Origin: a bacterium
Lineage (GTDB): Bacteria > UBA8248
Assembly (NCBI GenBank): GCA_965221165.1
Contig: CBDCRP010000003.1
Location: forward strand, 1,632,001-1,696,000
Direction of reading: 5' to 3'
Length of the DNA: 64,000 nucleotides
Each line of letters starts with the position of its first letter. The first letter of the stretch is position 1. Positions 1 through 64,000 of this stretch are shown piece after piece. A model generated the notes under the pieces. The model was not told the origin of the DNA. It was given only the letters and a program-made list of their open reading frames with translations, and searched no databases. A program made the translations under genes and the position numbers.

Positions 1-6
1 CGAGTC

Positions 7-849
7 TTGAATACGCTTTTCGAGACGAAAACGGAGCAAACTCCATTGTCGCGCTCACGAGGAACCAGACAGCAATATGTATGGTTGCGCGGACTGCTTG
101 CCCTGACTTTAAGCCTTGCGCTCCTGAGCACCCCCGCATCCTGCGCATGGGCGACGGACCACGACATCGACGAAGAAGAGCAGACGGTTGAATCCATAGA
201 CCCGCTCGAAGAGTTCAACCGCGCAGTCTTCGGTTTCAACGAAGTCCTGGACGCCGTCATCTTCCTGCCGCTCGCAAAAATATACCGGTTCATATTCCCC
301 AAACCCATCCGCGATTCGTTCCGCAACTTCATGCGGAACCTGAACGCCCCCTTCATACTGGCGAACGACATCCTCCAGGGAGAGGGCGCGCGCGCCGAGA
401 TTACCCTGAACCGGTTTTTGGTCAACACCACCCTGGGGGTGGGGGGACTCTTCGACGTGGCGAAAAACATGGGGCTTCCGCATCACGATGAGGATTTCGG
501 CCAGACCCTCGGCGTCTGGGGAATGGGCGAGGGGATATACCTCGTGCTCCCCTTTCTGGGGCCATCGACGGTTCGCGACGGTTTCGGCAAGGTGGGGGAC
601 GCCTTCATAAACCCGCTCAATTATGTGGGCGCCAGCGGTGACGATACGGAAAAAATCATTTTCGGAGAAAGATTCGACCTGGCGAATCTTCTTTTCGGGC
701 TGAGGCTCATGGAGGTCATCGACACCCGCGAGCGGCTCATCGAGCCCCTCGAACTGCTCAGAAAAGACCCCCTGAACCTGGACTACTACGCCCTCATCCG
801 CAGCGTCTTCCTCCAGAACCGCAAGCTCGAAATCTCGAACAAGAAATAA
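7..849 (+). CDS. mlaA: VacJ/MlaA family lipid-asymmetry lipoprotein
   Basis: DPLEEFNR, RFLVNTTLGVGGLFDVA, EDFGQTLGVWG and YLVLPFLGPSTVRD motifs; start uncertain. Confidence 0.9.
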   Translation: MNTLFETKTEQTPLSRSRGTRQQYVWLRGLLALTLSLALLSTPASCAWATDHDIDEEEQTVESIDPLEEFNRAVFGFNEVLDAVIFLPLAKIYRFIFPKPIRDSFRNFMRNLNAPFILANDILQGEGARAEITLNRFLVNTTLGVGGLFDVAKNMGLPHHDEDFGQTLGVWGMGEGIYLVLPFLGPSTVRDGFGKVGDAFINPLNYVGASGDDTEKIIFGERFDLANLLFGLRLMEVIDTRERLIEPLELLRKDPLNLDYYALIRSVFLQNRKLEISNKK

Positions 850-1042
850 ACTTCGCCGGGCGCGCGCCGTGCCTTTCGTCGGCCATACGCGGACTTGCGG
901 GAAAACGGGATTCCTACTCCCTGTCCTTGCCCTCATACACCTCGATGACGCGGGCGGCGTCGTCCTTGCCCCAGCCGCTCCTGCGCGCACCGCTTTTCAG
1001 GAGAAAGAGAATACCGCAAGATAGGGCGGAAATTTCATTCAC

Positions 1043-1639
1043 ATGGAGGTCTTCTTGGAAATTCTCGTGCCCGTCGTCATCGTGGGGTGCATCGCCTACG
1101 ACATCGGTTCGATCTCTCCCGCCTGGTTCGCCGCCAGGGCGAGGAGAATCGACTTGCGCGCGCATGGAGACGGCAACCTCGATTTCGCGAACGCCCGGGC
1201 CGTCCTGGGAGATCGCGTGGGAGCGCTCGTCTTCCTCGCCGATTTCCTGAAGGCGCAATTGGCGCTGGGCCTCGCCTGGTACATGAGCGGCTCCCCGTGG
1301 ATCGCCGCTCTGGCCTGCGTCGCCGTGGTGGCCGGTGAGATATGGCCGGTCTTTCACGGGTTTCGAGGCGGGCGCGGAACGGCGAGCGCGGCGGGCGCCC
1401 TGCTCGGCATATCGCCGTTCACCCTCGCGATCTGCGCGACCATCGCGCTGCTCGTCTCATCTTTAACCGGCAGGCGCGATCACGCGGAACTCATCGCCAT
1501 CCTGCTGCTGCCCGCCGTCGCCATTTTCGTCGGCAAGGGAGACATCCCCCTCATGAGCCTCACCATCATCCTGACCGGGTTGCTCCTCTGGACGCGCAGG
1601 GAACTCATAGGGGAACTGATAGGCGCCGAAAAAGAATAA
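1043..1639 (+). CDS. plsY: PlsY-like glycerol-3-phosphate acyltransferase (divergent motifs)
   Basis: Multi-TM protein with IDLRAHGDGN, DFLK and WPVFHGFRGGRG motifs; several consensus catalytic residues altered. Confidence 0.7.
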   Translation: MEVFLEILVPVVIVGCIAYDIGSISPAWFAARARRIDLRAHGDGNLDFANARAVLGDRVGALVFLADFLKAQLALGLAWYMSGSPWIAALACVAVVAGEIWPVFHGFRGGRGTASAAGALLGISPFTLAICATIALLVSSLTGRRDHAELIAILLLPAVAIFVGKGDIPLMSLTIILTGLLLWTRRELIGELIGAEKE

Positions 1640-1964
1640 AACCTAAAAAAAAAAGACCTTTACTACAACGCGGGACGATTACCACGGACGTGATCCTCGG
1701 AGCCACCGGTATTCTCGGTGGGCGAGCCGTTGTGAGAGCATCGCGGCGTGTTTTCATGGATGCGCAGGTTCCTGCGGCGGTGCGTGGCTGTTGTCGTTTT
1801 CCGCGCCTGGCGTACATCAGCCGGTCGGTTGCCGCTCCTCGTGACGGACACCTTCGCCTCGACTTGCCGGGATGCAGAGGGAATAACCGCACGCAAGAGG
1901 TGGCAACGCATTATGGACCTTGTGACCCTGCGTGAGGCATATGACTTCGCGCGGTCGTACACCC

Positions 1965-2963
1965 TCAGGGCTTCAGCACCACCTTGATGGCGGCGCCCGG
2001 CTGGTCCTGAATGGCGAACCCCTCGGGAGCATCATCCAGGTCGAGGGCATGGGAAATCAAGGGCCGGCGCCGGACCTTGCCGCTTTCAACGAGCTCGATG
2101 GCGCGGCGGTAGTCGTCCCCGGTCCAGGTCCAGGACCCATGGATGGCTACGTGTTTGCGCACCACCTGGTTGAAATCCAGAGCCGCGGGACGCTCGAACA
2201 GGGCGACAAAAACCAAACGGCCGTATTGCTGCTTCAGCATGAGCAGGCCCTGGTTTGGCGAAGACGGTGCGCCGGCGCAGTCAATCACCAGATCGGCGTT
2301 GCCGCCGCGAACGCCGAAACGCTCCACCGGCTTGGCGCCGCCCGTGAGTTCAATCACGGCTTCCACCGGGTCGGTTTCGGTCAGGTCGACGACGGCGTCG
2401 GCGCCGAGACGCTTGGCCATGTTCAAGCGGCGTTCGGAAACGTCGACGGCGATGACGCGGCAGTCGACGGTCGCCCGGATGGCCTGGACACAGCCGAGGC
2501 CGATAATGCCTGCGCCCAGCACAACCACCGTCTCACCGGCCGCGGGCCGTCCCAGGGACACGCCATGCAGAGAGGTGGCCAGCGGTTCAAGCGTCGCGCC
2601 GTCCTCGAAGCTGATGGGTTCCGGCAGGATGTGCGGGCTGCGTTCGGTAACGCGAACCGCCACGTACTCCGCGAAGCCGCCGTGCCCTAGCCCGGTGATG
2701 CGATCCCCGACCCGAAAGCCGCTGACCTTCTTCCCCACCTCGACGATTTCACCGCTCAGTTCATGACCCATGATGCGCCGGTTGTCGTCAATCGGGCGCC
2801 CCAGCACCTCGAACATGCCGAGGCGGTACATGTGCAGATCGGAACCGCAGATGCCGCACGCCCTCACCCGCACCAATACGTCATAATCACCGGTTTCCGG
2901 CCGCTCCACCTGCTCCACCCGGATGTCCCGCGGTCCGTGATATACGGCTGCCTTCATTCGCAT
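1965..2963 (-). CDS. Zn-dependent medium-chain alcohol dehydrogenase (threonine/sorbitol dehydrogenase-like)
   Basis: GICGSDLH, GHE and GAGIIG motifs; structural-Zn Cys loop absent. Confidence 0.9.
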   Translation of the reverse strand: MRMKAAVYHGPRDIRVEQVERPETGDYDVLVRVRACGICGSDLHMYRLGMFEVLGRPIDDNRRIMGHELSGEIVEVGKKVSGFRVGDRITGLGHGGFAEYVAVRVTERSPHILPEPISFEDGATLEPLATSLHGVSLGRPAAGETVVVLGAGIIGLGCVQAIRATVDCRVIAVDVSERRLNMAKRLGADAVVDLTETDPVEAVIELTGGAKPVERFGVRGGNADLVIDCAGAPSSPNQGLLMLKQQYGRLVFVALFERPAALDFNQVVRKHVAIHGSWTWTGDDYRRAIELVESGKVRRRPLISHALDLDDAPEGFAIQDQPGAAIKVVLKP

Positions 2964-3061
2964 GCATCGTCCCCTTCGCATCAACAGTGTCGGGTCGCCC
3001 GTATGAGCGAATCATACGGGCGGCCCGGTGCGGGAAAAGACAAAAACCAAGCAACCGACCC

Positions 3062-4489
3062 TTACAGCGCGGGACGCCGGTTCCGCAACTCGGGCGTCGC
3101 CGCCTCGTAGGCGTGTACCGCGCCGAGCACTTCCGCCTCCTCCCAGGGCCGGCCAATCACCTGGAGGGAGAGGGGCATCCCTTCTTCTTCCGAAAACCCC
3201 GTGGGAACCACCGCCGCCGGAAATCCCGTCAGGTTCTGGTGGGTGAGGAACGGCATGGTGAGGGCCAAGGAGTAATCCACCTCCTCGCCGTTGATCCGGG
3301 CCTTGATGTCGTCGATTCGCGGGGCGATGCACGGCAAAGAGGGCGTGAGGATGACGTCCGCCCGATCGAAAAGGCCCAGGACCTCGCGCCGCAGCGCCTC
3401 CCGCTCGCGCCCGGCCCGGATGTACTCGTCCAGGTCGGCCCCCGCGAGGCTCGCCTCCACCCGCTCGCGCGTGGAGCCGCCGTAGCCGCCCGGGTTCTTC
3501 TCATAAAGCGGCCTGTGGAACTCGGCGAACTCGCACTGGATGATGACGCGGCTCACCTGCATGAGACGCTCCGCCTCGGCGAAGGGCAGCGTCTCGACCT
3601 GCGCCCCCAATTCGCGGAACACGCCGACGGCTTGTTCGAAGGCTTGCATCACCTCGGCGTCCGCCTCGAAGCCGCCCGAAAGACCGGGGCACAGGCCCAC
3701 CCGCAGACCCTCCGCACCCGCATCGAGCAGGGCGGAAAAATCGGGGAGCGGCGCATCGCGGCTGTAGGGGTCTTCGGGGTCGTAGCCCGCCATCCCTTGT
3801 AAGAAGAGAGCGGCGTCTTGTGCTGTGCGGGCGATAGGCCCCACGTGGTCGTAGCTCAGGCAGTTGGGACACACGCCGCGCAGACTCACCCGCCCGTGGG
3901 TGGGTTTGAGCCCCACCAGCCCGCACAGCGACGAGGGCCCCCGGATAGAGCTCCCCGTGTCCGTCCCGATGGCGGCCGGGCAAAGGCCCGCCGCGACCGA
4001 GACGGCCGAGCCGGTGCTGGAGCCTCCCGTCATGCGTGTCAAGTCCCACGGATTGCGCGCGGTGCCGAAGTGCGCGTTTTGGCTCAGCGGCCCGGAGGCG
4101 AACTCCTGGGTATGGCATTTTCCCAGCAGAATGGCGCCTGCGCGCTTGAGACGGGCGACGCATTCCGCGTCCTCCTCGGGTATGCGGTCGCGAAAGAAAC
4201 TCGACCCGCGCGTCGTCCGCACGCCCGCCGTGTCGATGATGTCCTTGACGCCGAAGGGAACCCCGTGCAGCGGGCCCCGCCTGCGCCCGGCGGCTATCTC
4301 CTCCTGCGCGCGCCTGGCTTCTTCCAGCGCGGCGTCGGCCGTCACCTCGAGAAAACCCAGGATACGGGGATTGAGCGAATCGATGCGCCCCAAATGCGCC
4401 TCGACCACGTCGACGGGAGAGAGTTCTCCCTCCCCGATTCGCTCGGAAAGCTCATGAATCTCCAGCCAGAAAATATCTTCTCCGCTCAT
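3062..4489 (-). CDS. Amidase signature family enzyme
   Basis: GPLHGVPFGVKD, GGSSTGS, GTDTGSSIRGP; start at MSGEDIF after GAGGAGG. Confidence 0.92.
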   Translation of the reverse strand: MSGEDIFWLEIHELSERIGEGELSPVDVVEAHLGRIDSLNPRILGFLEVTADAALEEARRAQEEIAAGRRRGPLHGVPFGVKDIIDTAGVRTTRGSSFFRDRIPEEDAECVARLKRAGAILLGKCHTQEFASGPLSQNAHFGTARNPWDLTRMTGGSSTGSAVSVAAGLCPAAIGTDTGSSIRGPSSLCGLVGLKPTHGRVSLRGVCPNCLSYDHVGPIARTAQDAALFLQGMAGYDPEDPYSRDAPLPDFSALLDAGAEGLRVGLCPGLSGGFEADAEVMQAFEQAVGVFRELGAQVETLPFAEAERLMQVSRVIIQCEFAEFHRPLYEKNPGGYGGSTRERVEASLAGADLDEYIRAGREREALRREVLGLFDRADVILTPSLPCIAPRIDDIKARINGEEVDYSLALTMPFLTHQNLTGFPAAVVPTGFSEEEGMPLSLQVIGRPWEEAEVLGAVHAYEAATPELRNRRPAL

Positions 4490-4650
4490 GGTACGCCCTC
4501 CTCGGGAACGCGCTCCCTCCCCCTGAATACCCGGATGCGAACCCCCTCGCGGATAAGCCGTTTTCATCCGTCGGGCCGCATCCCGGATGCGCCGGGGATG
4601 GGTGTGCAGTTTTCGGTTTTCAGCACGATGTAGAGTATGCTTTTGTATCT

Positions 4651-4666
4651 TAGCACGATCATGCTA
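4651..4666. promoter_or_regulatory. Palindrome TAGCA-N6-TGCTA in the divergent amidase/ABC intergenic region (candidate operator)
   Basis: TAGCACGATCATGCTA within an AT-rich divergent promoter region; regulator unknown. Confidence 0.35.
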
Positions 4667-4790
4667 TAGTGCGGAGCATACTTCTCGTCGCATTCCATAC
4701 CCCTCTCCTGAAGGAGTGTTGCGGCATGGATGGTTACTGCTCCAGGCCTTCCCTGCATCGCGCCGAGTCATACACGCAGGAGGCGTGAGA

Positions 4791-5648
4791 ATGGCTTTCT
4801 GGCTCACCCAGTTGTTCAACGGCGTTTCCTACGGCGCCATCGTTTTCCTGCTCGCGATGGGTTTATCTCTCATATTCGGCGTCATGAAGGTCATCAACGT
4901 CACGCACGGAACCTATTTCCTCGTGGGCGCATACTTCGGACTCACGACCCTCAAGCAGACGGGGAATTTTTTCCTCGCCATCCTGATCGGCGGAGTCGCG
5001 ATCGCGATCCTGGGCGTAGTGATCGAGCGCATCTTTTTGCGCCGCCTTCAGGGGAACGACCTGGGCCAGGTCCTCATCACCATGGGCTTCGTTCTCGTTC
5101 TTCAGGACGCGATTCTCGTCATCTGGGGGCCCGACCCGGTCAGCATGGATGCGCCGAAGTTCCTGGCCAGCACGGGACGGATCGGGGGATTCTCCTTTCC
5201 GATGTACAGGTTGTTCCTCATCCTATTCGCCGCGGTAACGGCGGCGGCGCTGTGGTTCTTCGAGAGCAGGACCAAAATCGGCTCCTCGGTGAGAGCGGCT
5301 GTGGATGACGTGGAGATGGCGGGGGGGATGGGGGTAAACGTGCCCGTCGTGTTCAGCCTGGTTTTCGGACTCGGCTCGTTCCTGGCCGGCATGGGTGGCG
5401 TTCTGGCGGCGCCCTGGCTCGGCATCCATTCGGGGCTGGACTTTGAAATTCTACCGTTCGCTTTCGTCGCCGTTATCGTGGGTGGAATGGGCAGCCTCAA
5501 AGGCGCAATCATCGCCAGTTTGCTTGTAGGCATTATCGACAACATCGGGAAAACATTCTTCCCGGAATTCGCCTATTTCACCATATTCTTGCCCATGGCC
5601 GTCATCCTGGCGATTCGGCCCGCCGGGCTGTTCGGGAGAGCGATGTGA
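4791..5648 (+). CDS. livH: Branched-chain amino acid-type ABC transporter permease
   Basis: GLSLIFGVMKVINVTHG, GGMGSLKGA; RBS AGGAGG. Confidence 0.9.
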   Translation: MAFWLTQLFNGVSYGAIVFLLAMGLSLIFGVMKVINVTHGTYFLVGAYFGLTTLKQTGNFFLAILIGGVAIAILGVVIERIFLRRLQGNDLGQVLITMGFVLVLQDAILVIWGPDPVSMDAPKFLASTGRIGGFSFPMYRLFLILFAAVTAAALWFFESRTKIGSSVRAAVDDVEMAGGMGVNVPVVFSLVFGLGSFLAGMGGVLAAPWLGIHSGLDFEILPFAFVAVIVGGMGSLKGAIIASLLVGIIDNIGKTFFPEFAYFTIFLPMAVILAIRPAGLFGRAM

Positions 5649-6598
5649 CGGGTGATCTTTTCACCAACCGAGGAAGAGTCGTTGCGATCGCCGCGGGGTT
5701 GGCTTTTTTTGGCATATCTCCGCTGTTCCTGGATGAATTCTCCGTGATCGTCCTGAACCAGTGTGTGATCTGGGGGATTCTCGCCCTAAGCCTCGACCTC
5801 ATGCTGGGCTACACGGGCATGGCCTCGCTGGGCCACGCGGCCTATTTCGGCACGGGGGCCTATGCGACGGCAATCATGTCGGTGAACTACGGGGCTTCGT
5901 TCATCGAAGCGCTCGCCGTCGCGTTGATCGTCGCCGCGGTAATAACGGCCATCTGCGCGATTGTCGCGCTGCGGGCCTCGGGCGTGTATTTCCTGATGAT
6001 CACGTTTGCTCTGGCCATGCTCGTTTGGGGGCTCGCCTACCGCTGGGACTCGATGACCGGCGGCGAAAACGGCATCGCGGGCATCGAGCGCCCGCTATTC
6101 CTGGAAGATACGGTCGTCTATTACTACTTCACCTTCCTCGTGGCCGCCGGCGTCTTCTTGTTCTTCTGCGTTCTCGTTCATTCCTGTTTTGGAAAGACGT
6201 TGGTGGGAATCCGCGAGAGTGAGTCCCGGATGCGGGCCCTGGGGTACAACGTATGGCTCCACAAGTTCATCATCTACATGATCTCGGGCATGTTCAGCGG
6301 CCTGGCCGGTTTTCTGTGGGCGTACTACAACAGCTACGTCGCTCCGACCGACGTCGAACTGGTGACCTCGTTCAACGCCCTGCTGATGGTTTCGCTGGGA
6401 GGAGCGGGAACGCTGGCCGGAGCCATTCTGGGCTCGACCATATTCATCATTCTCGACAACACCGTGAACATGTTTACCGAACGCTCGCTGACCGTCGTGG
6501 GTTGCATCTACATCGTGGTGGTTCTTTTCGCGCCCCAGGGCATCATGGGCTTCATCAAGCAGCTAAGGATGCGGGCTCACGAAGCGGACAACGAATGA
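5645..6598 (+). CDS. livM: Branched-chain amino acid-type ABC transporter permease
   Basis: SLDLMLGYTGMASLGHAAYFG, TGGENG; GTGA overlap with livH. Confidence 0.9.
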   Translation: MTGDLFTNRGRVVAIAAGLAFFGISPLFLDEFSVIVLNQCVIWGILALSLDLMLGYTGMASLGHAAYFGTGAYATAIMSVNYGASFIEALAVALIVAAVITAICAIVALRASGVYFLMITFALAMLVWGLAYRWDSMTGGENGIAGIERPLFLEDTVVYYYFTFLVAAGVFLFFCVLVHSCFGKTLVGIRESESRMRALGYNVWLHKFIIYMISGMFSGLAGFLWAYYNSYVAPTDVELVTSFNALLMVSLGGAGTLAGAILGSTIFIILDNTVNMFTERSLTVVGCIYIVVVLFAPQGIMGFIKQLRMRAHEADNE

Positions 6599-6647
6599 TC
6601 GGTCCACTCGGGGGCCGTCATCGTCCATAAGAAGAGGAGGAATTTCC

Positions 6648-7907
6648 ATGATTCGAAAACGCATCGTTTTTCTCGTCGTTCCCCTCGCTTTTGCACTCGC
6701 TGCTCTAATCGCCGCCGGGCCTGCGCTTGCGGCGAAGGGGCCCATCAAAATCGGATTGCTCACCTCCAAGAAGGGGGTTCTCGCCAAGCACGGCTCCGAC
6801 CAGATGAACGCCCTCAAGGTGTTTCGTGAGAAGTTCGGGGACAAGGTCGCCGGCCGCGAGGTGAAATTCTTCGTGGAAGACAACGAGAGCAAAGTGGCCC
6901 TGGCCGTGACCCGGGTGCGGAAGCTCCTCACGCGGGACAAGGTCCATATCGCGATGGGCGGTCTTTTCGGCTCGACCGGCTACGCGATTGCGCCGTTGGC
7001 CGACCGGTACAAGACCCCAATCCTCATCTGGTCCTGTCCCGATGATATTTCCAAGCGAAAGCGCAAGAAATACGCAATCACGTATTTCTCTTGCAGCCAG
7101 CCCATGCACGCATTCGCCCATTGGGTGCGGACGTCGATGCCGAACATCAAGAGGGTGATTACCCTCGGCCCCGATTACGCGTTCGGCTATGAGTCGACGG
7201 GCGGCTTCCAGCAGGTGTTCGAAGACATGGGCGGCAAGGTGGTCCAAAAGATGTATATGCCCATCAGCACGGTGGATTACGGACCCTACATCGGCAAGCT
7301 TCGAAAGGACGCCGACGCCCTCTTCATCACCCTGGCGGGAGCGGTGCAGGCCCTGCGGCTGCCCAAACAACTGAAGGAGGCGGGTCTGGCGAACAAGTAC
7401 CTGATTCTGGGCAACGGAACGAATACGGACGAATTTGTCCTCTATGCCCAAGGTGATGAAGTGCTCGGCTGGATTTCGGGCCTGATCTACAGCGCCGACA
7501 TCCAGACCAAGGACAACCAGGATTTCGTCAAGGCGTTCAGGAAACACGCCAAGAAAGACCCCGGCTACTACGCCGAGGGGTATTACGGCGGACTGCGGCT
7601 CATCTACAAGGCGATCGAAGTCGTAGGCGGCAACGTGGAGGACAAGGACAAATTCTTCAGCACGTTGAGGAGCCTGAAGGTGGCCACCGGCTTGCCGGCG
7701 GGGCCGAGGGAGTCCGACGGCCACGGGACGTTCAAGATGAACGTGTACGTCCGCATGGTCATGAAGGATGAAACCGGCGTGAAGAAAAACAAGGTTTTGG
7801 CGGTCATCCCGAACGTGGGCCAGTTCTGGACGTACAAACCGGATGAATTCATGAAGCGGCCGCCCTACAGCAGGGATTACCCCCCATGCAAGAACTGCGG
7901 GAAGTAA
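6648..7907 (+). CDS. ABC transporter substrate-binding protein (LivK/Leu-binding fold)
   Basis: Signal peptide, PIKIG, DYAFGYE, DYGPYI; inside the liv-type operon. Confidence 0.88.
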   Translation: MIRKRIVFLVVPLAFALAALIAAGPALAAKGPIKIGLLTSKKGVLAKHGSDQMNALKVFREKFGDKVAGREVKFFVEDNESKVALAVTRVRKLLTRDKVHIAMGGLFGSTGYAIAPLADRYKTPILIWSCPDDISKRKRKKYAITYFSCSQPMHAFAHWVRTSMPNIKRVITLGPDYAFGYESTGGFQQVFEDMGGKVVQKMYMPISTVDYGPYIGKLRKDADALFITLAGAVQALRLPKQLKEAGLANKYLILGNGTNTDEFVLYAQGDEVLGWISGLIYSADIQTKDNQDFVKAFRKHAKKDPGYYAEGYYGGLRLIYKAIEVVGGNVEDKDKFFSTLRSLKVATGLPAGPRESDGHGTFKMNVYVRMVMKDETGVKKNKVLAVIPNVGQFWTYKPDEFMKRPPYSRDYPPCKNCGK

Positions 7908-8028
7908 GGGCCGGTTAAATACCTGAACAAGGGCCGCCGCGCGCGGAACCAGGGTTTTTCCTTATCCGCGCGCGGTGATCCCCGCATCCCCGCCGGCGTC
8001 GGCTGAACGAGTGTAAGGAGGTTGCGCT

Positions 8029-8808
8029 TTGGAGCAGGAAACCCGCGAGGTTTCGAAACCTGAGTCCGCCGCATGCCTGAAAGTAGAGGGGCTCTCCAAA
8101 CACTTCGGCGGACTGGTAGCGGTCAAGAACGTCGACCTCGCCGTGGAGAACGGCGAACGCCGGGGCATCATCGGCCCGAACGGAGCGGGGAAGACGACGT
8201 TTTTCAACATGATCGCAGGCGAACTCGACCCGACGCACGGAAGGGTGCATCTCTACGGAGAGGATATCACGCGGCTGTCGACCCATCAGCGCACTCACCT
8301 CGGCATGGCCAGGACCTTCCAGATCACCAACCTGTTCCCCAACCTCTCCGTGTTGGACAACGTCCTGCTGGCGGCGCAGGCTCTGGACAGGTCGAAGTTC
8401 TCGATGATCCGCACCATCAAGAGCCATCGGCATATCTACCAGAAAGCCGAGGAGATGATGGGGAGGCTCAAGCTCTGGGATATTCAGAGCCATCTCGTGA
8501 AGAACCTCTCGCACGGTTACCAGAGGCAAATCGAGATTGCCCTCGCCCTGGTCGAAAACCCTAAACTACTGCTTCTCGATGAACCCACGGCCGGGCTCTC
8601 GCCCGCCGAATCCGCCGAGGTGGTTTCCCTCCTCAAGGATCTCGATTCGGATATGACGATGCTCATCATCGAGCACGACATGGACGTCGCTTTCGAACTG
8701 GTGGACAAGCTCATGGTCATGCACGAGGGAGAAGTCATCGCCGACGGTCCCAAAGAAGAAGTCCGCGCGAACCAGACCGTTCAGGAGATATACTTAGGCT
8801 ATGACTGA
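8029..8808 (+). CDS. livG: ABC transporter ATP-binding protein
   Basis: GPNGAGKTT, ARTFQ, LLLDEP, IEHDM. Confidence 0.92.
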   Translation: MEQETREVSKPESAACLKVEGLSKHFGGLVAVKNVDLAVENGERRGIIGPNGAGKTTFFNMIAGELDPTHGRVHLYGEDITRLSTHQRTHLGMARTFQITNLFPNLSVLDNVLLAAQALDRSKFSMIRTIKSHRHIYQKAEEMMGRLKLWDIQSHLVKNLSHGYQRQIEIALALVENPKLLLLDEPTAGLSPAESAEVVSLLKDLDSDMTMLIIEHDMDVAFELVDKLMVMHEGEVIADGPKEEVRANQTVQEIYLGYD

Positions 8809-9526
8809 TAACGGCCCGATGCTGAAAGTAGATGAGATTCATACCTATTACGGGGACAGCTACGTCCTGCAGGGACTCTCCCTCGAGATAGCCGAGGGCC
8901 AGGTCATGGCCGTCCTGGGCAGAAACGGCATGGGCAAGACCACGCTCATTCGCTCCATCATCGGATTCACGAAGCCGCGCACGGGAAAAGTCACCTTCGA
9001 GGGCGCCGACATCACGGGCTTACAACCGCACGAGATAGTAAACCTCGGCGTGGCCCTCGTGCCGCAGGGACGGCGCATCTTCCCCTCGCTCACCGTGATG
9101 GAGAATCTCCTGCTCGGAGAAAAACAAGGCTCCGCCGATGACGGCGAAGAACCCTGGGATATGGAGCGGGTGCTGACTCTCTTTCCGCGCCTCAAGGAAC
9201 GCCTGGGCAACATGGGGAATCAGTTGAGCGGCGGGGAGCAGCAGATGCTGGCTTTCGCCCGCTCCCTGATGACGAACCCGAAGATGCTCCTGCTGGACGA
9301 GCCCACCGAGGGACTTGCGCCTCTTCTGGTGCGCGCGATGGGAGAAATTCTTTCAAAACTAAAAGAGAGCAAGCTCGCCATCCTGCTCGTCGAGCAGAAC
9401 ATGAAGTTTGCGCTCGCCTCGTGCGATTACGTGCACGTGCTGAACCGGGGCCGCGTGGTGCACTCCTCCACGCCCGAGGAGCTTTCCGAAAACGAGGAAA
9501 TCAAATCCCGCTTCCTGGGCGTCTGA
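8801..9526 (+). CDS. livF: ABC transporter ATP-binding protein
   Basis: GRNGMGKTT, LSGGEQQM, LLDEP, VEQN. Confidence 0.92.
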   Translation: MTDNGPMLKVDEIHTYYGDSYVLQGLSLEIAEGQVMAVLGRNGMGKTTLIRSIIGFTKPRTGKVTFEGADITGLQPHEIVNLGVALVPQGRRIFPSLTVMENLLLGEKQGSADDGEEPWDMERVLTLFPRLKERLGNMGNQLSGGEQQMLAFARSLMTNPKMLLLDEPTEGLAPLLVRAMGEILSKLKESKLAILLVEQNMKFALASCDYVHVLNRGRVVHSSTPEELSENEEIKSRFLGV

Positions 9527-9568
9527 TTCGCAAGCGAACCCGCCCTGGACTTATCGTAAACCCGGAAT

Positions 9569-10255
9569 TCAACCCCCCGACTCGGCTGATGCCGGGAGCG
9601 CTTCTTCCTCCTCGCCGGATGCGCCCTCTTTCGCCCACCAGCAGTTGTTCATGAACTCGACGAAATCTTTTTTCTCGAGCACGGCGGATTTGGTGAAAAG
9701 GGTCATCTGGTCCGTACCTTCTATGTCGCTCTCGAGCGCGTCGGTGAAGCGGTTCCACATGTTGAAATACCCCGAAACCAGCGTCGCCTCGACGAGTTGG
9801 GCGTGATCGTAGTGTTTCTTCATGTTCGCAAGCGCTTCTGGGTTCTGGGCGAACGTGTATTTCGTGAGGTGATACGTCCAGGCGATCGCCGCCTTCTCGG
9901 CGTCGGTGAACAGATCCGAATCCTGATACGCATCGTCCCTTACCGCGTCAATCTGCTCATCCGACAGCCCGCACGCTCGACCGAACGTGACGTTGTGGGC
10001 CGTTCAGTACTTACACCCGTTTTCCATCGAGGTCTTGAGGATCAGCAGCGCCTTGGTCTTCGCGTCGAGCACGTCGGTAATCTCGGCCCGGCACAGCGAG
10101 AGCAAAAAGCCGAACAGCGGCTGAAGCATCTTGGGGCTGGCCGAACTCACCCGTATCGCGTTCGCCACGCGGCCGAACATCTTGCGGCTCGCGTCAAACA
10201 CCACGGCGGCCTCGGGACCCGCCTCCTCATCACTCAGAATCGGTAGTTGCGCCAT
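9569..10255 (-). CDS. AhpD/carboxymuconolactone decarboxylase-like selenoprotein (CxxU), 228 aa with read-through of TGA 10004-10006
   Basis: Track ORFs 10004..10255 and 9569..9823 are in the same frame with only one TGA between them: ...SMENGCKY-U-TAHNVTFGRACGLSDEQI...; TGA sits at the second Cys of the AhpD CxxCxxH motif; SECIS-like hairpin follows. Confidence 0.85.
9964..10003 (-). promoter_or_regulatory. Bacterial SECIS-like hairpin
   Basis: Directly after the UGA: ACGGCCC..CACGTTC-GGTC-GAGCGTG..GGGCTGT; G-led GGUC apical loop starting 21 nt after the UGA. Confidence 0.7.
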
Positions 10256-10288
10256 TTGAATTTCCTCTCCCCTTTCGGTTGTCCGATC

Positions 10289-11029
10289 TCAATTCACCGG
10301 AGGCCACAGGCGGCGGCCCACGCTCGGGCTGCCGGGCGCGTGGATGAGCGTTCTCACCACCCGGCCAGACCAGCCGCTCTCATCGAGCGAGAGGCTCTCG
10401 TGCTTCTGGAACCCCTCCTCCCTCGCCTCGAGCGAGGTGAACTCATACATTATCGAATGCTTGGCCCAGCCTGCGGCGGAAAGAAGCTTTCTCGCGCCGA
10501 TGCAGCCGGGCATCTGCTCCATGAATTTCAGGCGATACTGCGCGTACCACGCGCCCAGGTCGTGCTCCGCATCGGCGTCTTCGGCCAGAAACTGCCCCAT
10601 CTGAATCGCGGGTCCCGGCGTGATGCCGGGGCCCCTCTCGGCGACGGCGGGGCCGTCGACGCGCGCCTCCTCGCTGAATATGCACGCGCGGAGCTCCGTG
10701 CGGAGGCCCAGCACGGCGTTCGTCTCGTCATCGTGTTCTTTTTCGACGTCGGCGAGCGTGGGATGAAAAAACACGTGCGGAGACGCAGCCCCGAAAAGGA
10801 GCGCATACTGCGTGCCGCCGGGAAGCTCATCGGGCCCCACATAGGTGAGCGCCGCGCTCTTCACCTGCTCCATCTGCGCTCCGCCGCCGATGACCTCATA
10901 ATGCGCCGCCCACAGAAAGCCCGCCCGCCGCAGCATGGCCGGCAGATGGCTCTCGTGCAGCCACGCGCAATAGTCTTCTCTTTTCTCTTCGGGCAAATCG
11001 TACCAGGACGCCCAGATTCCTCGGTCCAT
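10289..11029 (-). CDS. Two-domain EthD/DUF4286-like (dimeric alpha+beta barrel) protein
   Basis: Repeated WLHESHLP...GFLWAAHY and WYAQYRL...PGCIGARK halves; similar to 26250..26957. Confidence 0.55.
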   Translation of the reverse strand: MDRGIWASWYDLPEEKREDYCAWLHESHLPAMLRRAGFLWAAHYEVIGGGAQMEQVKSAALTYVGPDELPGGTQYALLFGAASPHVFFHPTLADVEKEHDDETNAVLGLRTELRACIFSEEARVDGPAVAERGPGITPGPAIQMGQFLAEDADAEHDLGAWYAQYRLKFMEQMPGCIGARKLLSAAGWAKHSIMYEFTSLEAREEGFQKHESLSLDESGWSGRVVRTLIHAPGSPSVGRRLWPPVN

Positions 11030-11060
11030 CGCATGACTCCATTTATGGATTGGTGAGACT

Positions 11061-11444
11061 TTATTCCACGAAGGTCGTGCCCGCCTTGTCGTGGTGGGAG
11101 CAGTTCCCGTAGGTGGCGATGAGTTCGGCGGGCTCGGTCTTACTCGGGTTCTCCTGCCCGTGGGGCTCGCCGGCGGGCGCGTAGCAGAAATGCCCCGCCT
11201 CGACGAGGATCTTCTCGGGATTTTTCGGGTCCCCGCTATAGACGTAAATCGGCCCCTTGTTCACGTAAAACACGGCGTCGCACGCATGGGTGTGCATCTT
11301 GTTCCGCCCGCCGGGGGGGATGATGGTGCGCTGCATGGTCATGACCTTCGTGTCCGTCGTCTCGTCGTTCACCCCCCACATGATGGAATAGGGAGGCTCG
11401 TAGGCGTTGTCCTTGTCGACGCTCATGGAATTGATGATTTTCAT
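11061..11444 (-). CDS. Cupin domain protein
   Basis: PPGGRNKMHTH and PAGEPHG cupin motifs; RBS GAGGAG. Confidence 0.85.
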   Translation of the reverse strand: MKIINSMSVDKDNAYEPPYSIMWGVNDETTDTKVMTMQRTIIPPGGRNKMHTHACDAVFYVNKGPIYVYSGDPKNPEKILVEAGHFCYAPAGEPHGQENPSKTEPAELIATYGNCSHHDKAGTTFVE

Positions 11445-11630
11445 GAAACCTTGTCTCCTCGAATCTCCGCGCCGCGCGCGCCGTTCATCCGAACGAATGG
11501 AATGAAAGTTTGCTACCGCCAAGCGATTGGTGAATAATACGCAAATCCTTGGAACGACACCACTTCATCGAGCGATGAGGCACGCTTCCGGGTCGGCGAG
11601 AAAAAAAGACCCCTTGCGACAGGACGGCCC

Positions 11631-12209
11631 ATGTCTTCGGACGAAGAATCAACCAGCGCGCCGAGTCCCATGCTGATGCGCCTGGAAATCTATCTCGCCG
11701 CCGGGATGGCGCTCGCCTCGGCGGGGCTTTCCATCTTCATGCCCTACCTCATCGCGTCGGGCGGCATTTCCTCCGCGCAGGATTTCCTCACGCTCTCTCC
11801 CATCTTCTTCCCGAGGCTCGCGTTCGCGGTGCTCGCCGCCCTGTGCCTGTTCTACCTGCTGGACGCCTGGCGAGGAGCGCGCCACATCCGCTACGCCACC
11901 GATCCGGGCGAGACGACGCGAATCCTCCGAGGCGCGAAGATGTTCCTCATCGTCGCCGCATATTCCATATTCGTGGCAATCCTGGGCTACGGCCTATCGA
12001 CGCTTCTGATGGCGGCGGCGGTCATCTGGTATCTGGGCATCCGGCAGATATGGGTCCTCGCGCCCATGGCGGTCTTGATGCCCATCGTCGTACGCTTCGT
12101 CTTCGAGAGATTGTTGCTCATCTCGCTGCCGAGGAGCGATTTCGAGGCCATCGCCGCCGTCGAGGACGCTATCATGAAGTTTCTCTCCGCCGTCTTTCTC
12201 GGGAAATAG
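11631..12209 (+). CDS. tctB: Tripartite tricarboxylate transporter small membrane subunit
   Basis: 4-5 TM segments, P-x-FFPR and FERLLLISLP motifs, upstream of tctA. Confidence 0.8.
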   Translation: MSSDEESTSAPSPMLMRLEIYLAAGMALASAGLSIFMPYLIASGGISSAQDFLTLSPIFFPRLAFAVLAALCLFYLLDAWRGARHIRYATDPGETTRILRGAKMFLIVAAYSIFVAILGYGLSTLLMAAAVIWYLGIRQIWVLAPMAVLMPIVVRFVFERLLLISLPRSDFEAIAAVEDAIMKFLSAVFLGK

Positions 12210-12221
12210 GGAGGCCAGGCT

Positions 12222-13727
12222 TTGCTCGATTCCTTTTTTCAGGCCTTCGCCCTCCTGCTGCGGATAGACACCTATCTCTACATCAGCGCAGGTCTTACCA
12301 TCGGCATGTTCGTGGGGGCCATGCCGGGCCTCACCACCATCCTCGCCATGTCGGTTCTTCTGCCCATCTCATTCAAGCTCGAACCCATGCTCGGCATTCC
12401 GTTTCTGATCGGCATCTACAAGGGCGGGATTTACGGAGGCAGCATCCCCGCGATTCTCGTCGGCATTCCCGGAACGGGCGCATCCATCGCCACGACGTTC
12501 GACGGCCCCGCCCTCACCCGCAAGGGCGAGGGGCGAAAGGCGCTCGAGATGGCGCTGTTCTCCTCCACCATCGCCGACACGCTGTCGGACATCTTCACCC
12601 TGGCGCTCATCGGCCCCATCGCCATCGTCACGCTCTTGATCGGGCCGCCGGAGGTGTTCGCCGTCATCATCTTCTCGCTGGTGCTCATCGCGAGCGTATC
12701 GAGCGATTCGGGCCTCAAGGGAGCCATCGCCGCCTGCATCGGCATGGGGCTGGGCTTCATCGGCACCGACGCGACCACCGGGGCCACCCGCATGACGTTC
12801 GACCTGGAAGCCCTGAGCGCGGGCATCCCCCTCATCCCGCTGGCGATCGGCATTTTCGCCATGCCCGAGGTGCTCGAGGCGGTCGAATCGCGCACCGTGC
12901 GCTTCATCAGCGAGCACGTGGACCTCGCCAAGGCGGGAGAGCGCCTGCGCTGGCATGAGTTCAAGGCGTCTATTCGCACCATCGCGCGCTCCACCGCCAT
13001 CGGAACGGGCATCGGCATGGTGCCGGGCGTGGGACAGGTGGTGGCCGCATTCATCGGCTACAGCGCGGCGAAGCGCGCGTCCAAGAATCCCGAGAACTTC
13101 GGCAAGGGCGAACTCGACGGCATCGCGGCGCCCGAGGCCGCGAACAACGCCGTCAACGGCCCCACGCTGGTTCCCCTGCTGACGCTGGGCATTCCGGGAG
13201 ACAACGTCACCGCCATTCTGCTGGGCGCGTTCGTGGCGCACGGGATGCGGCCGGGGCCCCAGATATTTCAGGAACAAGGGGCGCTCATGTACGCCCTCAT
13301 CCTCACCATGGTGCTGGCCAACGTGCTCTTCTTCTTCCTGGGCTACGTTCTGCTCAAGCCCTTCGCCCGCGCCATTCAACTGAAAAAGGCGTATCTCATC
13401 CCCGTCATCGTGGCGCTGGCCTTCGTGGGCACGCTCTCCACGGGAGCGAACTCGGACGTGATACTGATGGTCATCATCGGCGTGTGCGCCTATATCCTGA
13501 GAAAATTCAGGTTCGACCTGGCGCCCCTCATCATCGCCTTTGTGCTGGCCGAACCGATAGAGTACCGTTTGAGCCAGTCGATGCTGTATGCGAAGGGCGC
13601 TCCGTTTTCGTATCTTTTCGTGCAAAGACCAATCGCCTCCGCCTTTCTGGTGGCGGCGCTGATTTGGGTCGGCTATCTCATTCTTCGCCCGATGTGGCGG
13701 CGCGCCAGGGGGCCCGCCGCTTCATGA
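12222..13727 (+). CDS. tctA: Tripartite tricarboxylate transporter large membrane subunit
   Basis: GAMPGL, YGGSIPAIL, APEAANNA, LTLGIPG. Confidence 0.93.
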   Translation: MLDSFFQAFALLLRIDTYLYISAGLTIGMFVGAMPGLTTILAMSVLLPISFKLEPMLGIPFLIGIYKGGIYGGSIPAILVGIPGTGASIATTFDGPALTRKGEGRKALEMALFSSTIADTLSDIFTLALIGPIAIVTLLIGPPEVFAVIIFSLVLIASVSSDSGLKGAIAACIGMGLGFIGTDATTGATRMTFDLEALSAGIPLIPLAIGIFAMPEVLEAVESRTVRFISEHVDLAKAGERLRWHEFKASIRTIARSTAIGTGIGMVPGVGQVVAAFIGYSAAKRASKNPENFGKGELDGIAAPEAANNAVNGPTLVPLLTLGIPGDNVTAILLGAFVAHGMRPGPQIFQEQGALMYALILTMVLANVLFFFLGYVLLKPFARAIQLKKAYLIPVIVALAFVGTLSTGANSDVILMVIIGVCAYILRKFRFDLAPLIIAFVLAEPIEYRLSQSMLYAKGAPFSYLFVQRPIASAFLVAALIWVGYLILRPMWRRARGPAAS

Positions 13728-13753
13728 GGGCATATTCATCAAAGGAGATCATC

Positions 13754-14734
13754 ATGAAAAAACGCTTCTTCGCCGTCTTGGCCGCGCTGGTTCTGCTCGT
13801 CGGGCTGGGACTGCCCTCCGCGAGCACGGCGGCCTATCCCGATCGCCCCATCACGCTCGTTCTGCCGGTGAGCGCGGGCGGCAGCCACGACCTCCACGCG
13901 CGCGGCATCACCAGCATCATCGCCGACATTCTCGGCCAGCCCATGGTGGTGAAGCTCGTGCCGGGCGGCGCGGGCATGAAGGGCACGGGCTTCGTCGCCA
14001 AGGCCAAGGCGGACGGCTACACCCTGCTCTTCAGCCACAACGGCTTCGACCAGCTCGTGCCGCAAACGCGCAAGGTGCCCTTCAACACGCTGCGCGACTT
14101 CAAGGCCGTCGCCAAGATCAACCACGGGCAGCCGGTGTTCTTCTCGCTCGCGAACAGGCCTTGGAAGAACATGAAGGACTTCGTCGCCTACGCCAAGAAA
14201 AACCCCGGCAAGGTCAACTGGGGCCACAGCGGCGTCTGGGGCGCGGGCCACGTGCCGGCCATGCAGTTCGTGCGCGCGGCGGGCATCAAGGTGAACTTCA
14301 TCCCGCATAAGGGCGGCGGCCCCGCTCTGCGCGCCGTCCTCGCCGGACAGGACGACGTGGGCATCGCCTTCCCGACCCAGCTTCGCCCCCACAAGAAGGC
14401 CGGAAAGGTCACCGTGCTCGCACTCACGGGGAATGCGCGCCTCTCGAAGGACAAGGACTTCAAGGAAGTCCCGACCACGACGGAACTCGGCTACAAGGGC
14501 GTGGGTTTCACGATGGACCGCATCTTCATGGCGCCTGCCAAGACGCCCGCCGACAGGCTGAAGACACTGCGCGAGGCCTTCGTGAAGCTCACGAAGAACA
14601 AATCCTTCAAGCGCTTCATGCGCAGCATCGGCGAAAACGTGGTTTTCGTGAGCGGCGCGGACTATGAAAAGGTCAGAAAGCCGAACTACGACGGCTATAC
14701 GCAACTCATCAAGGCCATGACGATGAAGAAATAG
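13754..14734 (+). CDS. tctC: Tripartite tricarboxylate transporter substrate-binding protein (Bug/TctC)
   Basis: Signal peptide, YPDRPITLVLP, AGGSHD, PGGAG, ADGYTL; RBS AAGGAG. Confidence 0.9.
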   Translation: MKKRFFAVLAALVLLVGLGLPSASTAAYPDRPITLVLPVSAGGSHDLHARGITSIIADILGQPMVVKLVPGGAGMKGTGFVAKAKADGYTLLFSHNGFDQLVPQTRKVPFNTLRDFKAVAKINHGQPVFFSLANRPWKNMKDFVAYAKKNPGKVNWGHSGVWGAGHVPAMQFVRAAGIKVNFIPHKGGGPALRAVLAGQDDVGIAFPTQLRPHKKAGKVTVLALTGNARLSKDKDFKEVPTTTELGYKGVGFTMDRIFMAPAKTPADRLKTLREAFVKLTKNKSFKRFMRSIGENVVFVSGADYEKVRKPNYDGYTQLIKAMTMKK

Positions 14735-14752
14735 GTTTTCAATCTGCGCATC

Positions 14753-14806
14753 ACAGGGGGATGAGCGGCGTCACGGAAAATCCAAGCCGCTCATCCCCTG
14801 TTTTTT
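14753..14806 (+). terminator. Intrinsic terminator after tctC
   Basis: ACAGGGGGATGAGCGGC / GCCGCTCATCCCCTGT stem followed by a T run. Confidence 0.7.
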
Positions 14807-14975
14807 GAAATCGTAGACAGGGCATCCCGCAAGAAACACTCCCAACCACCCCCGAAGCTCCCGATACCCTACGCCGCTTGGCGAAACGAAAACTCCAAGC
14901 TATATTGCCCGCCGAACAAGGGAAGAGCAGTTTCTCCCACTCTTGAAAAATCCCACGCGCAGGGAGGCTCCTGTT

Positions 14976-15395
14976 TTGGCCGATATCATTACAGGCATGA
15001 TCAAACGCTACGCCACGGACGACCGCTTCACGCCCGAGCCCGACCCTTCGGGCCGCTCCATCCGGCTGGTGATGAACGAAGTCTGCTGGTTCGAGATCGC
15101 GAAAAACGAGGACGACGGCAAACTCCGCATCAGTTTCGCCACCGCCGACCGCTACATGAACGAGGACATCGAACTCGCCATCCTGGACAGCAAGGACCCG
15201 ATTGACGATTTCGTGTACGACGGCATGGAAGAAGCGGGCGAGGAGGAAGAACACAAAGTCGAGCACTACCACGACGGCGTGTTCCGCTACGCCATCGACC
15301 TGCCTCTGGATAAGCCGGGTCTCGACGAGCAGGCGGCGCGCGTGCTCGATGGCCTGTTCTACACCTTTGAGGAATTCACCGAAGGCGACGATTGA
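14976..15395 (+). CDS. Acidic hypothetical protein
   Basis: Codon usage like host genes; TTG start after GGGAGG; no recognised motif. Confidence 0.7.
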   Translation: MADIITGMIKRYATDDRFTPEPDPSGRSIRLVMNEVCWFEIAKNEDDGKLRISFATADRYMNEDIELAILDSKDPIDDFVYDGMEEAGEEEEHKVEHYHDGVFRYAIDLPLDKPGLDEQAARVLDGLFYTFEEFTEGDD

Positions 15396-15476
15396 TCTTT
15401 AATACTTCGCTCCAAGAGTTCGGGTATCTTTATTTCCGGTCGACACGCCAACAAGTGCGCGTCCGGCGCGGATTGA

Positions 15477-15899
15477 TTAGGACGCATCCCCGATAATCTG
15501 GACTTCCACCCGCCTGCTCCTCGGGCGGTTGTCGAAATCGACCAGGACAATCTGCTGCCAGACGCCGGTAACGAGCGCGCCCCCTCTGAGCGGCAGGGCG
15601 AGGCTCGGCCCCAGCAAGGCGGCGCGGACGTGGGAGAAGCCGTTCCCGTCCCCCCAGCGCGCATCGTGCGCGTAAGCCATCCCCTCGGGCGCGATGCGGT
15701 CGATCGCCTCTTTCAAGTCCGAAATTGCGCCCGGTTCATACTCCATCGTCGTCAGGCCCGCCGTCGAGCCCGGCGTGAAGGCCACGACGATTCCGCTCAG
15801 AACCCCGCTTCTGGCGACGGCGCGCTCCACCTGCGGCGTGATGTCCAGAATATCCGTCCGCCCCTTCGTTTCGACCACGAAGCCGTCTTCGAACGCCAC
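15477..15899 (-). CDS. yjbQ: YjbQ/UPF0047 family protein
   Basis: DITPQV, GSTAGLTTMEYEPG, GDGNGFSHVRAALLGPS, GVWQQIVLVDFD. Confidence 0.9.
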   Translation of the reverse strand: MAFEDGFVVETKGRTDILDITPQVERAVARSGVLSGIVVAFTPGSTAGLTTMEYEPGAISDLKEAIDRIAPEGMAYAHDARWGDGNGFSHVRAALLGPSLALPLRGGALVTGVWQQIVLVDFDNRPRSRRVEVQIIGDAS

Positions 15900-15974
15900 C
15901 GGGAAACCTCCTCGATTTCAGGTTGAACCAAGAAACTCCTCGTAAAAATCCGAATCATGAAAAACCACGCGAAA

Positions 15975-16004
15975 AAAAGCGGCCCCCGCTCGAGAGCCGC
16001 TTTT
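15975..16004 (-). terminator. Intrinsic (possibly bidirectional) terminator after citrate synthase
   Basis: AAAAGCGGC...GCCGCTTTT inverted repeat. Confidence 0.6.
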
Positions 16005-16021
16005 CGGTTCGCGCCTTTTGT

Positions 16022-17191
16022 CTACCCGCGTTCTCCAATCGGCGTGTACTGCGATTCCAGGTCGCCGATGTAGACCGCGCGGGGCCTGAAGAGCCGGTTC
16101 TCGGGCAGATATTCGAGGATGCGCGCCGACCAGCCTGCGATGCGCGGCACGGCGAAGATGGGCGTGAACATATCCGTGTCGATGCCCATGGCGTCGTAGA
16201 TGACGCCCGAGAAAAAATCGACGTTGGGGAAAATGCCCTTGCCCCCCAGGTCCGCCACCACGAGGGCTTCGAGCTTTTTCGCTATCTCGTAGAGATGGCC
16301 CGTGCCGGCGCGCCCGGAGAATTCCTTGGCGATGGGGTCGAACAGCCGCGCCCTCGGGTCGTAGGCCTTGTACACGCGGTGGCCGAAGCCCATCACCTTC
16401 ACCCTTTTCTCCTTCGCCGCCGCGAACCACTCTCCCGTAGTGGCGGGGTCTCCTATCTCCTGGAACGTGCGCAGCGTGGCCTCGTTCGCGCCGCCGTGCA
16501 GAGGCCCCTTGAGCGAGCCTATCCCTGCGACGATGGAACTGTAGAAATCAGTCAAGGAGCTGTTCGTCACCATCGAGGAGAAGGTGGAGGCGTTCATGCC
16601 GTGTTCGGCGTGGATGATGAGCGCCATGTCCATCACTTCCGCCGTGCGCTGGTCGGGCGTCTCGCCCGTCATCATGCGGAGGAAATCCTCGGAGAGGCCC
16701 CTCGTGGGGTCGGGCTCCAGGAGGAACTCGCCCCTTCTCGCCCGCTGGATGGCCGCCACGAGGGTGGGGAACTGCGCCGTCAGCGTGAGGGCGATGTCGA
16801 AATCGTTCTCCACCGTCACCTCGAATTCCCTGGGGTTCAGGCAGCCGAGCATGGAGACGGCGGTGCGCAGCGTGCTCATGGGGTGGCACCTGGAGGCGAT
16901 CTGCACGATCAGGTCTTTCACTTCCTGGGGAATGCTGCGGCGCAAGGCCAGATCCGCGTTGAAGACGTCGAGTTCGCTCCGGGTGGGCAGCTTCCCGTTG
17001 AGCAGCAGGTAGACCGTTTCCTCATAGCCCCCGCCTCCGGCGCAGAGGTCGTCGATGCTGTATCCGCGATAGATGAGCTTGCCGTTCGCCCCATCCACGT
17101 AGCTGATGGCGCTTTCGTTCGTGATGGCTCCCTCGAGGCCTTTCTTGAATTCCACGCTGCCAACGAATTGGCGGGGTTTTTCTTCAGCCAT
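16022..17191 (-). CDS. Citrate synthase / 2-methylcitrate synthase (small type)
   Basis: KGLEG, LIYRGY, HAEHGMNAST, GPLHGGANE, MGFGHRVYK, PNVDF. Confidence 0.95.
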   Translation of the reverse strand: MAEEKPRQFVGSVEFKKGLEGAITNESAISYVDGANGKLIYRGYSIDDLCAGGGGYEETVYLLLNGKLPTRSELDVFNADLALRRSIPQEVKDLIVQIASRCHPMSTLRTAVSMLGCLNPREFEVTVENDFDIALTLTAQFPTLVAAIQRARRGEFLLEPDPTRGLSEDFLRMMTGETPDQRTAEVMDMALIIHAEHGMNASTFSSMVTNSSLTDFYSSIVAGIGSLKGPLHGGANEATLRTFQEIGDPATTGEWFAAAKEKRVKVMGFGHRVYKAYDPRARLFDPIAKEFSGRAGTGHLYEIAKKLEALVVADLGGKGIFPNVDFFSGVIYDAMGIDTDMFTPIFAVPRIAGWSARILEYLPENRLFRPRAVYIGDLESQYTPIGERG

Positions 17192-17586
17192 GGGCGTCTC
17201 CAAGCGCATAGTGATGAGTGAGCTTCAACAATACGTTTATTATCAACGGGTTTCGGAGCCCAAAACCCCGGGCCGCGAAACCACTATTGATAACGTATAC
17301 TGTATACAATTTAACGAAATATAATAATAATTTTACTATACAAGTATTCCCGTTCTTTATGCAATACGAATTATCGAATGGAAAAAGACCGGGTGAGCGA
17401 ATGAAACGAAACGTTTTGAAAAGCGACGCTCCAAAGCGTTCTCATCCCTCTCCCACCGCGCGCGTACTTCGCGCCTCCGGGGCTTTGCTTGACACCCCGC
17501 GCGCGCGACCGTAGAAACCTTGAGCGAACAGACTCAGGCTTGGCCGAGGAGAGGACACCCAATCCCCCGCACCGGAAACCCGAACC

Positions 17587-18321
17587 ATGGCCCGACTGAC
17601 CGACTACCGTGCACTGACGTTCGACTGCTACGGCACCCTCATCGACTGGGAGGCCGGAATCTGGGATGCCTTACAACCCCTGATCATGGGGGGCGGCGAA
17701 CAGGCGGTGACGCGCGAGGCCGCACTCCTCGCCTTCGCGAAGTGGGAAGCCCACCACGAGCACGCCTCCCCCGAACTTCGCTATCCCGACCTCTTAACTT
17801 GCGTCCACCGGAGCATGGCGGAGAGCTTAGGTCTTAAGACGAACGACGCGCTCGATGAGGCGTTCGGCGCATCGGTGCCGCTGTGGCCTGCGTTCTCTGA
17901 TACCGCGGACGCGCTGCGCATCTTGAAGAGGCATTATAAGCTCGTCATTCTCTCCAACGTGCACCGCGAGGGCTTCGCCGCCTCGAACCGCAAGCTGGGC
18001 GTCGAGTTCGACGCGGTCTACACCGCCGAGGAGGTCGGGTCCTACAAGCCCGCCGACGCCAACTTCGAGTATCTCCTCTCGCACCTCAAGTCGGACTTCG
18101 ATCTCGACCGCTCCGACGTCCTGCACACCGCGCAGAGCCTGCGCCACGACCATGCGCCGGCGAACCGTTTCGGCCTCGCCAACGCCTGGATCGACCGGCA
18201 GAGGCTCTCCGAGGGAGGAAGCTGGGGGGCGACGGAAAAAGTCGAAACGACCCCGACGACCGATTTCATCTTCTTCTCGATGGACGAGATGGCCGAAGCC
18301 GTAGAGGCCGAGGGGGGTTGA
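17587..18321 (+). CDS. HAD-superfamily hydrolase (haloacid dehalogenase type II-like)
   Basis: TFDCYGTLIDWE, ILSN, GSYKP, HTAQSLRHDH. Confidence 0.9.
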   Translation: MARLTDYRALTFDCYGTLIDWEAGIWDALQPLIMGGGEQAVTREAALLAFAKWEAHHEHASPELRYPDLLTCVHRSMAESLGLKTNDALDEAFGASVPLWPAFSDTADALRILKRHYKLVILSNVHREGFAASNRKLGVEFDAVYTAEEVGSYKPADANFEYLLSHLKSDFDLDRSDVLHTAQSLRHDHAPANRFGLANAWIDRQRLSEGGSWGATEKVETTPTTDFIFFSMDEMAEAVEAEGG

Positions 18322-18407
18322 GTGGAGCGCGGCGGGGGCGAGTGCTTCAACTCGTGTTAATCGAGATTGAACCCATCGACGTAGACATTTGTCCGTATGA
18401 TTACCTT

Positions 18408-18437
18408 AAAAAAAGCAGGGGCCTCGTGAGAGGCCCC
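18408..18437 (-). terminator. Intrinsic terminator (minus strand)
   Basis: GGGGCCTC-GTGA-GAGGCCCC with A7 on its left. Confidence 0.65.
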
Positions 18438-18618
18438 GCACCCGGCGGTCGAAACCCTCCGGGGGAGTGAAGAAAAAATGCCGCTATTCCGGCTCAACGT
18501 CAACAGAAAAAATAGCGACTCCACCCGCATCCGCCGGGGATTGTCGGGAAGTGTGGCGCGTCAACACGTTTCCCGAAAAGGCTTTGAACGCCTGCCGGGA
18601 GATGCGCCCGTCGTGCGT

Positions 18619-19479
18619 TCAGTTTCCCCGTCGCTGGAGCACGACGCGGGAGTAGACCCCTTCGATGTTGAGTTCGCGCCAATTGGCGTAGGAACCCCAA
18701 TCCTTGTACTTATCGAGGGTGATCGACGCCTTCATCTGTTGCAGGCTCCGACCCGCGCGCGCGGCGGCGACGACGGCGTTGTACAGGTCCTCGTGGTAGC
18801 GGCGATGATCGGCGACGTCCTTCTTGGCGCCCATGGCCCCGTGACCGGGCGCCAGGATGTCGAAGTCCAGCCGCTCGACACGCCGCAACGAGTCGATCCA
18901 GTCAGGGTAGTAGGAATCGGAGAGGTTGCGGTAGGGCAGGCGCTTGACCGACACGAAGTCGACGGCGAACAGGGTCCGCTCCTCGGGGAACAGCATCACG
19001 ATTGAGTTGTCCGAGTGGTTGCGGCCCGTATAGATGAGCTCGACCCGCTTGCCCCCCAGCGCCACCGTCATGCGGTCGGTGAACGTGATGTCGGGCACCG
19101 CGGTCGGACGGCCTTCGCCGATGATCGCGGCCTTGGTCCTCTCGTGGGCGATCACCGTCGCGGTGTCGGCGAAGACCTCGCCGCCGGCGCTGTGGTCGCG
19201 GTGATCGTGGCTGAGAATCAGGTACTTGACCGGCCGGTTGAATCGCTTGGCGATCTCGGCTTTGAGCCAGGTGGCCGCCTCTTTGTTGATGGGATCGGTG
19301 ACGATCACGCCATCCGGCGTCACCAGGAAGACGGAATAGTGAAATTTGTTCTGGAAGCGGTAGAGATCGCCCGCGATGCGGGTGATGGCGCGTTTGGCCT
19401 GTGCGTGAAGCGCGCCGGGCGCCAGGAGGGCGGCGGCGAGGAACACGGCGGCGATAAGCCGCGATAGGGCTGGTTTCAT
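18619..19479 (-). CDS. Secreted MBL-fold metallo-hydrolase
   Basis: Signal peptide, SHDHRDH, NHSD, APGHG; RBS AAGGAGG. Confidence 0.88.
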   Translation of the reverse strand: MKPALSRLIAAVFLAAALLAPGALHAQAKRAITRIAGDLYRFQNKFHYSVFLVTPDGVIVTDPINKEAATWLKAEIAKRFNRPVKYLILSHDHRDHSAGGEVFADTATVIAHERTKAAIIGEGRPTAVPDITFTDRMTVALGGKRVELIYTGRNHSDNSIVMLFPEERTLFAVDFVSVKRLPYRNLSDSYYPDWIDSLRRVERLDFDILAPGHGAMGAKKDVADHRRYHEDLYNAVVAAARAGRSLQQMKASITLDKYKDWGSYANWRELNIEGVYSRVVLQRRGN

Positions 19480-19651
19480 GAGGACCTCCTTGCGCTTTGG
19501 CGGCGTGGTGGGAACCGGTCCCGCCCGGGAGCAGGACGCAGCAACCAAGCGTACTATCCCGTGCTCGGCGGGGTCAAACACACGTTCGTGACCTGCGGGG
19601 GAGCATGAACTCGCGACCCTGCTCACGCCGCGATGCCTCCTTTCTCCGGCC

Positions 19652-20023
19652 TCAACTCCGCCGCGCAAGCCACCACGACGACACCCAGACCGGCAGACTT
19701 AAGGTCACCGCGTAGACGGCGATGGCGATAGGACCGAGCAATCCCGCCACCAGCGACGCCGCCACCGTGAGGACGCCGAGCCCGACCCCCGCCGTCCAGG
19801 CGGCGCGTCGGTAACCCAGCCGCCACAATCGTCGACACCCCAGCGCCAGCGGCAGGCCGCAAGGCGCGACCGGGATCAGCGACCCCATCGACATCGGCAT
19901 CGACATCCACATCGCGGGCTCACTCCCGAAGCGCACGACCGCGGTCGCGACCACCCCTGCCGGCAGCCACAAGAGCGCCAGCGCCCAGAAACCGCGCCGC
20001 CCGATGAATTCTTGTCTATTCAT
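19652..20023 (-). CDS. Small membrane protein, hypothetical
   Basis: About 4 hydrophobic segments; RBS GAGG. Confidence 0.55.
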   Translation of the reverse strand: MNRQEFIGRRGFWALALLWLPAGVVATAVVRFGSEPAMWMSMPMSMGSLIPVAPCGLPLALGCRRLWRLGYRRAAWTAGVGLGVLTVAASLVAGLLGPIAIAVYAVTLSLPVWVSSWWLARRS

Positions 20024-20211
20024 GCCTCATCTGACCCGAATCCCGAACCGCCCGCAAGCCGGGATGGACCTCCAGACATCTACATCTTCGAGGATAAAAG
20101 CGAAGGCTAAACGACGATGTGGTCGGGGCGGATAATTCTGCCACCATTGCAGCGGTGATGGCAGGGAAGATAAACTTTCCTTGATTGGAGAACCAAAACG
20201 TACAGAGGAGA

Positions 20212-20628
20212 ATGAAAGTGACCGGGGCTAGGCGTTGTAAACGAAGTTCGGGGAGCATGGCGGCGGTGTTCGTGACAGCCGCGTTTGTGTTGGCGCTCGC
20301 CACGGACGCGGCGGGAGGCGAAACAACCATTGGGAGGTGGTGTGATCGGATGATTCCCAACATGTCCAAATACAATCGAACCATGGCCATCGTTAATACC
20401 AATGATGGCAAGATCGTGCTCAAGTCGAAATTCAAAGATGGCTCCTCAAGGATGAACGAGTTACGGGAAGCAGCGGGTAGCATCTACGAGAAGATTGGAA
20501 GTAGCTCTGGGGACAAGTACAGGATCGTTCCAAACACGGGGGACCTCCAATTGCTAGATAACGATGGTTTGGTCAGGGTTGCTACTCGTTTGGAGAACAC
20601 TCCCAAAAGTAACGAATGCTCACACTAG
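20212..20628 (+). CDS. Secreted hypothetical protein (A+T-richer)
   Basis: RBS GAGGAG, signal-peptide-like segment, one Cys near each end of the mature part. Confidence 0.6.
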   Translation: MKVTGARRCKRSSGSMAAVFVTAAFVLALATDAAGGETTIGRWCDRMIPNMSKYNRTMAIVNTNDGKIVLKSKFKDGSSRMNELREAAGSIYEKIGSSSGDKYRIVPNTGDLQLLDNDGLVRVATRLENTPKSNECSH

Positions 20629-20704
20629 CCACGCATCGTTGATACTTTAAGTGGCTCGCATCCAATCCTCTCTCCTAAGTCCTATGGAAAATAAAATATA
20701 GACC

Positions 20705-21562
20705 TCACGCCCCCATCACCAGCGCAAGCTCACGCACCAGCTTGGCGGCGGTTATGGCGCTCGCGCCTGAGGGGTCCCATTCGGGGGCGAGTTCCACCAC
20801 GTCGGCGCCGATGATGCGCGCGCCCGAAGCGTTCAGGACAGAAATGCAATCCATGAGGGCATCGAAGCCGGGGCCACCCGGCTCGGGACTGCCGGTTCCG
20901 GGCATCTCGCCTGGGTTCACGACGTCCACGTCGAGGGTGAGGTATATGGCCCTATCGCCCACCTCATCCAAAGCCGTTTCGACGGCCTCGGGACACAGGG
21001 GACTCAAGTTATCGTTCGCCCGCATCCATTCGAACTCCTCCCTGGCGCCGGAGCGGATGCCGAACTGATGCAGCGGCCCGATTCCCTTGAGTTCCAGAAT
21101 GCGCCGCATCACGCAGGCGTGCGAGAGTTTTTCTCCCAGGTAGTCATCGCGCAAATCCGCGTGCGCGTCCCACTGGAACACGGCCAGACCGGGGAAAGAC
21201 TCTAGCGCCGCCTCCACAAGGGGCAGGCTTACCAGATGCTCACCGCCCAGGAATATGGGGCGCTTGCCGGCACGGAATATCTCAGCCGCTTGGGTCGTGA
21301 TGGAATCGAGAACGGCTCCGGTTTCATCGGAGGCGAAATCGACATCGCCCAAGTCGCACAGGGCGGCGTCTTCCAGATCCTTATCGAGATGAGGGCTGAA
21401 AGTTTCCAGGCAATCAGACGCTTCGCGTATTGCCTGAGGCCCTGAGCGCGCGCCTCGCCTGAAGCTCGCCGTCTTATCGAAGGGGCAACCCAGGAGAACG
21501 GTGCGTGCAGGTTCAAACACGCTTTCGGCGCACAAAAAGCGCGGCCGGGCCGCCCGGCGCAT
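20705..21562 (-). CDS. speB: Agmatinase / ureohydrolase
   Basis: GGEH, DAHADLR, DVDVV, PGTGSPEPGG, VELAP. Confidence 0.93.
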   Translation of the reverse strand: MRRAARPRFLCAESVFEPARTVLLGCPFDKTASFRRGARSGPQAIREASDCLETFSPHLDKDLEDAALCDLGDVDFASDETGAVLDSITTQAAEIFRAGKRPIFLGGEHLVSLPLVEAALESFPGLAVFQWDAHADLRDDYLGEKLSHACVMRRILELKGIGPLHQFGIRSGAREEFEWMRANDNLSPLCPEAVETALDEVGDRAIYLTLDVDVVNPGEMPGTGSPEPGGPGFDALMDCISVLNASGARIIGADVVELAPEWDPSGASAITAAKLVRELALVMGA

Positions 21563-22443
21563 CAGCCTAGAATCTCCGCCACGTAGGGCGGGTGTACGAA
21601 TGCGGCCGCATGGACCGCAGGGGAGTAATAGTGGGTCTTTACGCCTGCGGGCAGTGCTCTGGGCTTCGCGTGAGAAAGAGCTTTTCTGGATTTCGGCGCG
21701 AGCGCGAACGACCAGATACCCCCCGGATACGTCGGCACGTTCGCCAGATAAGTCGACGCGCCCGGGAATACCCGCCGGATGCGCCTCGTGATCCTTCGCA
21801 TCCTGCCGCCCTCGAACACGGGGCCCTGCGTCTGCGCGGCGTACAGGCCGCCCGGCGCGAGAGCGCGCTTCGCCGCCCGGAAAAAGGAGGTTTTAGTCAG
21901 CGGACTCGCCATGGCGACCGGGTCCGTGGAATCTACAAGGATGACGTCGAACGCATATTCGCGGCCCTCGATGAACTTCACCCCGTCCTCGATTCTTATC
22001 TCCACCCGGGGGTCGTCCAACTTTCCGGCGATTCCCGGCAGGAACTCGCGGCAGCAATCCACCACCATCCCGTCGATCTCGACGAGCGTGACGCGCTCGA
22101 CCGTCTCGTGCCTCAGCGCTTCTTGCACGCAGCCGCCGTCCCCGCCGCCGACCACGAGCACGGTCCTGGGTTCTGCGTGCGCGCACAAGGGCACGTGCGC
22201 GAGCATCTCGTGGTAGATGAACTCATCGCGCTCGGTGGTCTGGATGACGCCGTCGAGCAGGAGGACGCGCCCGAAATCTTCCGTCTCCACCACGGTGATT
22301 TCCTGAAACGCGCTTTGGGCGGAATAGAGCGTCCGCAGCACCTTCATCGTGAGGCCGGTGCCCGGGCCGTGGTATTCGGTGAACCAGGTGGCCGGCTTAC
22401 CGGGCGGGATCTCGGGCATGAAGGGGGCGCGCGTCAGTTCCAA
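21562..22443 (-). CDS. speE: Polyamine aminopropyltransferase (spermidine synthase)
   Basis: [28 protein letters not shown]. Confidence 0.95.
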
Positions 22444-22901
22444 AGGATGACTCCCGCGAAGGCGGCGCCCGTTTTCTTAACGACGTGCTCGGCGGCTACG
22501 CTCCTGATCTCCCGGATGGGCTTTCCGCGATGCGCCATGCCGGCCTCCGCCATGCGCCGGGCTTGTTCTTCCACCTGCGCGCGGGGGGCGTGGTCTTGAT
22601 GCTCCATGATGAGGCCGCAGTGCGTCTCGTCCTCGGGGATGGCGATCGCCACCGCCGCGGTGATCACCTCGCCCGGTATGGTGGATGTCACGGACGCATA
22701 GGCCGCCGGCGCCAGCGCGCCCTGGGGCAGCGGGGGAGGCTCAATCTCCTCGCATCCGGGCGGCAGGATGCTGCTCATGCGCACGAGGTTCGTGTCGCCC
22801 ACGCCTGAACTCAGAAGGGCCGCGTCGAAGGCGTTGAGCTCGCTCACGCCCTCGGCGCATCCGTGGGCCATGAAATACTTCGTCGGAGTGGGGACGATCA
22901 T
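22434..22901 (-). CDS. pdaD: Pyruvoyl-dependent arginine decarboxylase
   Basis: LNAFDAAL and [10 protein letters not shown] self-cleavage motif; context. Confidence 0.88.
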
Positions 22902-23344
22902 CGCTCGCGCCCCTCCCCGTTATTGATCGAGAGAGATGCCTCCCCTCCCCCGTTCGAGACGAACGGCGCGCTCAGGTGAGCCTCGCGCCCCTCGATGACG
23001 CCGCGCGGCACCTCTTTCGTCTCCACCCGCGTGGGCAGGAGATGCTCCGCGAGGTGGCGCACCGCCGCGTCGCAATCCACCTCGCCGCAGGAGAAATAAT
23101 CCACCGCCGCGTAGCCGTATTCTGGCCAGGTATGAACCGCGAGGTGGCTTTCCTCCACCACGACCACCCCGCTCACCCCGTGAGGGCTGAACATGTGGAA
23201 CACGCTCTGCACGACGGTGGCCCCGCTCAGTCGCGCGGCCTCGTTCATGAGCCGCTCGATCTGTTCCGGATCTTTCAGCGCACCGGATTCGCAATCATAG
23301 AATTCCGCCAGCAGGTGGTGACCCAGAGAATTCAACTTGCGCAT
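22898..23344 (-). CDS. speD: S-adenosylmethionine decarboxylase proenzyme (class 1B)
   Basis: [32 protein letters not shown]. Confidence 0.92.
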
Positions 23345-23387
23345 CCTCCAAATATGAATCGACGAAGCATTCCATCAACTCCCGACG

Positions 23388-23987
23388 TCAGAAACTAGGC
23401 GGCGTGGACACCCACAGGAGCTTCGCGCGTTTCTTGTAGGGATTCGCCACCCGGTGGTTTCTGTCCGAGGCGAAATAAAACCACTCGCCCCTTTTCGCCG
23501 TGGCGCGTTTTTCCCCGTACGTCACCTGCACCTTGCCCTTCAACACGTAGCCGAACTCCTCGCCCGCGTGCGCGTCTTCATAAATCGACTCGCCCGGTTC
23601 CATCGTCACGAGGGCGGACTCCATATTGCGGTTCGCCGCCCCGGGCACCATGAGCTCGAAGGCCCGCACTTCGGGATAGGTCGCCGCGTTGCGCGAATCC
23701 CCCTCACCGAACACGATGCGCCCCTCCTGGCGGCCCTGGAAGAAGCGGACGATGTCGGTGTCGAGCGCTTCCAGGATTTCCAGCAGGCTCTCGAGCGAGG
23801 GTGAGGTCAAGTCGCGCTCGAGTTGGGAGATGAATCCCTTGGTCAGGTTCGAGCGATGGGCGAGTTCTTCCTGTGTCAAGCCGTGGGAGCGGCGCAGACC
23901 CCGGATGCGCGCGCCCACGCGCAAGAGGTTCTCGACGGAGCGGCTCATGCCGGTCCTGTTCGATTTCTCTTTCAGTTCCTGCGCCAT
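23388..23987 (-). CDS. XRE-family HTH plus cupin regulator (PuuR-like)
   Basis: LTQEELA...FISQLERDLTSPS HTH; HAGEEFGYVLKG cupin; first gene of the polyamine operon. Confidence 0.88.
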   Translation of the reverse strand: MAQELKEKSNRTGMSRSVENLLRVGARIRGLRRSHGLTQEELAHRSNLTKGFISQLERDLTSPSLESLLEILEALDTDIVRFFQGRQEGRIVFGEGDSRNAATYPEVRAFELMVPGAANRNMESALVTMEPGESIYEDAHAGEEFGYVLKGKVQVTYGEKRATAKRGEWFYFASDRNHRVANPYKKRAKLLWVSTPPSF

Positions 23988-24106
23988 ATCACCGCCCGTC
24001 CAGCGTCCGGCCTCATAAAGGCCGGGACGAACCCATGACTCACCACACCCGGTGGATTCGGCCGCACGATTCCGTATTGTGTAGGGGGAGCCGGGCGGTC
24101 GAACCG

Positions 24107-24154
24107 GTTGTTTAGCAAAAGATGATTATAAAAATATGTTTCCTAAACAACAAG
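24107..24154 (-). promoter_or_regulatory. Sigma70-type promoter of the polyamine operon with an overlapping inverted repeat
   Basis: Minus strand TTGTTG-17nt-TATAAT; GTTGTTTAG (24107-24115) and CTAAACAAC (24143-24151) straddle the -10. Confidence 0.55.
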
Positions 24155-24376
24155 GAGAAAATATATATAGTTTTTGGACGCCTGTGTCAATAATTTCCCG
24201 CTGCACGAAACACAGGCACGCTCCCTCTTCACGCGGGTGAATCGGCGTCGCCCGCCCGGCCCTGAAACCTTCCTTTCGGATGACGATTTCCCGGAAATTT
24301 GTTATTTTAATGTCGGGCGTCTTGCGAGAGACTTACAACCCACCAACCCATCAATGCCGTCTTCATGGAGAGAAAA

Positions 24377-24634
24377 ATGGCAGCAAGCATCGAAGTCTAC
24401 ACCACCCAGCCCTGCACCTTCTGTCTGGCCGCGAAAAACCTCTTGAAAAAGCGGGGTCTCGAATGGACCGAGCACCTGGTGTTCGGCGGCACGCCCGAGT
24501 GGGACGCCATGATATCGCGCACCGGCGGCAAGTCGGTGCCCCAGATCGTCATCGACGACGAGGTCATCGGCGGCTTCCCGCAGCTCCAGGCCTACGACAA
24601 GGATGGAAGACTGAGCGAACTCGCAGAAGCGTAG
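24377..24634 (+). CDS. grxC: Glutaredoxin 3-like
   Basis: CTFC active site, SVPQI, IGG. Confidence 0.88.
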   Translation: MAASIEVYTTQPCTFCLAAKNLLKKRGLEWTEHLVFGGTPEWDAMISRTGGKSVPQIVIDDEVIGGFPQLQAYDKDGRLSELAEA

Positions 24635-24802
24635 AGCCTCCGGGGCCGTCCGCGTGAGAAAAGCGTGGGCGGCCCCCCTTTTTTCGCTTGCGCCGGGTGG
24701 AGCGGCGTTTCACCGAAATGCGAAAGAAGATACCCTGTCCACTCTCTGACATCACACACGACCGCCCCAAGGGCTGTGTCCACGAACCGGGAGGAAAACG
24801 CC

Positions 24803-26236
24803 ATGCCGCTCATGAGTCCCAGTGAATACAAACAAAGCCTGCGCGATGGCCGCGTGGTCTACTACCGGGGCGAGCGGGTGGAGGACGTCACCACGCATCC
24901 CGTCATCGGGGTCGCGGTCGATCACGCCGCCATCGACTACGAGATGGCCGAAGACGAGGCCGACAAGGAACTGGCCCTGGTCGATGGCCCGAACGGCCCC
25001 TACTCGCGCTACTACCACATCCCCGAATGCGCGGACGACCTCCTGAAAAGAAGCGCGCTCATCGAACGCGCCACGGCCCTGGGCGGCACCCTCGTCGTCC
25101 TGATCAAGGAAATAGGCACCGACGCGCTCTTCGCCCTGCGTCTCCTGGCCTCCTACATGGACAAGAACTCAGGCACGAGCTACCTCCCCCGCGTCCGGAA
25201 ATTCCACGAGCACTGCCGGGAGGGCGATCTCGCCGTCGCCGTCGCCCAGACGGACGTAAAAGGAGACAGGGGAAAAGGCCCCGGCGATCAGGCGCACCCT
25301 GATTATTACGTCCGCGTGGTGGCCCAGGACGATGAAGGCGTCACCCTGCGCGGAGCGAAGGTGCACACTTCCGTTTCCACCAACGCGCACGAGATAATCG
25401 TGCTGCCCACAAGGAACATGAGAGAGGGCGATGAGGCCTACGCGGTGGCCTGCGCCGTGCCGGCCAACGCGGCCGGCCTCACCATGCTGGCCAGCGGCTA
25501 CGGCGGCAGAAAAGGCACCGCCTTCGAAAACCCGATTTCCACCAAACACAAGATGATGGAGACCCTCACCATATTCGATAACGTGAAGGTCCCCTGGGAG
25601 CGCGTTTTCCTGAACGGCGAGGTGGATATGGCCGGGCCACTGGCGAAGACCTTTGTGGAGTTCCACCGCTTCACCGCCGTGAGCTACAAGCTGCCGCTCG
25701 TGGATTTGTTCGTGGGCGCGTCGCACCTGATGGCGGAGTACAACGGCATCCTGCGCGCGGGCCACGTGCGCGACAAGCTCGCCAAGCTCATCTCCTACGC
25801 GCAGATTTGCAGGGGCATGACGCGCGAGGCCGCCCGGGAATGCAAGGTGATGGACGGCGTCGCCGTGCCGAATGCAGAGATAATCAACATCGCGAAACTC
25901 CACTTCGCCACCGGCTACCACCAGGCCCTCGCGTGGGTGCAGGACATCGCGGGCGGACTGCTCGTAACGGGCCCGAGCGAGGAGGACCTGGACGACCCCA
26001 GACTCGCCGAACTCATCGACAAATACCTGGGCGCCGCCCCCGCAGCCTCTACCGAAGAGCGGCTCAGGCTCATGAACCTGATCGCGGAGATCACGGCGTC
26101 CGACTTCGCGGGCTATCAGGCCGTGCTGGCGATTCACGCGGAAGGCAGCATCGAGGCGGAGAAGATGACCATCTGGCGCGAGCATAACATCGGCCCCGCC
26201 ATCGATTACGCGAAACGCCTCGCCGGCATCGAATAA
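24803..26236 (+). CDS. 4-hydroxyphenylacetate 3-hydroxylase / 4-hydroxybutyryl-CoA dehydratase superfamily flavoprotein
   Basis: SLRDGR, AQTDVKGDR, GAKVHT, FDNVKVPWERVF, DIAGG, HAEGS. Confidence 0.85.
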   Translation: MPLMSPSEYKQSLRDGRVVYYRGERVEDVTTHPVIGVAVDHAAIDYEMAEDEADKELALVDGPNGPYSRYYHIPECADDLLKRSALIERATALGGTLVVLIKEIGTDALFALRLLASYMDKNSGTSYLPRVRKFHEHCREGDLAVAVAQTDVKGDRGKGPGDQAHPDYYVRVVAQDDEGVTLRGAKVHTSVSTNAHEIIVLPTRNMREGDEAYAVACAVPANAAGLTMLASGYGGRKGTAFENPISTKHKMMETLTIFDNVKVPWERVFLNGEVDMAGPLAKTFVEFHRFTAVSYKLPLVDLFVGASHLMAEYNGILRAGHVRDKLAKLISYAQICRGMTREAARECKVMDGVAVPNAEIINIAKLHFATGYHQALAWVQDIAGGLLVTGPSEEDLDDPRLAELIDKYLGAAPAASTEERLRLMNLIAEITASDFAGYQAVLAIHAEGSIEAEKMTIWREHNIGPAIDYAKRLAGIE

Positions 26237-26249
26237 GGAGATTATTGGG

Positions 26250-26957
26250 ATGAACCCGACCCAGGCGCTCGTCGCCATCTGGCTGAACGTAGCCCAAGAA
26301 AACCGCGAGGAATTCAGAAAGTGGCACAACTGCGAGCATTCCACGGACAGGATGGACGGCCCCGGCTTTCGCATCGGCTATCGCTACAACGCGATAGACG
26401 CCAGCGCGCACCACAACATTCTGTGCACCTTCGAGGGGGATACCCTCGCGGCGTTCGAGAGCGATTACTACCGCGAATCGAGGGACAACCCCTCCCCCTG
26501 GACCAAACAGTGCATGGCCTCCATCCGAAACGCCGAGCGCGCCGTCTACAGCCTGCAAGCCTCCATCGGCGAGCCGCACCGCTACGACGCTCCTTATCTC
26601 TACATGGTGAGCCCCAATCCCGACACCGAGGAGATGAAAGAGGAGATGCTCGCCTGGTACCGCGAAGAGCACCTGGATCGCCTCTATGAAGTCGAGGGCA
26701 TGACGCGCGGCCGCGTGTATCAACTCGAAACCGCCGCCACGGGCGGCGCCACGGCGGAGGCGGAAATCCAGGAGACACGGACGAGCGCGCGGCGCATCGT
26801 CGCGCTCTACGACATGGAAGACCCGACAATCCCGACAACGGACGCCTGGGAAGAAGCCGCCTACGGCACGCCCCGCAGCGCCGCGATAAGGCCCAATCTA
26901 GGGAACGCGGTGAGAGAGACGTGGTGGCTCGATTTTGTGAAGTGGAAGCGGGGGTGA
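26250..26957 (+). CDS. Two-domain EthD/DUF4286-like protein
   Basis: WHNCEH...PGF and WYREEH...VEG halves; RBS AAGGAG. Confidence 0.6.
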   Translation: MNPTQALVAIWLNVAQENREEFRKWHNCEHSTDRMDGPGFRIGYRYNAIDASAHHNILCTFEGDTLAAFESDYYRESRDNPSPWTKQCMASIRNAERAVYSLQASIGEPHRYDAPYLYMVSPNPDTEEMKEEMLAWYREEHLDRLYEVEGMTRGRVYQLETAATGGATAEAEIQETRTSARRIVALYDMEDPTIPTTDAWEEAAYGTPRSAAIRPNLGNAVRETWWLDFVKWKRG

Positions 26958-28756
26958 ACTTACGGATGAGACTTTTCTTCGCGATGCTTTGTGTGTGGGT
27001 CGTGGTGTGGGTGGGCGCAACGTCCGTCATGGCGGCGAGAATTTCGTGTGATGACTGGAACACGGGAAAGTTCTTCCATCAAGCCAGCGCAACTGATGTT
27101 TCCCGATGCCTGAAAGCGGGAGCCAAGCCGAATGCACAAGATCAAGACGGGATGACACCCTTGCACAAAGCGGCGAAGGAGAAAACCCCGATCCTAGTGC
27201 CAGTGTTATTGAAGGCCGGGGCCGGTCCCAACGCGCGGAATAGATACGGATGGACACCCCTGCACTTGGCAACGGCCTGGAACAAAACCCCGGCGGTCGT
27301 GAGAGCCTTGCTGGACGCCGGGTCCGATCCGAACGCGCGGGATGCAGATGGGGAAACACCCCTGCACTGGGCGGCTGACTCCAGCAAAACCCCAGTGATT
27401 GTAAACATGCTGATCAGGGCCGGGGCCAAGGTGAACGCAAGGAACAAATACGGAAAGACGCCCCTGCAACTGGCGGTGGAAAACAAAGAACCAGCCGTCG
27501 TAAAGGTATTGCGCGATGCCGGGACTATCCCGGCGGCGAGAAACAAAGCGGGAAAAAAGCCGTGGAACCCAGCAAAAGAAAGCGTCGACTTGAGGGGAAG
27601 AAGCATCTTACCGAAATTCGGCCCTGTTTCCTGTAAAGACTGGAATGCGGAGAAGTTCTTCAAAAACGCCCGACCGGTAGATATTTCCCGCTGCTTGAAG
27701 GCTGGAGCGGACCCCAACGCGCGAAACAAATATGACATGTACGGATGGACTCCCCTGCACCGGGCAATGTGGGGGAGAGGAAACCCGACGGTCATAACAG
27801 ACCTCGTGAATGCCGGGGCCAAGGTGAACGCACGGGACAGATACGGAAGGACACCCCTGCACGCGATGGCGGGGCGGATCAGAAACCCGGCGATCGTGAC
27901 AACTCTGGTGAAGACTGGAGCCGACCCCAACGCAAGGGATGAAAAAGGGCTGACTCCTCTACACTATGCAACGGCGAAAAATACCCCGGCGGTCGTGGCC
28001 TCCTTGCTGAACGCCGGGGCCAACCCCAACGCAAGGGATGAAAATGAACGGACGCCTCTGCATGGACAGCTAATGGGTCACATCAGAAACTCGGCGGTCG
28101 TGGCAACCCTGGTAAAGGCGGGAGCCAAAGTGAATGCGCGGGATAAATATGGATTGACACCCTTGCACCTGGCGGTGAGGCGGACAGGAAACCTGGCAGT
28201 CATAACAGCTCTCGTGAATGCCGGAGCTAAGGTGAACGCACGGAACAAACACGGGCAGACGCCCCTACACGTGATGACGATGGGACCGCTCAGAAACCCC
28301 ACGATCGTGAAAACATTGGTAAAGGCTGGGGCCAATCCGAATACTCAGGATCAGTTCGGGAGCACTCCTCTGCACTGGGCGGCGGCGAGAAGCAATGCCT
28401 TGGCCATCGTAATGGCTCTGCTGAATGCTGGGGCCAAAGTGAACGCTCGCAGTCAATCTGATGGACAGACACCTCTGCACTGGGCGGCGGCGCATAGTGA
28501 AACTCCAGAGGTCATGGCCATCTTGATGAGGGCCGGGGCCAATCCAAACGCGCGGGATGTGAACGGAGCAACACCCCTGCACACGGCGACCGCCTATAGC
28601 AAAAACCCGGCGGTAGTGACGGTATTGCTGGATGCCGGGGCGGATCCGACAGCAAGAGACAAATCAGATAAAACGCCAGGGGATTATGCAGAAGAGAACC
28701 CCGCGCTCATGGGAACGGAGGTCTACCGGCGATTGAACGATGCGCGGTTCAAGTAG
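26954..28756 (+). CDS. Secreted ankyrin-repeat protein (two capped modules)
   Basis: Signal peptide; about 13 GxTPLH...AGAxxNAR repeats; two SCxDWNxxKFF...SRCL caps. Confidence 0.95.
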   Translation: MNLRMRLFFAMLCVWVVVWVGATSVMAARISCDDWNTGKFFHQASATDVSRCLKAGAKPNAQDQDGMTPLHKAAKEKTPILVPVLLKAGAGPNARNRYGWTPLHLATAWNKTPAVVRALLDAGSDPNARDADGETPLHWAADSSKTPVIVNMLIRAGAKVNARNKYGKTPLQLAVENKEPAVVKVLRDAGTIPAARNKAGKKPWNPAKESVDLRGRSILPKFGPVSCKDWNAEKFFKNARPVDISRCLKAGADPNARNKYDMYGWTPLHRAMWGRGNPTVITDLVNAGAKVNARDRYGRTPLHAMAGRIRNPAIVTTLVKTGADPNARDEKGLTPLHYATAKNTPAVVASLLNAGANPNARDENERTPLHGQLMGHIRNSAVVATLVKAGAKVNARDKYGLTPLHLAVRRTGNLAVITALVNAGAKVNARNKHGQTPLHVMTMGPLRNPTIVKTLVKAGANPNTQDQFGSTPLHWAAARSNALAIVMALLNAGAKVNARSQSDGQTPLHWAAAHSETPEVMAILMRAGANPNARDVNGATPLHTATAYSKNPAVVTVLLDAGADPTARDKSDKTPGDYAEENPALMGTEVYRRLNDARFK

Positions 28757-28773
28757 GGAGACGTAGGCTCTCG

Positions 28774-28947
28774 TTACTCCACCCTTGAGGGGGAGTCGCA
28801 GAAGCCGAGTCCCTGACGAAGGCTGATGCGGTGGGGGGCCTGATTCTAAAGTAAAAGCTCCCCCCCACCTGTGCGACTTCGGGCTCACCCTCGTCTTGCC
28901 GACATTCCCTCCCTTCTCGGTCGGAAATGACCTCAAGGGGGGAGTGA
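28774..28947. repeat. MITE-like element with 17-bp terminal inverted repeats
   Basis: TTACTCCACCCTTGAGG ... CCTCAAGGGGGGAGTGA (15/17 complementary); no convincing gene. Confidence 0.55.
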
Positions 28948-29009
28948 TTATTCGCTACTCTTCAACAGGGACAGGTCGCGCTACGGTTTTCTCCATACTC
29001 TCCGAGAAA

Positions 29010-29182
29010 GGCGGGCGGACACATAGGTCCGCCCCTACTTGGTCTCTCGCCCGTCATTCCGGCAATCCCTCCCTCCTCGGTCGGGAATGACACCGGAATG
29101 ACGGCGGTATAGTCTGTTGACACTACGAGATTGACAGTGCGTTCCTCATCCGCCTGGATTCCGGCATACTCAGGAATGACGA
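29010..29182. repeat. Cluster of REP-like palindromes
   Basis: GGGCGGAC..GTCCGCCCCTAC and CCGTCATTCCGG (29051-29062) / CCGGAATGACGG (29093-29104). Confidence 0.65.
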
Positions 29183-29271
29183 ACAAGGCCTAATCTCAAA
29201 AACGCGGTAAGATAGACGTGGTGGCTGGAATTCATGAAACGGAAGCGAATCTGAAAAAAGCGGAAGCGGAG

Positions 29272-29877
29272 ATGATTCCATCGACCAAACTTTTCAGAGC
29301 GTTCCTTACAGGATTCTGCCTGTCACTCATGGCGTGGATGGGCGCGACTAACGCAATGGCGGCGGGGGTTTCGTGTGATGACTGGAATACAAAGGAGTTC
29401 TTCATGGGCGCTGATGAAACGGATATCTCCCGTTGCCTGAAGGCGGGAGCCGACCCTATTTCGCGGAGCATATTCAACGGAGACGCTCCCCTTCACGCCG
29501 CGGCGGCTTTCAGCAAGAATCCGGCGGTCGTGGCGGCGTTGATAAAAGCGGGGGCCGACCCGAACGCGCGGAATTTGTATAAAAGAACGACTCCCCTGCA
29601 CGCGGCCGCAGCGCTCGGCAAAACGCCGGCGATAGTGAAGGCGCTGGTGAAAGCCGGAGCCAATCCGAACGCGCGGGACAAATACAAACAAACGCCCCTG
29701 CACACGGCGGCGCTGGAGGGCAAGACTCCGGCGGTCGTGGAGGCCCTGCTGGATGCAGGAGCAAATCCATCGGCAAGAAACAAATCCGGTAAAACGCCTT
29801 GGGATTATGCGAACGAGAACGACGTGCTCAAGGGCACGGAGGTCTATCTGCGGCTGAATGAGGCGCGGTTCAAGTAG
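29272..29877 (+). CDS. Secreted ankyrin-repeat protein (single module)
   Basis: Signal peptide, SCDDWNTKEFF cap, 3 ankyrin repeats, same C-cap (GTEVYxRLNxARFK) as the upstream gene. Confidence 0.92.
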   Translation: MIPSTKLFRAFLTGFCLSLMAWMGATNAMAAGVSCDDWNTKEFFMGADETDISRCLKAGADPISRSIFNGDAPLHAAAAFSKNPAVVAALIKAGADPNARNLYKRTTPLHAAAALGKTPAIVKALVKAGANPNARDKYKQTPLHTAALEGKTPAVVEALLDAGANPSARNKSGKTPWDYANENDVLKGTEVYLRLNEARFK

Positions 29878-29973
29878 GGAATCGAACAATGGAAACCCTT
29901 ACCACCATCTCTATAAAAACGCTCTCTGCCCTATCCTAATAGCTAGCTTGAAAACTAGCCTTGAGCCGAGGCC

Positions 29974-30075
29974 TTACCTCTTCTTCGGTGGAGGGGCCGG
30001 GGGAGGCGGTGGCTTGGTGGCGACCGGGGGTTCCTTTCCGGCTCTGCTCGGGGGTGGGTTTTGCTCTTTCGCCAT
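29974..30075 (-). CDS. Candidate 33-aa proline-rich microprotein
   Basis: GGAG 6 nt before ATG; MAKEQNPPPSRAGKEPPVATKPPPPPAPPPKKR-stop. Confidence 0.4.
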   Translation of the reverse strand: MAKEQNPPPSRAGKEPPVATKPPPPPAPPPKKR

Positions 30076-30218
30076 GAGTAGCTCCATAGGTTAGGCAACT
30101 CAAAAAAGAGCGGAACGCATTGCGCGTATCCGGCGTCTTTCTAATCGTGTATTCTACCATCCACCATTGCAACCGCAATCATCGCGACGATGCATCGCCG
30201 ACACCGAGAGAACCAACC

Positions 30219-30561
30219 ATGCCACTCACGCGGGATTTCAGGGAAACGATTCAGGCAAGGGTCGAGCGCCTGCTTTCGGGCGAGGTGGAAGTCGGCAAGG
30301 CGGTGCTGCGCGATTTCATCAACGCGACGGTCGGCTTTCATCAATCGTAGCAATCGCTCCTTCATCAGTCGCGATTGACCTCACCGGAAAATCGCCAAAA
30401 AGCCTCATGCGCATGTTCGGGCGGGCACGACCTTCACCTCCTCGGGGAAGCTCGACTCCTTCCTCAGTCGGGGCTGACCCCAGGCGCGCAATATCTTCGA
30501 GGTCATCGCTTGTCTCCAGGAGCGCGAGGGGCTTCGGCTCACAGTCCGCGCGGTTCGGTAG
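30219..30561 (+). pseudogene. Decayed addiction-module antidote / HTH regulator
   Basis: MPLTRDFRETIQARV..GKAVLRDFINATVGF, GKSPKSLMRMFG and PQARNIFEVI..LQ segments broken by a stop, frameshifts and an insertion. Confidence 0.7.
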
Positions 30562-30599
30562 AGAGAGGTTCAATCCTCATTCCACTTTTACCTTTGCCT

Positions 30600-30702
30600 G
30601 TCATCCCGGAATGCCCTGATCCTGGATCCAGCGACTTTCCCATAGGCATTTCCGGATTCCGGCAATCCCGCCTTTCTCAATCGGAATTGACACCGGAATG
30701 AC
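30600..30702. repeat. ~105-bp GTCATCCCGG...CCGGAATGAC element, copy 1
   Basis: Close direct copy at 31517-31621; termini are inverted repeats. Confidence 0.8.
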
Positions 30703-30708
30703 GATTAA

Positions 30709-30825
30709 CTCACGAAGGAGGAATTCGACGATTTGAGATCACAAATTGTGATCTCAAAGATTGTGACCTCAAGTCGGGGCGGCAGGCGTTATCCGCCTTA
30801 TGCGTGCACCGAACAGGACGTCGCT
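30709..30825 (+). pseudogene. ORF6N (phage antirepressor-like) domain remnant
   Basis: LTKEEFDDLRSQIVISKIVTSSRGGRRYPPYACTEQDVA; no start codon, truncated. Confidence 0.7.
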
Positions 30826-30887
30826 CTTATCGCCTCGCAGCAAGACCTGTTTTACGGACCGCGTAATATCCGGTATGATCGACAAGC

Positions 30888-31166
30888 ATGATCCGAAGCT
30901 TCAGGAATCGGGACACACGGCGTTTTTTTGAGGGGAATCGCGTTGTGGCGTTTCACGGATTCGCCGATCAGGCGGCGCGGCGTATGACCCTGCTGGACAG
31001 CGCGGAGACACTTCAAGACCTGGCGGCTCTGCGGAGTAACCGGCTGGAAGCACTGCGGGGAGATCGCGCAGACCGGTACAGCATCCGGATCAACGCGCAG
31101 TGGCGCATCTGCTTCCGCTGGGAAGACGACGGACCGTGCGATGTGGAGATTGTGGACTATCACTAA
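30888..31166 (+). CDS. higB: HigB/RelE-family toxin
   Basis: MIRSF, NRLEALRGDR, YSIRINAQWRICFRW, VDYH. Confidence 0.93.
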   Translation: MIRSFRNRDTRRFFEGNRVVAFHGFADQAARRMTLLDSAETLQDLAALRSNRLEALRGDRADRYSIRINAQWRICFRWEDDGPCDVEIVDYH

Positions 31167-31172
31167 AGGGGT

Positions 31173-31484
31173 GTGGAGATGAACGCAAAAAACGCCATGA
31201 GGCCGGTGCATCCGGGTGAGATACTGCGCGAGGAACTGGGCGCGCTGGACATGTCGGCCAACGCGCTGGCGAAGGCGCTGGGCGTGCCGGTAAACCGGAT
31301 CACGACGATCATGAACGGCCAGCGGGGCGTGAGCGCGGACACGGCGTTGCGTCTGGCGCGCTACTTCGGGACGACACCCGAACTCTGGCTGAATCTGCAA
31401 AAGACCTGGGAGCTTCGCCGGGCCGAAATCACGCAGGGTCGCCAGATCGCCAAACGGGTGAAGCCCCGGCAAACGGCGGCGTAG
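31173..31484 (+). CDS. higA: HigA antitoxin
   Basis: PVHPGEILREE, ADTALRLARYFGTTPELWLNLQ. Confidence 0.93.
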   Translation: MEMNAKNAMRPVHPGEILREELGALDMSANALAKALGVPVNRITTIMNGQRGVSADTALRLARYFGTTPELWLNLQKTWELRRAEITQGRQIAKRVKPRQTAA

Positions 31485-31516
31485 GGTCCGAACACACTTT
31501 CACTTCGCTTTTCTTC

Positions 31517-31621
31517 GTCATCCCGGAATGCCTTGATCCCCGATATCCAGCGACTTTCCCAAAGGCGTTTCCGGATTCCGGCAATTCCTCCCCCACCGGT
31601 CGGAATTGACACCGGGATGAC
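31517..31621. repeat. ~105-bp element, copy 2
   Basis: Direct repeat of 30600-30702. Confidence 0.8.
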
Positions 31622-31763
31622 GGCGGTGGAGCCTGTTGACACTGTGGGGATGTAAAGGCGGGCGGGCACAGGGGGCCACCCCTACGGAGGCGCAACCGCA
31701 TGCCCGATCGGCCAAACCCTCCCCCACCGGTCGCAATTTCTCTCCTTTCAATTTATCGCCCGT

Positions 31764-31924
31764 CACGAGGAACACCGCATTTGCCCGCATTTGCGGCTTT
31801 CGAATGGGAAGAATGTCCGTGTATGCCGGCGAAGCGGGTCGTCGCGTCCGGGGTTCAATGAATTTCTGAAAATAAGTGAAAAAAGGTGAAAAACAGGGAA
31901 AATACCTGAAAATAAGTGAAAATT
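31764..31924 (+). repeat. ~160-bp non-coding element, copy 1
   Basis: Reverse complement closely matches 49958-50121; contains CTGAAAATAAGTGAAAA twice (31866, 31906). Confidence 0.85.
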
Positions 31925-32026
31925 AAACTGCTTGAAAATAAAGCCCTTGGGGGTTTTTCCGGGGGCGCGATGGTGTATAGTGGGGAATCGTCATCGTCCC
32001 CATCCAACGAAGGAGACCAGAAGCCC

Positions 32027-32746
32027 ATGAGCCGGATTATCGACCTTTCCATGCCCGTCCACATGTGGATGGAGCGATACCCGGGCACGCCGCAGCCCGT
32101 CATCCAGATGATAGAGACCACCTTCGAGTCCGCCGAGCGCATCGGGACCGACAAGATGGGCTTCCCCGAGCTGTTCGCGCACAGCGTGTGCATCTTCAGC
32201 GAGCATTGCGGCACCCACATCGACGCGAGAAGCCACGGCGGGCGAAACGATTCGTGGTCCGAGGACATCCCGCTCGATAAATGCTACGGGCCGGGCTTAA
32301 GGCTGGACATGCGCCATAAAAAACAAGGTGAGCCCATTGGTGTCAACGACTTGAAAGATGCCCTCGCCAAGGAGAACTGCACGATTGAGGGCGGTGAGAT
32401 CGTATTCCTCTGGACGGGCGCCGCCGCCTACAACGATGAACCGCGCTACCTGACGGACCACCCCGGCATGGTGGGCGAGAGCGCTGAGTGGCTGATCGAC
32501 CAGGGCGTGCAGGTGATGGGCATCGACGCGCCGGGGTTTGACTTGCCCATCAAGGAGATGCTGGAGAGAAAAGACCCCTGGCCCTGTCATCGCCTGTTCC
32601 AGACGCGCGAATACTGGCACATCGAGAACCTGTGCAACCTGGACGCCATTCCCGCAGCCCACGGCTTCACCGCCAGCGTGCTGCCGCTTCACTGGCAAGG
32701 CGCCACCGGGACCCACATCCGCACCGTCGCCATCGTGAACGAGTAG
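32027..32746 (+). CDS. Cyclase / kynurenine formamidase family metal-dependent hydrolase
   Basis: IIDLS, EHCGTHIDA, GID, HIENL. Confidence 0.9.
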   Translation: MSRIIDLSMPVHMWMERYPGTPQPVIQMIETTFESAERIGTDKMGFPELFAHSVCIFSEHCGTHIDARSHGGRNDSWSEDIPLDKCYGPGLRLDMRHKKQGEPIGVNDLKDALAKENCTIEGGEIVFLWTGAAAYNDEPRYLTDHPGMVGESAEWLIDQGVQVMGIDAPGFDLPIKEMLERKDPWPCHRLFQTREYWHIENLCNLDAIPAAHGFTASVLPLHWQGATGTHIRTVAIVNE

Positions 32747-33814
32747 ATGAAGGTGTCTTTCCTCCTCCTGCGAGAAGCCGTTCAGGCGAGAAAACGGGCG
32801 ATGCGCCTCACCCTGCTCTCGCTCTTGCTCCTCACCGGGCTGCTCCTCATCCCGGGATATGCGGGTGCCGCGAAGCCATCCGCCTCTATGAGAATGGAAG
32901 CGAAAGACGCGCAGCAGAGCCGTGAAGCGCGCATCAAGCTGTATGAGCGCACGCTCAAAGCGCATCTCGCATCGAACCCCTATCCCCTGGTTGACCTCGA
33001 AATCTCGCTCGTTCGGTGGAGAAGCGCCAAGCAACTCATCGAGGGCATGGATCGCGCGGGCGTCGCCTTGGGCGCGGTCACCGCGGCGAGTGAGCAGACC
33101 ATCAAAAAGGCGGTGGAGCGCTACCCCGGCCGATTGATTCCGCTCACCACGTCCGCCGCTCAAAAGGAGTGGGCGCGGCCCAAGGGCTCCTACTTATCCA
33201 GTATCAAGCGGCAACTAGGGGGCGGCGCATTCGGTATCGGGAAGATCACGTGGCGGCCGGGGTCCTCCCATAAAGCCCGGGCGGCGCGAGAGAAAGAGGC
33301 ATTGGGGGCGATCATCCGTCTGGCGACGGGAAAGAGCAGCCTCCTCCTGCTCGACATGCCTCCCGATGACGGCGGTCTGGAACAACTCGAGAGGCATCTG
33401 AGAGCAACCCCCGAGGCGAAAGTCATCTGGACGCAAGCTGGCAGGATATTGAACCCGAACGCCCTGCCCGGCTATGGACACGGCCTGCTCCGGGCGCTCA
33501 GCCTCCGACACCCCCACCTTTTCTTCACGCTCACCCAGGACCCGCCTGCCCCCGCAGATTCGTCCGCTCCGCGGAAAAACCACCTGTATGACCCCGGGGG
33601 GGCGTTCTCTCGTGAATGGAGGGCTTTGCTTGAAGCGCGGGTGGGTCATTTCATGGCCGGGAGTGATTCCTCCCCAACCGACCCGGCGATATATGCGGGA
33701 AGAACGCGCCTTTTTCGCGCAGAGGTGCTCGAAAAAATCAGCCCGCCGGCCAGAAGGCTCATCGCCTACCAAAACGCATGGCGTCTTCTGATGAACCGGA
33801 ACTGGAAGCCTTGA
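32747..33814 (+). CDS. Secreted amidohydrolase-like protein with degenerate metal ligands
   Basis: Signal peptide; MDRAGV, YPGRLIP, GIGK, IWTQAG and MAGSD resemble the amidohydrolase_2 layout. Confidence 0.55.
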   Translation: MKVSFLLLREAVQARKRAMRLTLLSLLLLTGLLLIPGYAGAAKPSASMRMEAKDAQQSREARIKLYERTLKAHLASNPYPLVDLEISLVRWRSAKQLIEGMDRAGVALGAVTAASEQTIKKAVERYPGRLIPLTTSAAQKEWARPKGSYLSSIKRQLGGGAFGIGKITWRPGSSHKARAAREKEALGAIIRLATGKSSLLLLDMPPDDGGLEQLERHLRATPEAKVIWTQAGRILNPNALPGYGHGLLRALSLRHPHLFFTLTQDPPAPADSSAPRKNHLYDPGGAFSREWRALLEARVGHFMAGSDSSPTDPAIYAGRTRLFRAEVLEKISPPARRLIAYQNAWRLLMNRNWKP

Positions 33815-33942
33815 TTCATAAAATTCTCCCGAATCCGTTGCATCCAACCCGGCGCATGGGGATAATGCCGACCCCCGGGGTTGAAAACATCCTGGAAAAG
33901 TGATTTCCCGACAAAAGAGCTTACGCGCAAGGAGTTCGCCTT

Positions 33943-35091
33943 ATGTACAGCATACGTCACCCGCAACGGACCTGGTTCGGCCTCGGAACCATCTCGAAGA
34001 TCAAGGATGAGGCGGAGTTTTTAGGCGCTCGCAATGCGCTTTTCTTCACGGACAAGGGCGTGAGGGGCGCAGGCGTAGCGGACATGGCGCTGGCTCCTCT
34101 GGAAGAGGCCGGCGTCGACGTGACGATATACGATGAGTGCCCACCCGAACCCGCCATCGGTGATCTCGAAAAGGCTTTTGAGGAATACAGAAACGGCTCT
34201 TTCGATCTCGTCGTCGGAGTCGGGGGCGGCAGTTCGATGGACATGGCGAAATCCATCGGCGTATTGCTCGGAAACGACGGCGCGCCCAGGGATTATCTGG
34301 GTATTGAACTCGTGCCGAAACCAGGCGTCTCCACCATTTTGGTGCCCACCACCAGTGGAACGGGCGCCGAAGCCACGCCCAACGCCATTTTCTCGGTGCC
34401 GGAGGAGCAAGTGAAGCTGGCTATCGTCAGCACGCACGTCATCCCGTTCGCCGCCATCGTCGACCCGAACCTCACGCTTTCCGCACCGCCGAAGGTCACC
34501 TCCGCCGCCGGGGTGGACGCCTTTACGCATTGCCTGGAAACCTACGTGGCCAGAAACGCCACTCCCCTGAGCGAGATGTACAGCCTGGAGGGAATGAAAC
34601 TCATCGCCCGTTCTTTACGGCGCGTATGTGACGATGTAAGCGATATCGAAGCCAGGACCGACATGGCCCTGGGCTCATACTATGGCGGCGTGGCGCTCGC
34701 CGGCGCGGGGGCGGGAGCCATTCATGCCCTGGCGTATCCGCTGGGTTCCAGGTTTCATATTCCCCACGGGGTCAGCAATTCCCTGATGTTTTCTCACGTC
34801 ATGAAGGAGAACCACGCGGCGGCGCCTGAGAAATTCGCCCGCATCGCCCAGATACTGGGCGAATCCATCGATGGCATATCCCAGGCGGAAGCTGCCGAGC
34901 TTTCCGTCGGCGCGGTGGAAAAACTCTGTCGTGATTGCGGGGTGCCCACCCGGCTCGGCGAAGTCGACGTTCCCCCACATGCCATACCGGAGTTGGCCGA
35001 AGCCGCTTTCAAACTCGAACGTCTCTTGAATTGCAATCCCAAAGAGCTCACGCTTGAGGACATTGAGAGAATATATCGCGCCGCGGCCTGA
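33943..35091 (+). CDS. Iron-containing alcohol dehydrogenase
   Basis: GGGSSMD, PTTSGTGAEAT, GVDAFTH, HALAYP, HIPHG. Confidence 0.93.
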   Translation: MYSIRHPQRTWFGLGTISKIKDEAEFLGARNALFFTDKGVRGAGVADMALAPLEEAGVDVTIYDECPPEPAIGDLEKAFEEYRNGSFDLVVGVGGGSSMDMAKSIGVLLGNDGAPRDYLGIELVPKPGVSTILVPTTSGTGAEATPNAIFSVPEEQVKLAIVSTHVIPFAAIVDPNLTLSAPPKVTSAAGVDAFTHCLETYVARNATPLSEMYSLEGMKLIARSLRRVCDDVSDIEARTDMALGSYYGGVALAGAGAGAIHALAYPLGSRFHIPHGVSNSLMFSHVMKENHAAAPEKFARIAQILGESIDGISQAEAAELSVGAVEKLCRDCGVPTRLGEVDVPPHAIPELAEAAFKLERLLNCNPKELTLEDIERIYRAAA

Positions 35092-35093
35092 AA

Positions 35094-35879
35094 ATGCCCA
35101 TACAATCAACACCTTCGCAAAACTTGCACCCGATGATGGATATTTCCCCCGGCGATATGGTCTGCGTCATGGGCGCCGGCGGCAAGGCCACGCTCATGAA
35201 GCGGCTCATCCGGGAGATGCTGGGTGAGCCGTTTCCCGTCATCATTACCAGCACGACGAATCTCCATGCCCTGGGTGGTGAAAATTCGCCGCCCGTTCTA
35301 CTGAGCGAGGAGGGACGCGTCGAGTTGCAATCCGTCGTCAAGGATTGGTCCATGCGTGGCGCCGTTGTTTGGGTGGAGAGGAAATTGCCACAAAACATGT
35401 TCCGTGGCCTCGAGGCGAACCAGGTGGAAGCGTTGCACCGCTCTGATTTTCACGGCGTGATGGTTGTAAAAACAGACGGGGCCAGAAAACGGCTCATCAA
35501 GGCCCCGGGGCCAAATGAGCCGGTTATCCCAAAAGGAGCGACACATTGCGTCCTCGTGTTGGGGCTCGTTGCAATTGGACAAAAAGCGGACGAGCGAATT
35601 GTTCATCGCATGGAAAAAGTTCGCGCCATAGCGGGCTTGAAAGCCGGGGAAGTCATCGAGCCACATCATTTGACGGGGCTGGCGAGTCATCCGGATAGCT
35701 ATCCGCATCGTTTTCCTCCAAACGCAAAGCGAATACTTTATTTGAGCCATTGCACCTCTAAAAAGGCCCTTCAGGATGCCCAAACGATATTCGAGGCCGT
35801 ACCGGATGGCATGTACGATGACCTGCTCGCAGGAGATTCAGTCACGGGAAATTTTTATCGCAAAGGATTACATGAATGA
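35094..35879 (+). CDS. yqeC: Selenium cofactor biosynthesis protein YqeC-like
   Basis: VMGAGGKATL, VIITSTT, DGARKRLIKAPGPNEPVIP match the YqeC motif layout. Confidence 0.75.
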   Translation: MPIQSTPSQNLHPMMDISPGDMVCVMGAGGKATLMKRLIREMLGEPFPVIITSTTNLHALGGENSPPVLLSEEGRVELQSVVKDWSMRGAVVWVERKLPQNMFRGLEANQVEALHRSDFHGVMVVKTDGARKRLIKAPGPNEPVIPKGATHCVLVLGLVAIGQKADERIVHRMEKVRAIAGLKAGEVIEPHHLTGLASHPDSYPHRFPPNAKRILYLSHCTSKKALQDAQTIFEAVPDGMYDDLLAGDSVTGNFYRKGLHE

Positions 35880-37033
35880 TCGGCGCAGCCGCTATCAGAA
35901 AATCCCTTGAAACCCGAAAAGATGAAATCATCGAACAAATCGCCCATGTGGTGAATATCGACTCCCCGACGTTTCCCAATAAGGGAACGAACGCTGTTTC
36001 CTCCCATTTTGCGGAAAAATACCTTGAAATGGGGGCCGAAGTGGAGATGATTCCAGGCACGCATGAAACGGGAGATCATCTTTTGGCGACGTTTCATGGC
36101 GCAAGAAAAAACGGCCCCCATATATTCCTGGTCGGGCATTGCGACACCGTTTTTGCAGAGGGAACCGCCGCGCAACGGCCGTTCACCATAAAAGACGGGA
36201 TGGCCTACGGCCCCGGGGTGGTTGATATGAAAGGATGTCTGGTGGTTTGCCAATTCGTGATGGAAGCGTTACTGGCCGAAGGGTTCGAAGAGTTCACGAA
36301 AATTCAAATTTTATACGACACCGATGAAGAACGCGGGAACCCCTCATCGAGAAAAGTGATAGAGCGAATCGGAAGAGACGCCGCCGCCGCGTTGATAATC
36401 GAGTCCGGCCGTGCAAACGGCTCCATCGTATCTTCGAGGAAAGGAAGTTGCTACGGGAAATTGCTCGTCAGCGGCGTCTCGGCCCATGCCGGCGTTGACC
36501 CTCAAAGAGGCAGAAGCGCTGTTCATGAGCTCGCCCACAATATGGTAGCCATCCAAAACCTGGAGCGAGGAGGCGGCACCATCAACATCACCGGTCTCTC
36601 AGGTGGGTACAGGCCGCATATCGTGGCGGATGAGGCTTCTTGCCACATTGAAGTGCGCGCGGAACGTCAGACAACCCTCGATTCCATGACGGATGAACTG
36701 CACCGCATAACTTCCGAACCCCACATCGAGGGAACAAGCCTGGAATTCAAAAAAATCAGCGGAAGACCCGCCATGGAATTCAACCACAGGACGGAAAAGC
36801 TCTTGTCCGCCGCGGCGGAAATCGCACAGGAGGCGGGCGTCAAATTTCAGTACGGCCCCACCGGCGGAGGTTCCGATGGAAATTATCTCTCCCCTCTCGG
36901 AGTCGCCGTTCTCGACGGATTAGGTCCTGTAGGAGGAAATTTACATACGGATGAAGAATACCTGGAACTCGACTCCATCGCCCCAAGAGGCGCGCTGCTC
37001 GGAGGGTTGCTTGAAAGTTTATCCTCACGGTGA
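35876..37033 (+). CDS. M20 family metallopeptidase (glutamate carboxypeptidase-like)
   Basis: GHCDTV, DMKG, DEE, AHAG, GGSDGN, LHTDEE. Confidence 0.9.
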   Translation: MIGAAAIRKSLETRKDEIIEQIAHVVNIDSPTFPNKGTNAVSSHFAEKYLEMGAEVEMIPGTHETGDHLLATFHGARKNGPHIFLVGHCDTVFAEGTAAQRPFTIKDGMAYGPGVVDMKGCLVVCQFVMEALLAEGFEEFTKIQILYDTDEERGNPSSRKVIERIGRDAAAALIIESGRANGSIVSSRKGSCYGKLLVSGVSAHAGVDPQRGRSAVHELAHNMVAIQNLERGGGTINITGLSGGYRPHIVADEASCHIEVRAERQTTLDSMTDELHRITSEPHIEGTSLEFKKISGRPAMEFNHRTEKLLSAAAEIAQEAGVKFQYGPTGGGSDGNYLSPLGVAVLDGLGPVGGNLHTDEEYLELDSIAPRGALLGGLLESLSSR

Positions 37034-37051
37034 GGTGTATAGCGGGAGTCC

Positions 37052-38293
37052 CTAGTCTTCCAAGGGCATCCCGAAATCCGATCTGGGCTTGGGCTCTCCG
37101 ACCACTTTACCTTCCAAGAACTCTTCTATCTGCGCATCGCTGAACCCGAGGATATCCGACAATATCTCTCGGGTATGTTCCCCGTGCAAAGGGGCCGGCC
37201 CCTGGACCTTACCCGGATTCTCTGAAAATTTAAGTGGAACGCCGGTGGCATTCATTTTACCCAGAAGCGAATGATTCGTCTCCACTACCATCTCTCTATG
37301 GCGAACCTGTTCATCTTCGAGCGCTTCCCGCACATCATAAACCGGACCACAAGGGATCCCCTTCTCTTCCAGCAATTTCAGCCATTCATCTCCATTTCGC
37401 TCGACGAGACGCCTCTCCAGTATGGGGATGAGTTCGTCCCGATTTTCCGCACGGCTGGGAATGTCGACGAATCTCGGATCGTTCACCAGTTCAGGGGCAT
37501 CGATGATGTGGCAAAAATAATTCCAAAAACGATCGCTCGTCACCCCGATGATGATTTCCTTATCCTTCGCCCGGAGCGCCTGGTAGGGAACGATTTGAAA
37601 ATGCGCCGACCCCCATCGCCCGCCAACGCTGCCATCCATGAAATAGCAGCCACTCAAGTTGGTGAGCAGCGATACACTACTATCCAGAAGGGATAGATCT
37701 ATATATTGCCCTTTGCCCGTCTTCTCCCTGGCGAACAATGCGCTGGTTACGCCATAAGCCGCCCACATGCCCGCCGTAAGGTCACTCAACGGAATCCCGG
37801 CCTTGCAAGGCCCGCCATCCGGATCACCCGTCGCGCTCATGATGCCGCTCATCGCCTGGCCGACAATATCAAAGCCCGAGCGCTCCCGATACGGTCCCGT
37901 CTGTCCGAAGCCGGAAACGGAAACGTATATCAATCGAGGATTCAAAGCGGATAGCGCCTCATACCCGACGCCCAGGCGCGCCGCGACGCCCGGGCGAAAA
38001 TTCTCGACAACGATATCCACCTTTTTTGCGATTGTGCGGGCGATCTCAAGACCTTCGTTTTTTTTGAGGTCGACCACAATGCTTTTCTTCCCACGGTTCA
38101 CACTCAGGAAGTAGGCGCTTTCTCCCTTCTTGAATGGAGGGCCCCAGGTGCGGGTTTCATCGCCATTTCCAGGAGATTCGAGCTTGATGATTTCCGCTCC
38201 CAAATCCGAGAGCATCGTGGTGCAAAAGGGTCCCGCGAGGATTCGGGACAAATCCAACACGCGAATTCCCTTCAATGGTCCTTGTGCGCTCAT
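37052..38293 (-). CDS. CaiB/BaiF family III CoA-transferase
   Basis: LDLSRILAGP, GDETR, NRGKKS, ENFRPG, SGFGQTGPY. Confidence 0.93.
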   Translation of the reverse strand: MSAQGPLKGIRVLDLSRILAGPFCTTMLSDLGAEIIKLESPGNGDETRTWGPPFKKGESAYFLSVNRGKKSIVVDLKKNEGLEIARTIAKKVDIVVENFRPGVAARLGVGYEALSALNPRLIYVSVSGFGQTGPYRERSGFDIVGQAMSGIMSATGDPDGGPCKAGIPLSDLTAGMWAAYGVTSALFAREKTGKGQYIDLSLLDSSVSLLTNLSGCYFMDGSVGGRWGSAHFQIVPYQALRAKDKEIIIGVTSDRFWNYFCHIIDAPELVNDPRFVDIPSRAENRDELIPILERRLVERNGDEWLKLLEEKGIPCGPVYDVREALEDEQVRHREMVVETNHSLLGKMNATGVPLKFSENPGKVQGPAPLHGEHTREILSDILGFSDAQIEEFLEGKVVGEPKPRSDFGMPLED

Positions 38294-38547
38294 CGACCCC
38301 ATCCTGAATAACAAGCAAGAAGAATTTTACGAATGCTTAGAATGTGCAAAGGTGTGGGGTAATCTGTCAAGGAATCTTCATGAAATTCAACGCACCGCTT
38401 CTCGGCATCGGGATCATCACAATAATTCTTCACCGCTTGGCGTTGGCGCCACAACAAGGAGAGCAAACGCTATGGCGCGGCCTACGCAAGAGATCGGTTT
38501 TCGCCATAAAACGCTTGCCCCAGGCGATGCGGCCATCCATTTGTTGT

Positions 38548-39591
38548 CTACGAGGGATGCTTTGGGGCGGGAAAATGCTCCCAAGCGAGGTTTTCCAATG
38601 CGAAAACCCCTTCCGCTCGCTTCACGGAAACTCCTTTTGAGGCCGACACGATTTCTCCGATAGGCGTGAGCGGTGCCCCTCCCGCCTGTCGGACAATCTC
38701 TTGAAGCGCATGGACAGATTCTACAGGCGTCGTGACGAGAAGCTCGTAATCCTCTCCACCATGCAAGGCCCATCCAAGAGGATTTTTCGCCACGGTGGAC
38801 GCCAATTCCAGTAAGGCGTTGGAGATGGACAGTTCTTTCTCCCAAATGATTGCGCCTACTCCACTCGCATCACACAGGTGATGGATATCACCCGCCAGAC
38901 CATCACTGATGTCCATCATGGATGTGGCCAACCCCGATTCCGCGATGGCTGCCCCCTCCGCGACACGGGGCTGCGGCTTGAGTTGTGCGGAGGTAAGCGA
39001 GGTATACAAATCTTCCCGGATTCCGATTTGCGGTTGAGATAATAAATGTAGCCCCGCGACGGCATCGCCCAGGTGCCCCGTCACCAGAATTCGGTCTCCC
39101 ACGCGGGCACCGCTTCGGCGAAGAACTTTCTCCGCCATCATCTCGCCGACTAGAAACACATCGATGAACAAAGGGCCACTCGTTCGCGTGACGTTTCCGC
39201 CCAGAATCAAAATATCGTATCGCTCCGAGAGCGCACGCACCCCCTCATATACATCATCCAGGAACGAGACCGCCGTATCCTCGGGTATACCCAACGAGAT
39301 GAGCGCAAAGCGCGGCTTGCCCCCCATTGCCGCTACATCGCTTACGTTCACCGCCAGCGACTTGTAACCTACGGCGAAACCAGGAATACCCTCTGGGGAG
39401 GGAAAATGCACTCCGCTTACCTGCACATCGCACGTCACCACCCAGCATTTCCCATCTCCCGCTTTGATGACAGCCGCATCATCCCCATTACCGACGATGA
39501 CATCCGCGTTGTTCCCCACTGAACCGAGCCTGTTTCTCAAGCGCTCTATCAAGACGAACTCTCCGATCCCTTTCGCTGATTCGCTGTTCAC
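38548..39591 (-). CDS. thiL: Thiamine-monophosphate kinase
   Basis: GEFVLI, GDDAA, NVSDVAAMGG, DISDGL, GGEDYEL. Confidence 0.93.
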   Translation of the reverse strand: MNSESAKGIGEFVLIERLRNRLGSVGNNADVIVGNGDDAAVIKAGDGKCWVVTCDVQVSGVHFPSPEGIPGFAVGYKSLAVNVSDVAAMGGKPRFALISLGIPEDTAVSFLDDVYEGVRALSERYDILILGGNVTRTSGPLFIDVFLVGEMMAEKVLRRSGARVGDRILVTGHLGDAVAGLHLLSQPQIGIREDLYTSLTSAQLKPQPRVAEGAAIAESGLATSMMDISDGLAGDIHHLCDASGVGAIIWEKELSISNALLELASTVAKNPLGWALHGGEDYELLVTTPVESVHALQEIVRQAGGAPLTPIGEIVSASKGVSVKRAEGVFALENLAWEHFPAPKHPS

Positions 39592-40232
39592 CTTCGCGCC
39601 CTCTCTATGCGATTGCGCAACTCTCTGGCCGCGGCTTCAGGGTCGGATGCTCCCATAACTGCGCCGATAACGGCAATACCGGAGGCTCCGGCCTCCATTA
39701 CCGGCTCTACGTTCTCGATGCCGATCCCCCCTATGGCGACAGCGGGCAACCCAGGAGCGAATTCGATTATTTTTCGGAATCCTTCCGCTCCAATAGGTGG
39801 CCTCGAGTCAGCTTTGCTTCCTGTCGCATAAATAGGGCCTATGCCGATATAATCCGCGCCCTCTTCGGCTGCCCGCGACGCCCATTCGGATTTTCCAGCC
39901 GTTACACCATAAAACAACGCACCCCCAGCTATCGCTCTTGCTCTCGGAAGCTGGAAATCCTCCTGGCCCAAATGCACCCCATGCGCGCCGGAGGCCATGG
40001 CGACATCCACCCTGTCATTCACCGTGAAGGCGCAATCGGTCCCTTCCAGAACTTCTTTTAGTTCATCCGCCAAACGAGTCATTTCCACGCCACCCATATT
40101 TTTCTCACGAAGCTGGATCATGGTGGCCCCACCCATTGCGGCTGCACGAACCGCGTCTTTTAATTTCCATCCCGAAGCCCGAGACAAGATATTCCGGTCT
40201 GTAATGACTATAAGCGATGGGTCGAATTTCAT
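39588..40232 (-). CDS. thiE: Thiamine-phosphate synthase
   Basis: QLREK, VNDRVDVA, GVHLGQED, AIGGI. Confidence 0.93.
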   Translation of the reverse strand: MKFDPSLIVITDRNILSRASGWKLKDAVRAAAMGGATMIQLREKNMGGVEMTRLADELKEVLEGTDCAFTVNDRVDVAMASGAHGVHLGQEDFQLPRARAIAGGALFYGVTAGKSEWASRAAEEGADYIGIGPIYATGSKADSRPPIGAEGFRKIIEFAPGLPAVAIGGIGIENVEPVMEAGASGIAVIGAVMGASDPEAAARELRNRIERARR

Positions 40233-40312
40233 GAGGCCCTCGAGTTAGTGAAACAAAAACATTCTGATGCCAATAAGTCATGACCACAAAAAAGGGCAAC
40301 GGCTATATCAGC

Positions 40313-40942
40313 TTATCCCTGGTCCATCGTTCCAGAACTTGACCAAGACAAAACGGACACTTTCATTTGGGTGGTCGGCTTATGTGCAGTTGATTTCCTT
40401 TGAAGTGTGCGGCGGATAATGCCGATCGCCTGATTGCTGCTCCAATCCGTCACTCCCACCACCCAAGCGACTAATTGCTGCTCGCGGTCGATGAGGTACA
40501 CCGTCGGCACGTAGCGCACATTGTGCATACGGCGAGACGCCCAGTTCTGATCGTGGAAAATCGGATAGTTCAACTTCTTGTTCTTGGCCCATTTTTGCAC
40601 AAACCCAGGGCCGGCCCTATCCACGGAAACAGCCAGAACCGTAAAACCCTCGTCCTCATATTTTTTCTGGAGGGCCGAAAACTTGGGCATCTCCTCCTCG
40701 CACAAAGGACACCATGTGGCGAAAAAAACGAGCATCACCACTTTGCCTTTAAAATCACTGAGTTTGTGCTGCTTTCCCGTGAGGTCCGGATATTGAAAAT
40801 CAGGGGGCGGCACGGAGTTTTCAGGAGCCATTCGCAAGACGTTAAAACGACTTTGGGCATCCGCCGGATCAGACGACACTGTCAGGAACAAGAGAACACC
40901 AAGAGCGAGGAAACACAGTCTGGAGAATGGAATTGGTCGCAT
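40313..40942 (-). CDS. TlpA/ResA-like periplasmic thiol-disulfide oxidoreductase
   Basis: Signal anchor, FFATWCPLCEEEMP, VPT cis-Pro loop. Confidence 0.88.
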   Translation of the reverse strand: MRPIPFSRLCFLALGVLLFLTVSSDPADAQSRFNVLRMAPENSVPPPDFQYPDLTGKQHKLSDFKGKVVMLVFFATWCPLCEEEMPKFSALQKKYEDEGFTVLAVSVDRAGPGFVQKWAKNKKLNYPIFHDQNWASRRMHNVRYVPTVYLIDREQQLVAWVVGVTDWSSNQAIGIIRRTLQRKSTAHKPTTQMKVSVLSWSSSGTMDQG

Positions 40943-41031
40943 GGTGCTCCCTTGTGTAGACTTAAAATAGCCCAATGCAAGATAGCATATTTCAGATTAT
41001 TCGAGCCAAAGGAGACTTGCAATACATTTTG

Positions 41032-41910
41032 ATGGAAAGGAAACCGGCCATGTGGCTCATCTTCGCCATGCTATCGCTTCTCATCCTTCATGTTTCCGCA
41101 CAGGGCGCACTAAATACCTGCGAGAGAGATTCCAAACTTATCAAAATCCCTGCGGGCCCTTTTTCGATGGGCAGCGACAGGGCCGAGCGTGATTATGGTT
41201 ATCGAATAGGCAGCCGCGCCGCGCGCAGATGGCGCTGGTTCGACAACTGGGAACTTCCGCGCAAACGCGTCGTCTTGGCCGAATACTTTATTGACAGGAA
41301 CCTGACGACTCAGGCCGAATACCGCCGCTTCGTGTGGGAGAACGGCCATCGCGCTCCTTTCATTTCGCCCAAAAATTATAAACATCAAGGCTATCTCGTT
41401 CATTCCTATGAGTCCGTGCGGCGCTATCTTTGGGGGAAAAACAAAGACGGTCGGCCGACATACTCGAAAGGTCTAGCGAATCATCCCGTCGTGCTCGTAA
41501 GTCAATCAGACGCGCAGGCCTACTGCATCTGGCGGGGCGGAAAAGCTCCAGCGAGATACCGACTGCCCACGGAGGCGGAATGGGAAAAGGCGGCGCGCGG
41601 CGCCGATGCCAGATATTTCCCCTGGGGCAACACCTTCGATCCCGAACGCCTGAACTTTGGCTACAAGGTGCACGCCACAACGCCCGTTGGCACGTATCCG
41701 AAGGGCAAAAGCCCGTATGGCGTGCTCGACATGGCGGGAAACGTCTTCGAGTGGACATCCACCCCGTTTTCAAAATCAAAAGCCACGATGAAAGGGGGTG
41801 GGTCCTGGGACGATCAGCCGGGTATCACGCGGGCAGCCGCTCGCCATGGACGGGACCCGAAGGCCCGGCACCTACTTTTTGGTTTTCGGTGTGTTTGCGT
41901 AAACCCATAA
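41032..41910 (+). CDS. Secreted FGE-sulfatase (SUMF1/EgtB/PvdO) domain protein
   Basis: FSMGS, HPVV, RLPTEAEWEKAARG, DMAGNVFEW, GFRC. Confidence 0.88.
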   Translation: MERKPAMWLIFAMLSLLILHVSAQGALNTCERDSKLIKIPAGPFSMGSDRAERDYGYRIGSRAARRWRWFDNWELPRKRVVLAEYFIDRNLTTQAEYRRFVWENGHRAPFISPKNYKHQGYLVHSYESVRRYLWGKNKDGRPTYSKGLANHPVVLVSQSDAQAYCIWRGGKAPARYRLPTEAEWEKAARGADARYFPWGNTFDPERLNFGYKVHATTPVGTYPKGKSPYGVLDMAGNVFEWTSTPFSKSKATMKGGGSWDDQPGITRAAARHGRDPKARHLLFGFRCVCVNP

Positions 41911-42085
41911 GACCAAATGACCCATGAAACATTGCCGATATCGTCAGAGTCACAAAATAGTTACATTCATCCATACTCGCTTGATGAAGGAATGCGCGTC
42001 CAGACAGGAAAATGCTTGAAGACCCTTCTTGCACATTCCTCATATAACTGAGAATCTCCTTCCCTTATCATCAGGGGAGCACGTC

Positions 42086-42685
42086 ATGGCTTGGATAGAA
42101 CCTATTTCTCCGGATTCCGCGGAGGGAACCACAAAAAAAATTATAGAAGGTCTGCGTAAGGCGAAAAAACCAATTCCCAAGATATTTCTTCAGATGGGCA
42201 GAAGGCCCGATGTTTTGGCCGGTCGCGAAATGCTCCGCAGTTCGGTCCATGGCGGCTCCAGCCTCGGAACGAGGCGGGAGGAATTGCTCGCCTTTTATGT
42301 GGCGGCTCATGGGGGGTGATACGGCTGAGCGATGAACCACGGACAGTTGTTCCGTGACGCGTGCGATGATGCCTCCATCGCTGAAGTAGGCCAGGTATTA
42401 GACGAGCCAAAACGCGCGAGAATTCTCGACCCTGCCGACCGCGCCATGCTCGCCTATGCGGAAAAAATGACCCATACGCCTCATCAAATGAAAAAAACAG
42501 ACATCGAGCGCTTAAGGTGTGCCGGCTTCAGCGAGGAAAACATCGTCGACATCATCGCGGCTGCGGCTTACAGAAACTTCGCCAATTCGATCAACTACGC
42601 CTACGGACACGTAGAGCAAAATCCCAAAGGCCCAAAGGAGCTGAAATCGGCCATTCAGAGGTTAAAAAAGAAAATTCGTGGATAA
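42086..42685 (+). CDS. AhpD/peroxidase-related selenoprotein with a UxxU motif (TGA at 42317-42319 and 42326-42328), 199 aa
   Basis: Two in-frame track ORFs joined by GGG GGG TGA TAC GGC TGA GCG ATG AAC CAC; REELLAFYVAAHGG-U-YG-U-AMNH aligns with the AhpD-family ExxAxxVxxxxxCxxCxxxH motif; RBS AGGGGAG. Confidence 0.8.
42329..42360 (+). promoter_or_regulatory. Bacterial SECIS-like hairpin after the UxxU codons
   Basis: GCG..CACGGA-CAGTTGT-TCCGTG..CGC; 17 nt separate the second UGA, and 26 nt the first, from the loop G. Confidence 0.55.
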
Positions 42686-43421
42686 AAAATCTCACGCGCT
42701 CTCATCTATTTCCTATCTGGGCTTGTTCATATCGAGCGCTTGCGCGCTGGCCGCTGTGGCGTCAGGGCTGGGTCATCGCTGGGGCTTATGGCATTTCAGC
42801 ATGGGATTTCAGATTTTCAAGGCCGCATCCATCATTGCGTTGATCTCCGTGGCCGTCTCCATAACGGGAGGCCTGTTTGCCCTGCGCGACGCTTCGAAGT
42901 TCAAGACTTCGGCCGCCGCCCTCGGCATCGCATTAGGTTTCACCGTAGCGGGCTTTCTTCACGCACACATGCAAATCTCGAGACGGGTACCCAAGATTCA
43001 CGACATCACGACAGACACTCAAAACCCGCCCTCTTTTCAAGACATCCTCCCACTGAGAAAAAGAGCGAAAAACCCACCCGCTTATGAGGGCATACGCATC
43101 GCACGGCTCCAGAAAAAAATGTATCCGGATATCAAGCCACTCATTTCCCGAGATTCAAAAGAGGAAATTTTCAAACGCGCTTTGGCCGCTGTACGCGCCA
43201 TCGGTTGGCAAGTGGTGACGTCAAAACCAGCCGAAGGACGTATCGAGGCGTATGACAATACTTTTTGGTATGGCTTTATCGATGACATCGTAATCCGGAT
43301 AACGTCGAATAATGGGATGACGCGCCTCGACATCCGCTCGAAATCCCGTGTGGGCGTAGGCGACATAGGCGCGAATGCCAGGCGAATTCGCACCTTTTTC
43401 GAAAAGCTAAAAGTAAGATAG
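42678..43421 (+). CDS. DUF1499 family membrane protein
   Basis: 3 TM segments, then IHDITTD, YPDIKP, GFIDDIVIR, RSKSRVGVGDIGANARRI; overlaps the UxxU gene stop. Confidence 0.85.
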   Translation: MDKKSHALSSISYLGLFISSACALAAVASGLGHRWGLWHFSMGFQIFKAASIIALISVAVSITGGLFALRDASKFKTSAAALGIALGFTVAGFLHAHMQISRRVPKIHDITTDTQNPPSFQDILPLRKRAKNPPAYEGIRIARLQKKMYPDIKPLISRDSKEEIFKRALAAVRAIGWQVVTSKPAEGRIEAYDNTFWYGFIDDIVIRITSNNGMTRLDIRSKSRVGVGDIGANARRIRTFFEKLKVR

Positions 43422-43497
43422 ACTGGGATATTCCACTTTTGTGATCGGGGATTCGCCATGAAATGATGATGTTTTGAGCATCGTATTGAGGACGCTA

Positions 43498-45816
43498 ATG
43501 TCTGAATACCTAATATTAGGCAAATCCATACCAAGACTCGATTCCGCAGAGAAAGTTTCCGGATTCGCCGATTTTGGAGATGACTTGCGCAGGCCCGGTT
43601 GCCTCACTGCGAAATTGCTCTTGAGTCCGCACCCCCATGCCCAAATCAAAAAAATCGACACCACCGATGCTTTGAAGATTCCCGGCGTACACGCTGTCGT
43701 CACGGCGGAGAATTTCTCCGGCATCCGCCACGGCAGGCTCGTGCGCGATGAACCGCTGCTCGCCATCGACAAAGTGCTTCACATCGGCGAGCGCGTGGCC
43801 GCCGTGGCCGCCGAAACCCCGGAAGCCGCGCAGGCCGCACTCAAGAAAATTCATGTAGATTATGAAGTGCTCCCCGCCGTATTCACGACAGACGACGCCC
43901 TGAAAGATGACGCTCCCCTCCTCCATGACTCCCTGGATGATTACACGTCGTTTCCGGGTATCGTGCGGTATGGAAACGTAGCCACCGATATTCTTATCCG
44001 ATCGGGCGACCCAATAGAGGAAGCGCTCACTCGGGCTGATTTCGTTTTCGAGGACGAATACGAAACGCCCCGCGTTCACCAGAATTATCTCGAACCCCGC
44101 GCCATGCTCGCGGAACCCGGACCCGAGGACAGCACGGTAGTCTATTCACCCACCCAGGCGGCTTTCGTGGTGCGCGCTATCGCTTCGGAAATACTCGAAC
44201 TTCCCATGAACAAACTACGCGTTGTGAGCACTCATGTAGGAGGCGCTTTCGGTGGCAAATCCCAACATCTACTGGAAGCCCTAGCCGTTCTTTTGAGCAG
44301 AAAATCGAACCGGCCCGTTCAACTGACTCTCAATCGCGAAGAGGAAACCATCACCGGAAACCCGAGGCACGCATACCGTATGCGCTATCGCACAGGCGTG
44401 ACGCGGGAAGGAAAAATCATCGGGCGCCACGTGCAAATAACATCGAACAACGGTGCCTATTGCATGACGGGTCCGATGGTGCTTGGAAAATCCTGCTACA
44501 CCAGTACGGGACCATACAAAATTCCCAATGTCAGGGTCGATGGTCTACTCGTATATACGAACCTTCCCCCCAGCGGTTCTTATCGGGGTCTGGGCGTGGC
44601 ACAGGTCGCTTTCGCCTGCGAGCGACATACTGACCGCATTGCTTCAGAATTAGGAATGGACCCACTCACTTTTCGGCTCCTTAATGCGATGGGTGAAAAC
44701 GATGCGGACCCCGCCGGTACGATTTTACAAAGCGTGAGCATAAAGGAAACGCTTGAACGCGCGGGCCAAAAAGCGGGCTGGGGGAAGCAGAAGGAGGAAA
44801 ATCAGGGCCTCAGAATCAGGCGGGGTTTGGGCATCGGCTGCGCGCGCTATCCCACGGGTGGAGGGGCATCGGGCGCCGTGGTGAAGGTGAACGAGGATGG
44901 GGGCTTGGCTGTATTGGCCGGCTGTTCCGACCTGGGCACGGGCGCGGCTACCTTGATGGCGCAGGTGGCGGCTGAGGTTCTGCAATCCGACATCGAAAAA
45001 GTTAGCGTTCGTATCGCCGACACCGAAACCACGCCCTTCGACTCCATCACCGCGGGTAGCCGCACCACGTTCAACATGGCGCACGCAGTGCGCATGGCGG
45101 CGGAAGATGCTCGCGAGCAATTGCTTCGCCAAGCGGCGCGCATGCTCGAATCATCCCCTGAGGACCTGGACATCGGCGATGGAAATATATTCATGCGCGC
45201 AGCGCCCTCGCGCGCCATTCCGTTCGCTGAAGTGGCGTATTCCGCTGTATGGAAAGGCGACGGACCCGTGACCGGTCGCGGTGCCTACCGTGGAGAGAAT
45301 CCTCCTCATCGGACGGATAATGTGCGTGGCCATCCAGAGCCCTCGAGACCCGGACCAGAATTTGCCACCCAAATCGCAGAAGTCGAAGTCGACACCGAGA
45401 CAGGAGAAACCAAGGTCTTAAGAATCACCAGCGCGCAAGATGTGGGCTTCGCCATGAACCCCCTCACCCTGAACGGACAGATAGAGGGCGGCATTGCGCA
45501 GGGGCTGGGCTGGGCTCTGGCCGAGCAGATTCACCATGAAAAGGGCGTCATCGTTCATGCGGATTTCGAGAGCCAACTCAACCCCACGAGTTTGGATGTC
45601 TCGGAAATCGAAAGCGTGATTGTGGAATCGCCCGATGTGGAAGGTCCCTTTGGAGCCAAGGGAGCGGGGGAAATGCCGCTCATTCCAGCGGCGCCCGCGA
45701 TTGCCAACGCGATCGCCGATGCCATCGGGGATCCGGCCAACCCGAACCTCAACAACCTGCCTATCGCACCGGAGGACATCGTTCGCGCGGTTCGCGAACA
45801 AAACGCTTCCGAATAA
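43498..45816 (+). CDS. Xanthine dehydrogenase family molybdopterin-binding large subunit
   Basis: SPHPHA, YLEP, VGGAFGGK, YRGLG, GSRTT, GQIEGG, GPFGAKGAGE. Confidence 0.93.
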   Translation: MSEYLILGKSIPRLDSAEKVSGFADFGDDLRRPGCLTAKLLLSPHPHAQIKKIDTTDALKIPGVHAVVTAENFSGIRHGRLVRDEPLLAIDKVLHIGERVAAVAAETPEAAQAALKKIHVDYEVLPAVFTTDDALKDDAPLLHDSLDDYTSFPGIVRYGNVATDILIRSGDPIEEALTRADFVFEDEYETPRVHQNYLEPRAMLAEPGPEDSTVVYSPTQAAFVVRAIASEILELPMNKLRVVSTHVGGAFGGKSQHLLEALAVLLSRKSNRPVQLTLNREEETITGNPRHAYRMRYRTGVTREGKIIGRHVQITSNNGAYCMTGPMVLGKSCYTSTGPYKIPNVRVDGLLVYTNLPPSGSYRGLGVAQVAFACERHTDRIASELGMDPLTFRLLNAMGENDADPAGTILQSVSIKETLERAGQKAGWGKQKEENQGLRIRRGLGIGCARYPTGGGASGAVVKVNEDGGLAVLAGCSDLGTGAATLMAQVAAEVLQSDIEKVSVRIADTETTPFDSITAGSRTTFNMAHAVRMAAEDAREQLLRQAARMLESSPEDLDIGDGNIFMRAAPSRAIPFAEVAYSAVWKGDGPVTGRGAYRGENPPHRTDNVRGHPEPSRPGPEFATQIAEVEVDTETGETKVLRITSAQDVGFAMNPLTLNGQIEGGIAQGLGWALAEQIHHEKGVIVHADFESQLNPTSLDVSEIESVIVESPDVEGPFGAKGAGEMPLIPAAPAIANAIADAIGDPANPNLNNLPIAPEDIVRAVREQNASE

Positions 45817-45821
45817 GCTTC

Positions 45822-47102
45822 TTAGTTTTTCAGTTCAAATTTCTCGTCATAAACATAAAAGTTCGATGACGCCGCGATATCTCGCGCCTGTGTGATGAGC
45901 TTGCGCGACAATCTTGAAATGTACGAATTCTTGAGAAACTCGACATAGAAATTGTAGTAAAAAGCATCGGGCCGCACATGAACGCGCACCCTGAGCCTCG
46001 CCGCACCCTCGGCTCGTCCTCTTCTGTATCGAAACGTGATGGATTTTTGAGGGGGAATGCGCGTGTCATAGATTTCGCGGCTAAAATCAGGCGAAAGTTT
46101 CCGCTCGATCACATTAATCTGCCTTGACCCCGGTATGGTTCGCCCACTCTTATTCTCCAGCTCGGAGATGACATCCACAGAAGGCGTAATATAGGTAGGG
46201 AAATAATGCCCGGCACCTGAGTTCGTGAGCTTAATTTCGGCCGTGACGATTTGCCCGGGCGCTTCCTCCCCGAGCGTGACGTCTATTTGCACGGCGCCCT
46301 GGGTCATATCCTTATCATGTATGCCTCGCCATAGATGTGCACGCCCGGGCATGTGACAACTCTGGCAAGCAATGCCCTCTTTGCCCCAAAGCGAGTTTTT
46401 CCACTCGTTGTACGTGTTCTGAATCGATTTCCCGTTCGGCCCGGGAAACGTGTGCTGGTGGCAACCCATGCAAAATTCAGCACGGCTGAAAAAAAGCGTG
46501 CGTTCTACCCCTGCGTGTGGACCACTCCTTGTCGTGTCATCCACCCCTTCGGGGGTTTCCTTCTTGGGTGGACCGTACACACGCCAATCACGCACATGGC
46601 ATGCGGCGCAGGCCAGTCCGTGCATCTCCAGTTTTCGATCGTGGATTGGGTTTTTCCGCCAATTCGCAAAAGGACCCGCACCCAACTTCGCGCGCTTCTG
46701 CTGTTCCGCCAAAGGCGCATGGCACTCATTACAACTTTGTGCTTCCTCGGGACTTGTTTTCCACATATCGACGAGTTGTCCATAGATGCCCGGGCTCATC
46801 GCGTTGGCGTGAAGCGTGGTCTTCCATTGTTTGTACTGATCGAGATGACAACTCCCGCAACTCTCGGGCAAAAGAGAACGCTCAGCGCCTTTGTATGATT
46901 TCGGCACCTCACCCATCGGGGACAAAGGGTAGGCGAAATGCTCCTTCACGAAATCCCGCCAATGTTTCCATTTGCCGGGAATCTCTTTTTCTTCCGCCGT
47001 CTCGATGGAGGAGAAGGCGAATCCATTTGATGTCTTCTGAAAAATAAAAGAGAGGACGAGAAAGTAAATAGCAACGATTATAACCATGAAATTCAAGCGC
47101 AT
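45822..47102 (-). CDS. Periplasmic pentaheme cytochrome c
   Basis: N-terminal signal/anchor; five CxxCH motifs (CGSCH, CNECH, CAACH, CMGCH, CQSCH); GAGHYFPT. Confidence 0.9.
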   Translation of the reverse strand: MRLNFMVIIVAIYFLVLSFIFQKTSNGFAFSSIETAEEKEIPGKWKHWRDFVKEHFAYPLSPMGEVPKSYKGAERSLLPESCGSCHLDQYKQWKTTLHANAMSPGIYGQLVDMWKTSPEEAQSCNECHAPLAEQQKRAKLGAGPFANWRKNPIHDRKLEMHGLACAACHVRDWRVYGPPKKETPEGVDDTTRSGPHAGVERTLFFSRAEFCMGCHQHTFPGPNGKSIQNTYNEWKNSLWGKEGIACQSCHMPGRAHLWRGIHDKDMTQGAVQIDVTLGEEAPGQIVTAEIKLTNSGAGHYFPTYITPSVDVISELENKSGRTIPGSRQINVIERKLSPDFSREIYDTRIPPQKSITFRYRRGRAEGAARLRVRVHVRPDAFYYNFYVEFLKNSYISRLSRKLITQARDIAASSNFYVYDEKFELKN

Positions 47103-47398
47103 TTCATACTTCCTGTTCTAGCGGCTCACCGGCATGTCCTGCCTACTCTTGTGCAAAAACATCCATGCGGAAAATGCTCCAAAAGACAAATCCAAAAAAT
47201 TGTAGCGCTCTCGCGAGTAGGTTTCCAGAGTGGCGTGAAAACACCGTTTTTCTTAACGGGTGGATTTTCGCACAACGCTCAAGAATCCTCCGTCTCGGAG
47301 AGTTGACATCCCCAAGATGTGAATGGGTTTTACTTGTTTGATTGAATTAGATAGGGTCTCTCCAGCAATCGAAACCAATACGCATCAAACTCGGAGTA

Positions 47399-47854
47399 AT
47401 GATGAATTTCGCCATACGCCCTGCCACTGTTGAGGACGCAGAGAAAATTATCCAATTCAACATCGATATGGCCCTAGAAAGTGAAAACCTGCGCCTCAAG
47501 CCTGAAAAAGTTCGTCAAGGAGTGCAAAAATCGCTCTTAAACCCATCAATGGGACGATATTACCTCGCGCATCGGGGCGATGAAATTCTAGGGCAAATCC
47601 GAGTCACTCTGGAGTGGAGCGATTGGAACAACGGCCAGTATTGGTGGATTCAGAACGTATATGTCGTTCCATCGGCGAGAAAACAGGGCGTCTACAGCGC
47701 CTTGCACCATCACGTCAAAAATCTTGCCGTCCAGGCAGGAGCCTGTGGCCTGCAACTATACGTCGATGCGCAAAACTTGGGCGCGCAATCGGTGTATAAG
47801 AATCTGAACATGCTCGAAAGCCATTATCTTATTTTCGAGCAAATGGACGATTAG
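47399..47854 (+). CDS. GNAT family acetyltransferase
   Basis: IRPAT, EWSDW, VYV..ARKQGVY, LYVD..N..A..VY. Confidence 0.88.
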   Translation: MMNFAIRPATVEDAEKIIQFNIDMALESENLRLKPEKVRQGVQKSLLNPSMGRYYLAHRGDEILGQIRVTLEWSDWNNGQYWWIQNVYVVPSARKQGVYSALHHHVKNLAVQAGACGLQLYVDAQNLGAQSVYKNLNMLESHYLIFEQMDD

Positions 47855-47985
47855 CCAAAAAAACCGGGGGAGGCGTTGCTCTGCATCACACGATGGATGC
47901 GTCAAGTCCGGCCTTTCAGAAGAAATCCTTCAGTGTCCTCAGATGAGCGACACAGAATCCAAAATGTCTCTTTCGTGCCCGTAAA

Positions 47986-48465
47986 TCAACGCCCCTCTCG
48001 ATTTCTCTTGAGAGGTATAACATCCGCATGCTCCTGATCATTATTGTGGCGGTGGCCCCGCCAAGAAGAAGGCCAGACATATCGCACGCGCCATAGGGTT
48101 CGGGCAGCTCCTCCCACCGCCCACGTGACGACGCTTCCCGCAGCGCGCGTTCTCCGTCCCAGCGAGCGAAACGCCTTTTTCCCGCCCTCTTCACCAATCG
48201 AGACGAGGCGCGACGTAGCCTCTTTGGCTGCGCCAATCGGCCGGAGGGCCTGCTCGATCGCCTGACGCAAAATCCATTTCAGAACCAAGCAAAACACAAT
48301 CGAAAAAGCGAAAAATACGCCGAACACCTTAAGCCCGCGCGCGGGCTCATCCACTATCATGACGCTCATTTGGGCGATGCCGTAAAATATCAGGCCCACC
48401 ATGGCCAAACAAACGGCCACGGCGCCGCCCGAGCGCGTGATCACCCGGAATAAACCAAACATCAT
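47986..48465 (-). CDS. Hypothetical membrane protein
   Basis: Two TM segments and a basic C-terminus. Confidence 0.5.
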
Positions 48466-48640
48466 CGTCTCCGAATTTCCGCCGGCGCCAGAGAATACTT
48501 CTGATTCGACTAGAATACCTCATTTTCGAAATCGAAATCCACCGCGGAGGTTTCATGTAGTACAGATATTTCCGTTGACGCGCGCAAACTCTCGTTTTAT
48601 GTTCACTAGCCGATATGGAAACCAAATGAGGAGCAAGAAA

Positions 48641-49924
48641 TTGTTCGACATCCGTCTCATCAGAAACAACCCCGAAGCGGTGGCGCGCGCACTCGCCCGC
48701 AGGGGCGGCGATTGGGACCTCTCCGGAATACTGAAAATCGACGCCCGAAGGCGGGACTTGACCCACCAGGTCGAAAGCCGGGTGGCCGACGTGAGAAAGC
48801 GCAGCAAAAAAATCGGTGAACTCAAACGCAATAAAGCGTCCGATGAGGAGGTCGAAGCATTTTTGGCCGAAAATCACCGATTGACCGCCGAGGCGAAATC
48901 CATAGAGGGAGAACTGGCCGAACTCGCGCAAAAACAAAACGATTTTCTGCTCGATCTCCCCAACGCGCCGCATGAGACCACCCCCGACGGCCAAAGCGCC
49001 GATGACAACACCCTCCTGAGGGCTTGGGGCGAAAGGCCGGTTTTTGGTTTCGAGCCCAAAGCGCATGATGATTTGGGCGAAGCCTTGGGCATTCTGGACA
49101 TGAAGCGCGCCGTAAAGATAGCAGGCGCGCGTTTTGCGCTGTACCGGGGCGCGGGGGCGCGTTTGGAGCGCGCCCTCATCAACTTCATGCTCGACCTGCA
49201 TACGAACGAGCACGGCTACACCGAGTGGCTTCCCCCCTTCATGGTGAACCCTGCGGCCATGACCGGCACCGGCCAGTTGCCGAAATTCGAAGAAGACCTC
49301 TTCCGGGTCGATGACGGAAAATTCTACCTGATTCCCACCGCCGAGGTGCCCGTCACCAACATCCACAGGGAGGAAATCCTGGACGGGCGGGATTTGCCGC
49401 TCAAATACACGGCCTATTCCCCTTGCTTCAGGAGCGAGGCGGGCTCCTACGGCCAGGATACGCGCGGCCTCATCCGCCTGCACCAGTTCAACAAGGTCGA
49501 ACTCGTCAAATTCGCCCGGCCCGAGGAGAGCTACGGGGAACTCGAAAGCTTGACCGCCGACGCCGAGGAAATCCTGAAGCGCCTGGGGCTTCACTACCGC
49601 GTCGTCGCGCTGTGCGCGGGGGATTTGGGTTTTTCCGCCGCCAAGACGTATGACATCGAGGTCTGGGTGCCCTCGCAGAACACCTACCGGGAAATCTCTT
49701 CTTGCAGTAATTTCGAGGATTTCCAGGCCAGGCGCGCCCAGATCCGCTATCGCCCCGAGCCGGGGGCCAGACCAGAACTCCTCCACACCCTAAACGGCTC
49801 GGGCCTCGCCGTGGGACGCACGCTGGTGGCGATTCTGGAGAATTTTCAGCGCGAAGACGGCTCCGTCGAGATACCCGAAATTCTAAGGCCCTACATGGGG
49901 GGAATGGCCTCCATTTCGGCCTAA
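48641..49924 (+). CDS. serS: Seryl-tRNA synthetase
   Basis: [43 protein letters not shown]; TTG start after GAGGAG. Confidence 0.97.
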
Positions 49925-49957
49925 AATCCTCATAACCCCTTTAATATCAACATTATA

Positions 49958-50121
49958 AATTTTCACTTATTTTCAGATATTTTTCCCTTTTTTCACCCTT
50001 TTTTCACTTATTTTCAGAAATTCATTGAACCCCGGACGTGACGACCCGCTTCGCAAGCATACACGGACATTCTTTCCATTCGAAAGCCGCAAATGCGGGC
50101 AAATGCGTGTGCATCCTCGTG
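49958..50121 (-). repeat. ~160-bp non-coding element, copy 2 (inverted)
   Basis: Reverse complement of 31764-31924 with few differences. Confidence 0.85.
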
Positions 50122-50374
50122 CGGTGAACGTGCGATGCGGACCAGTCCCCACCGAAGAGGTCGGGTGACGACCACCCTTTGAGGCCGCCCCACCCCGAGG
50201 AGGGGAAGACTGCGGTTTTCCGACCGGGGAGGCTCGTGGTTTTGCAGGGGTGGAAGCTCGCGCGTGTCCGCCCGGGCCATGGGAACGCCCCCCGGATAAT
50301 TGTCGTTGCCGACCATTGTCGGTGGATTTATAATACTTTTCATCCGGTTTCACGGTATCTCAAGGAGGATAACC

Positions 50375-51472
50375 ATGGCCGACACCGACGAGAGGCTCTT
50401 CGGCACGGACGGCGACGACACCATTGACGCAGAAGGCGGCAGCGACACCATCCTGGGCGATGCGGGCGACGACGACCTCACCGGCGGAACGGGCCGCGAC
50501 ATCATCCGCGGCGGCAGCGGAACGGACACCATCTACGGCGGCGCGGACGGCGACATCCTCAGAGGCGACAGCGGGGATGACACCATTTACGGCGGCGATG
50601 GCAACGACATGCTCGTGGGTGATTCCGGGGTCGATACGATAGACGGCGGGGCGGACAACGACACCATTGCCGGCGGCTCTGGGAACGACAACCTCACGGG
50701 CGGAGCCGGCGAGGACACGTTCGTGTTCATCGAGAACTCGGGCGACGACACTATCACCGATTTCGTCGTGGGCGCCGACACGATCGATCTGAGCATGATC
50801 CAGGAGGCGATCGCGTATGCGGACCTCACCATCACGCAGGTCGGGAGCGACACTACGATCACGCACACCGCGCTCGGCGGAACCATCACCCTCACCGGCG
50901 TGACGGCAACCGACCTCACCGCATCGAACTTCAACATGCCCGACGGGTCGACCACCTCGCTGACCACCGAGGAGAACGACAAGCTCCAGCGATACGCCAA
51001 CCCCTGGGAGGGAACCGACAGTTCCGACATCTACCTCGACGGTGCGAACGACACGCGGCTCTTGGGCAAGGGCGGCAACGACGTGCTCATGGCCGGCGAG
51101 GGCGACGACATGGTCGAGGGCGGCGCGGGTAATGACCTCCTGATGGGCGAGGAGGGGGACGACACCATCGACGGCGGGGCCGACGACGACACCCTGTGGG
51201 GCGGCAGCGGGGATGATACCTTCGTCTTCCAGGCCGGCCACGGGAACGACACCATCAAGGATTTCAAGGACGTCTCCGGCGGTGAGAACGACAAGATCGA
51301 CCTCACCGCATTCACCGGCATCACCGCTTTTACGGGTCTCGACGGCAAAATCACGCAGGACGGCGACGACACGAAGATCGACTTGAGCTCCTTTGGTGGG
51401 GGCGAGATCATCATCGAGGACTTCACCTCGACCGACCTGGGCGCAGAGGATTTCGACTTCTACACGATGTGA
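50375..51472 (+). CDS. RTX-like (hemolysin-type) calcium-binding repeat protein
   Basis: Many GGxGxDxLx nonapeptides in two blocks; DTITDF/DKIDL type I secretion-like tails; RBS AAGGAGG. Confidence 0.9.
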   Translation: MADTDERLFGTDGDDTIDAEGGSDTILGDAGDDDLTGGTGRDIIRGGSGTDTIYGGADGDILRGDSGDDTIYGGDGNDMLVGDSGVDTIDGGADNDTIAGGSGNDNLTGGAGEDTFVFIENSGDDTITDFVVGADTIDLSMIQEAIAYADLTITQVGSDTTITHTALGGTITLTGVTATDLTASNFNMPDGSTTSLTTEENDKLQRYANPWEGTDSSDIYLDGANDTRLLGKGGNDVLMAGEGDDMVEGGAGNDLLMGEEGDDTIDGGADDDTLWGGSGDDTFVFQAGHGNDTIKDFKDVSGGENDKIDLTAFTGITAFTGLDGKITQDGDDTKIDLSSFGGGEIIIEDFTSTDLGAEDFDFYTM

Positions 51473-51680
51473 CGCGCAGCCGGACGGCATTTGAAGCCGC
51501 CGGGGGCGCATGCGCGGACAGGGGGACACGCAGGTCCGCCCCTACGGACTCGTTCGTCGCCCCCGTCATTCCGACCCCCGTAGGGGCCGACCTATGTGTC
51601 GGCCCGTTTTTATATGTCCGTTATTTTCATACCGGCCCGCCACCATCGTTCCGGCGTCAATTCCGACCGGGAAGGGGAAG
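51473..51680. repeat. REP-like palindrome cluster, partly duplicated at 53006-53165
   Basis: CGGACGGCATTTGAAGCCGCCG, GTCCGCCCCTAC, GTAGGGGCCGACCTATGTGTCGGCCC. Confidence 0.7.
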
Positions 51681-51889
51681 GCGGAGACTGCGCTCCTTTA
51701 CCGAGGGATGGACGCCCTGAGAAGGGAACTGGACCAAAACTACGAGGCGGAAAACGGCCTCAGGCAGCCCTCAGCCGATATGTGCCAAAAGAAATTACCC
51801 AGCATCTACAGGACTTGACCTATTTAAATATTATATGGCACCATTTTTCTCTATTTCACAGTCTTGTGAAAGGACAGTGGAGAACGAAC

Positions 51890-53005
51890 ATGACAAACGA
51901 CAGGTATTTCGGCACGAAAGGAGATGACACCTTCGACGGTGGCGAAGGCCACGACATCATCCTCGGCGATGAGGGCAATGATACGCTCACCGGCGGGGCG
52001 GGCTACGACAATATCAGAGGCGGCAGCGGCGACGATACGATCTACGGTGGCGATGACGTCGATCTCCTCCGGGGCGACAGCGGCGACGATACGATTTACG
52101 GCGGCGACGGCGCCGACACGATCTTTGGCGACGAAGGCAACGATACGATAGATGGTGGCGCTGGCAACGACACCATCCTCGGCGGTGAGGGGGACGATGC
52201 GCTCACCGGCGGAGCCGGCGAGGACACCTTCGCCTACAAGTATGTAACTGCGGGCGATGACACGATCACTGATTTCAACGTGGGTGAAGATACGATTGAT
52301 CTCAGCTTGATTCCGGAGACAATCACCTATGCCGACCTCACCATCGCGGATAACACCGACGGCGACGCCGTGATCACGGTCCCGCAATCATCTCTTGGCT
52401 CAGGCGCAACGGGAGACATAACGATCACCCTGACCGGCGTTTCGGCAAGCTCCGTCACCTCAGGCAACTTCGTTATGCCCAACCCGCCTGTCGAATCGAT
52501 CTCTACCGATGGGGGCGTCACGGTGTTGCAGGATACCGACCCCTTTGAGGGAAGCCAGTATAGCGAATTCTTGAGCGATAACTCGCAAGACTCCGAGATT
52601 TACGGCTATGGCGGAAACGACGATATTTACGGCGGCGAAGGCGACGACGAGATCTACGGCGGCGCGGGCTGCGACCTCCTGATGGGCGAGGAGGGCGACG
52701 ATACCCTCGACGGCGGCGCCGACGACGACATCCTGGTGGGCGGCAGCGGTGATGATACCTTCGTCTTCCAGGCGGGGCACGGGAACGACGCGATCAAGGA
52801 TTTCAAGGACGTCTCCGGCGGCGAAAACGACACCATCGACCTCACCGCATTCACCGGCATCACCGGCTTTTCTCAGCTCACCATCACGCAGGACGGCGAC
52901 GACACGAAGATCGACCTGAGCTCCCAGGGCGGGGGCGAGATCATCATCGAGGACTTCACTTCGACCGATCTCGACGCGACGGACTTCGACTTCTACACGA
53001 TGTGA
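51890..53005 (+). CDS. RTX-like calcium-binding repeat protein (tandem paralog)
   Basis: Same architecture as 50375-51472; near-identical C-terminus ending DFDFYTM. Confidence 0.9.
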   Translation: MTNDRYFGTKGDDTFDGGEGHDIILGDEGNDTLTGGAGYDNIRGGSGDDTIYGGDDVDLLRGDSGDDTIYGGDGADTIFGDEGNDTIDGGAGNDTILGGEGDDALTGGAGEDTFAYKYVTAGDDTITDFNVGEDTIDLSLIPETITYADLTIADNTDGDAVITVPQSSLGSGATGDITITLTGVSASSVTSGNFVMPNPPVESISTDGGVTVLQDTDPFEGSQYSEFLSDNSQDSEIYGYGGNDDIYGGEGDDEIYGGAGCDLLMGEEGDDTLDGGADDDILVGGSGDDTFVFQAGHGNDAIKDFKDVSGGENDTIDLTAFTGITGFSQLTITQDGDDTKIDLSSQGGGEIIIEDFTSTDLDATDFDFYTM

Positions 53006-53556
53006 CGGCGGCACGGACGGCATTTGAAGCCGCCGGGGGCGCATGCGCGGACAGGGCGGGCACGCAGGTCCGCCCCTACGGACTCGTTCGTCGCTCCCGT
53101 CATTCCGACTCCCGTAGGGTCAGACATATATGTCTGCCACCTATGTGTCGGCCCGTTTTTATGACGCCCGCCTCCGCACGGGAGGGCACACCGGCTCTCC
53201 CCTACCCGGAACCACCGCGCATTTTGTAGGGGCGGTTCGCGAACGGTGGGGCAGTCCCGAGGAGGGATTGCCCCTACCGTCATTGCGGCGACAATCCCGA
53301 CCGGAGAGCGAGGGATTGCGGTTTTTCTTTTTGATCGTCATTCCGGCAGTTCCTCCCGCATTGGTCGGGGTAGGACCCGTAGGGGCCGCATACATGCGGC
53401 CCGTGTCTTGAAGGGGAAAAAGTGCGGGTCGCATGTATGCGACCCGCTACAAGGAATCACTCCTCGCTCGCGCACCCTCCCCCCGGTCGTCAAACCCGAC
53501 CGATGAGGGAGATTTGATGACACAACGCCGTCATTCCGGCGTCCGCCGGAATGACG
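53006..53556. repeat. Dense REP-like palindrome cluster
   Basis: Multiple GTAGGG/CCCTAC units and the perfect CGTCATTCCGGCG-TC-CGCCGGAATGACG (53529-53556). Confidence 0.7.
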
Positions 53557-53684
53557 AGCAAAGGCGAAGACAATTCCCATCTTAAAAACCACGCCGGGCC
53601 GTGCTAGTATATTCTTCGAACTTCCCCGCTCAGGAGTCGCCGGGATCAATCCCGACCGGGGAGGGAGGGATTGCATTTTTTCGC

Positions 53685-53770
53685 GGAGGGATGGCCGAGC
53701 GGCCGAAGGCGGTGGTCTTGAAAACCACTGAGCGAAAGCTCCGGGGGTTCGAATCCCTCTCCCTCCGCCA
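53685..53770 (+). tRNA. tRNA-Ser (anticodon TGA)
   Basis: GGAGGGA acceptor, GTGGT-CTTGAAA-ACCAC anticodon arm, long variable arm, GGTTCGAATCC, GCCA end. Confidence 0.96.
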
Positions 53771-53772
53771 AT

Positions 53773-53878
53773 TTCATACAGGCAGAATCGGTGAGAACCT
53801 GAGTTTCTCGCAGCCATCTTCATACGGGCAGAATCGGTGAGGACCTGGGTTTCTCGCAACCGTTTTGATACGGGCATA
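53773..53878 (+). repeat. 46-bp tandem repeat (about 2.3 copies) directly after tRNA-Ser
   Basis: TTCATAC(A/G)GGCAGAATCGGTGAG(A/G)ACCTG(A/G)GTTTCTCGCA at 53773 and 53819, partial copy at 53865. Confidence 0.8.
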
Positions 53879-54044
53879 CCCGGCGGACGGTTGAATTTCT
53901 CCCCGCCTTTCATGGCCGGTGCGCGCCCTCTTCTGTCGAGTAGCGGCGCACTGCCGGACGATTCAAAGACCATCGCTCCTCTGATGTCGCCGTCGCCGCC
54001 ATGAGGGCGTTCGGCCAGACCATAAGGAATCAGGAGAAAAGAGA

Positions 54045-55463
54045 ATGGATGCTAGCGACATTTGCGATCTCACCATCGCGGATTCATCGAAAAAAATCGC
54101 CGGTGGAGACTTATCGCCGGTCGAGGTGACCGAAGCGCATCTGGTGCGCATCGATGCGCTCAACCCGATTGTGAATGCGTTTACGACCGTGGCGCACGAG
54201 CGCGCGCGCGCCGAGGCGAAGGCGGCCGAGACCGAAATCGCGGCCGGCAACATCCGGGGGCCTTTGCACGGCGTGCCCATCGGCGTCAAGGACATCATCG
54301 ATACGGCGGGCGTGCGCACCACGCAGGGCTCGAGTTTTTTTCGCGACAACGTGCCGACGCAAGACGCGGAATGCGTCCGGCGGCTCCGCGAGGCCGGCGC
54401 CGTCATGATCGGCAAGTGCAACACGGCGGAGTTCGCCGCGGAATCGGCGACCAAGAACCCCCACCACGGGGCGTGCCGCAACCCCTGGGACGTCACCCGC
54501 GTGCCTGCGGGCTCGAGCGGCGGCTCGGGTGCCGCGGTCGCCGCGCGGATGGCGCCCGGCGCGCTCGGAACCGACACCGGGGGGTCGGTGCGGGGACCGG
54601 CGGCGATTTGCGGCGTCGTCGGGCTGAAGCCGACCTACGGGCGGATCAGCCTGCGCGGCGTTTATCCGAATGCGACCAGCCTCGATCACGTAGGACCCTT
54701 GACGCGGACGGTGCGTGATTGCGCGTTGCTGCTCCAGGCGATTGCCGGTTACGACCCGGGCGATCCGTTTTCCGCCGATATGGAAGCGCCCGAGTTTTCC
54801 GCCGACCTGGAAAAGGGTGTACACGGCATGCGTTTCATGATCTCCTCCGATTTGATCGACGTCGAAATCGATGAGCCGATCATGGAAGCGTTCGAGGCGG
54901 CGCTCGGCGCACTGCGCGGGCTGGGCGCAAAAATCGAGGATGCGCCCTGCCCCTTCGCCAGGGAGATCAACCCCCACCGACGGGTCATCGCGGACGCGGA
55001 ATTCTACCGCGTGCACGGCGAGCGCTATCACGAGGACCCGGGTGGCTACGGAGTTCGCTTGCAGGAGCGAATCGCGAACGCCGGGAAGACCACGCTGGCG
55101 ATGTATATCGACGCGCTGGGTCGCCGCAAGGCGCTGACGCGCTCGATGCTCGACCTCATGGCCCCTTACGACGCCATGCTCTCGCCCGGCTATCCCTGCC
55201 TCGCCGCGCCCGTCGAGACGACCATGGCGAGCGTCAACGGAAAGGAAATGGATTTCATCGGCCTGGCGCGAAACCTGACGGGCGTACAGAATTTCCTCGG
55301 CTTTCCCGGCCTGATGGTGCCCACGGGTTTTGATGCCGAACACGGATTGCCGATGGCGATGCAGATTACGACCCGCCCCGGCGAAGAGGCGCGCGGGTTC
55401 CGCGTCGGCCACGCCTTTGAGGGGGCGACTCCCGAATGGCGGAAGAGAAAACCCGAACTTTAG
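54045..55463 (+). CDS. Amidase signature family enzyme
   Basis: GPLHGVPIGVKD, AGSSGGS, GTDTGGSVRGP; paralog of 3062-4489. Confidence 0.93.
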   Translation: MDASDICDLTIADSSKKIAGGDLSPVEVTEAHLVRIDALNPIVNAFTTVAHERARAEAKAAETEIAAGNIRGPLHGVPIGVKDIIDTAGVRTTQGSSFFRDNVPTQDAECVRRLREAGAVMIGKCNTAEFAAESATKNPHHGACRNPWDVTRVPAGSSGGSGAAVAARMAPGALGTDTGGSVRGPAAICGVVGLKPTYGRISLRGVYPNATSLDHVGPLTRTVRDCALLLQAIAGYDPGDPFSADMEAPEFSADLEKGVHGMRFMISSDLIDVEIDEPIMEAFEAALGALRGLGAKIEDAPCPFAREINPHRRVIADAEFYRVHGERYHEDPGGYGVRLQERIANAGKTTLAMYIDALGRRKALTRSMLDLMAPYDAMLSPGYPCLAAPVETTMASVNGKEMDFIGLARNLTGVQNFLGFPGLMVPTGFDAEHGLPMAMQITTRPGEEARGFRVGHAFEGATPEWRKRKPEL

Positions 55464-55647
55464 GGTAATACGATCCCGTTCGCCTTAACCGACGGAAGGT
55501 TTGACTCCATCACCCAAACCTGCTTCAATAAATACAAATGTAAAATTTGACTGAGCAGGACAACCGTCTCTAAAAGACTCGCAGTGAGCGAGTCCTCATC
55601 GGATTCGTTCCGGGGACAAACTTTTACACCGTCAGGGGGAGGCAAAC

Positions 55648-56658
55648 ATGAAACTTTCCATGAAGTCGATTCTCGTTGGTTTGGTCGTCGCCGGGACTGT
55701 AGCGTTTACGTCCCACGCAGTCGTGGCGAACGCCGCCAACCTCATCTTCTACTCGTCGCTCACCACCGCCGCGCAAGCGACATTGGTGAAGGCCATCGAA
55801 AAGAAATTTCCGGACATCAAGGTCCAGTCCATCACCGCAGGCGGCGTCAGCCTCTATCAGCGCTTCGTCGCCGAGCGTTCGGTGGGCAAGGGCAAAATCG
55901 ACCTGCTGCACTTCAGCTACACGCCGGGCTGGTATCACCTCGCCAGGGAAGGCTGGGTGAAGAACGTGACGCAACTCCCCGAAGCCAAGAATTTCCCGGC
56001 CTGGGGCAAGGACGAAAAAGCGCAATGGGTCGGCCTGCGCGCGCCGACTCTCCAGGTCATCTACAACACCGACAACGTGAAGCCCGGCGAGGCGCCGAAG
56101 AGCTTTGCGGAACTGACGGGGCCGAAATGGAAGGGCCGTCTCGTGCTGGTCGATCCGTTCCAGTCCGCGGGCCTGTGGGATTTCTTCTACGGTTCGAAGG
56201 GATTCGGCGAAAAATACATCAAGGGTCTGCTCTATAACGGAACGTTGGTGCAATCGCGCATGGGCGCGTCGACCGAGCGCGTCGCCACGGGCGAGCGCGA
56301 CGTGACGATGGTGTTCGAATACATCGCGATTCGGCGCATCAACAAGGGCGCGAAGATCAAGATCGCCGAGATGAAGGAAGGCACCCCGGTCATACCTGCT
56401 TCGTTCGGCATGATCAAGGACGGGCCGAACCCGAAAAACGCGGAGAGGGTGTATCGCTGGATACTTTCCAAGGAAGGCCAGACGGTCATCACCCAGAACG
56501 TGAAAATCAACTCCGCGCGTTCGGACGTGCCGCACGTGAAAGGCATTCCCTATCCCTTCACGCCGCTGTATGCGGATTGGGAGAAAGTCGCCAACGAACA
56601 GAAAAAATATCGCGCCTTCATGACCAAGCACATCCGTGAGGCGAAGAGAAAGAAATGA
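55648..56658 (+). CDS. ABC transporter substrate-binding protein (Fe(III)/polyamine/thiamine class)
   Basis: Signal peptide, YNTD, APKSFAEL..PKWKG, LSKEGQ. Confidence 0.85.
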   Translation: MKLSMKSILVGLVVAGTVAFTSHAVVANAANLIFYSSLTTAAQATLVKAIEKKFPDIKVQSITAGGVSLYQRFVAERSVGKGKIDLLHFSYTPGWYHLAREGWVKNVTQLPEAKNFPAWGKDEKAQWVGLRAPTLQVIYNTDNVKPGEAPKSFAELTGPKWKGRLVLVDPFQSAGLWDFFYGSKGFGEKYIKGLLYNGTLVQSRMGASTERVATGERDVTMVFEYIAIRRINKGAKIKIAEMKEGTPVIPASFGMIKDGPNPKNAERVYRWILSKEGQTVITQNVKINSARSDVPHVKGIPYPFTPLYADWEKVANEQKKYRAFMTKHIREAKRKK

Positions 56659-56681
56659 TCGCCTTAAGTCGATGACCTGAG

Positions 56682-58397
56682 ATGCGTCCCCGTTCGTTTA
56701 CCATGTTCAGGGCTCCGGGCACCGTTCGCGTACTCGAATGGGGATGTCTTCTCGTCATCGGCTTTCTGGTGCTGTATCCGCTGTTCTGGCTGCTGCTGGG
56801 CAGCTTCAGACCGAACCCGATGAGTTCGGACTTCACCCTCGACGCCTACTTCGCCATATTAGAAGAGGAGTACATGGGTGAAGTGTTGTGGAACACCGCC
56901 GTCATGTCGGCCGGGGTCACGAGTCTGTCCGTTCTCATCGGCGTTCCGCTCGCCTGGATCGTCGGGCGCACCGATACGCCGTTCAAAAACTACATCAACA
57001 TGATTGCGATTCTGCCCTTCATCATGCCGCCCGTGGTGGTGGCGGTGGCCTGGGCCTATCTCGGCACGCCGCGCGTCGGTTTCGTCAACCTGTTCTGGAA
57101 GTGGATTATCGGCACCAAGGAGCCGCTGTTCGATATTTTCACCATGGGCGGGCTCATCTTCGTGATGGCCCTGTCTTTGGCGCCGTATGTTTTCATCTTC
57201 ACGGTCACGGCGTTCAAGAACATGGACCCGACGCTGGAGTACGCCGCCCACGTGAGCGGCGCGAACCAGTGGAAGACGACGCTCCGCATCACATTGCCCA
57301 TGGCGGCGCCGGCCATATTGTCCGGTGCGCTGCTGGCGTTCATCCAGTCGCTGGAGGTTTTCGCCATACCGGCGACGATAGGCGTCTCGGGCGGCATATA
57401 CGTATTCTCGACCCAGCTTTGGCGCATGATGATCGGCATCCCGCCGAACTTCTCCCATGCCGCCGCCATGTCGATCCCCGTTCTGCTAGTTTGCGGGCTG
57501 GCGCTCTGGGGGCAGACCAGGGCGTTGGGGCGAAGCGCCAAATACACCACGGTCGCCGGCAAGGGCTTTCGGCCGCGGCTCGTGGAGCTCGGCCCCTGGA
57601 AATACGTCGCGCTGGCGTTCGCCGCCGTCTATCTTCTGGTTTCGGCGATCCTGCCGGTGCTGACGCTGATTTACGGCACCTTTATTTCCAATCGCGGACG
57701 CCCGCCGACCCTGGAATTCCTCACACTGGGCCACATCCATGAGATCATTACCGGTGACGGCGGCGCGGTCATTCTCCGGTCCATCCAGAACAGCCTGTTC
57801 CTGAGTTTTCTCGGCGCGACCATCGGCATCGGTCTCTCCGCCGTGGTCGCCTATTTCGTGGTCCGCAGCACCTGGAAGGGCCGGGGAACGCTCGATTTTC
57901 TGGCGCTCATTCCGGTGGCGATTCCGGGCGCGGTCATCGCCATCGCCATGCTCTGGGCGTATATCCGCCAACCGTTCGATCTGTATCACACGCTGTGGAT
58001 CATCCTGATCGCCTACATCACGCGCTTCCTGCCGTTCGGCGTGCGGGCGGTCTCCAATTCCATCACGCAAATCCATGAGGAACTCGAACGGGCCGCCGCC
58101 GTGAGCGGCGCGAACTGGGGCGTCGTCTTCTGGAAGATACTCGTGCCCCTGGCCATGCCGGGCATCGTCGCCGGCTGGGTCATTCTTTTCGTATCGATGA
58201 TGCGCGAACTATCGGCCTCGATCATGTTGTTCAGCTCCAACAAAGAGGTGATCGGCACGATCCTGATCCAGCTCTATGACGAGGGGCTCTTTTCCCATGT
58301 GTGCATTCTTTCGCTCATCATCGTCATCTTGTCGCTCGGTTCGGTGGCGTTCGTGCGCTGGCTCACGAAACAAAAGGACGTGGAGGGCCTGACCTGA
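56682..58397 (+). CDS. ABC transporter permease (FbpB-like, two domains)
   Basis: Two EAA-like loops (LEYAAHVSGA, LERAAAVSGA), about 12 TM segments. Confidence 0.9.
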   Translation: MRPRSFTMFRAPGTVRVLEWGCLLVIGFLVLYPLFWLLLGSFRPNPMSSDFTLDAYFAILEEEYMGEVLWNTAVMSAGVTSLSVLIGVPLAWIVGRTDTPFKNYINMIAILPFIMPPVVVAVAWAYLGTPRVGFVNLFWKWIIGTKEPLFDIFTMGGLIFVMALSLAPYVFIFTVTAFKNMDPTLEYAAHVSGANQWKTTLRITLPMAAPAILSGALLAFIQSLEVFAIPATIGVSGGIYVFSTQLWRMMIGIPPNFSHAAAMSIPVLLVCGLALWGQTRALGRSAKYTTVAGKGFRPRLVELGPWKYVALAFAAVYLLVSAILPVLTLIYGTFISNRGRPPTLEFLTLGHIHEIITGDGGAVILRSIQNSLFLSFLGATIGIGLSAVVAYFVVRSTWKGRGTLDFLALIPVAIPGAVIAIAMLWAYIRQPFDLYHTLWIILIAYITRFLPFGVRAVSNSITQIHEELERAAAVSGANWGVVFWKILVPLAMPGIVAGWVILFVSMMRELSASIMLFSSNKEVIGTILIQLYDEGLFSHVCILSLIIVILSLGSVAFVRWLTKQKDVEGLT

Positions 58398-59488
58398 TGC
58401 AAAACGTGCGGGTGGAGAAACTGGTCAAGAAATTCGGCGACGTGGTCGCCGTCGACGGGGTTTCGTTCGAAGTGCCCAAGGGCAAGCTGCTGACCCTGCT
58501 GGGGCCCAGCGGCTGCGGCAAGACGACCACTTTGAATATAATCGCCGGTTTCGAAACCCCCGACGGCGGCGACGTCCACGTCGGCGACAGGCTGATCTCG
58601 AGCGCCTCGCAAAGCGTGCTGGTGCCGGCGCACAAGCGAAACCTCGGCATGGTCTTTCAGTCCTACGGCCTCTGGCCGCATCTGAGGGTGCGCGACAACG
58701 TCGCCTTCGGCCTGCAGATGCGGAAAACGCCGCGAAACGAAATCGCAGGAGCCGTGGAGCGCGCCCTGGGGCTGGTGCGGCTCGACGGCCTGGGGGAGCG
58801 CTACCCCTCGCAGCTCTCAGGCGGCCAGCAGCAGCGCGTCGCCTTTGCCCGCGCGCTGGTATACGAGCCCGACGTATTGCTCCTCGACGAACCTCTTTCC
58901 AACCTCGATGCGGCGTTGCGCGAGGAGATGCGCCTCGAACTCAAGGATCTGCAAACCGAATCCGGCATCACCACCATATTCGTTACCCACGATCAGGTCG
59001 AAGCCATGGTGATGAGCGACATTATCGTAGTGATGAACAACGGGCGCATCGAACAGATGGGCTCGCCGAGCGATGTCTACCAAAACCCCGCAAATCAGTT
59101 CGTCGCCGGTTTTGTCGGGGTTTCGAACTTCCTCGAAGGCGAGGTCGTCGCCGCCGGCATGGGCGACGCGCAGACTGCGGTGAAGACCGGCGACATCACG
59201 CTGTTCTGCAGGACCGCCGGCGTCGCCGAAGGTTCAAAAGTATTGCTCTCGATCCGGCCCGAGGATTGCGTCGCCAGCCTGGACGCGCCTCCGGAAGGGA
59301 CCCCGAACCTCATCAGATGCACCGTCGATCAGGCGGTGTATATGGGTGGCGTGCTGGAGCTTTGGCTGAGCGCCGGAAACCAGAAAATCCGCGTGCACGG
59401 ACACCGCTTGCCGATACTCGAATCGGGTGCTGCGATTTACGTTTCTATCGAGCCCGGTTCGATTAGTGCGATTGAAAATAGTCCTTAG
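58397..59488 (+). CDS. ABC transporter ATP-binding protein (FbpC/PotA-like)
   Basis: GPSGCGKTT, LSGGQQQR, LLDEP, VTHDQ, TOBE-like tail. Confidence 0.93.
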   Translation: MQNVRVEKLVKKFGDVVAVDGVSFEVPKGKLLTLLGPSGCGKTTTLNIIAGFETPDGGDVHVGDRLISSASQSVLVPAHKRNLGMVFQSYGLWPHLRVRDNVAFGLQMRKTPRNEIAGAVERALGLVRLDGLGERYPSQLSGGQQQRVAFARALVYEPDVLLLDEPLSNLDAALREEMRLELKDLQTESGITTIFVTHDQVEAMVMSDIIVVMNNGRIEQMGSPSDVYQNPANQFVAGFVGVSNFLEGEVVAAGMGDAQTAVKTGDITLFCRTAGVAEGSKVLLSIRPEDCVASLDAPPEGTPNLIRCTVDQAVYMGGVLELWLSAGNQKIRVHGHRLPILESGAAIYVSIEPGSISAIENSP

Positions 59489-59539
59489 CGATAAAAGCGC
59501 TAATCGCCGCAATTCCGGAAATTCTCTGGGAGCAAGAAA

Positions 59540-59836
59540 ATAAAAATGGGGGGCTGTGGAGCCTTCGGGGTAAGCGAATCCCCGGGTCTCGTCATCACTG
59601 TCACCCTCGCCGACCAAAGGAAGCCTTCGGTTCGATTTGCCTGACCGGATGCCTCGTCGCCAGAGAAGACTACCTCCCGTCCAGCCAGGCAGGTGCTTCT
59701 TCACGACCATGTCGCTCACGGCATCAACGACCCCTTCGGGGGAGTTCGTCGTCCGCGTCCCGCGCAAGCCCGGGGCGGTAAACGGCACCCTCGGTACAGC
59801 GGCGGAACTGACCGCCTCCGAAACGCGTGGCATTAC
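59540..59836 (-). ncRNA. Candidate structured non-coding RNA (~295 nt)
   Basis: Own promoter (TTGTAA-16-TATAGT at 59870-59843), several nested stems, a hairpin plus T tract at the 3' end, no credible ORF. Confidence 0.45.
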
Positions 59837-59939
59837 GATTTCACTATACTTTCTGAGGACATTCTTACAAAATAGAGTCATTGCGTGCAGTCCACCGGGA
59901 TAATGACCAGCGGGGGTGGTGGAGTGGGTGGAAGGTAGC

Positions 59940-62384
59940 ATGGAGATTGCCGGACGAAAAAAGGGCGCTGCCGGGGTCCAGATGAACGGCCGGCTTGGGC
60001 GCGGGCACGGCGTTGCTTCACCCCCTTCCCTCGTCGATGGGGGGCGCGGCACCCGTGCCGGGTTCGTGGTCAATCGGGCCTCGATTTGCGCCGTCATCCT
60101 TTCTGCGATGCTCGTCGTTACCGGCTGTGGCGGCGGCGGATCGAAACCACAACCAAGAGTCGCGGTGATGCCCCAGGTTCAGGTGTCGCCGGACGACTGC
60201 ATCCCGCTCCACGACGGGACATGCCCGTCAGAAGAAGATTTCAACACCGCTGCGGAGCAGCTTATCGATGAATACCTCCTTGAGGACTCCTTCAAGAATC
60301 AATGGGGTCTGGAGGCCGTCGGCGCACATTGGGCCTACGCCTACGTGAACCTCCTCAAGGGTGAAAACGCCGGGCCAGGCTCCGGGGTGACCATTGGCTT
60401 CATCGACAGCGGCATCGATCAGGCGCACCCGATGTTCGCGGGAAAGACGATTACCGAGGTGCTCCTGCCAGGCGCTACGGACGAGACGGGTACGCGGTTT
60501 TCTCACGGCACGGCCGTCGCGAGCGTCGCCGCCGGCGTCCACTGGCCCGTTTACACCGCTGCACCGCAAGGTCTCGCGTGGGGCGCCGATATCGCCATGT
60601 TCGCGTTTACCCTCGGCACCGGTGGCGGTCCGTACGCCCCCATCACACTCACGAACCTGGCGGGGAGAGACGCCTCCTGGGCGGAACGGTTCAATCAGGC
60701 TCTGGCTTGGCGAAACGGCCAAAAGCGCGTCGACATACTGAACCTGAGTATCGGCTTACTGGGTCTCATCGGCGACTACAGCGAAAATGACCTTCGAACC
60801 AATTTCGGACAGGCGATCGCCGCGATGGCGCAATCGGGAGCCACTGATAAGGCGATTCTCGTCTGGGCGGCCGGCAATGCCCACGGAGACCCATGCGATC
60901 CGTCCGTCATGACGAACAACTGCGAGAACGACAAAGTCAACGCGGTTTCGGTCGAGGTGCTGCCGGGTCTTGCCGCGCTCATCCGGGAACTTCGGGGACA
61001 TTCCATCGCCGTCGTGGCGCTGAAACCGGATGATTCGACAATCGCCGATTTTTCCAATCGCTGCGGCATCATCGCGGCCGATTTTTGCATCGCGGCGCCC
61101 GGAGAAGACGTTCGTGTCGCCTTTTTCGGGCCCGACCCCGACCCCGCCAATCCCGATCCTATTCGAAGCGTCGGCCTGGACGCCAAAGGAACATCCTTTG
61201 CCGCGCCGATGGTGGCCGGCGGGCTCGCGATCATGAAACAACTCTTCCGGGATCAGATCTCGAACACGGAACTGGTAACGCGCCTCCTCGAAACCGCCGA
61301 CGATACCGGCGTGTACTCGGACAGCAGCATCTACGGCCGGGGCAAAATGGACCTCGCCGCCGCCGTGCACCCCGTGGGCGTTCTGGAGGTTCCGATTGGC
61401 GCAAACACGAACCAGGCCGGGAGCAATCTGGGCGCTACGCGCCTGAGCATGGGGACACCGTTCGGGAACGGGCTCGCCCGCTCTGTCGGGAACCATGAAA
61501 TCATGGCCGTAGACGATCTCGGTGCGCCGTTCTGGTACAGGCTTGGTGATTTTATGGCGGTGGCGAACGGCCCGCCGATGGACGCGCGGGTGCGCGGTTT
61601 TCTGGCGAGTGCGCCCGGGTTTGGGGGGGACGCAGCCAGACCGGCCGGCGGCGCTTCACGATGGCCGCAGGTAGAGGTTCGGGAAACGCCGGCAGAAACC
61701 GGAGGCGGCCATCTCTCGCTGGCCGAAGGCGGGGTGATGGTGACGTTCGCCGGCCGGAGTGACCTCTCCACCTCCATCTTCGCGACCAACAGGGAGCATG
61801 ATGCCATGGGCGGGACCCTCAACTGGCGTCCGGAAGAGTCGCCGGTCGGTCTTCGCGTCGGGTGGATAGGCGAGGGAAAAACCATTCTCGGAGGCGAAGG
61901 CCGAGGGGCTTTCGGAACGCTTGCTGCGGATACCACCTTCCTTCGCGTGGAGGGAGATGCGAAACTCGGCGCGTGGCGGCTCGGAGCAGGCGCGGAATGG
62001 GGAATCGTGCGCCCGCAAGTGGGAGGCGGAATCATCGACGAAGTCTCACTACTTACGACCAGCGCGTTCGAACTGCACGCGAGCACCGCCGTCACGGACA
62101 GGAACTTCGTGCGCTTTTCCTTGTCACAGCCCTTGCGCGTCGAGAACGGCCGGGCGTCATTGACGCTTCCATTTGCGCGAACCAAGTACGGCAGGGTGTT
62201 GCGCACATCGGTCGCGTCGGCTCTTGAGCCCGGTGAGCGGCAGATCGATATCGCCGCGCGGTGGGAGAGGCCGCTGGCGAGCGGGCAACTCCGCCTCGGC
62301 GTTATCTGGAGTCACTATCCCGGCCATCGCAGGTCCGCGGAAGCGCAACTGACGTTTCTTGCAGGCTGGCGAAGAGCGTTTTGA
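59940..62384 (+). CDS. S8 subtilase with a lipoprotein-like signal and a C-terminal beta-barrel-like domain
   Basis: VVTGC-GGGG lipobox; triad motifs FIDSG, SHGTAVA, GTSFAAP; AAGN; amphipathic beta C-terminus ending in Phe; start uncertain. Confidence 0.88.
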   Translation: MEIAGRKKGAAGVQMNGRLGRGHGVASPPSLVDGGRGTRAGFVVNRASICAVILSAMLVVTGCGGGGSKPQPRVAVMPQVQVSPDDCIPLHDGTCPSEEDFNTAAEQLIDEYLLEDSFKNQWGLEAVGAHWAYAYVNLLKGENAGPGSGVTIGFIDSGIDQAHPMFAGKTITEVLLPGATDETGTRFSHGTAVASVAAGVHWPVYTAAPQGLAWGADIAMFAFTLGTGGGPYAPITLTNLAGRDASWAERFNQALAWRNGQKRVDILNLSIGLLGLIGDYSENDLRTNFGQAIAAMAQSGATDKAILVWAAGNAHGDPCDPSVMTNNCENDKVNAVSVEVLPGLAALIRELRGHSIAVVALKPDDSTIADFSNRCGIIAADFCIAAPGEDVRVAFFGPDPDPANPDPIRSVGLDAKGTSFAAPMVAGGLAIMKQLFRDQISNTELVTRLLETADDTGVYSDSSIYGRGKMDLAAAVHPVGVLEVPIGANTNQAGSNLGATRLSMGTPFGNGLARSVGNHEIMAVDDLGAPFWYRLGDFMAVANGPPMDARVRGFLASAPGFGGDAARPAGGASRWPQVEVRETPAETGGGHLSLAEGGVMVTFAGRSDLSTSIFATNREHDAMGGTLNWRPEESPVGLRVGWIGEGKTILGGEGRGAFGTLAADTTFLRVEGDAKLGAWRLGAGAEWGIVRPQVGGGIIDEVSLLTTSAFELHASTAVTDRNFVRFSLSQPLRVENGRASLTLPFARTKYGRVLRTSVASALEPGERQIDIAARWERPLASGQLRLGVIWSHYPGHRRSAEAQLTFLAGWRRAF

Positions 62385-62485
62385 GTAATTGAAGCGGTCC
62401 ACGACATCCGCTCGGCATCGGGTCGATTTCCCATAAAGCGTATAGCCACCGTACCTCGTTGTGCGATAAGATGCGCCTCCTGAAC

Positions 62486-62577
62486 GGAGAGATGGCCGAG
62501 TGGCTGAAGGCGCTCGCCTGCTAAGCGAGTAGGCTGGGAAACCGGCCTCGAGGGTTCGAATCCCTCTCTCTCCGCCA
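62486..62577 (+). tRNA. tRNA-Ser (anticodon GCT)
   Basis: GGAGAGA acceptor, CTCGC-CTGCTAA-GCGAG arm, long variable arm, GGTTCGAATCC, GCCA end. Confidence 0.96.
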
Positions 62578-62665
62578 AAACCAAGCCCGCCTTCGCGATA
62601 AACCAGCCTCCGCATATTATCGGCGCCGCCTCGTTCGACCCGGCCGTTCGGATGGAGATGAAGTT

Positions 62666-63166
62666 TTGCGGAGAACCGGCAAGAGCGAGAAGAAAACGCG
62701 GCTCAACTTCTTCCGCCTGCACACGACCCGGAGGCTCCCTATTCCCTTGGAGGCCGCCTGGGAGTTTTTCTCGAATCCCAGGAACTTGAAGGAGATCACC
62801 CCGCCCGAACTACACCTCATCGTCGAGAACGAGCTCCCCTCGAAGGTGCACGCCGCCACCCTCATCTGCTACCGGGTGAAGCCTTTTCCGGGGATTCCGG
62901 CCCACTGGGTGACCGAGATAACGCACGTGGAGGAGGGCCGTTTCTCCGTGGACGAGCAGCGCTTCGGCCCCTACCGCTTCTGGCATCACCAGCATCATTT
63001 TCAAGAGATGGAGGGAGGCGTCGATATGCGCGACATCATCCACTACAAGCTGCCGCTGGGGCCTTTGTAGTTCCTGGCCGAGGGTCTCGTGGTGCGCCGG
63101 CGACCAGGCCGCATCTTCGCCTACCTCGAAGAGGTGCTCGCGCAGCGCTTCGGGCGGATGAATTGA
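62666..63166 (+). pseudogene. SRPBCC family protein with an internal TAG
   Basis: AWEFFSNPRNLKEITPP, DEQRFGPYRFWHHQH; TAG at 63068-63070, then the family-like tail FLAEGLVVRRR..IFAY..VLAQRFG; no good start codon. Confidence 0.6.
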
Positions 63167-63289
63167 TTTCGCCTCGTTCCAGGGGTATGAAGATTCATGC
63201 CCCGTCAAACATCAAGCGCCCGGCCGGATTCGTTTGCCCGAGCCGCCCGGGAAACTACCTTTTTTCACGCCTGCATCTGGAGATAGCCG

Positions 63290-64000
63290 ATGAGAATCAC
63301 CCTCGCACTCGCCGTCCTGCTCTTCGTGGCTCCAATCTGCCTCGCGCAAGAGATAACCAGGGAAAAACCCACGAACCCGGTTCTTCTGATGAAGACGAAT
63401 TTCGGCGACGTCTACATCGAAATGTTTCCCGAAGAAGCGCCCAAGACGGTGGCGAACTTCATGGATCTCGCGGCGGGCAAGCGCGTCTTCGTCGACCACA
63501 AGACCAAGGCGAAGGTAACGCGCCCGTTTTACGACGGGCTGACGTTTCACCGCGTCATCAAGGAGTTCATGATCCAGGGAGGCGACCCCAAGGGCAACGG
63601 AACCGGGGGACCCGGCTATAGCTTTGAAGATGAGATCAACGCCGAAGCCCTGGGTCTCCACAAGCAAAAAGCCCTGAAGGACGGCCGCCCCCACAGTTTT
63701 CTGCCAATCAGAAACCAGAGCGATTTTCAGCGCACCCTGATGAGTCCCCTGTTCCAGAAGATGGGAATCCGCTCCCAGGCGGAACTCGACAAGCGCATCA
63801 AAGAAGTAAAAGAGCGCATCGCCAACCTCACGCTCAAAGACGCCTATGAGAACATGGGCTATCACTTCAACGAGAAGCTCGCATCGCGCCCGCCGCAAAA
63901 GGGCGTGCTCGCGATGGCGAATTCAGGCCCCGACACGAACGGCTCGCAGTTCTTCATCAACCTGATCGACACCCCCTGGCTCGCCGGCAAACACACGGTG
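63290..64000 (+). CDS. Cyclophilin-type peptidyl-prolyl isomerase (runs off the window)
   Basis: Signal peptide, APKTVANF, FYDGLTFHRVIKEFMIQGGDP, LAMANSGPDTNGSQFFI; missing from the ORF track because there is no stop in the window. Confidence 0.93.
   Translation, partial: MRITLALAVLLFVAPICLAQEITREKPTNPVLLMKTNFGDVYIEMFPEEAPKTVANFMDLAAGKRVFVDHKTKAKVTRPFYDGLTFHRVIKEFMIQGGDPKGNGTGGPGYSFEDEINAEALGLHKQKALKDGRPHSFLPIRNQSDFQRTLMSPLFQKMGIRSQAELDKRIKEVKERIANLTLKDAYENMGYHFNEKLASRPPQKGVLAMANSGPDTNGSQFFINLIDTPWLAGKHTV

What the first reader, a model, noticed from the sequence alone, without database searches (positions are those of the whole stretch)
42086..42685. AhpD-fold protein with two selenocysteines (U-Y-G-U): candidate bacterial diselenide redox enzyme
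Seen: two in-frame TGA codons three codons apart fall on both Cys positions of the AhpD/CMD CxxC motif, with the downstream His kept (U-YG-U-AMNH). Both halves are otherwise intact, there is an RBS, and a hairpin follows. Established: CxxU AhpD-like selenoproteins exist, and UxxU diselenides are known from thioredoxin-fold SelL. Inference: two independent nonsense mutations at exactly these codons are unlikely, so this looks like a UxxU AhpD-fold protein. I do not know of one that has been characterised. Standard annotation would call two fragments.
Basis: partly seen in the sequence, partly recalled or inferred. Interest (0 to 1): 0.92.

Follow-up and report, generated by a model that had tools for sequence, protein, structure and literature searches.

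The report
AhpD-like protein with two selenocysteines
This is a real, conserved gene for a small redox protein in which both active-site cysteines are replaced by selenocysteine, a new variant of a known selenoprotein family found only in one group of marine bacteria.

Summary
Window 42086-42685 (+) is a 199-codon frame with TGA at codons 78 and 81, giving GG-U-YG-U-AMNH.

- **Family:** it belongs to the AhpD/CMD superfamily. It passes NCBIfam TIGR01926, and its model (pLDDT 93) matches solved AhpD-like structures.
- **Conservation:** both TGAs sit at the same two codons in 23 of 23 orthologues from 23 species genomes at 51-95% identity. The same holds in 20 named genome records and 8 metagenome contigs. 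Both halves are under purifying selection.
- **Homologues:** they carry Cys at both positions, or Cys then Sec in paralogues.
- **Sec machinery:** the genome has selA, selB, selD and one tRNA-Sec. TGA is otherwise its commonest stop.
- **SECIS:** one SECIS-like hairpin (42338-42356) has its loop 16 nt from the second TGA and 25 nt from the first. Both spacings lie within the published 16-37 nt range.

The catalogues I could read list AhpD-like selenoproteins only as CxxU. UxxU is known in other bacterial families.

Verdict: a genuine UxxU variant of a known selenoprotein family, with moderate interest. Selenium insertion and a diselenide bond are inferred, not shown.

The parts
42073..42079 (+). 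Shine-Dalgarno-like AGGGGAG, 6 nt before the ATG
   Evidence: read directly
42086..42685 (+). coding sequence of the UxxU AhpD-like (TIGR01926) selenoprotein, 199 residues plus stop
42317..42319 (+). TGA codon 78. This is the first position of the CxxC motif. It is Cys (TGC/TGT) in the CU paralogue clade and TGA in all 23 orthologues.
42326..42328 (+). TGA codon 81. This is the second position of the motif, and it is the Sec position of all CxxU AhpD-like paralogues.
42338..42356 (+). SECIS-like hairpin. The stem is CACGGA/UCCGUG plus a C-G pair with a bulged U, and the loop is AGUU. The loop lies 16 nt after TGA81 and 25 nt after TGA78. Folding energy is -8.2 kcal/mol.
   Evidence: published criteria read
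42321..42350 (+). Alternative helix, ACGGCUG (42321-42327) with CAGUUGU (42344-42350). It is mutually exclusive with the SECIS hairpin and equally conserved. Its role is unexplained.
42678..43421 (+). DUF1499 membrane protein. Its GTG start overlaps the end of the AhpD-like gene. It is the conserved downstream neighbour in all genus-level orthologues whose flank was held, and in L040/L061.
40975..41910 (+). Upstream FGE-sulfatase-domain protein with a hydrophobic, signal-like N-terminus. It is a variable neighbour, replaced by thiE in most of the genus.
40313..40975 (-). Divergent TlpA/redoxin-type thiol:disulfide oxidoreductase (WCPLC) with a hydrophobic, signal-like N-terminus. It is a variable neighbour.

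Best explanation
The gene encodes a protein of about 22 kDa with no evident signal peptide, so it is probably cytoplasmic. It is all-helical, has the AhpD/CMD fold, and falls in subfamily TIGR01926 ('peroxidase-related enzyme'). Both redox-active residues of the C-x-x-C-x3-H motif are selenocysteine (U78, U81, H85).

**Shown:**
- the frame, the fold and the family;
- both TGAs conserved over 23 species;
- Cys or Sec at these columns in relatives;
- purifying selection on both halves;
- a complete Sec machinery;
- a conserved hairpin at SECIS distance.

**Inferred, decoding:** SelB carrying Sec-tRNA(Sec) binds the single hairpin at 42338-42356 and delivers Sec twice, three codons apart. The loop is 25 nt from the first UGA and 16 nt from the second.

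**Inferred, chemistry:** U81 is the attacking residue. It occupies the position that is Sec in every CxxU paralogue. U78 resolves the intermediate, so the protein cycles between a diselenol and an intramolecular diselenide. In that cycle it would reduce a peroxiredoxin, a hydroperoxide or another oxidised or electrophilic substrate.

**Inferred, origin:** a CYGU paralogue was duplicated. A single TGC-to-TGA change then fell on a Cys codon that already lay within reach of the existing SECIS.
For: **Frame and motif**
- Two in-frame TGAs are present.

**Family and fold**
- TIGR01926 scores 90.5 bits against a cut-off of 81.8, with Cys standing in for Sec.
- The AlphaFold model has pLDDT 93.0 and pTM 0.88 and is all-helical.
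- The best Foldseek hit is D. radiodurans AhpD 6k40 (TM 0.75/0.79, probability 1.00), followed by the TIGR01926-type structures 2prr, 3c1l, 2oyo and 2pfx.
- A profile search gives 6k40 at E = 1.1e-30, with C-x-Y-C-x-x-x-H aligned to U78, U81 and H85.

**Conservation**
- Of the 61 genomes searched, 23 hold a full-length orthologue with 2 TGAs. That is 19 of 23 genomes in the genus, 4 of 14 in other genera of the family, and 0 of 24 outside the family.
- All 23 read HGG-U-YG-U-A[MVI]NHG.
- Both TGAs and the motif through NHG are also present in all 20 genome contigs orthologues and in the 8 true metagenome orthologues.
- dN/dS against the window copy is 0.07-0.24 for codons 1-77 and 0.06-0.25 for codons 82-199 in the 18 same-genus orthologues, at dS 0.2-1.3.
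- Codons 79, 80 and 82, between and just after the TGAs, change only synonymously.
- Codon 83 is GTC, GTA, ATT or GTG in the distant orthologues, so there is no ATG restart there.

**Relatives**
- Own-genome paralogues read CYGU, CFYU and CAYU, and two are CxxC.
- 92 of 150 rows of distant representatives are C/C/H, the query among them.
- The tree is compatible with one UU clade beside a CU clade.

**Machinery**
- selA and selB are adjacent and selD is present.
- There is one tRNA-Sec(tca).
- TGA ends 1258 of 2839 long open frames, so it is not reassigned.

**SECIS**
- The hairpin is 98.4% paired over 18 distinct rows, against 25-43% when the partners are slid.
- It is the minimum-energy structure, with GGUC or GGUCC loops, in two distant orthologues.
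- Folding energy is -8.2 kcal/mol here.
- Of 53 invariant degenerate codon columns, only 3 use a single codon. Two of these, H85 CAC and F89 TTC, lie in the stem. My hypergeometric estimate from those counts is p of about 0.006.
- The hairpin meets the published bacterial SECIS constraints on loop, G position, 16-37 nt spacing and energy of -7.5 or lower, read from passages of PMC13188914.
Against: - There is no experimental evidence of selenium insertion, and no RNA run holds the stretch.
- The hairpin shows no compensatory (double) base changes, because it encodes the conserved NHG..FR.
- Its energy is borderline: -7.6 in 14 orthologues, -7.4 in one and -6.8 in two.
- The whole 91-nt region is not more stable than shuffles, z = +0.34.
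- RNAalifold prefers a different, mutually exclusive helix that is equally conserved.
- The spacing for the first UGA (18 nt to the stem base) is longer than for the second (9 nt). Whether one SECIS can serve both has not been tested in any system I could read about. A 2026 paper on UxxU hydrogenases raises it only as a possibility.
- With the stops read as such, the six-frame TIGR01926 score is 75.3, below the cut-off.
- The function (peroxide-related reduction) rests on family membership alone. The gene's conserved neighbour is a DUF1499 protein of unknown function, not a peroxiredoxin.
Confidence: 0.78

Rival explanations
1. Only U81 is selenocysteine. UGA78 is decoded as cysteine, for example by a SelB-dependent tRNA(ReC)/SelC*-type tRNA or by mis-charged tRNA. 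The mature protein would then be an ordinary CxxU AhpD-like selenoprotein.
For: Passages of PMC13582414 report that tRNA(ReC)-like genes are enriched in genomes with UxxU hydrogenases, and that such tRNAs read UGA as Cys when a SECIS follows. The sister paralogue clade is CYGU.
Against: - aragorn finds one tRNA-SeC and one ordinary tRNA-Cys(gca).
- Rfam RF01852 finds one hit over threshold. The sub-threshold hits coincide with ordinary Leu, Ser, Tyr and Arg tRNAs, or with what look like duplicated tmRNA 3' ends.
- If Cys were wanted, TGC or TGT should appear in some of the 23 orthologues at dS of about 1. None does.
- The test for unusual allo-tRNAs is not exhaustive.
Confidence: 0.07
2. UGA78 works mainly as a stop or attenuator. 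Most ribosomes terminate after 77 residues, and full-length protein is a minor, selenium-dependent product. The first TGA would be regulatory rather than catalytic.
For: Sec insertion is inefficient in studied bacteria (recalled, not from a call). Two consecutive events compound this. The SECIS stem is 18 nt from UGA78, further than from UGA81.
Against: The TGA sits exactly on the catalytic Cys column. His75 is invariant in the UU clade but Ile or Leu in the CU clade, which suggests an active site co-adapted to residue 78. The start of the downstream DUF1499 gene overlaps the end of the frame, which fits ribosomes reaching it.
Confidence: 0.08
3. The protein is a two-Sec protein, but its job is not peroxide or peroxiredoxin reduction. 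It could bind a soft metal or metalloid through the two selenols. Or it could act as a reductive dehalogenase, like the CMD-fold debrominase Bmp8.
For: - The profile also matches Bmp8 (6ohi E = 1e-07; Foldseek TM 0.66-0.70).
- A UxxU metal-binding selenoprotein family exists, NF041115.
- No peroxiredoxin is a conserved neighbour.
- Seven Sec-type AhpC/TSA genes lie elsewhere in the genome.
Against: The match is much closer to TIGR01926/AhpD structures (E = 1e-30 to 1e-21) than to Bmp8. The downstream His of the AhpD motif is kept in all rows. The Glu at position 66, eleven residues before U78, is kept in most but not all rows: two read E65-Q66, and several same-genus rows read A65-E66.
Confidence: 0.2
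4. The locus is a pseudogene, two separate small genes, or an assembly error.
For: Table 11 gives two ORFs, and databases list the 117-118 aa piece as a protein.
Against: Both TGAs are conserved in 23 species genomes and 28 further records. dN/dS is well below 1 on both halves. The distant orthologues have no ATG at codon 83. Independent contigs agree. The fold needs both halves.
Confidence: 0.02

Closest known systems
AhpD-like selenoprotein (COG2128 / TIGR01926), CxxU form, first described from the Sargasso Sea metagenome (PMC1088965; catalogued in PMC9312934 and PMC13188914)
   Same: It shares the fold, the HMM family, the Sec at the second motif position and a SECIS directly downstream. 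Three such CxxU paralogues sit in the same genome.
   Different: Here the first motif residue is also Sec. The catalogues I read list this family as 'CxxU, 1 Sec' only. His75 and Ala82 replace the Ile/Leu and Thr of the CU clade.
Cys-type AhpD/TIGR01926 structures: D. radiodurans AhpD 6k40, Mlr4105 3c1l, 2prr, 2oyo, 2pfx
   Same: TM-scores are 0.67-0.79, profile E-values are 1e-30 to 1e-21, and the C-x-x-C-x3-H motif aligns.
   Different: All are CxxC. Sequence identity is only 21-28%.
M. tuberculosis AhpD (1knc, 1gu9)
   Same: It has the same superfamily core and motif. From recall, not from a call, its second Cys is the nucleophile towards AhpC.
   Different: The relation is distant: E = 0.001, TM 0.44-0.57. 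No lipoamide-system neighbour is seen here.
Bacterial UxxU selenoproteins of other folds: Prx-like thiol:disulfide oxidoreductase, metal-binding NF041115, FmdB family, Group 4 [NiFeSe] hydrogenases
   Same: Two UGAs lie three codons apart, presumably served by one SECIS.
   Different: The folds are different. The genome holds no NF041115 match above the cut-off or with TGA, and no two-TGA AhpC/TSA gene.
SelL, the eukaryotic thioredoxin-fold UxxU diselenide protein
   Same: It has a UxxU motif with a proposed or shown diselenide.
   Different: It has a thioredoxin fold and a eukaryotic 3'-UTR SECIS. It is not a relative.

Membership tests
TIGR01926 peroxidase-related enzyme (AhpD/CMD superfamily) | HMM score over the curated cut-off | tested here: met
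   It scores 90.5 bits against 81.8 with Cys in place of Sec. The six-frame score with the stops left in is 75.3. Pfam CMD alone is sub-threshold at 17.7 against 23.
TIGR01926 peroxidase-related enzyme (AhpD/CMD superfamily) | all-helical AhpD fold | tested here: met
   The model has pLDDT 93 and ten helices. Foldseek probability is 1.00 to 6k40, 2prr, 3c1l and 2oyo.
TIGR01926 peroxidase-related enzyme (AhpD/CMD superfamily) | C-x-x-C-x3-H active-site motif with an upstream Glu (the motif definition is recalled) | tested here: met
   The window reads E66-x11-U78-x-x-U81-x3-H85. These columns align to C, C and H of solved relatives and of 92 of 150 rows. E66 is replaced by E65-Q66 in two distant orthologues.
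TIGR01926 peroxidase-related enzyme (AhpD/CMD superfamily) | peroxidase or peroxiredoxin-reductase activity | not testable with these tools
   This needs a purified protein.
Bacterial selenoprotein | in-frame UGA aligned with Cys in homologues and conserved among orthologues | tested here: met
Bacterial selenoprotein | SECIS stem-loop per the published model: loop of 3-9 nt, G in the first two loop positions, 16-37 nt from the UGA, energy of -7.5 kcal/mol or lower | tested here: met
   The loop is AGUU with G second, or GGUC/GGUCC in distant orthologues. Spacing is 16 and 25 nt. Energy is -8.2 kcal/mol here, but -6.8 to -7.6 in 17 of the 23 orthologues, which is borderline. There is no compensatory covariation.
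Bacterial selenoprotein | selA, selB, selC and selD in the genome | tested here: met
Bacterial selenoprotein | selenium shown in the polypeptide | not testable with these tools
   This needs 75Se labelling or MS.
Diselenide (UxxU) redox proteins of the SelL type | thioredoxin fold | tested here: not met
   The fold is all-helical AhpD. The protein may work like SelL but is not a member.
Diselenide (UxxU) redox proteins of the SelL type | reversible Se-Se bond between the two Sec | not testable with these tools
The chemistry needs experiment.

The most novel reading that the evidence does not exclude
This would be the first natural diselenide (Se-Se) redox centre on the AhpD fold. Both selenocysteines would be inserted through one shared SECIS hairpin. 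The form would have arisen from a CxxU ancestor by a single TGC-to-TGA change inside the reach of a SECIS that was already there. That makes it a compact bacterial system for studying tandem Sec insertion and what a diselenide does that a selenylsulfide cannot.
Probability: 0.55. Interest if true: 0.7.

Novelty: new variant of a known kind. Interest (0 to 1): 0.55.

Why it matters
AhpD-like proteins are among the most abundant predicted marine selenoproteins, yet none has been characterised biochemically as a selenoenzyme.

- **A natural comparison.** The same genomes hold a UxxU form beside a CxxU sister paralogue, at about 47% identity. This allows a direct comparison of diselenide against selenylsulfide chemistry on one scaffold.
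- **A decoding test case.** It can show whether a single bacterial SECIS reloads SelB for two UGAs nine bases apart. A 2026 paper on UxxU hydrogenases raised this question but left it untested.
- **An annotation gap.** Public databases hold only the 117-118 aa C-terminal fragment as 'hypothetical protein', and no NCBIfam model is specific for this form.

Tried and rejected
**Searches that gave nothing**
- Rfam at E up to 10 on 42000-42800 gave no match.
- The promoter and terminator scan gave no promoter and nothing informative near the gene.
- Folding the whole 91-nt stretch after the TGAs gave no better stability than shuffles. A long-range GCGAUG/CAUCGC pairing in that fold is broken in L028 and L034 and was dropped.

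**Hits that turned out to be something else**
- A small hairpin with UGA81 in its loop appears in L040 and L041 only, so it is not conserved.
- G025:C36 was listed with '2 TGA' at 33% identity. It is a CFYU protein whose second TGA is its real stop.
- NF041115 (UxxU metal-binding) found only Cys-type, sub-threshold hits in the own genome.
- PF00578 found 13 hits, 7 with one TGA and none with two.
- Two weak RF01852 hits at C3:1497252-1498581 were checked as possible tRNA(ReC). They look like duplicated tmRNA 3' ends.

**Expression**
- No RNA holder is listed among the sequencing runs, so nothing can be said about expression.

**Neighbourhood as a clue to function**
- FGE-sulfatase and redoxin are variable neighbours, and both have hydrophobic, signal-like N-termini. 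DUF1499 is the conserved neighbour but is of unknown function. No functional claim is made from them.

**Literature**
- Search 'ahpd / selenoprotein / uxxu': passages of PMC9312934, PMC13188914, PMC2398784, PMC13326102, PMC1088965 and PMC1976440 were read.
- Search 'nitrospina / selenocysteine': listing only.
- Search 'diselenide / selenoprotein / bacteria / two selenocysteine': passages of the bioRxiv preprint 10.1101/2022.07.06.499078 and of PMC13582414 were read.
- None mentions a UxxU AhpD-like protein.
- Limits: subscription journals are not searched, supplements were closed, and the content of the BSepDB database itself could not be seen. BSepDB says it handles proteins with two or more Sec and has an AhpD-like family page, so it may already list these genes.
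Full report
**What is there.** Window 42086-42685 (+) is a 199-codon frame. It starts at an ATG six bases after AGGGGAG and ends at TAA. TGA lies at codons 78 (42317-42319) and 81 (42326-42328), so the read-through product contains HGG-U-YG-U-AMNHGQLFR. Under the standard code the frame falls into two ORFs. Public protein collections hold only the second piece: 24 clusters of 117-118 residues starting at Met83. The two that carry a source name are called 'hypothetical protein [Nitrospinae bacterium]'.

**Family and fold.**
- With Cys standing in for Sec, the protein passes NCBIfam TIGR01926 'peroxidase-related enzyme' at 90.5 bits against a cut-off of 81.8. It has only a weak Pfam CMD hit.
- An AlphaFold2 model built on a 20-row alignment is confident (pLDDT 93.0, pTM 0.88) and all-helical.
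- Foldseek places it with D. radiodurans AhpD 6k40 (TM 0.75/0.79) and the structural-genomics 'peroxidase-related proteins' 2prr, 3c1l, 2oyo and 2pfx. More distant matches are the debrominase Bmp8, S. pneumoniae AhpD and M. tuberculosis AhpD.
- A profile search of PDB sequences agrees, with 6k40 at E = 1.1e-30. It aligns C-x-Y-C-x-x-x-H of the solved proteins to U78, U81 and H85.
- Among the query and the 149 best representatives from a 1.84-billion-protein library, 92 of 150 rows have Cys, Cys and His at these three columns. Ten are gapped at all three columns, and five more are gapped at one or both motif positions. Most of the rest keep one Cys.

**Are the TGAs real and decoded?** I searched 61 genomes: the window's own, 36 of its family and 24 further out.
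- This gave 23 full-length orthologues, each with exactly two in-frame TGAs. That is 19 of the 23 genomes of the genus at 76-95% identity, 4 of 14 genomes of other genera of the family at 51-60%, and none of the 24 genomes outside the family.
- In all 23 the TGAs are at the same two codons.
- A motif pattern scanned over one genome per species for 185,579 species found 20 records. All are MAGs titled 'Nitrospinota bacterium', 'Nitrospinaceae bacterium' or just 'bacterium', and all 20 are true orthologues. A metagenome scan found 9 contigs: 8 true orthologues and one chance match.
- Purifying selection acts on both halves. dN/dS is 0.07-0.24 before the first TGA and 0.06-0.25 after the second, at dS 0.2-1.3, in the 18 same-genus comparisons.
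- The two codons between the TGAs and the one after them change only synonymously.
- In the four distant orthologues codon 83 is GTC, GTA, ATT or GTG, so the C-terminal half has no ATG of its own.
- Independent contigs of two runs, possibly the source sample, match the stretch exactly. Contigs from two other samples at about 94% identity show no listed change at either TGA.
- TGA is not reassigned. It ends 1258 of 2839 open frames of 300 codons or more in this genome.

**Sec machinery.** selA and selB lie side by side about 50 kb upstream of the window (C3:1580000-1584211). selD is on contig C2 and itself carries one TGA. One tRNA-Sec(tca) is found by aragorn and by Rfam RF01852 at 75.9 bits.

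The genome is rich in selenoprotein candidates. It has four TIGR01926 hits, all with TGA: CYGU, CFYU, CAYU and this UYGU. Seven of its 13 AhpC/TSA hits carry one TGA. A database paper lists 'Nitrospinota'-labelled MAGs of GTDB phylum UBA8248 among the bacteria with the most selenoprotein genes, at 48-54 (passages). Whether this genome belongs to that phylum I did not establish.

**SECIS.**
- Nine bases after the second TGA lies CACGGA-CAGUUGU-UCCGUG (42338-42356). It folds as a 6-bp stem plus a C-G pair with a bulged U and an AGUU loop, at -8.2 kcal/mol.
- Over 18 distinct orthologue rows 98.4% of cells pair, against 25-43% when the partners are slid. There is no compensatory double change, because the stem encodes the conserved H-G...F-R.
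- In the distant orthologues the loop becomes GGUC or GGUCC. In L040 and L041 the hairpin is the minimum-energy fold, with z of about -2.
- Synonymous sites point to an RNA-level constraint. Of 53 columns with an invariant, degenerate amino acid, only three use a single codon in all 23 sequences, and two of them (His85 CAC, Phe89 TTC) are in the stem. Gly86 uses only GGA or GGG, both of which pair with U. Arg90 is CGT wherever it is Arg.
- The published bacterial SECIS model asks for a 3-9 nt loop, G in the first two loop positions, 16-37 nt between the UGA and the loop, and an energy of -7.5 kcal/mol or lower (PMC13188914, passages). The loop here is 16 nt from UGA81 and 25 nt from UGA78, so one hairpin is within range of both.
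- The energy is borderline in 17 of the 23 orthologues, at -6.8 to -7.6.

A second helix is unexplained. ACGGCUG (42321-42327) pairs with CAGUUGU (42344-42350), which is the SECIS loop. This helix is equally conserved and mutually exclusive with the hairpin. It would be inside the ribosome when UGA78 is decoded, so it cannot act at that step.

**Origin.** A tree of 23 UU sequences, 8 CU sequences and two outgroup paralogues is compatible with one UU clade (SH-aLRT 76, weak) beside the CU clade. It needs only one change of state.
- The CU clade has TGC or TGT at codon 78 and a hairpin at the same place.
- The simplest history is duplication of a CYGU gene followed by a single-base Cys-to-TGA change at a codon already within reach of the SECIS.
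- His75 and Ala82 are fixed in the UU clade, where the CU clade has Ile/Leu and Thr. This suggests the pocket adapted to the new Sec.

**How it most likely works.** The decoding and chemistry are inferred.
- **Decoding:** SelB delivers Sec at both UGAs from the one hairpin.
- **Attack:** U81 is the position that is Sec in every CxxU relative, and by recall it is equivalent to the nucleophilic second Cys of M. tuberculosis AhpD. It would attack an oxidised partner.
- **Resolution:** U78 would resolve the intermediate to an intramolecular diselenide.
- **Recycling:** an unidentified reductant would recycle the diselenide.
- **Substrate:** it is unknown. The conserved neighbour is a DUF1499 membrane protein whose start overlaps the gene's end, followed by a molybdenum hydroxylase-family subunit. 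FGE-sulfatase and a TlpA-like redoxin upstream are present in only some genomes, and both have hydrophobic, signal-like N-termini.

**Rivals.**
- **Cys at position 78 through a tRNA(ReC)-type tRNA.** A 2026 hydrogenase paper finds such tRNAs enriched in UxxU genomes. I found no second tRNA-Sec-like gene here, but the test is not exhaustive.
- **UGA78 as an attenuating stop.** This is possible in part, but it does not explain why the TGA sits on the catalytic column.
- **A different chemistry.** Metal binding or Bmp8-like dehalogenation stays open.
- **Pseudogene or assembly error.** This is effectively excluded.

**Novelty.** AhpD-like CxxU selenoproteins have been known since 2005. UxxU is catalogued in Prx-like, metal-binding (NF041115), FmdB and, since 2026, Group 4 hydrogenase families. 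The 2022 and 2026 catalogues list the TIGR01926 AhpD-like family as 'CxxU, 1 Sec', and NCBIfam has no model specific to this form. I therefore rate it a new variant of a known kind, confined so far to one family of Nitrospinota-labelled MAGs. BSepDB entries and paper supplements, which I could not see, may already list it.

Noticed in passing
own genome outside the window: G000:C2:424752-425327(-), C3:337730-338242(-), C2:1020100-1020630(-): Three further AhpD-like (TIGR01926) genes each carry one in-frame TGA, with motifs CYGU, CFYU and CAYU. The CFYU-T one resembles NCBIfam NF041238 by name. So the genome holds four AhpD-like selenoprotein candidates.
   Followed up: partly
own genome, AhpC/TSA hits (e.g. 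C2:479296-479655, C3:1846493-1847536): Seven of 13 AhpC/TSA (PF00578) matches carry one in-frame TGA. Two of them are adjacent at C3:1846493-1847536. These are probable Sec-type peroxiredoxin-like genes and possible partners.
   Followed up: no
window 42321-42350: A conserved alternative helix pairs the bases between the two UGAs with the SECIS loop. It is 98.4% paired and keeps pairing through five one-sided changes. It is mutually exclusive with the SECIS hairpin, and its role is unknown.
   Followed up: partly
own genome G000:C3:1497252-1498581(-), outside the window: Two weak tRNA-Sec-model hits share a 3' part ending in a T-arm and an acceptor-like end. They look like a tmRNA gene end and a duplicated copy about 1.2 kb away, as at an integration site.
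   Followed up: partly
G009:C4:127136-127390 and G009:C5:835962-836216: One species of the genus lacks the full UU gene. It holds two copies of only its last 85 codons at 76% identity, possibly remnants.
   Followed up: no
own genome G000:C2:975065-976027(-): selD itself has one in-frame TGA, so it is a Sec-type SelD.
   Followed up: no
window 38548-39591(-): An AIR-synthase-related protein next to thiE gives a sub-threshold selD-model hit of 74 bits. By context it is a ThiL-like kinase, not a second SelD.
   Followed up: partly
window 43474-47102: A molybdenum-cofactor-binding subunit of the xanthine-dehydrogenase family (+) sits next to a multihaem cytochrome (-). In the loci whose flank reached far enough, the multihaem cytochrome follows the Mo subunit, or follows DUF1499 directly in L040/L061.
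   Followed up: no
UU orthologues, residue 93: A further Cys (C93, in FRDAC) is present in most genus-level orthologues, in L040 and in L076. L069 and L036 have Ser there, and L041, L042 and L044 have Thr or Ser. It could be a third redox residue in part of the clade.
   Followed up: no
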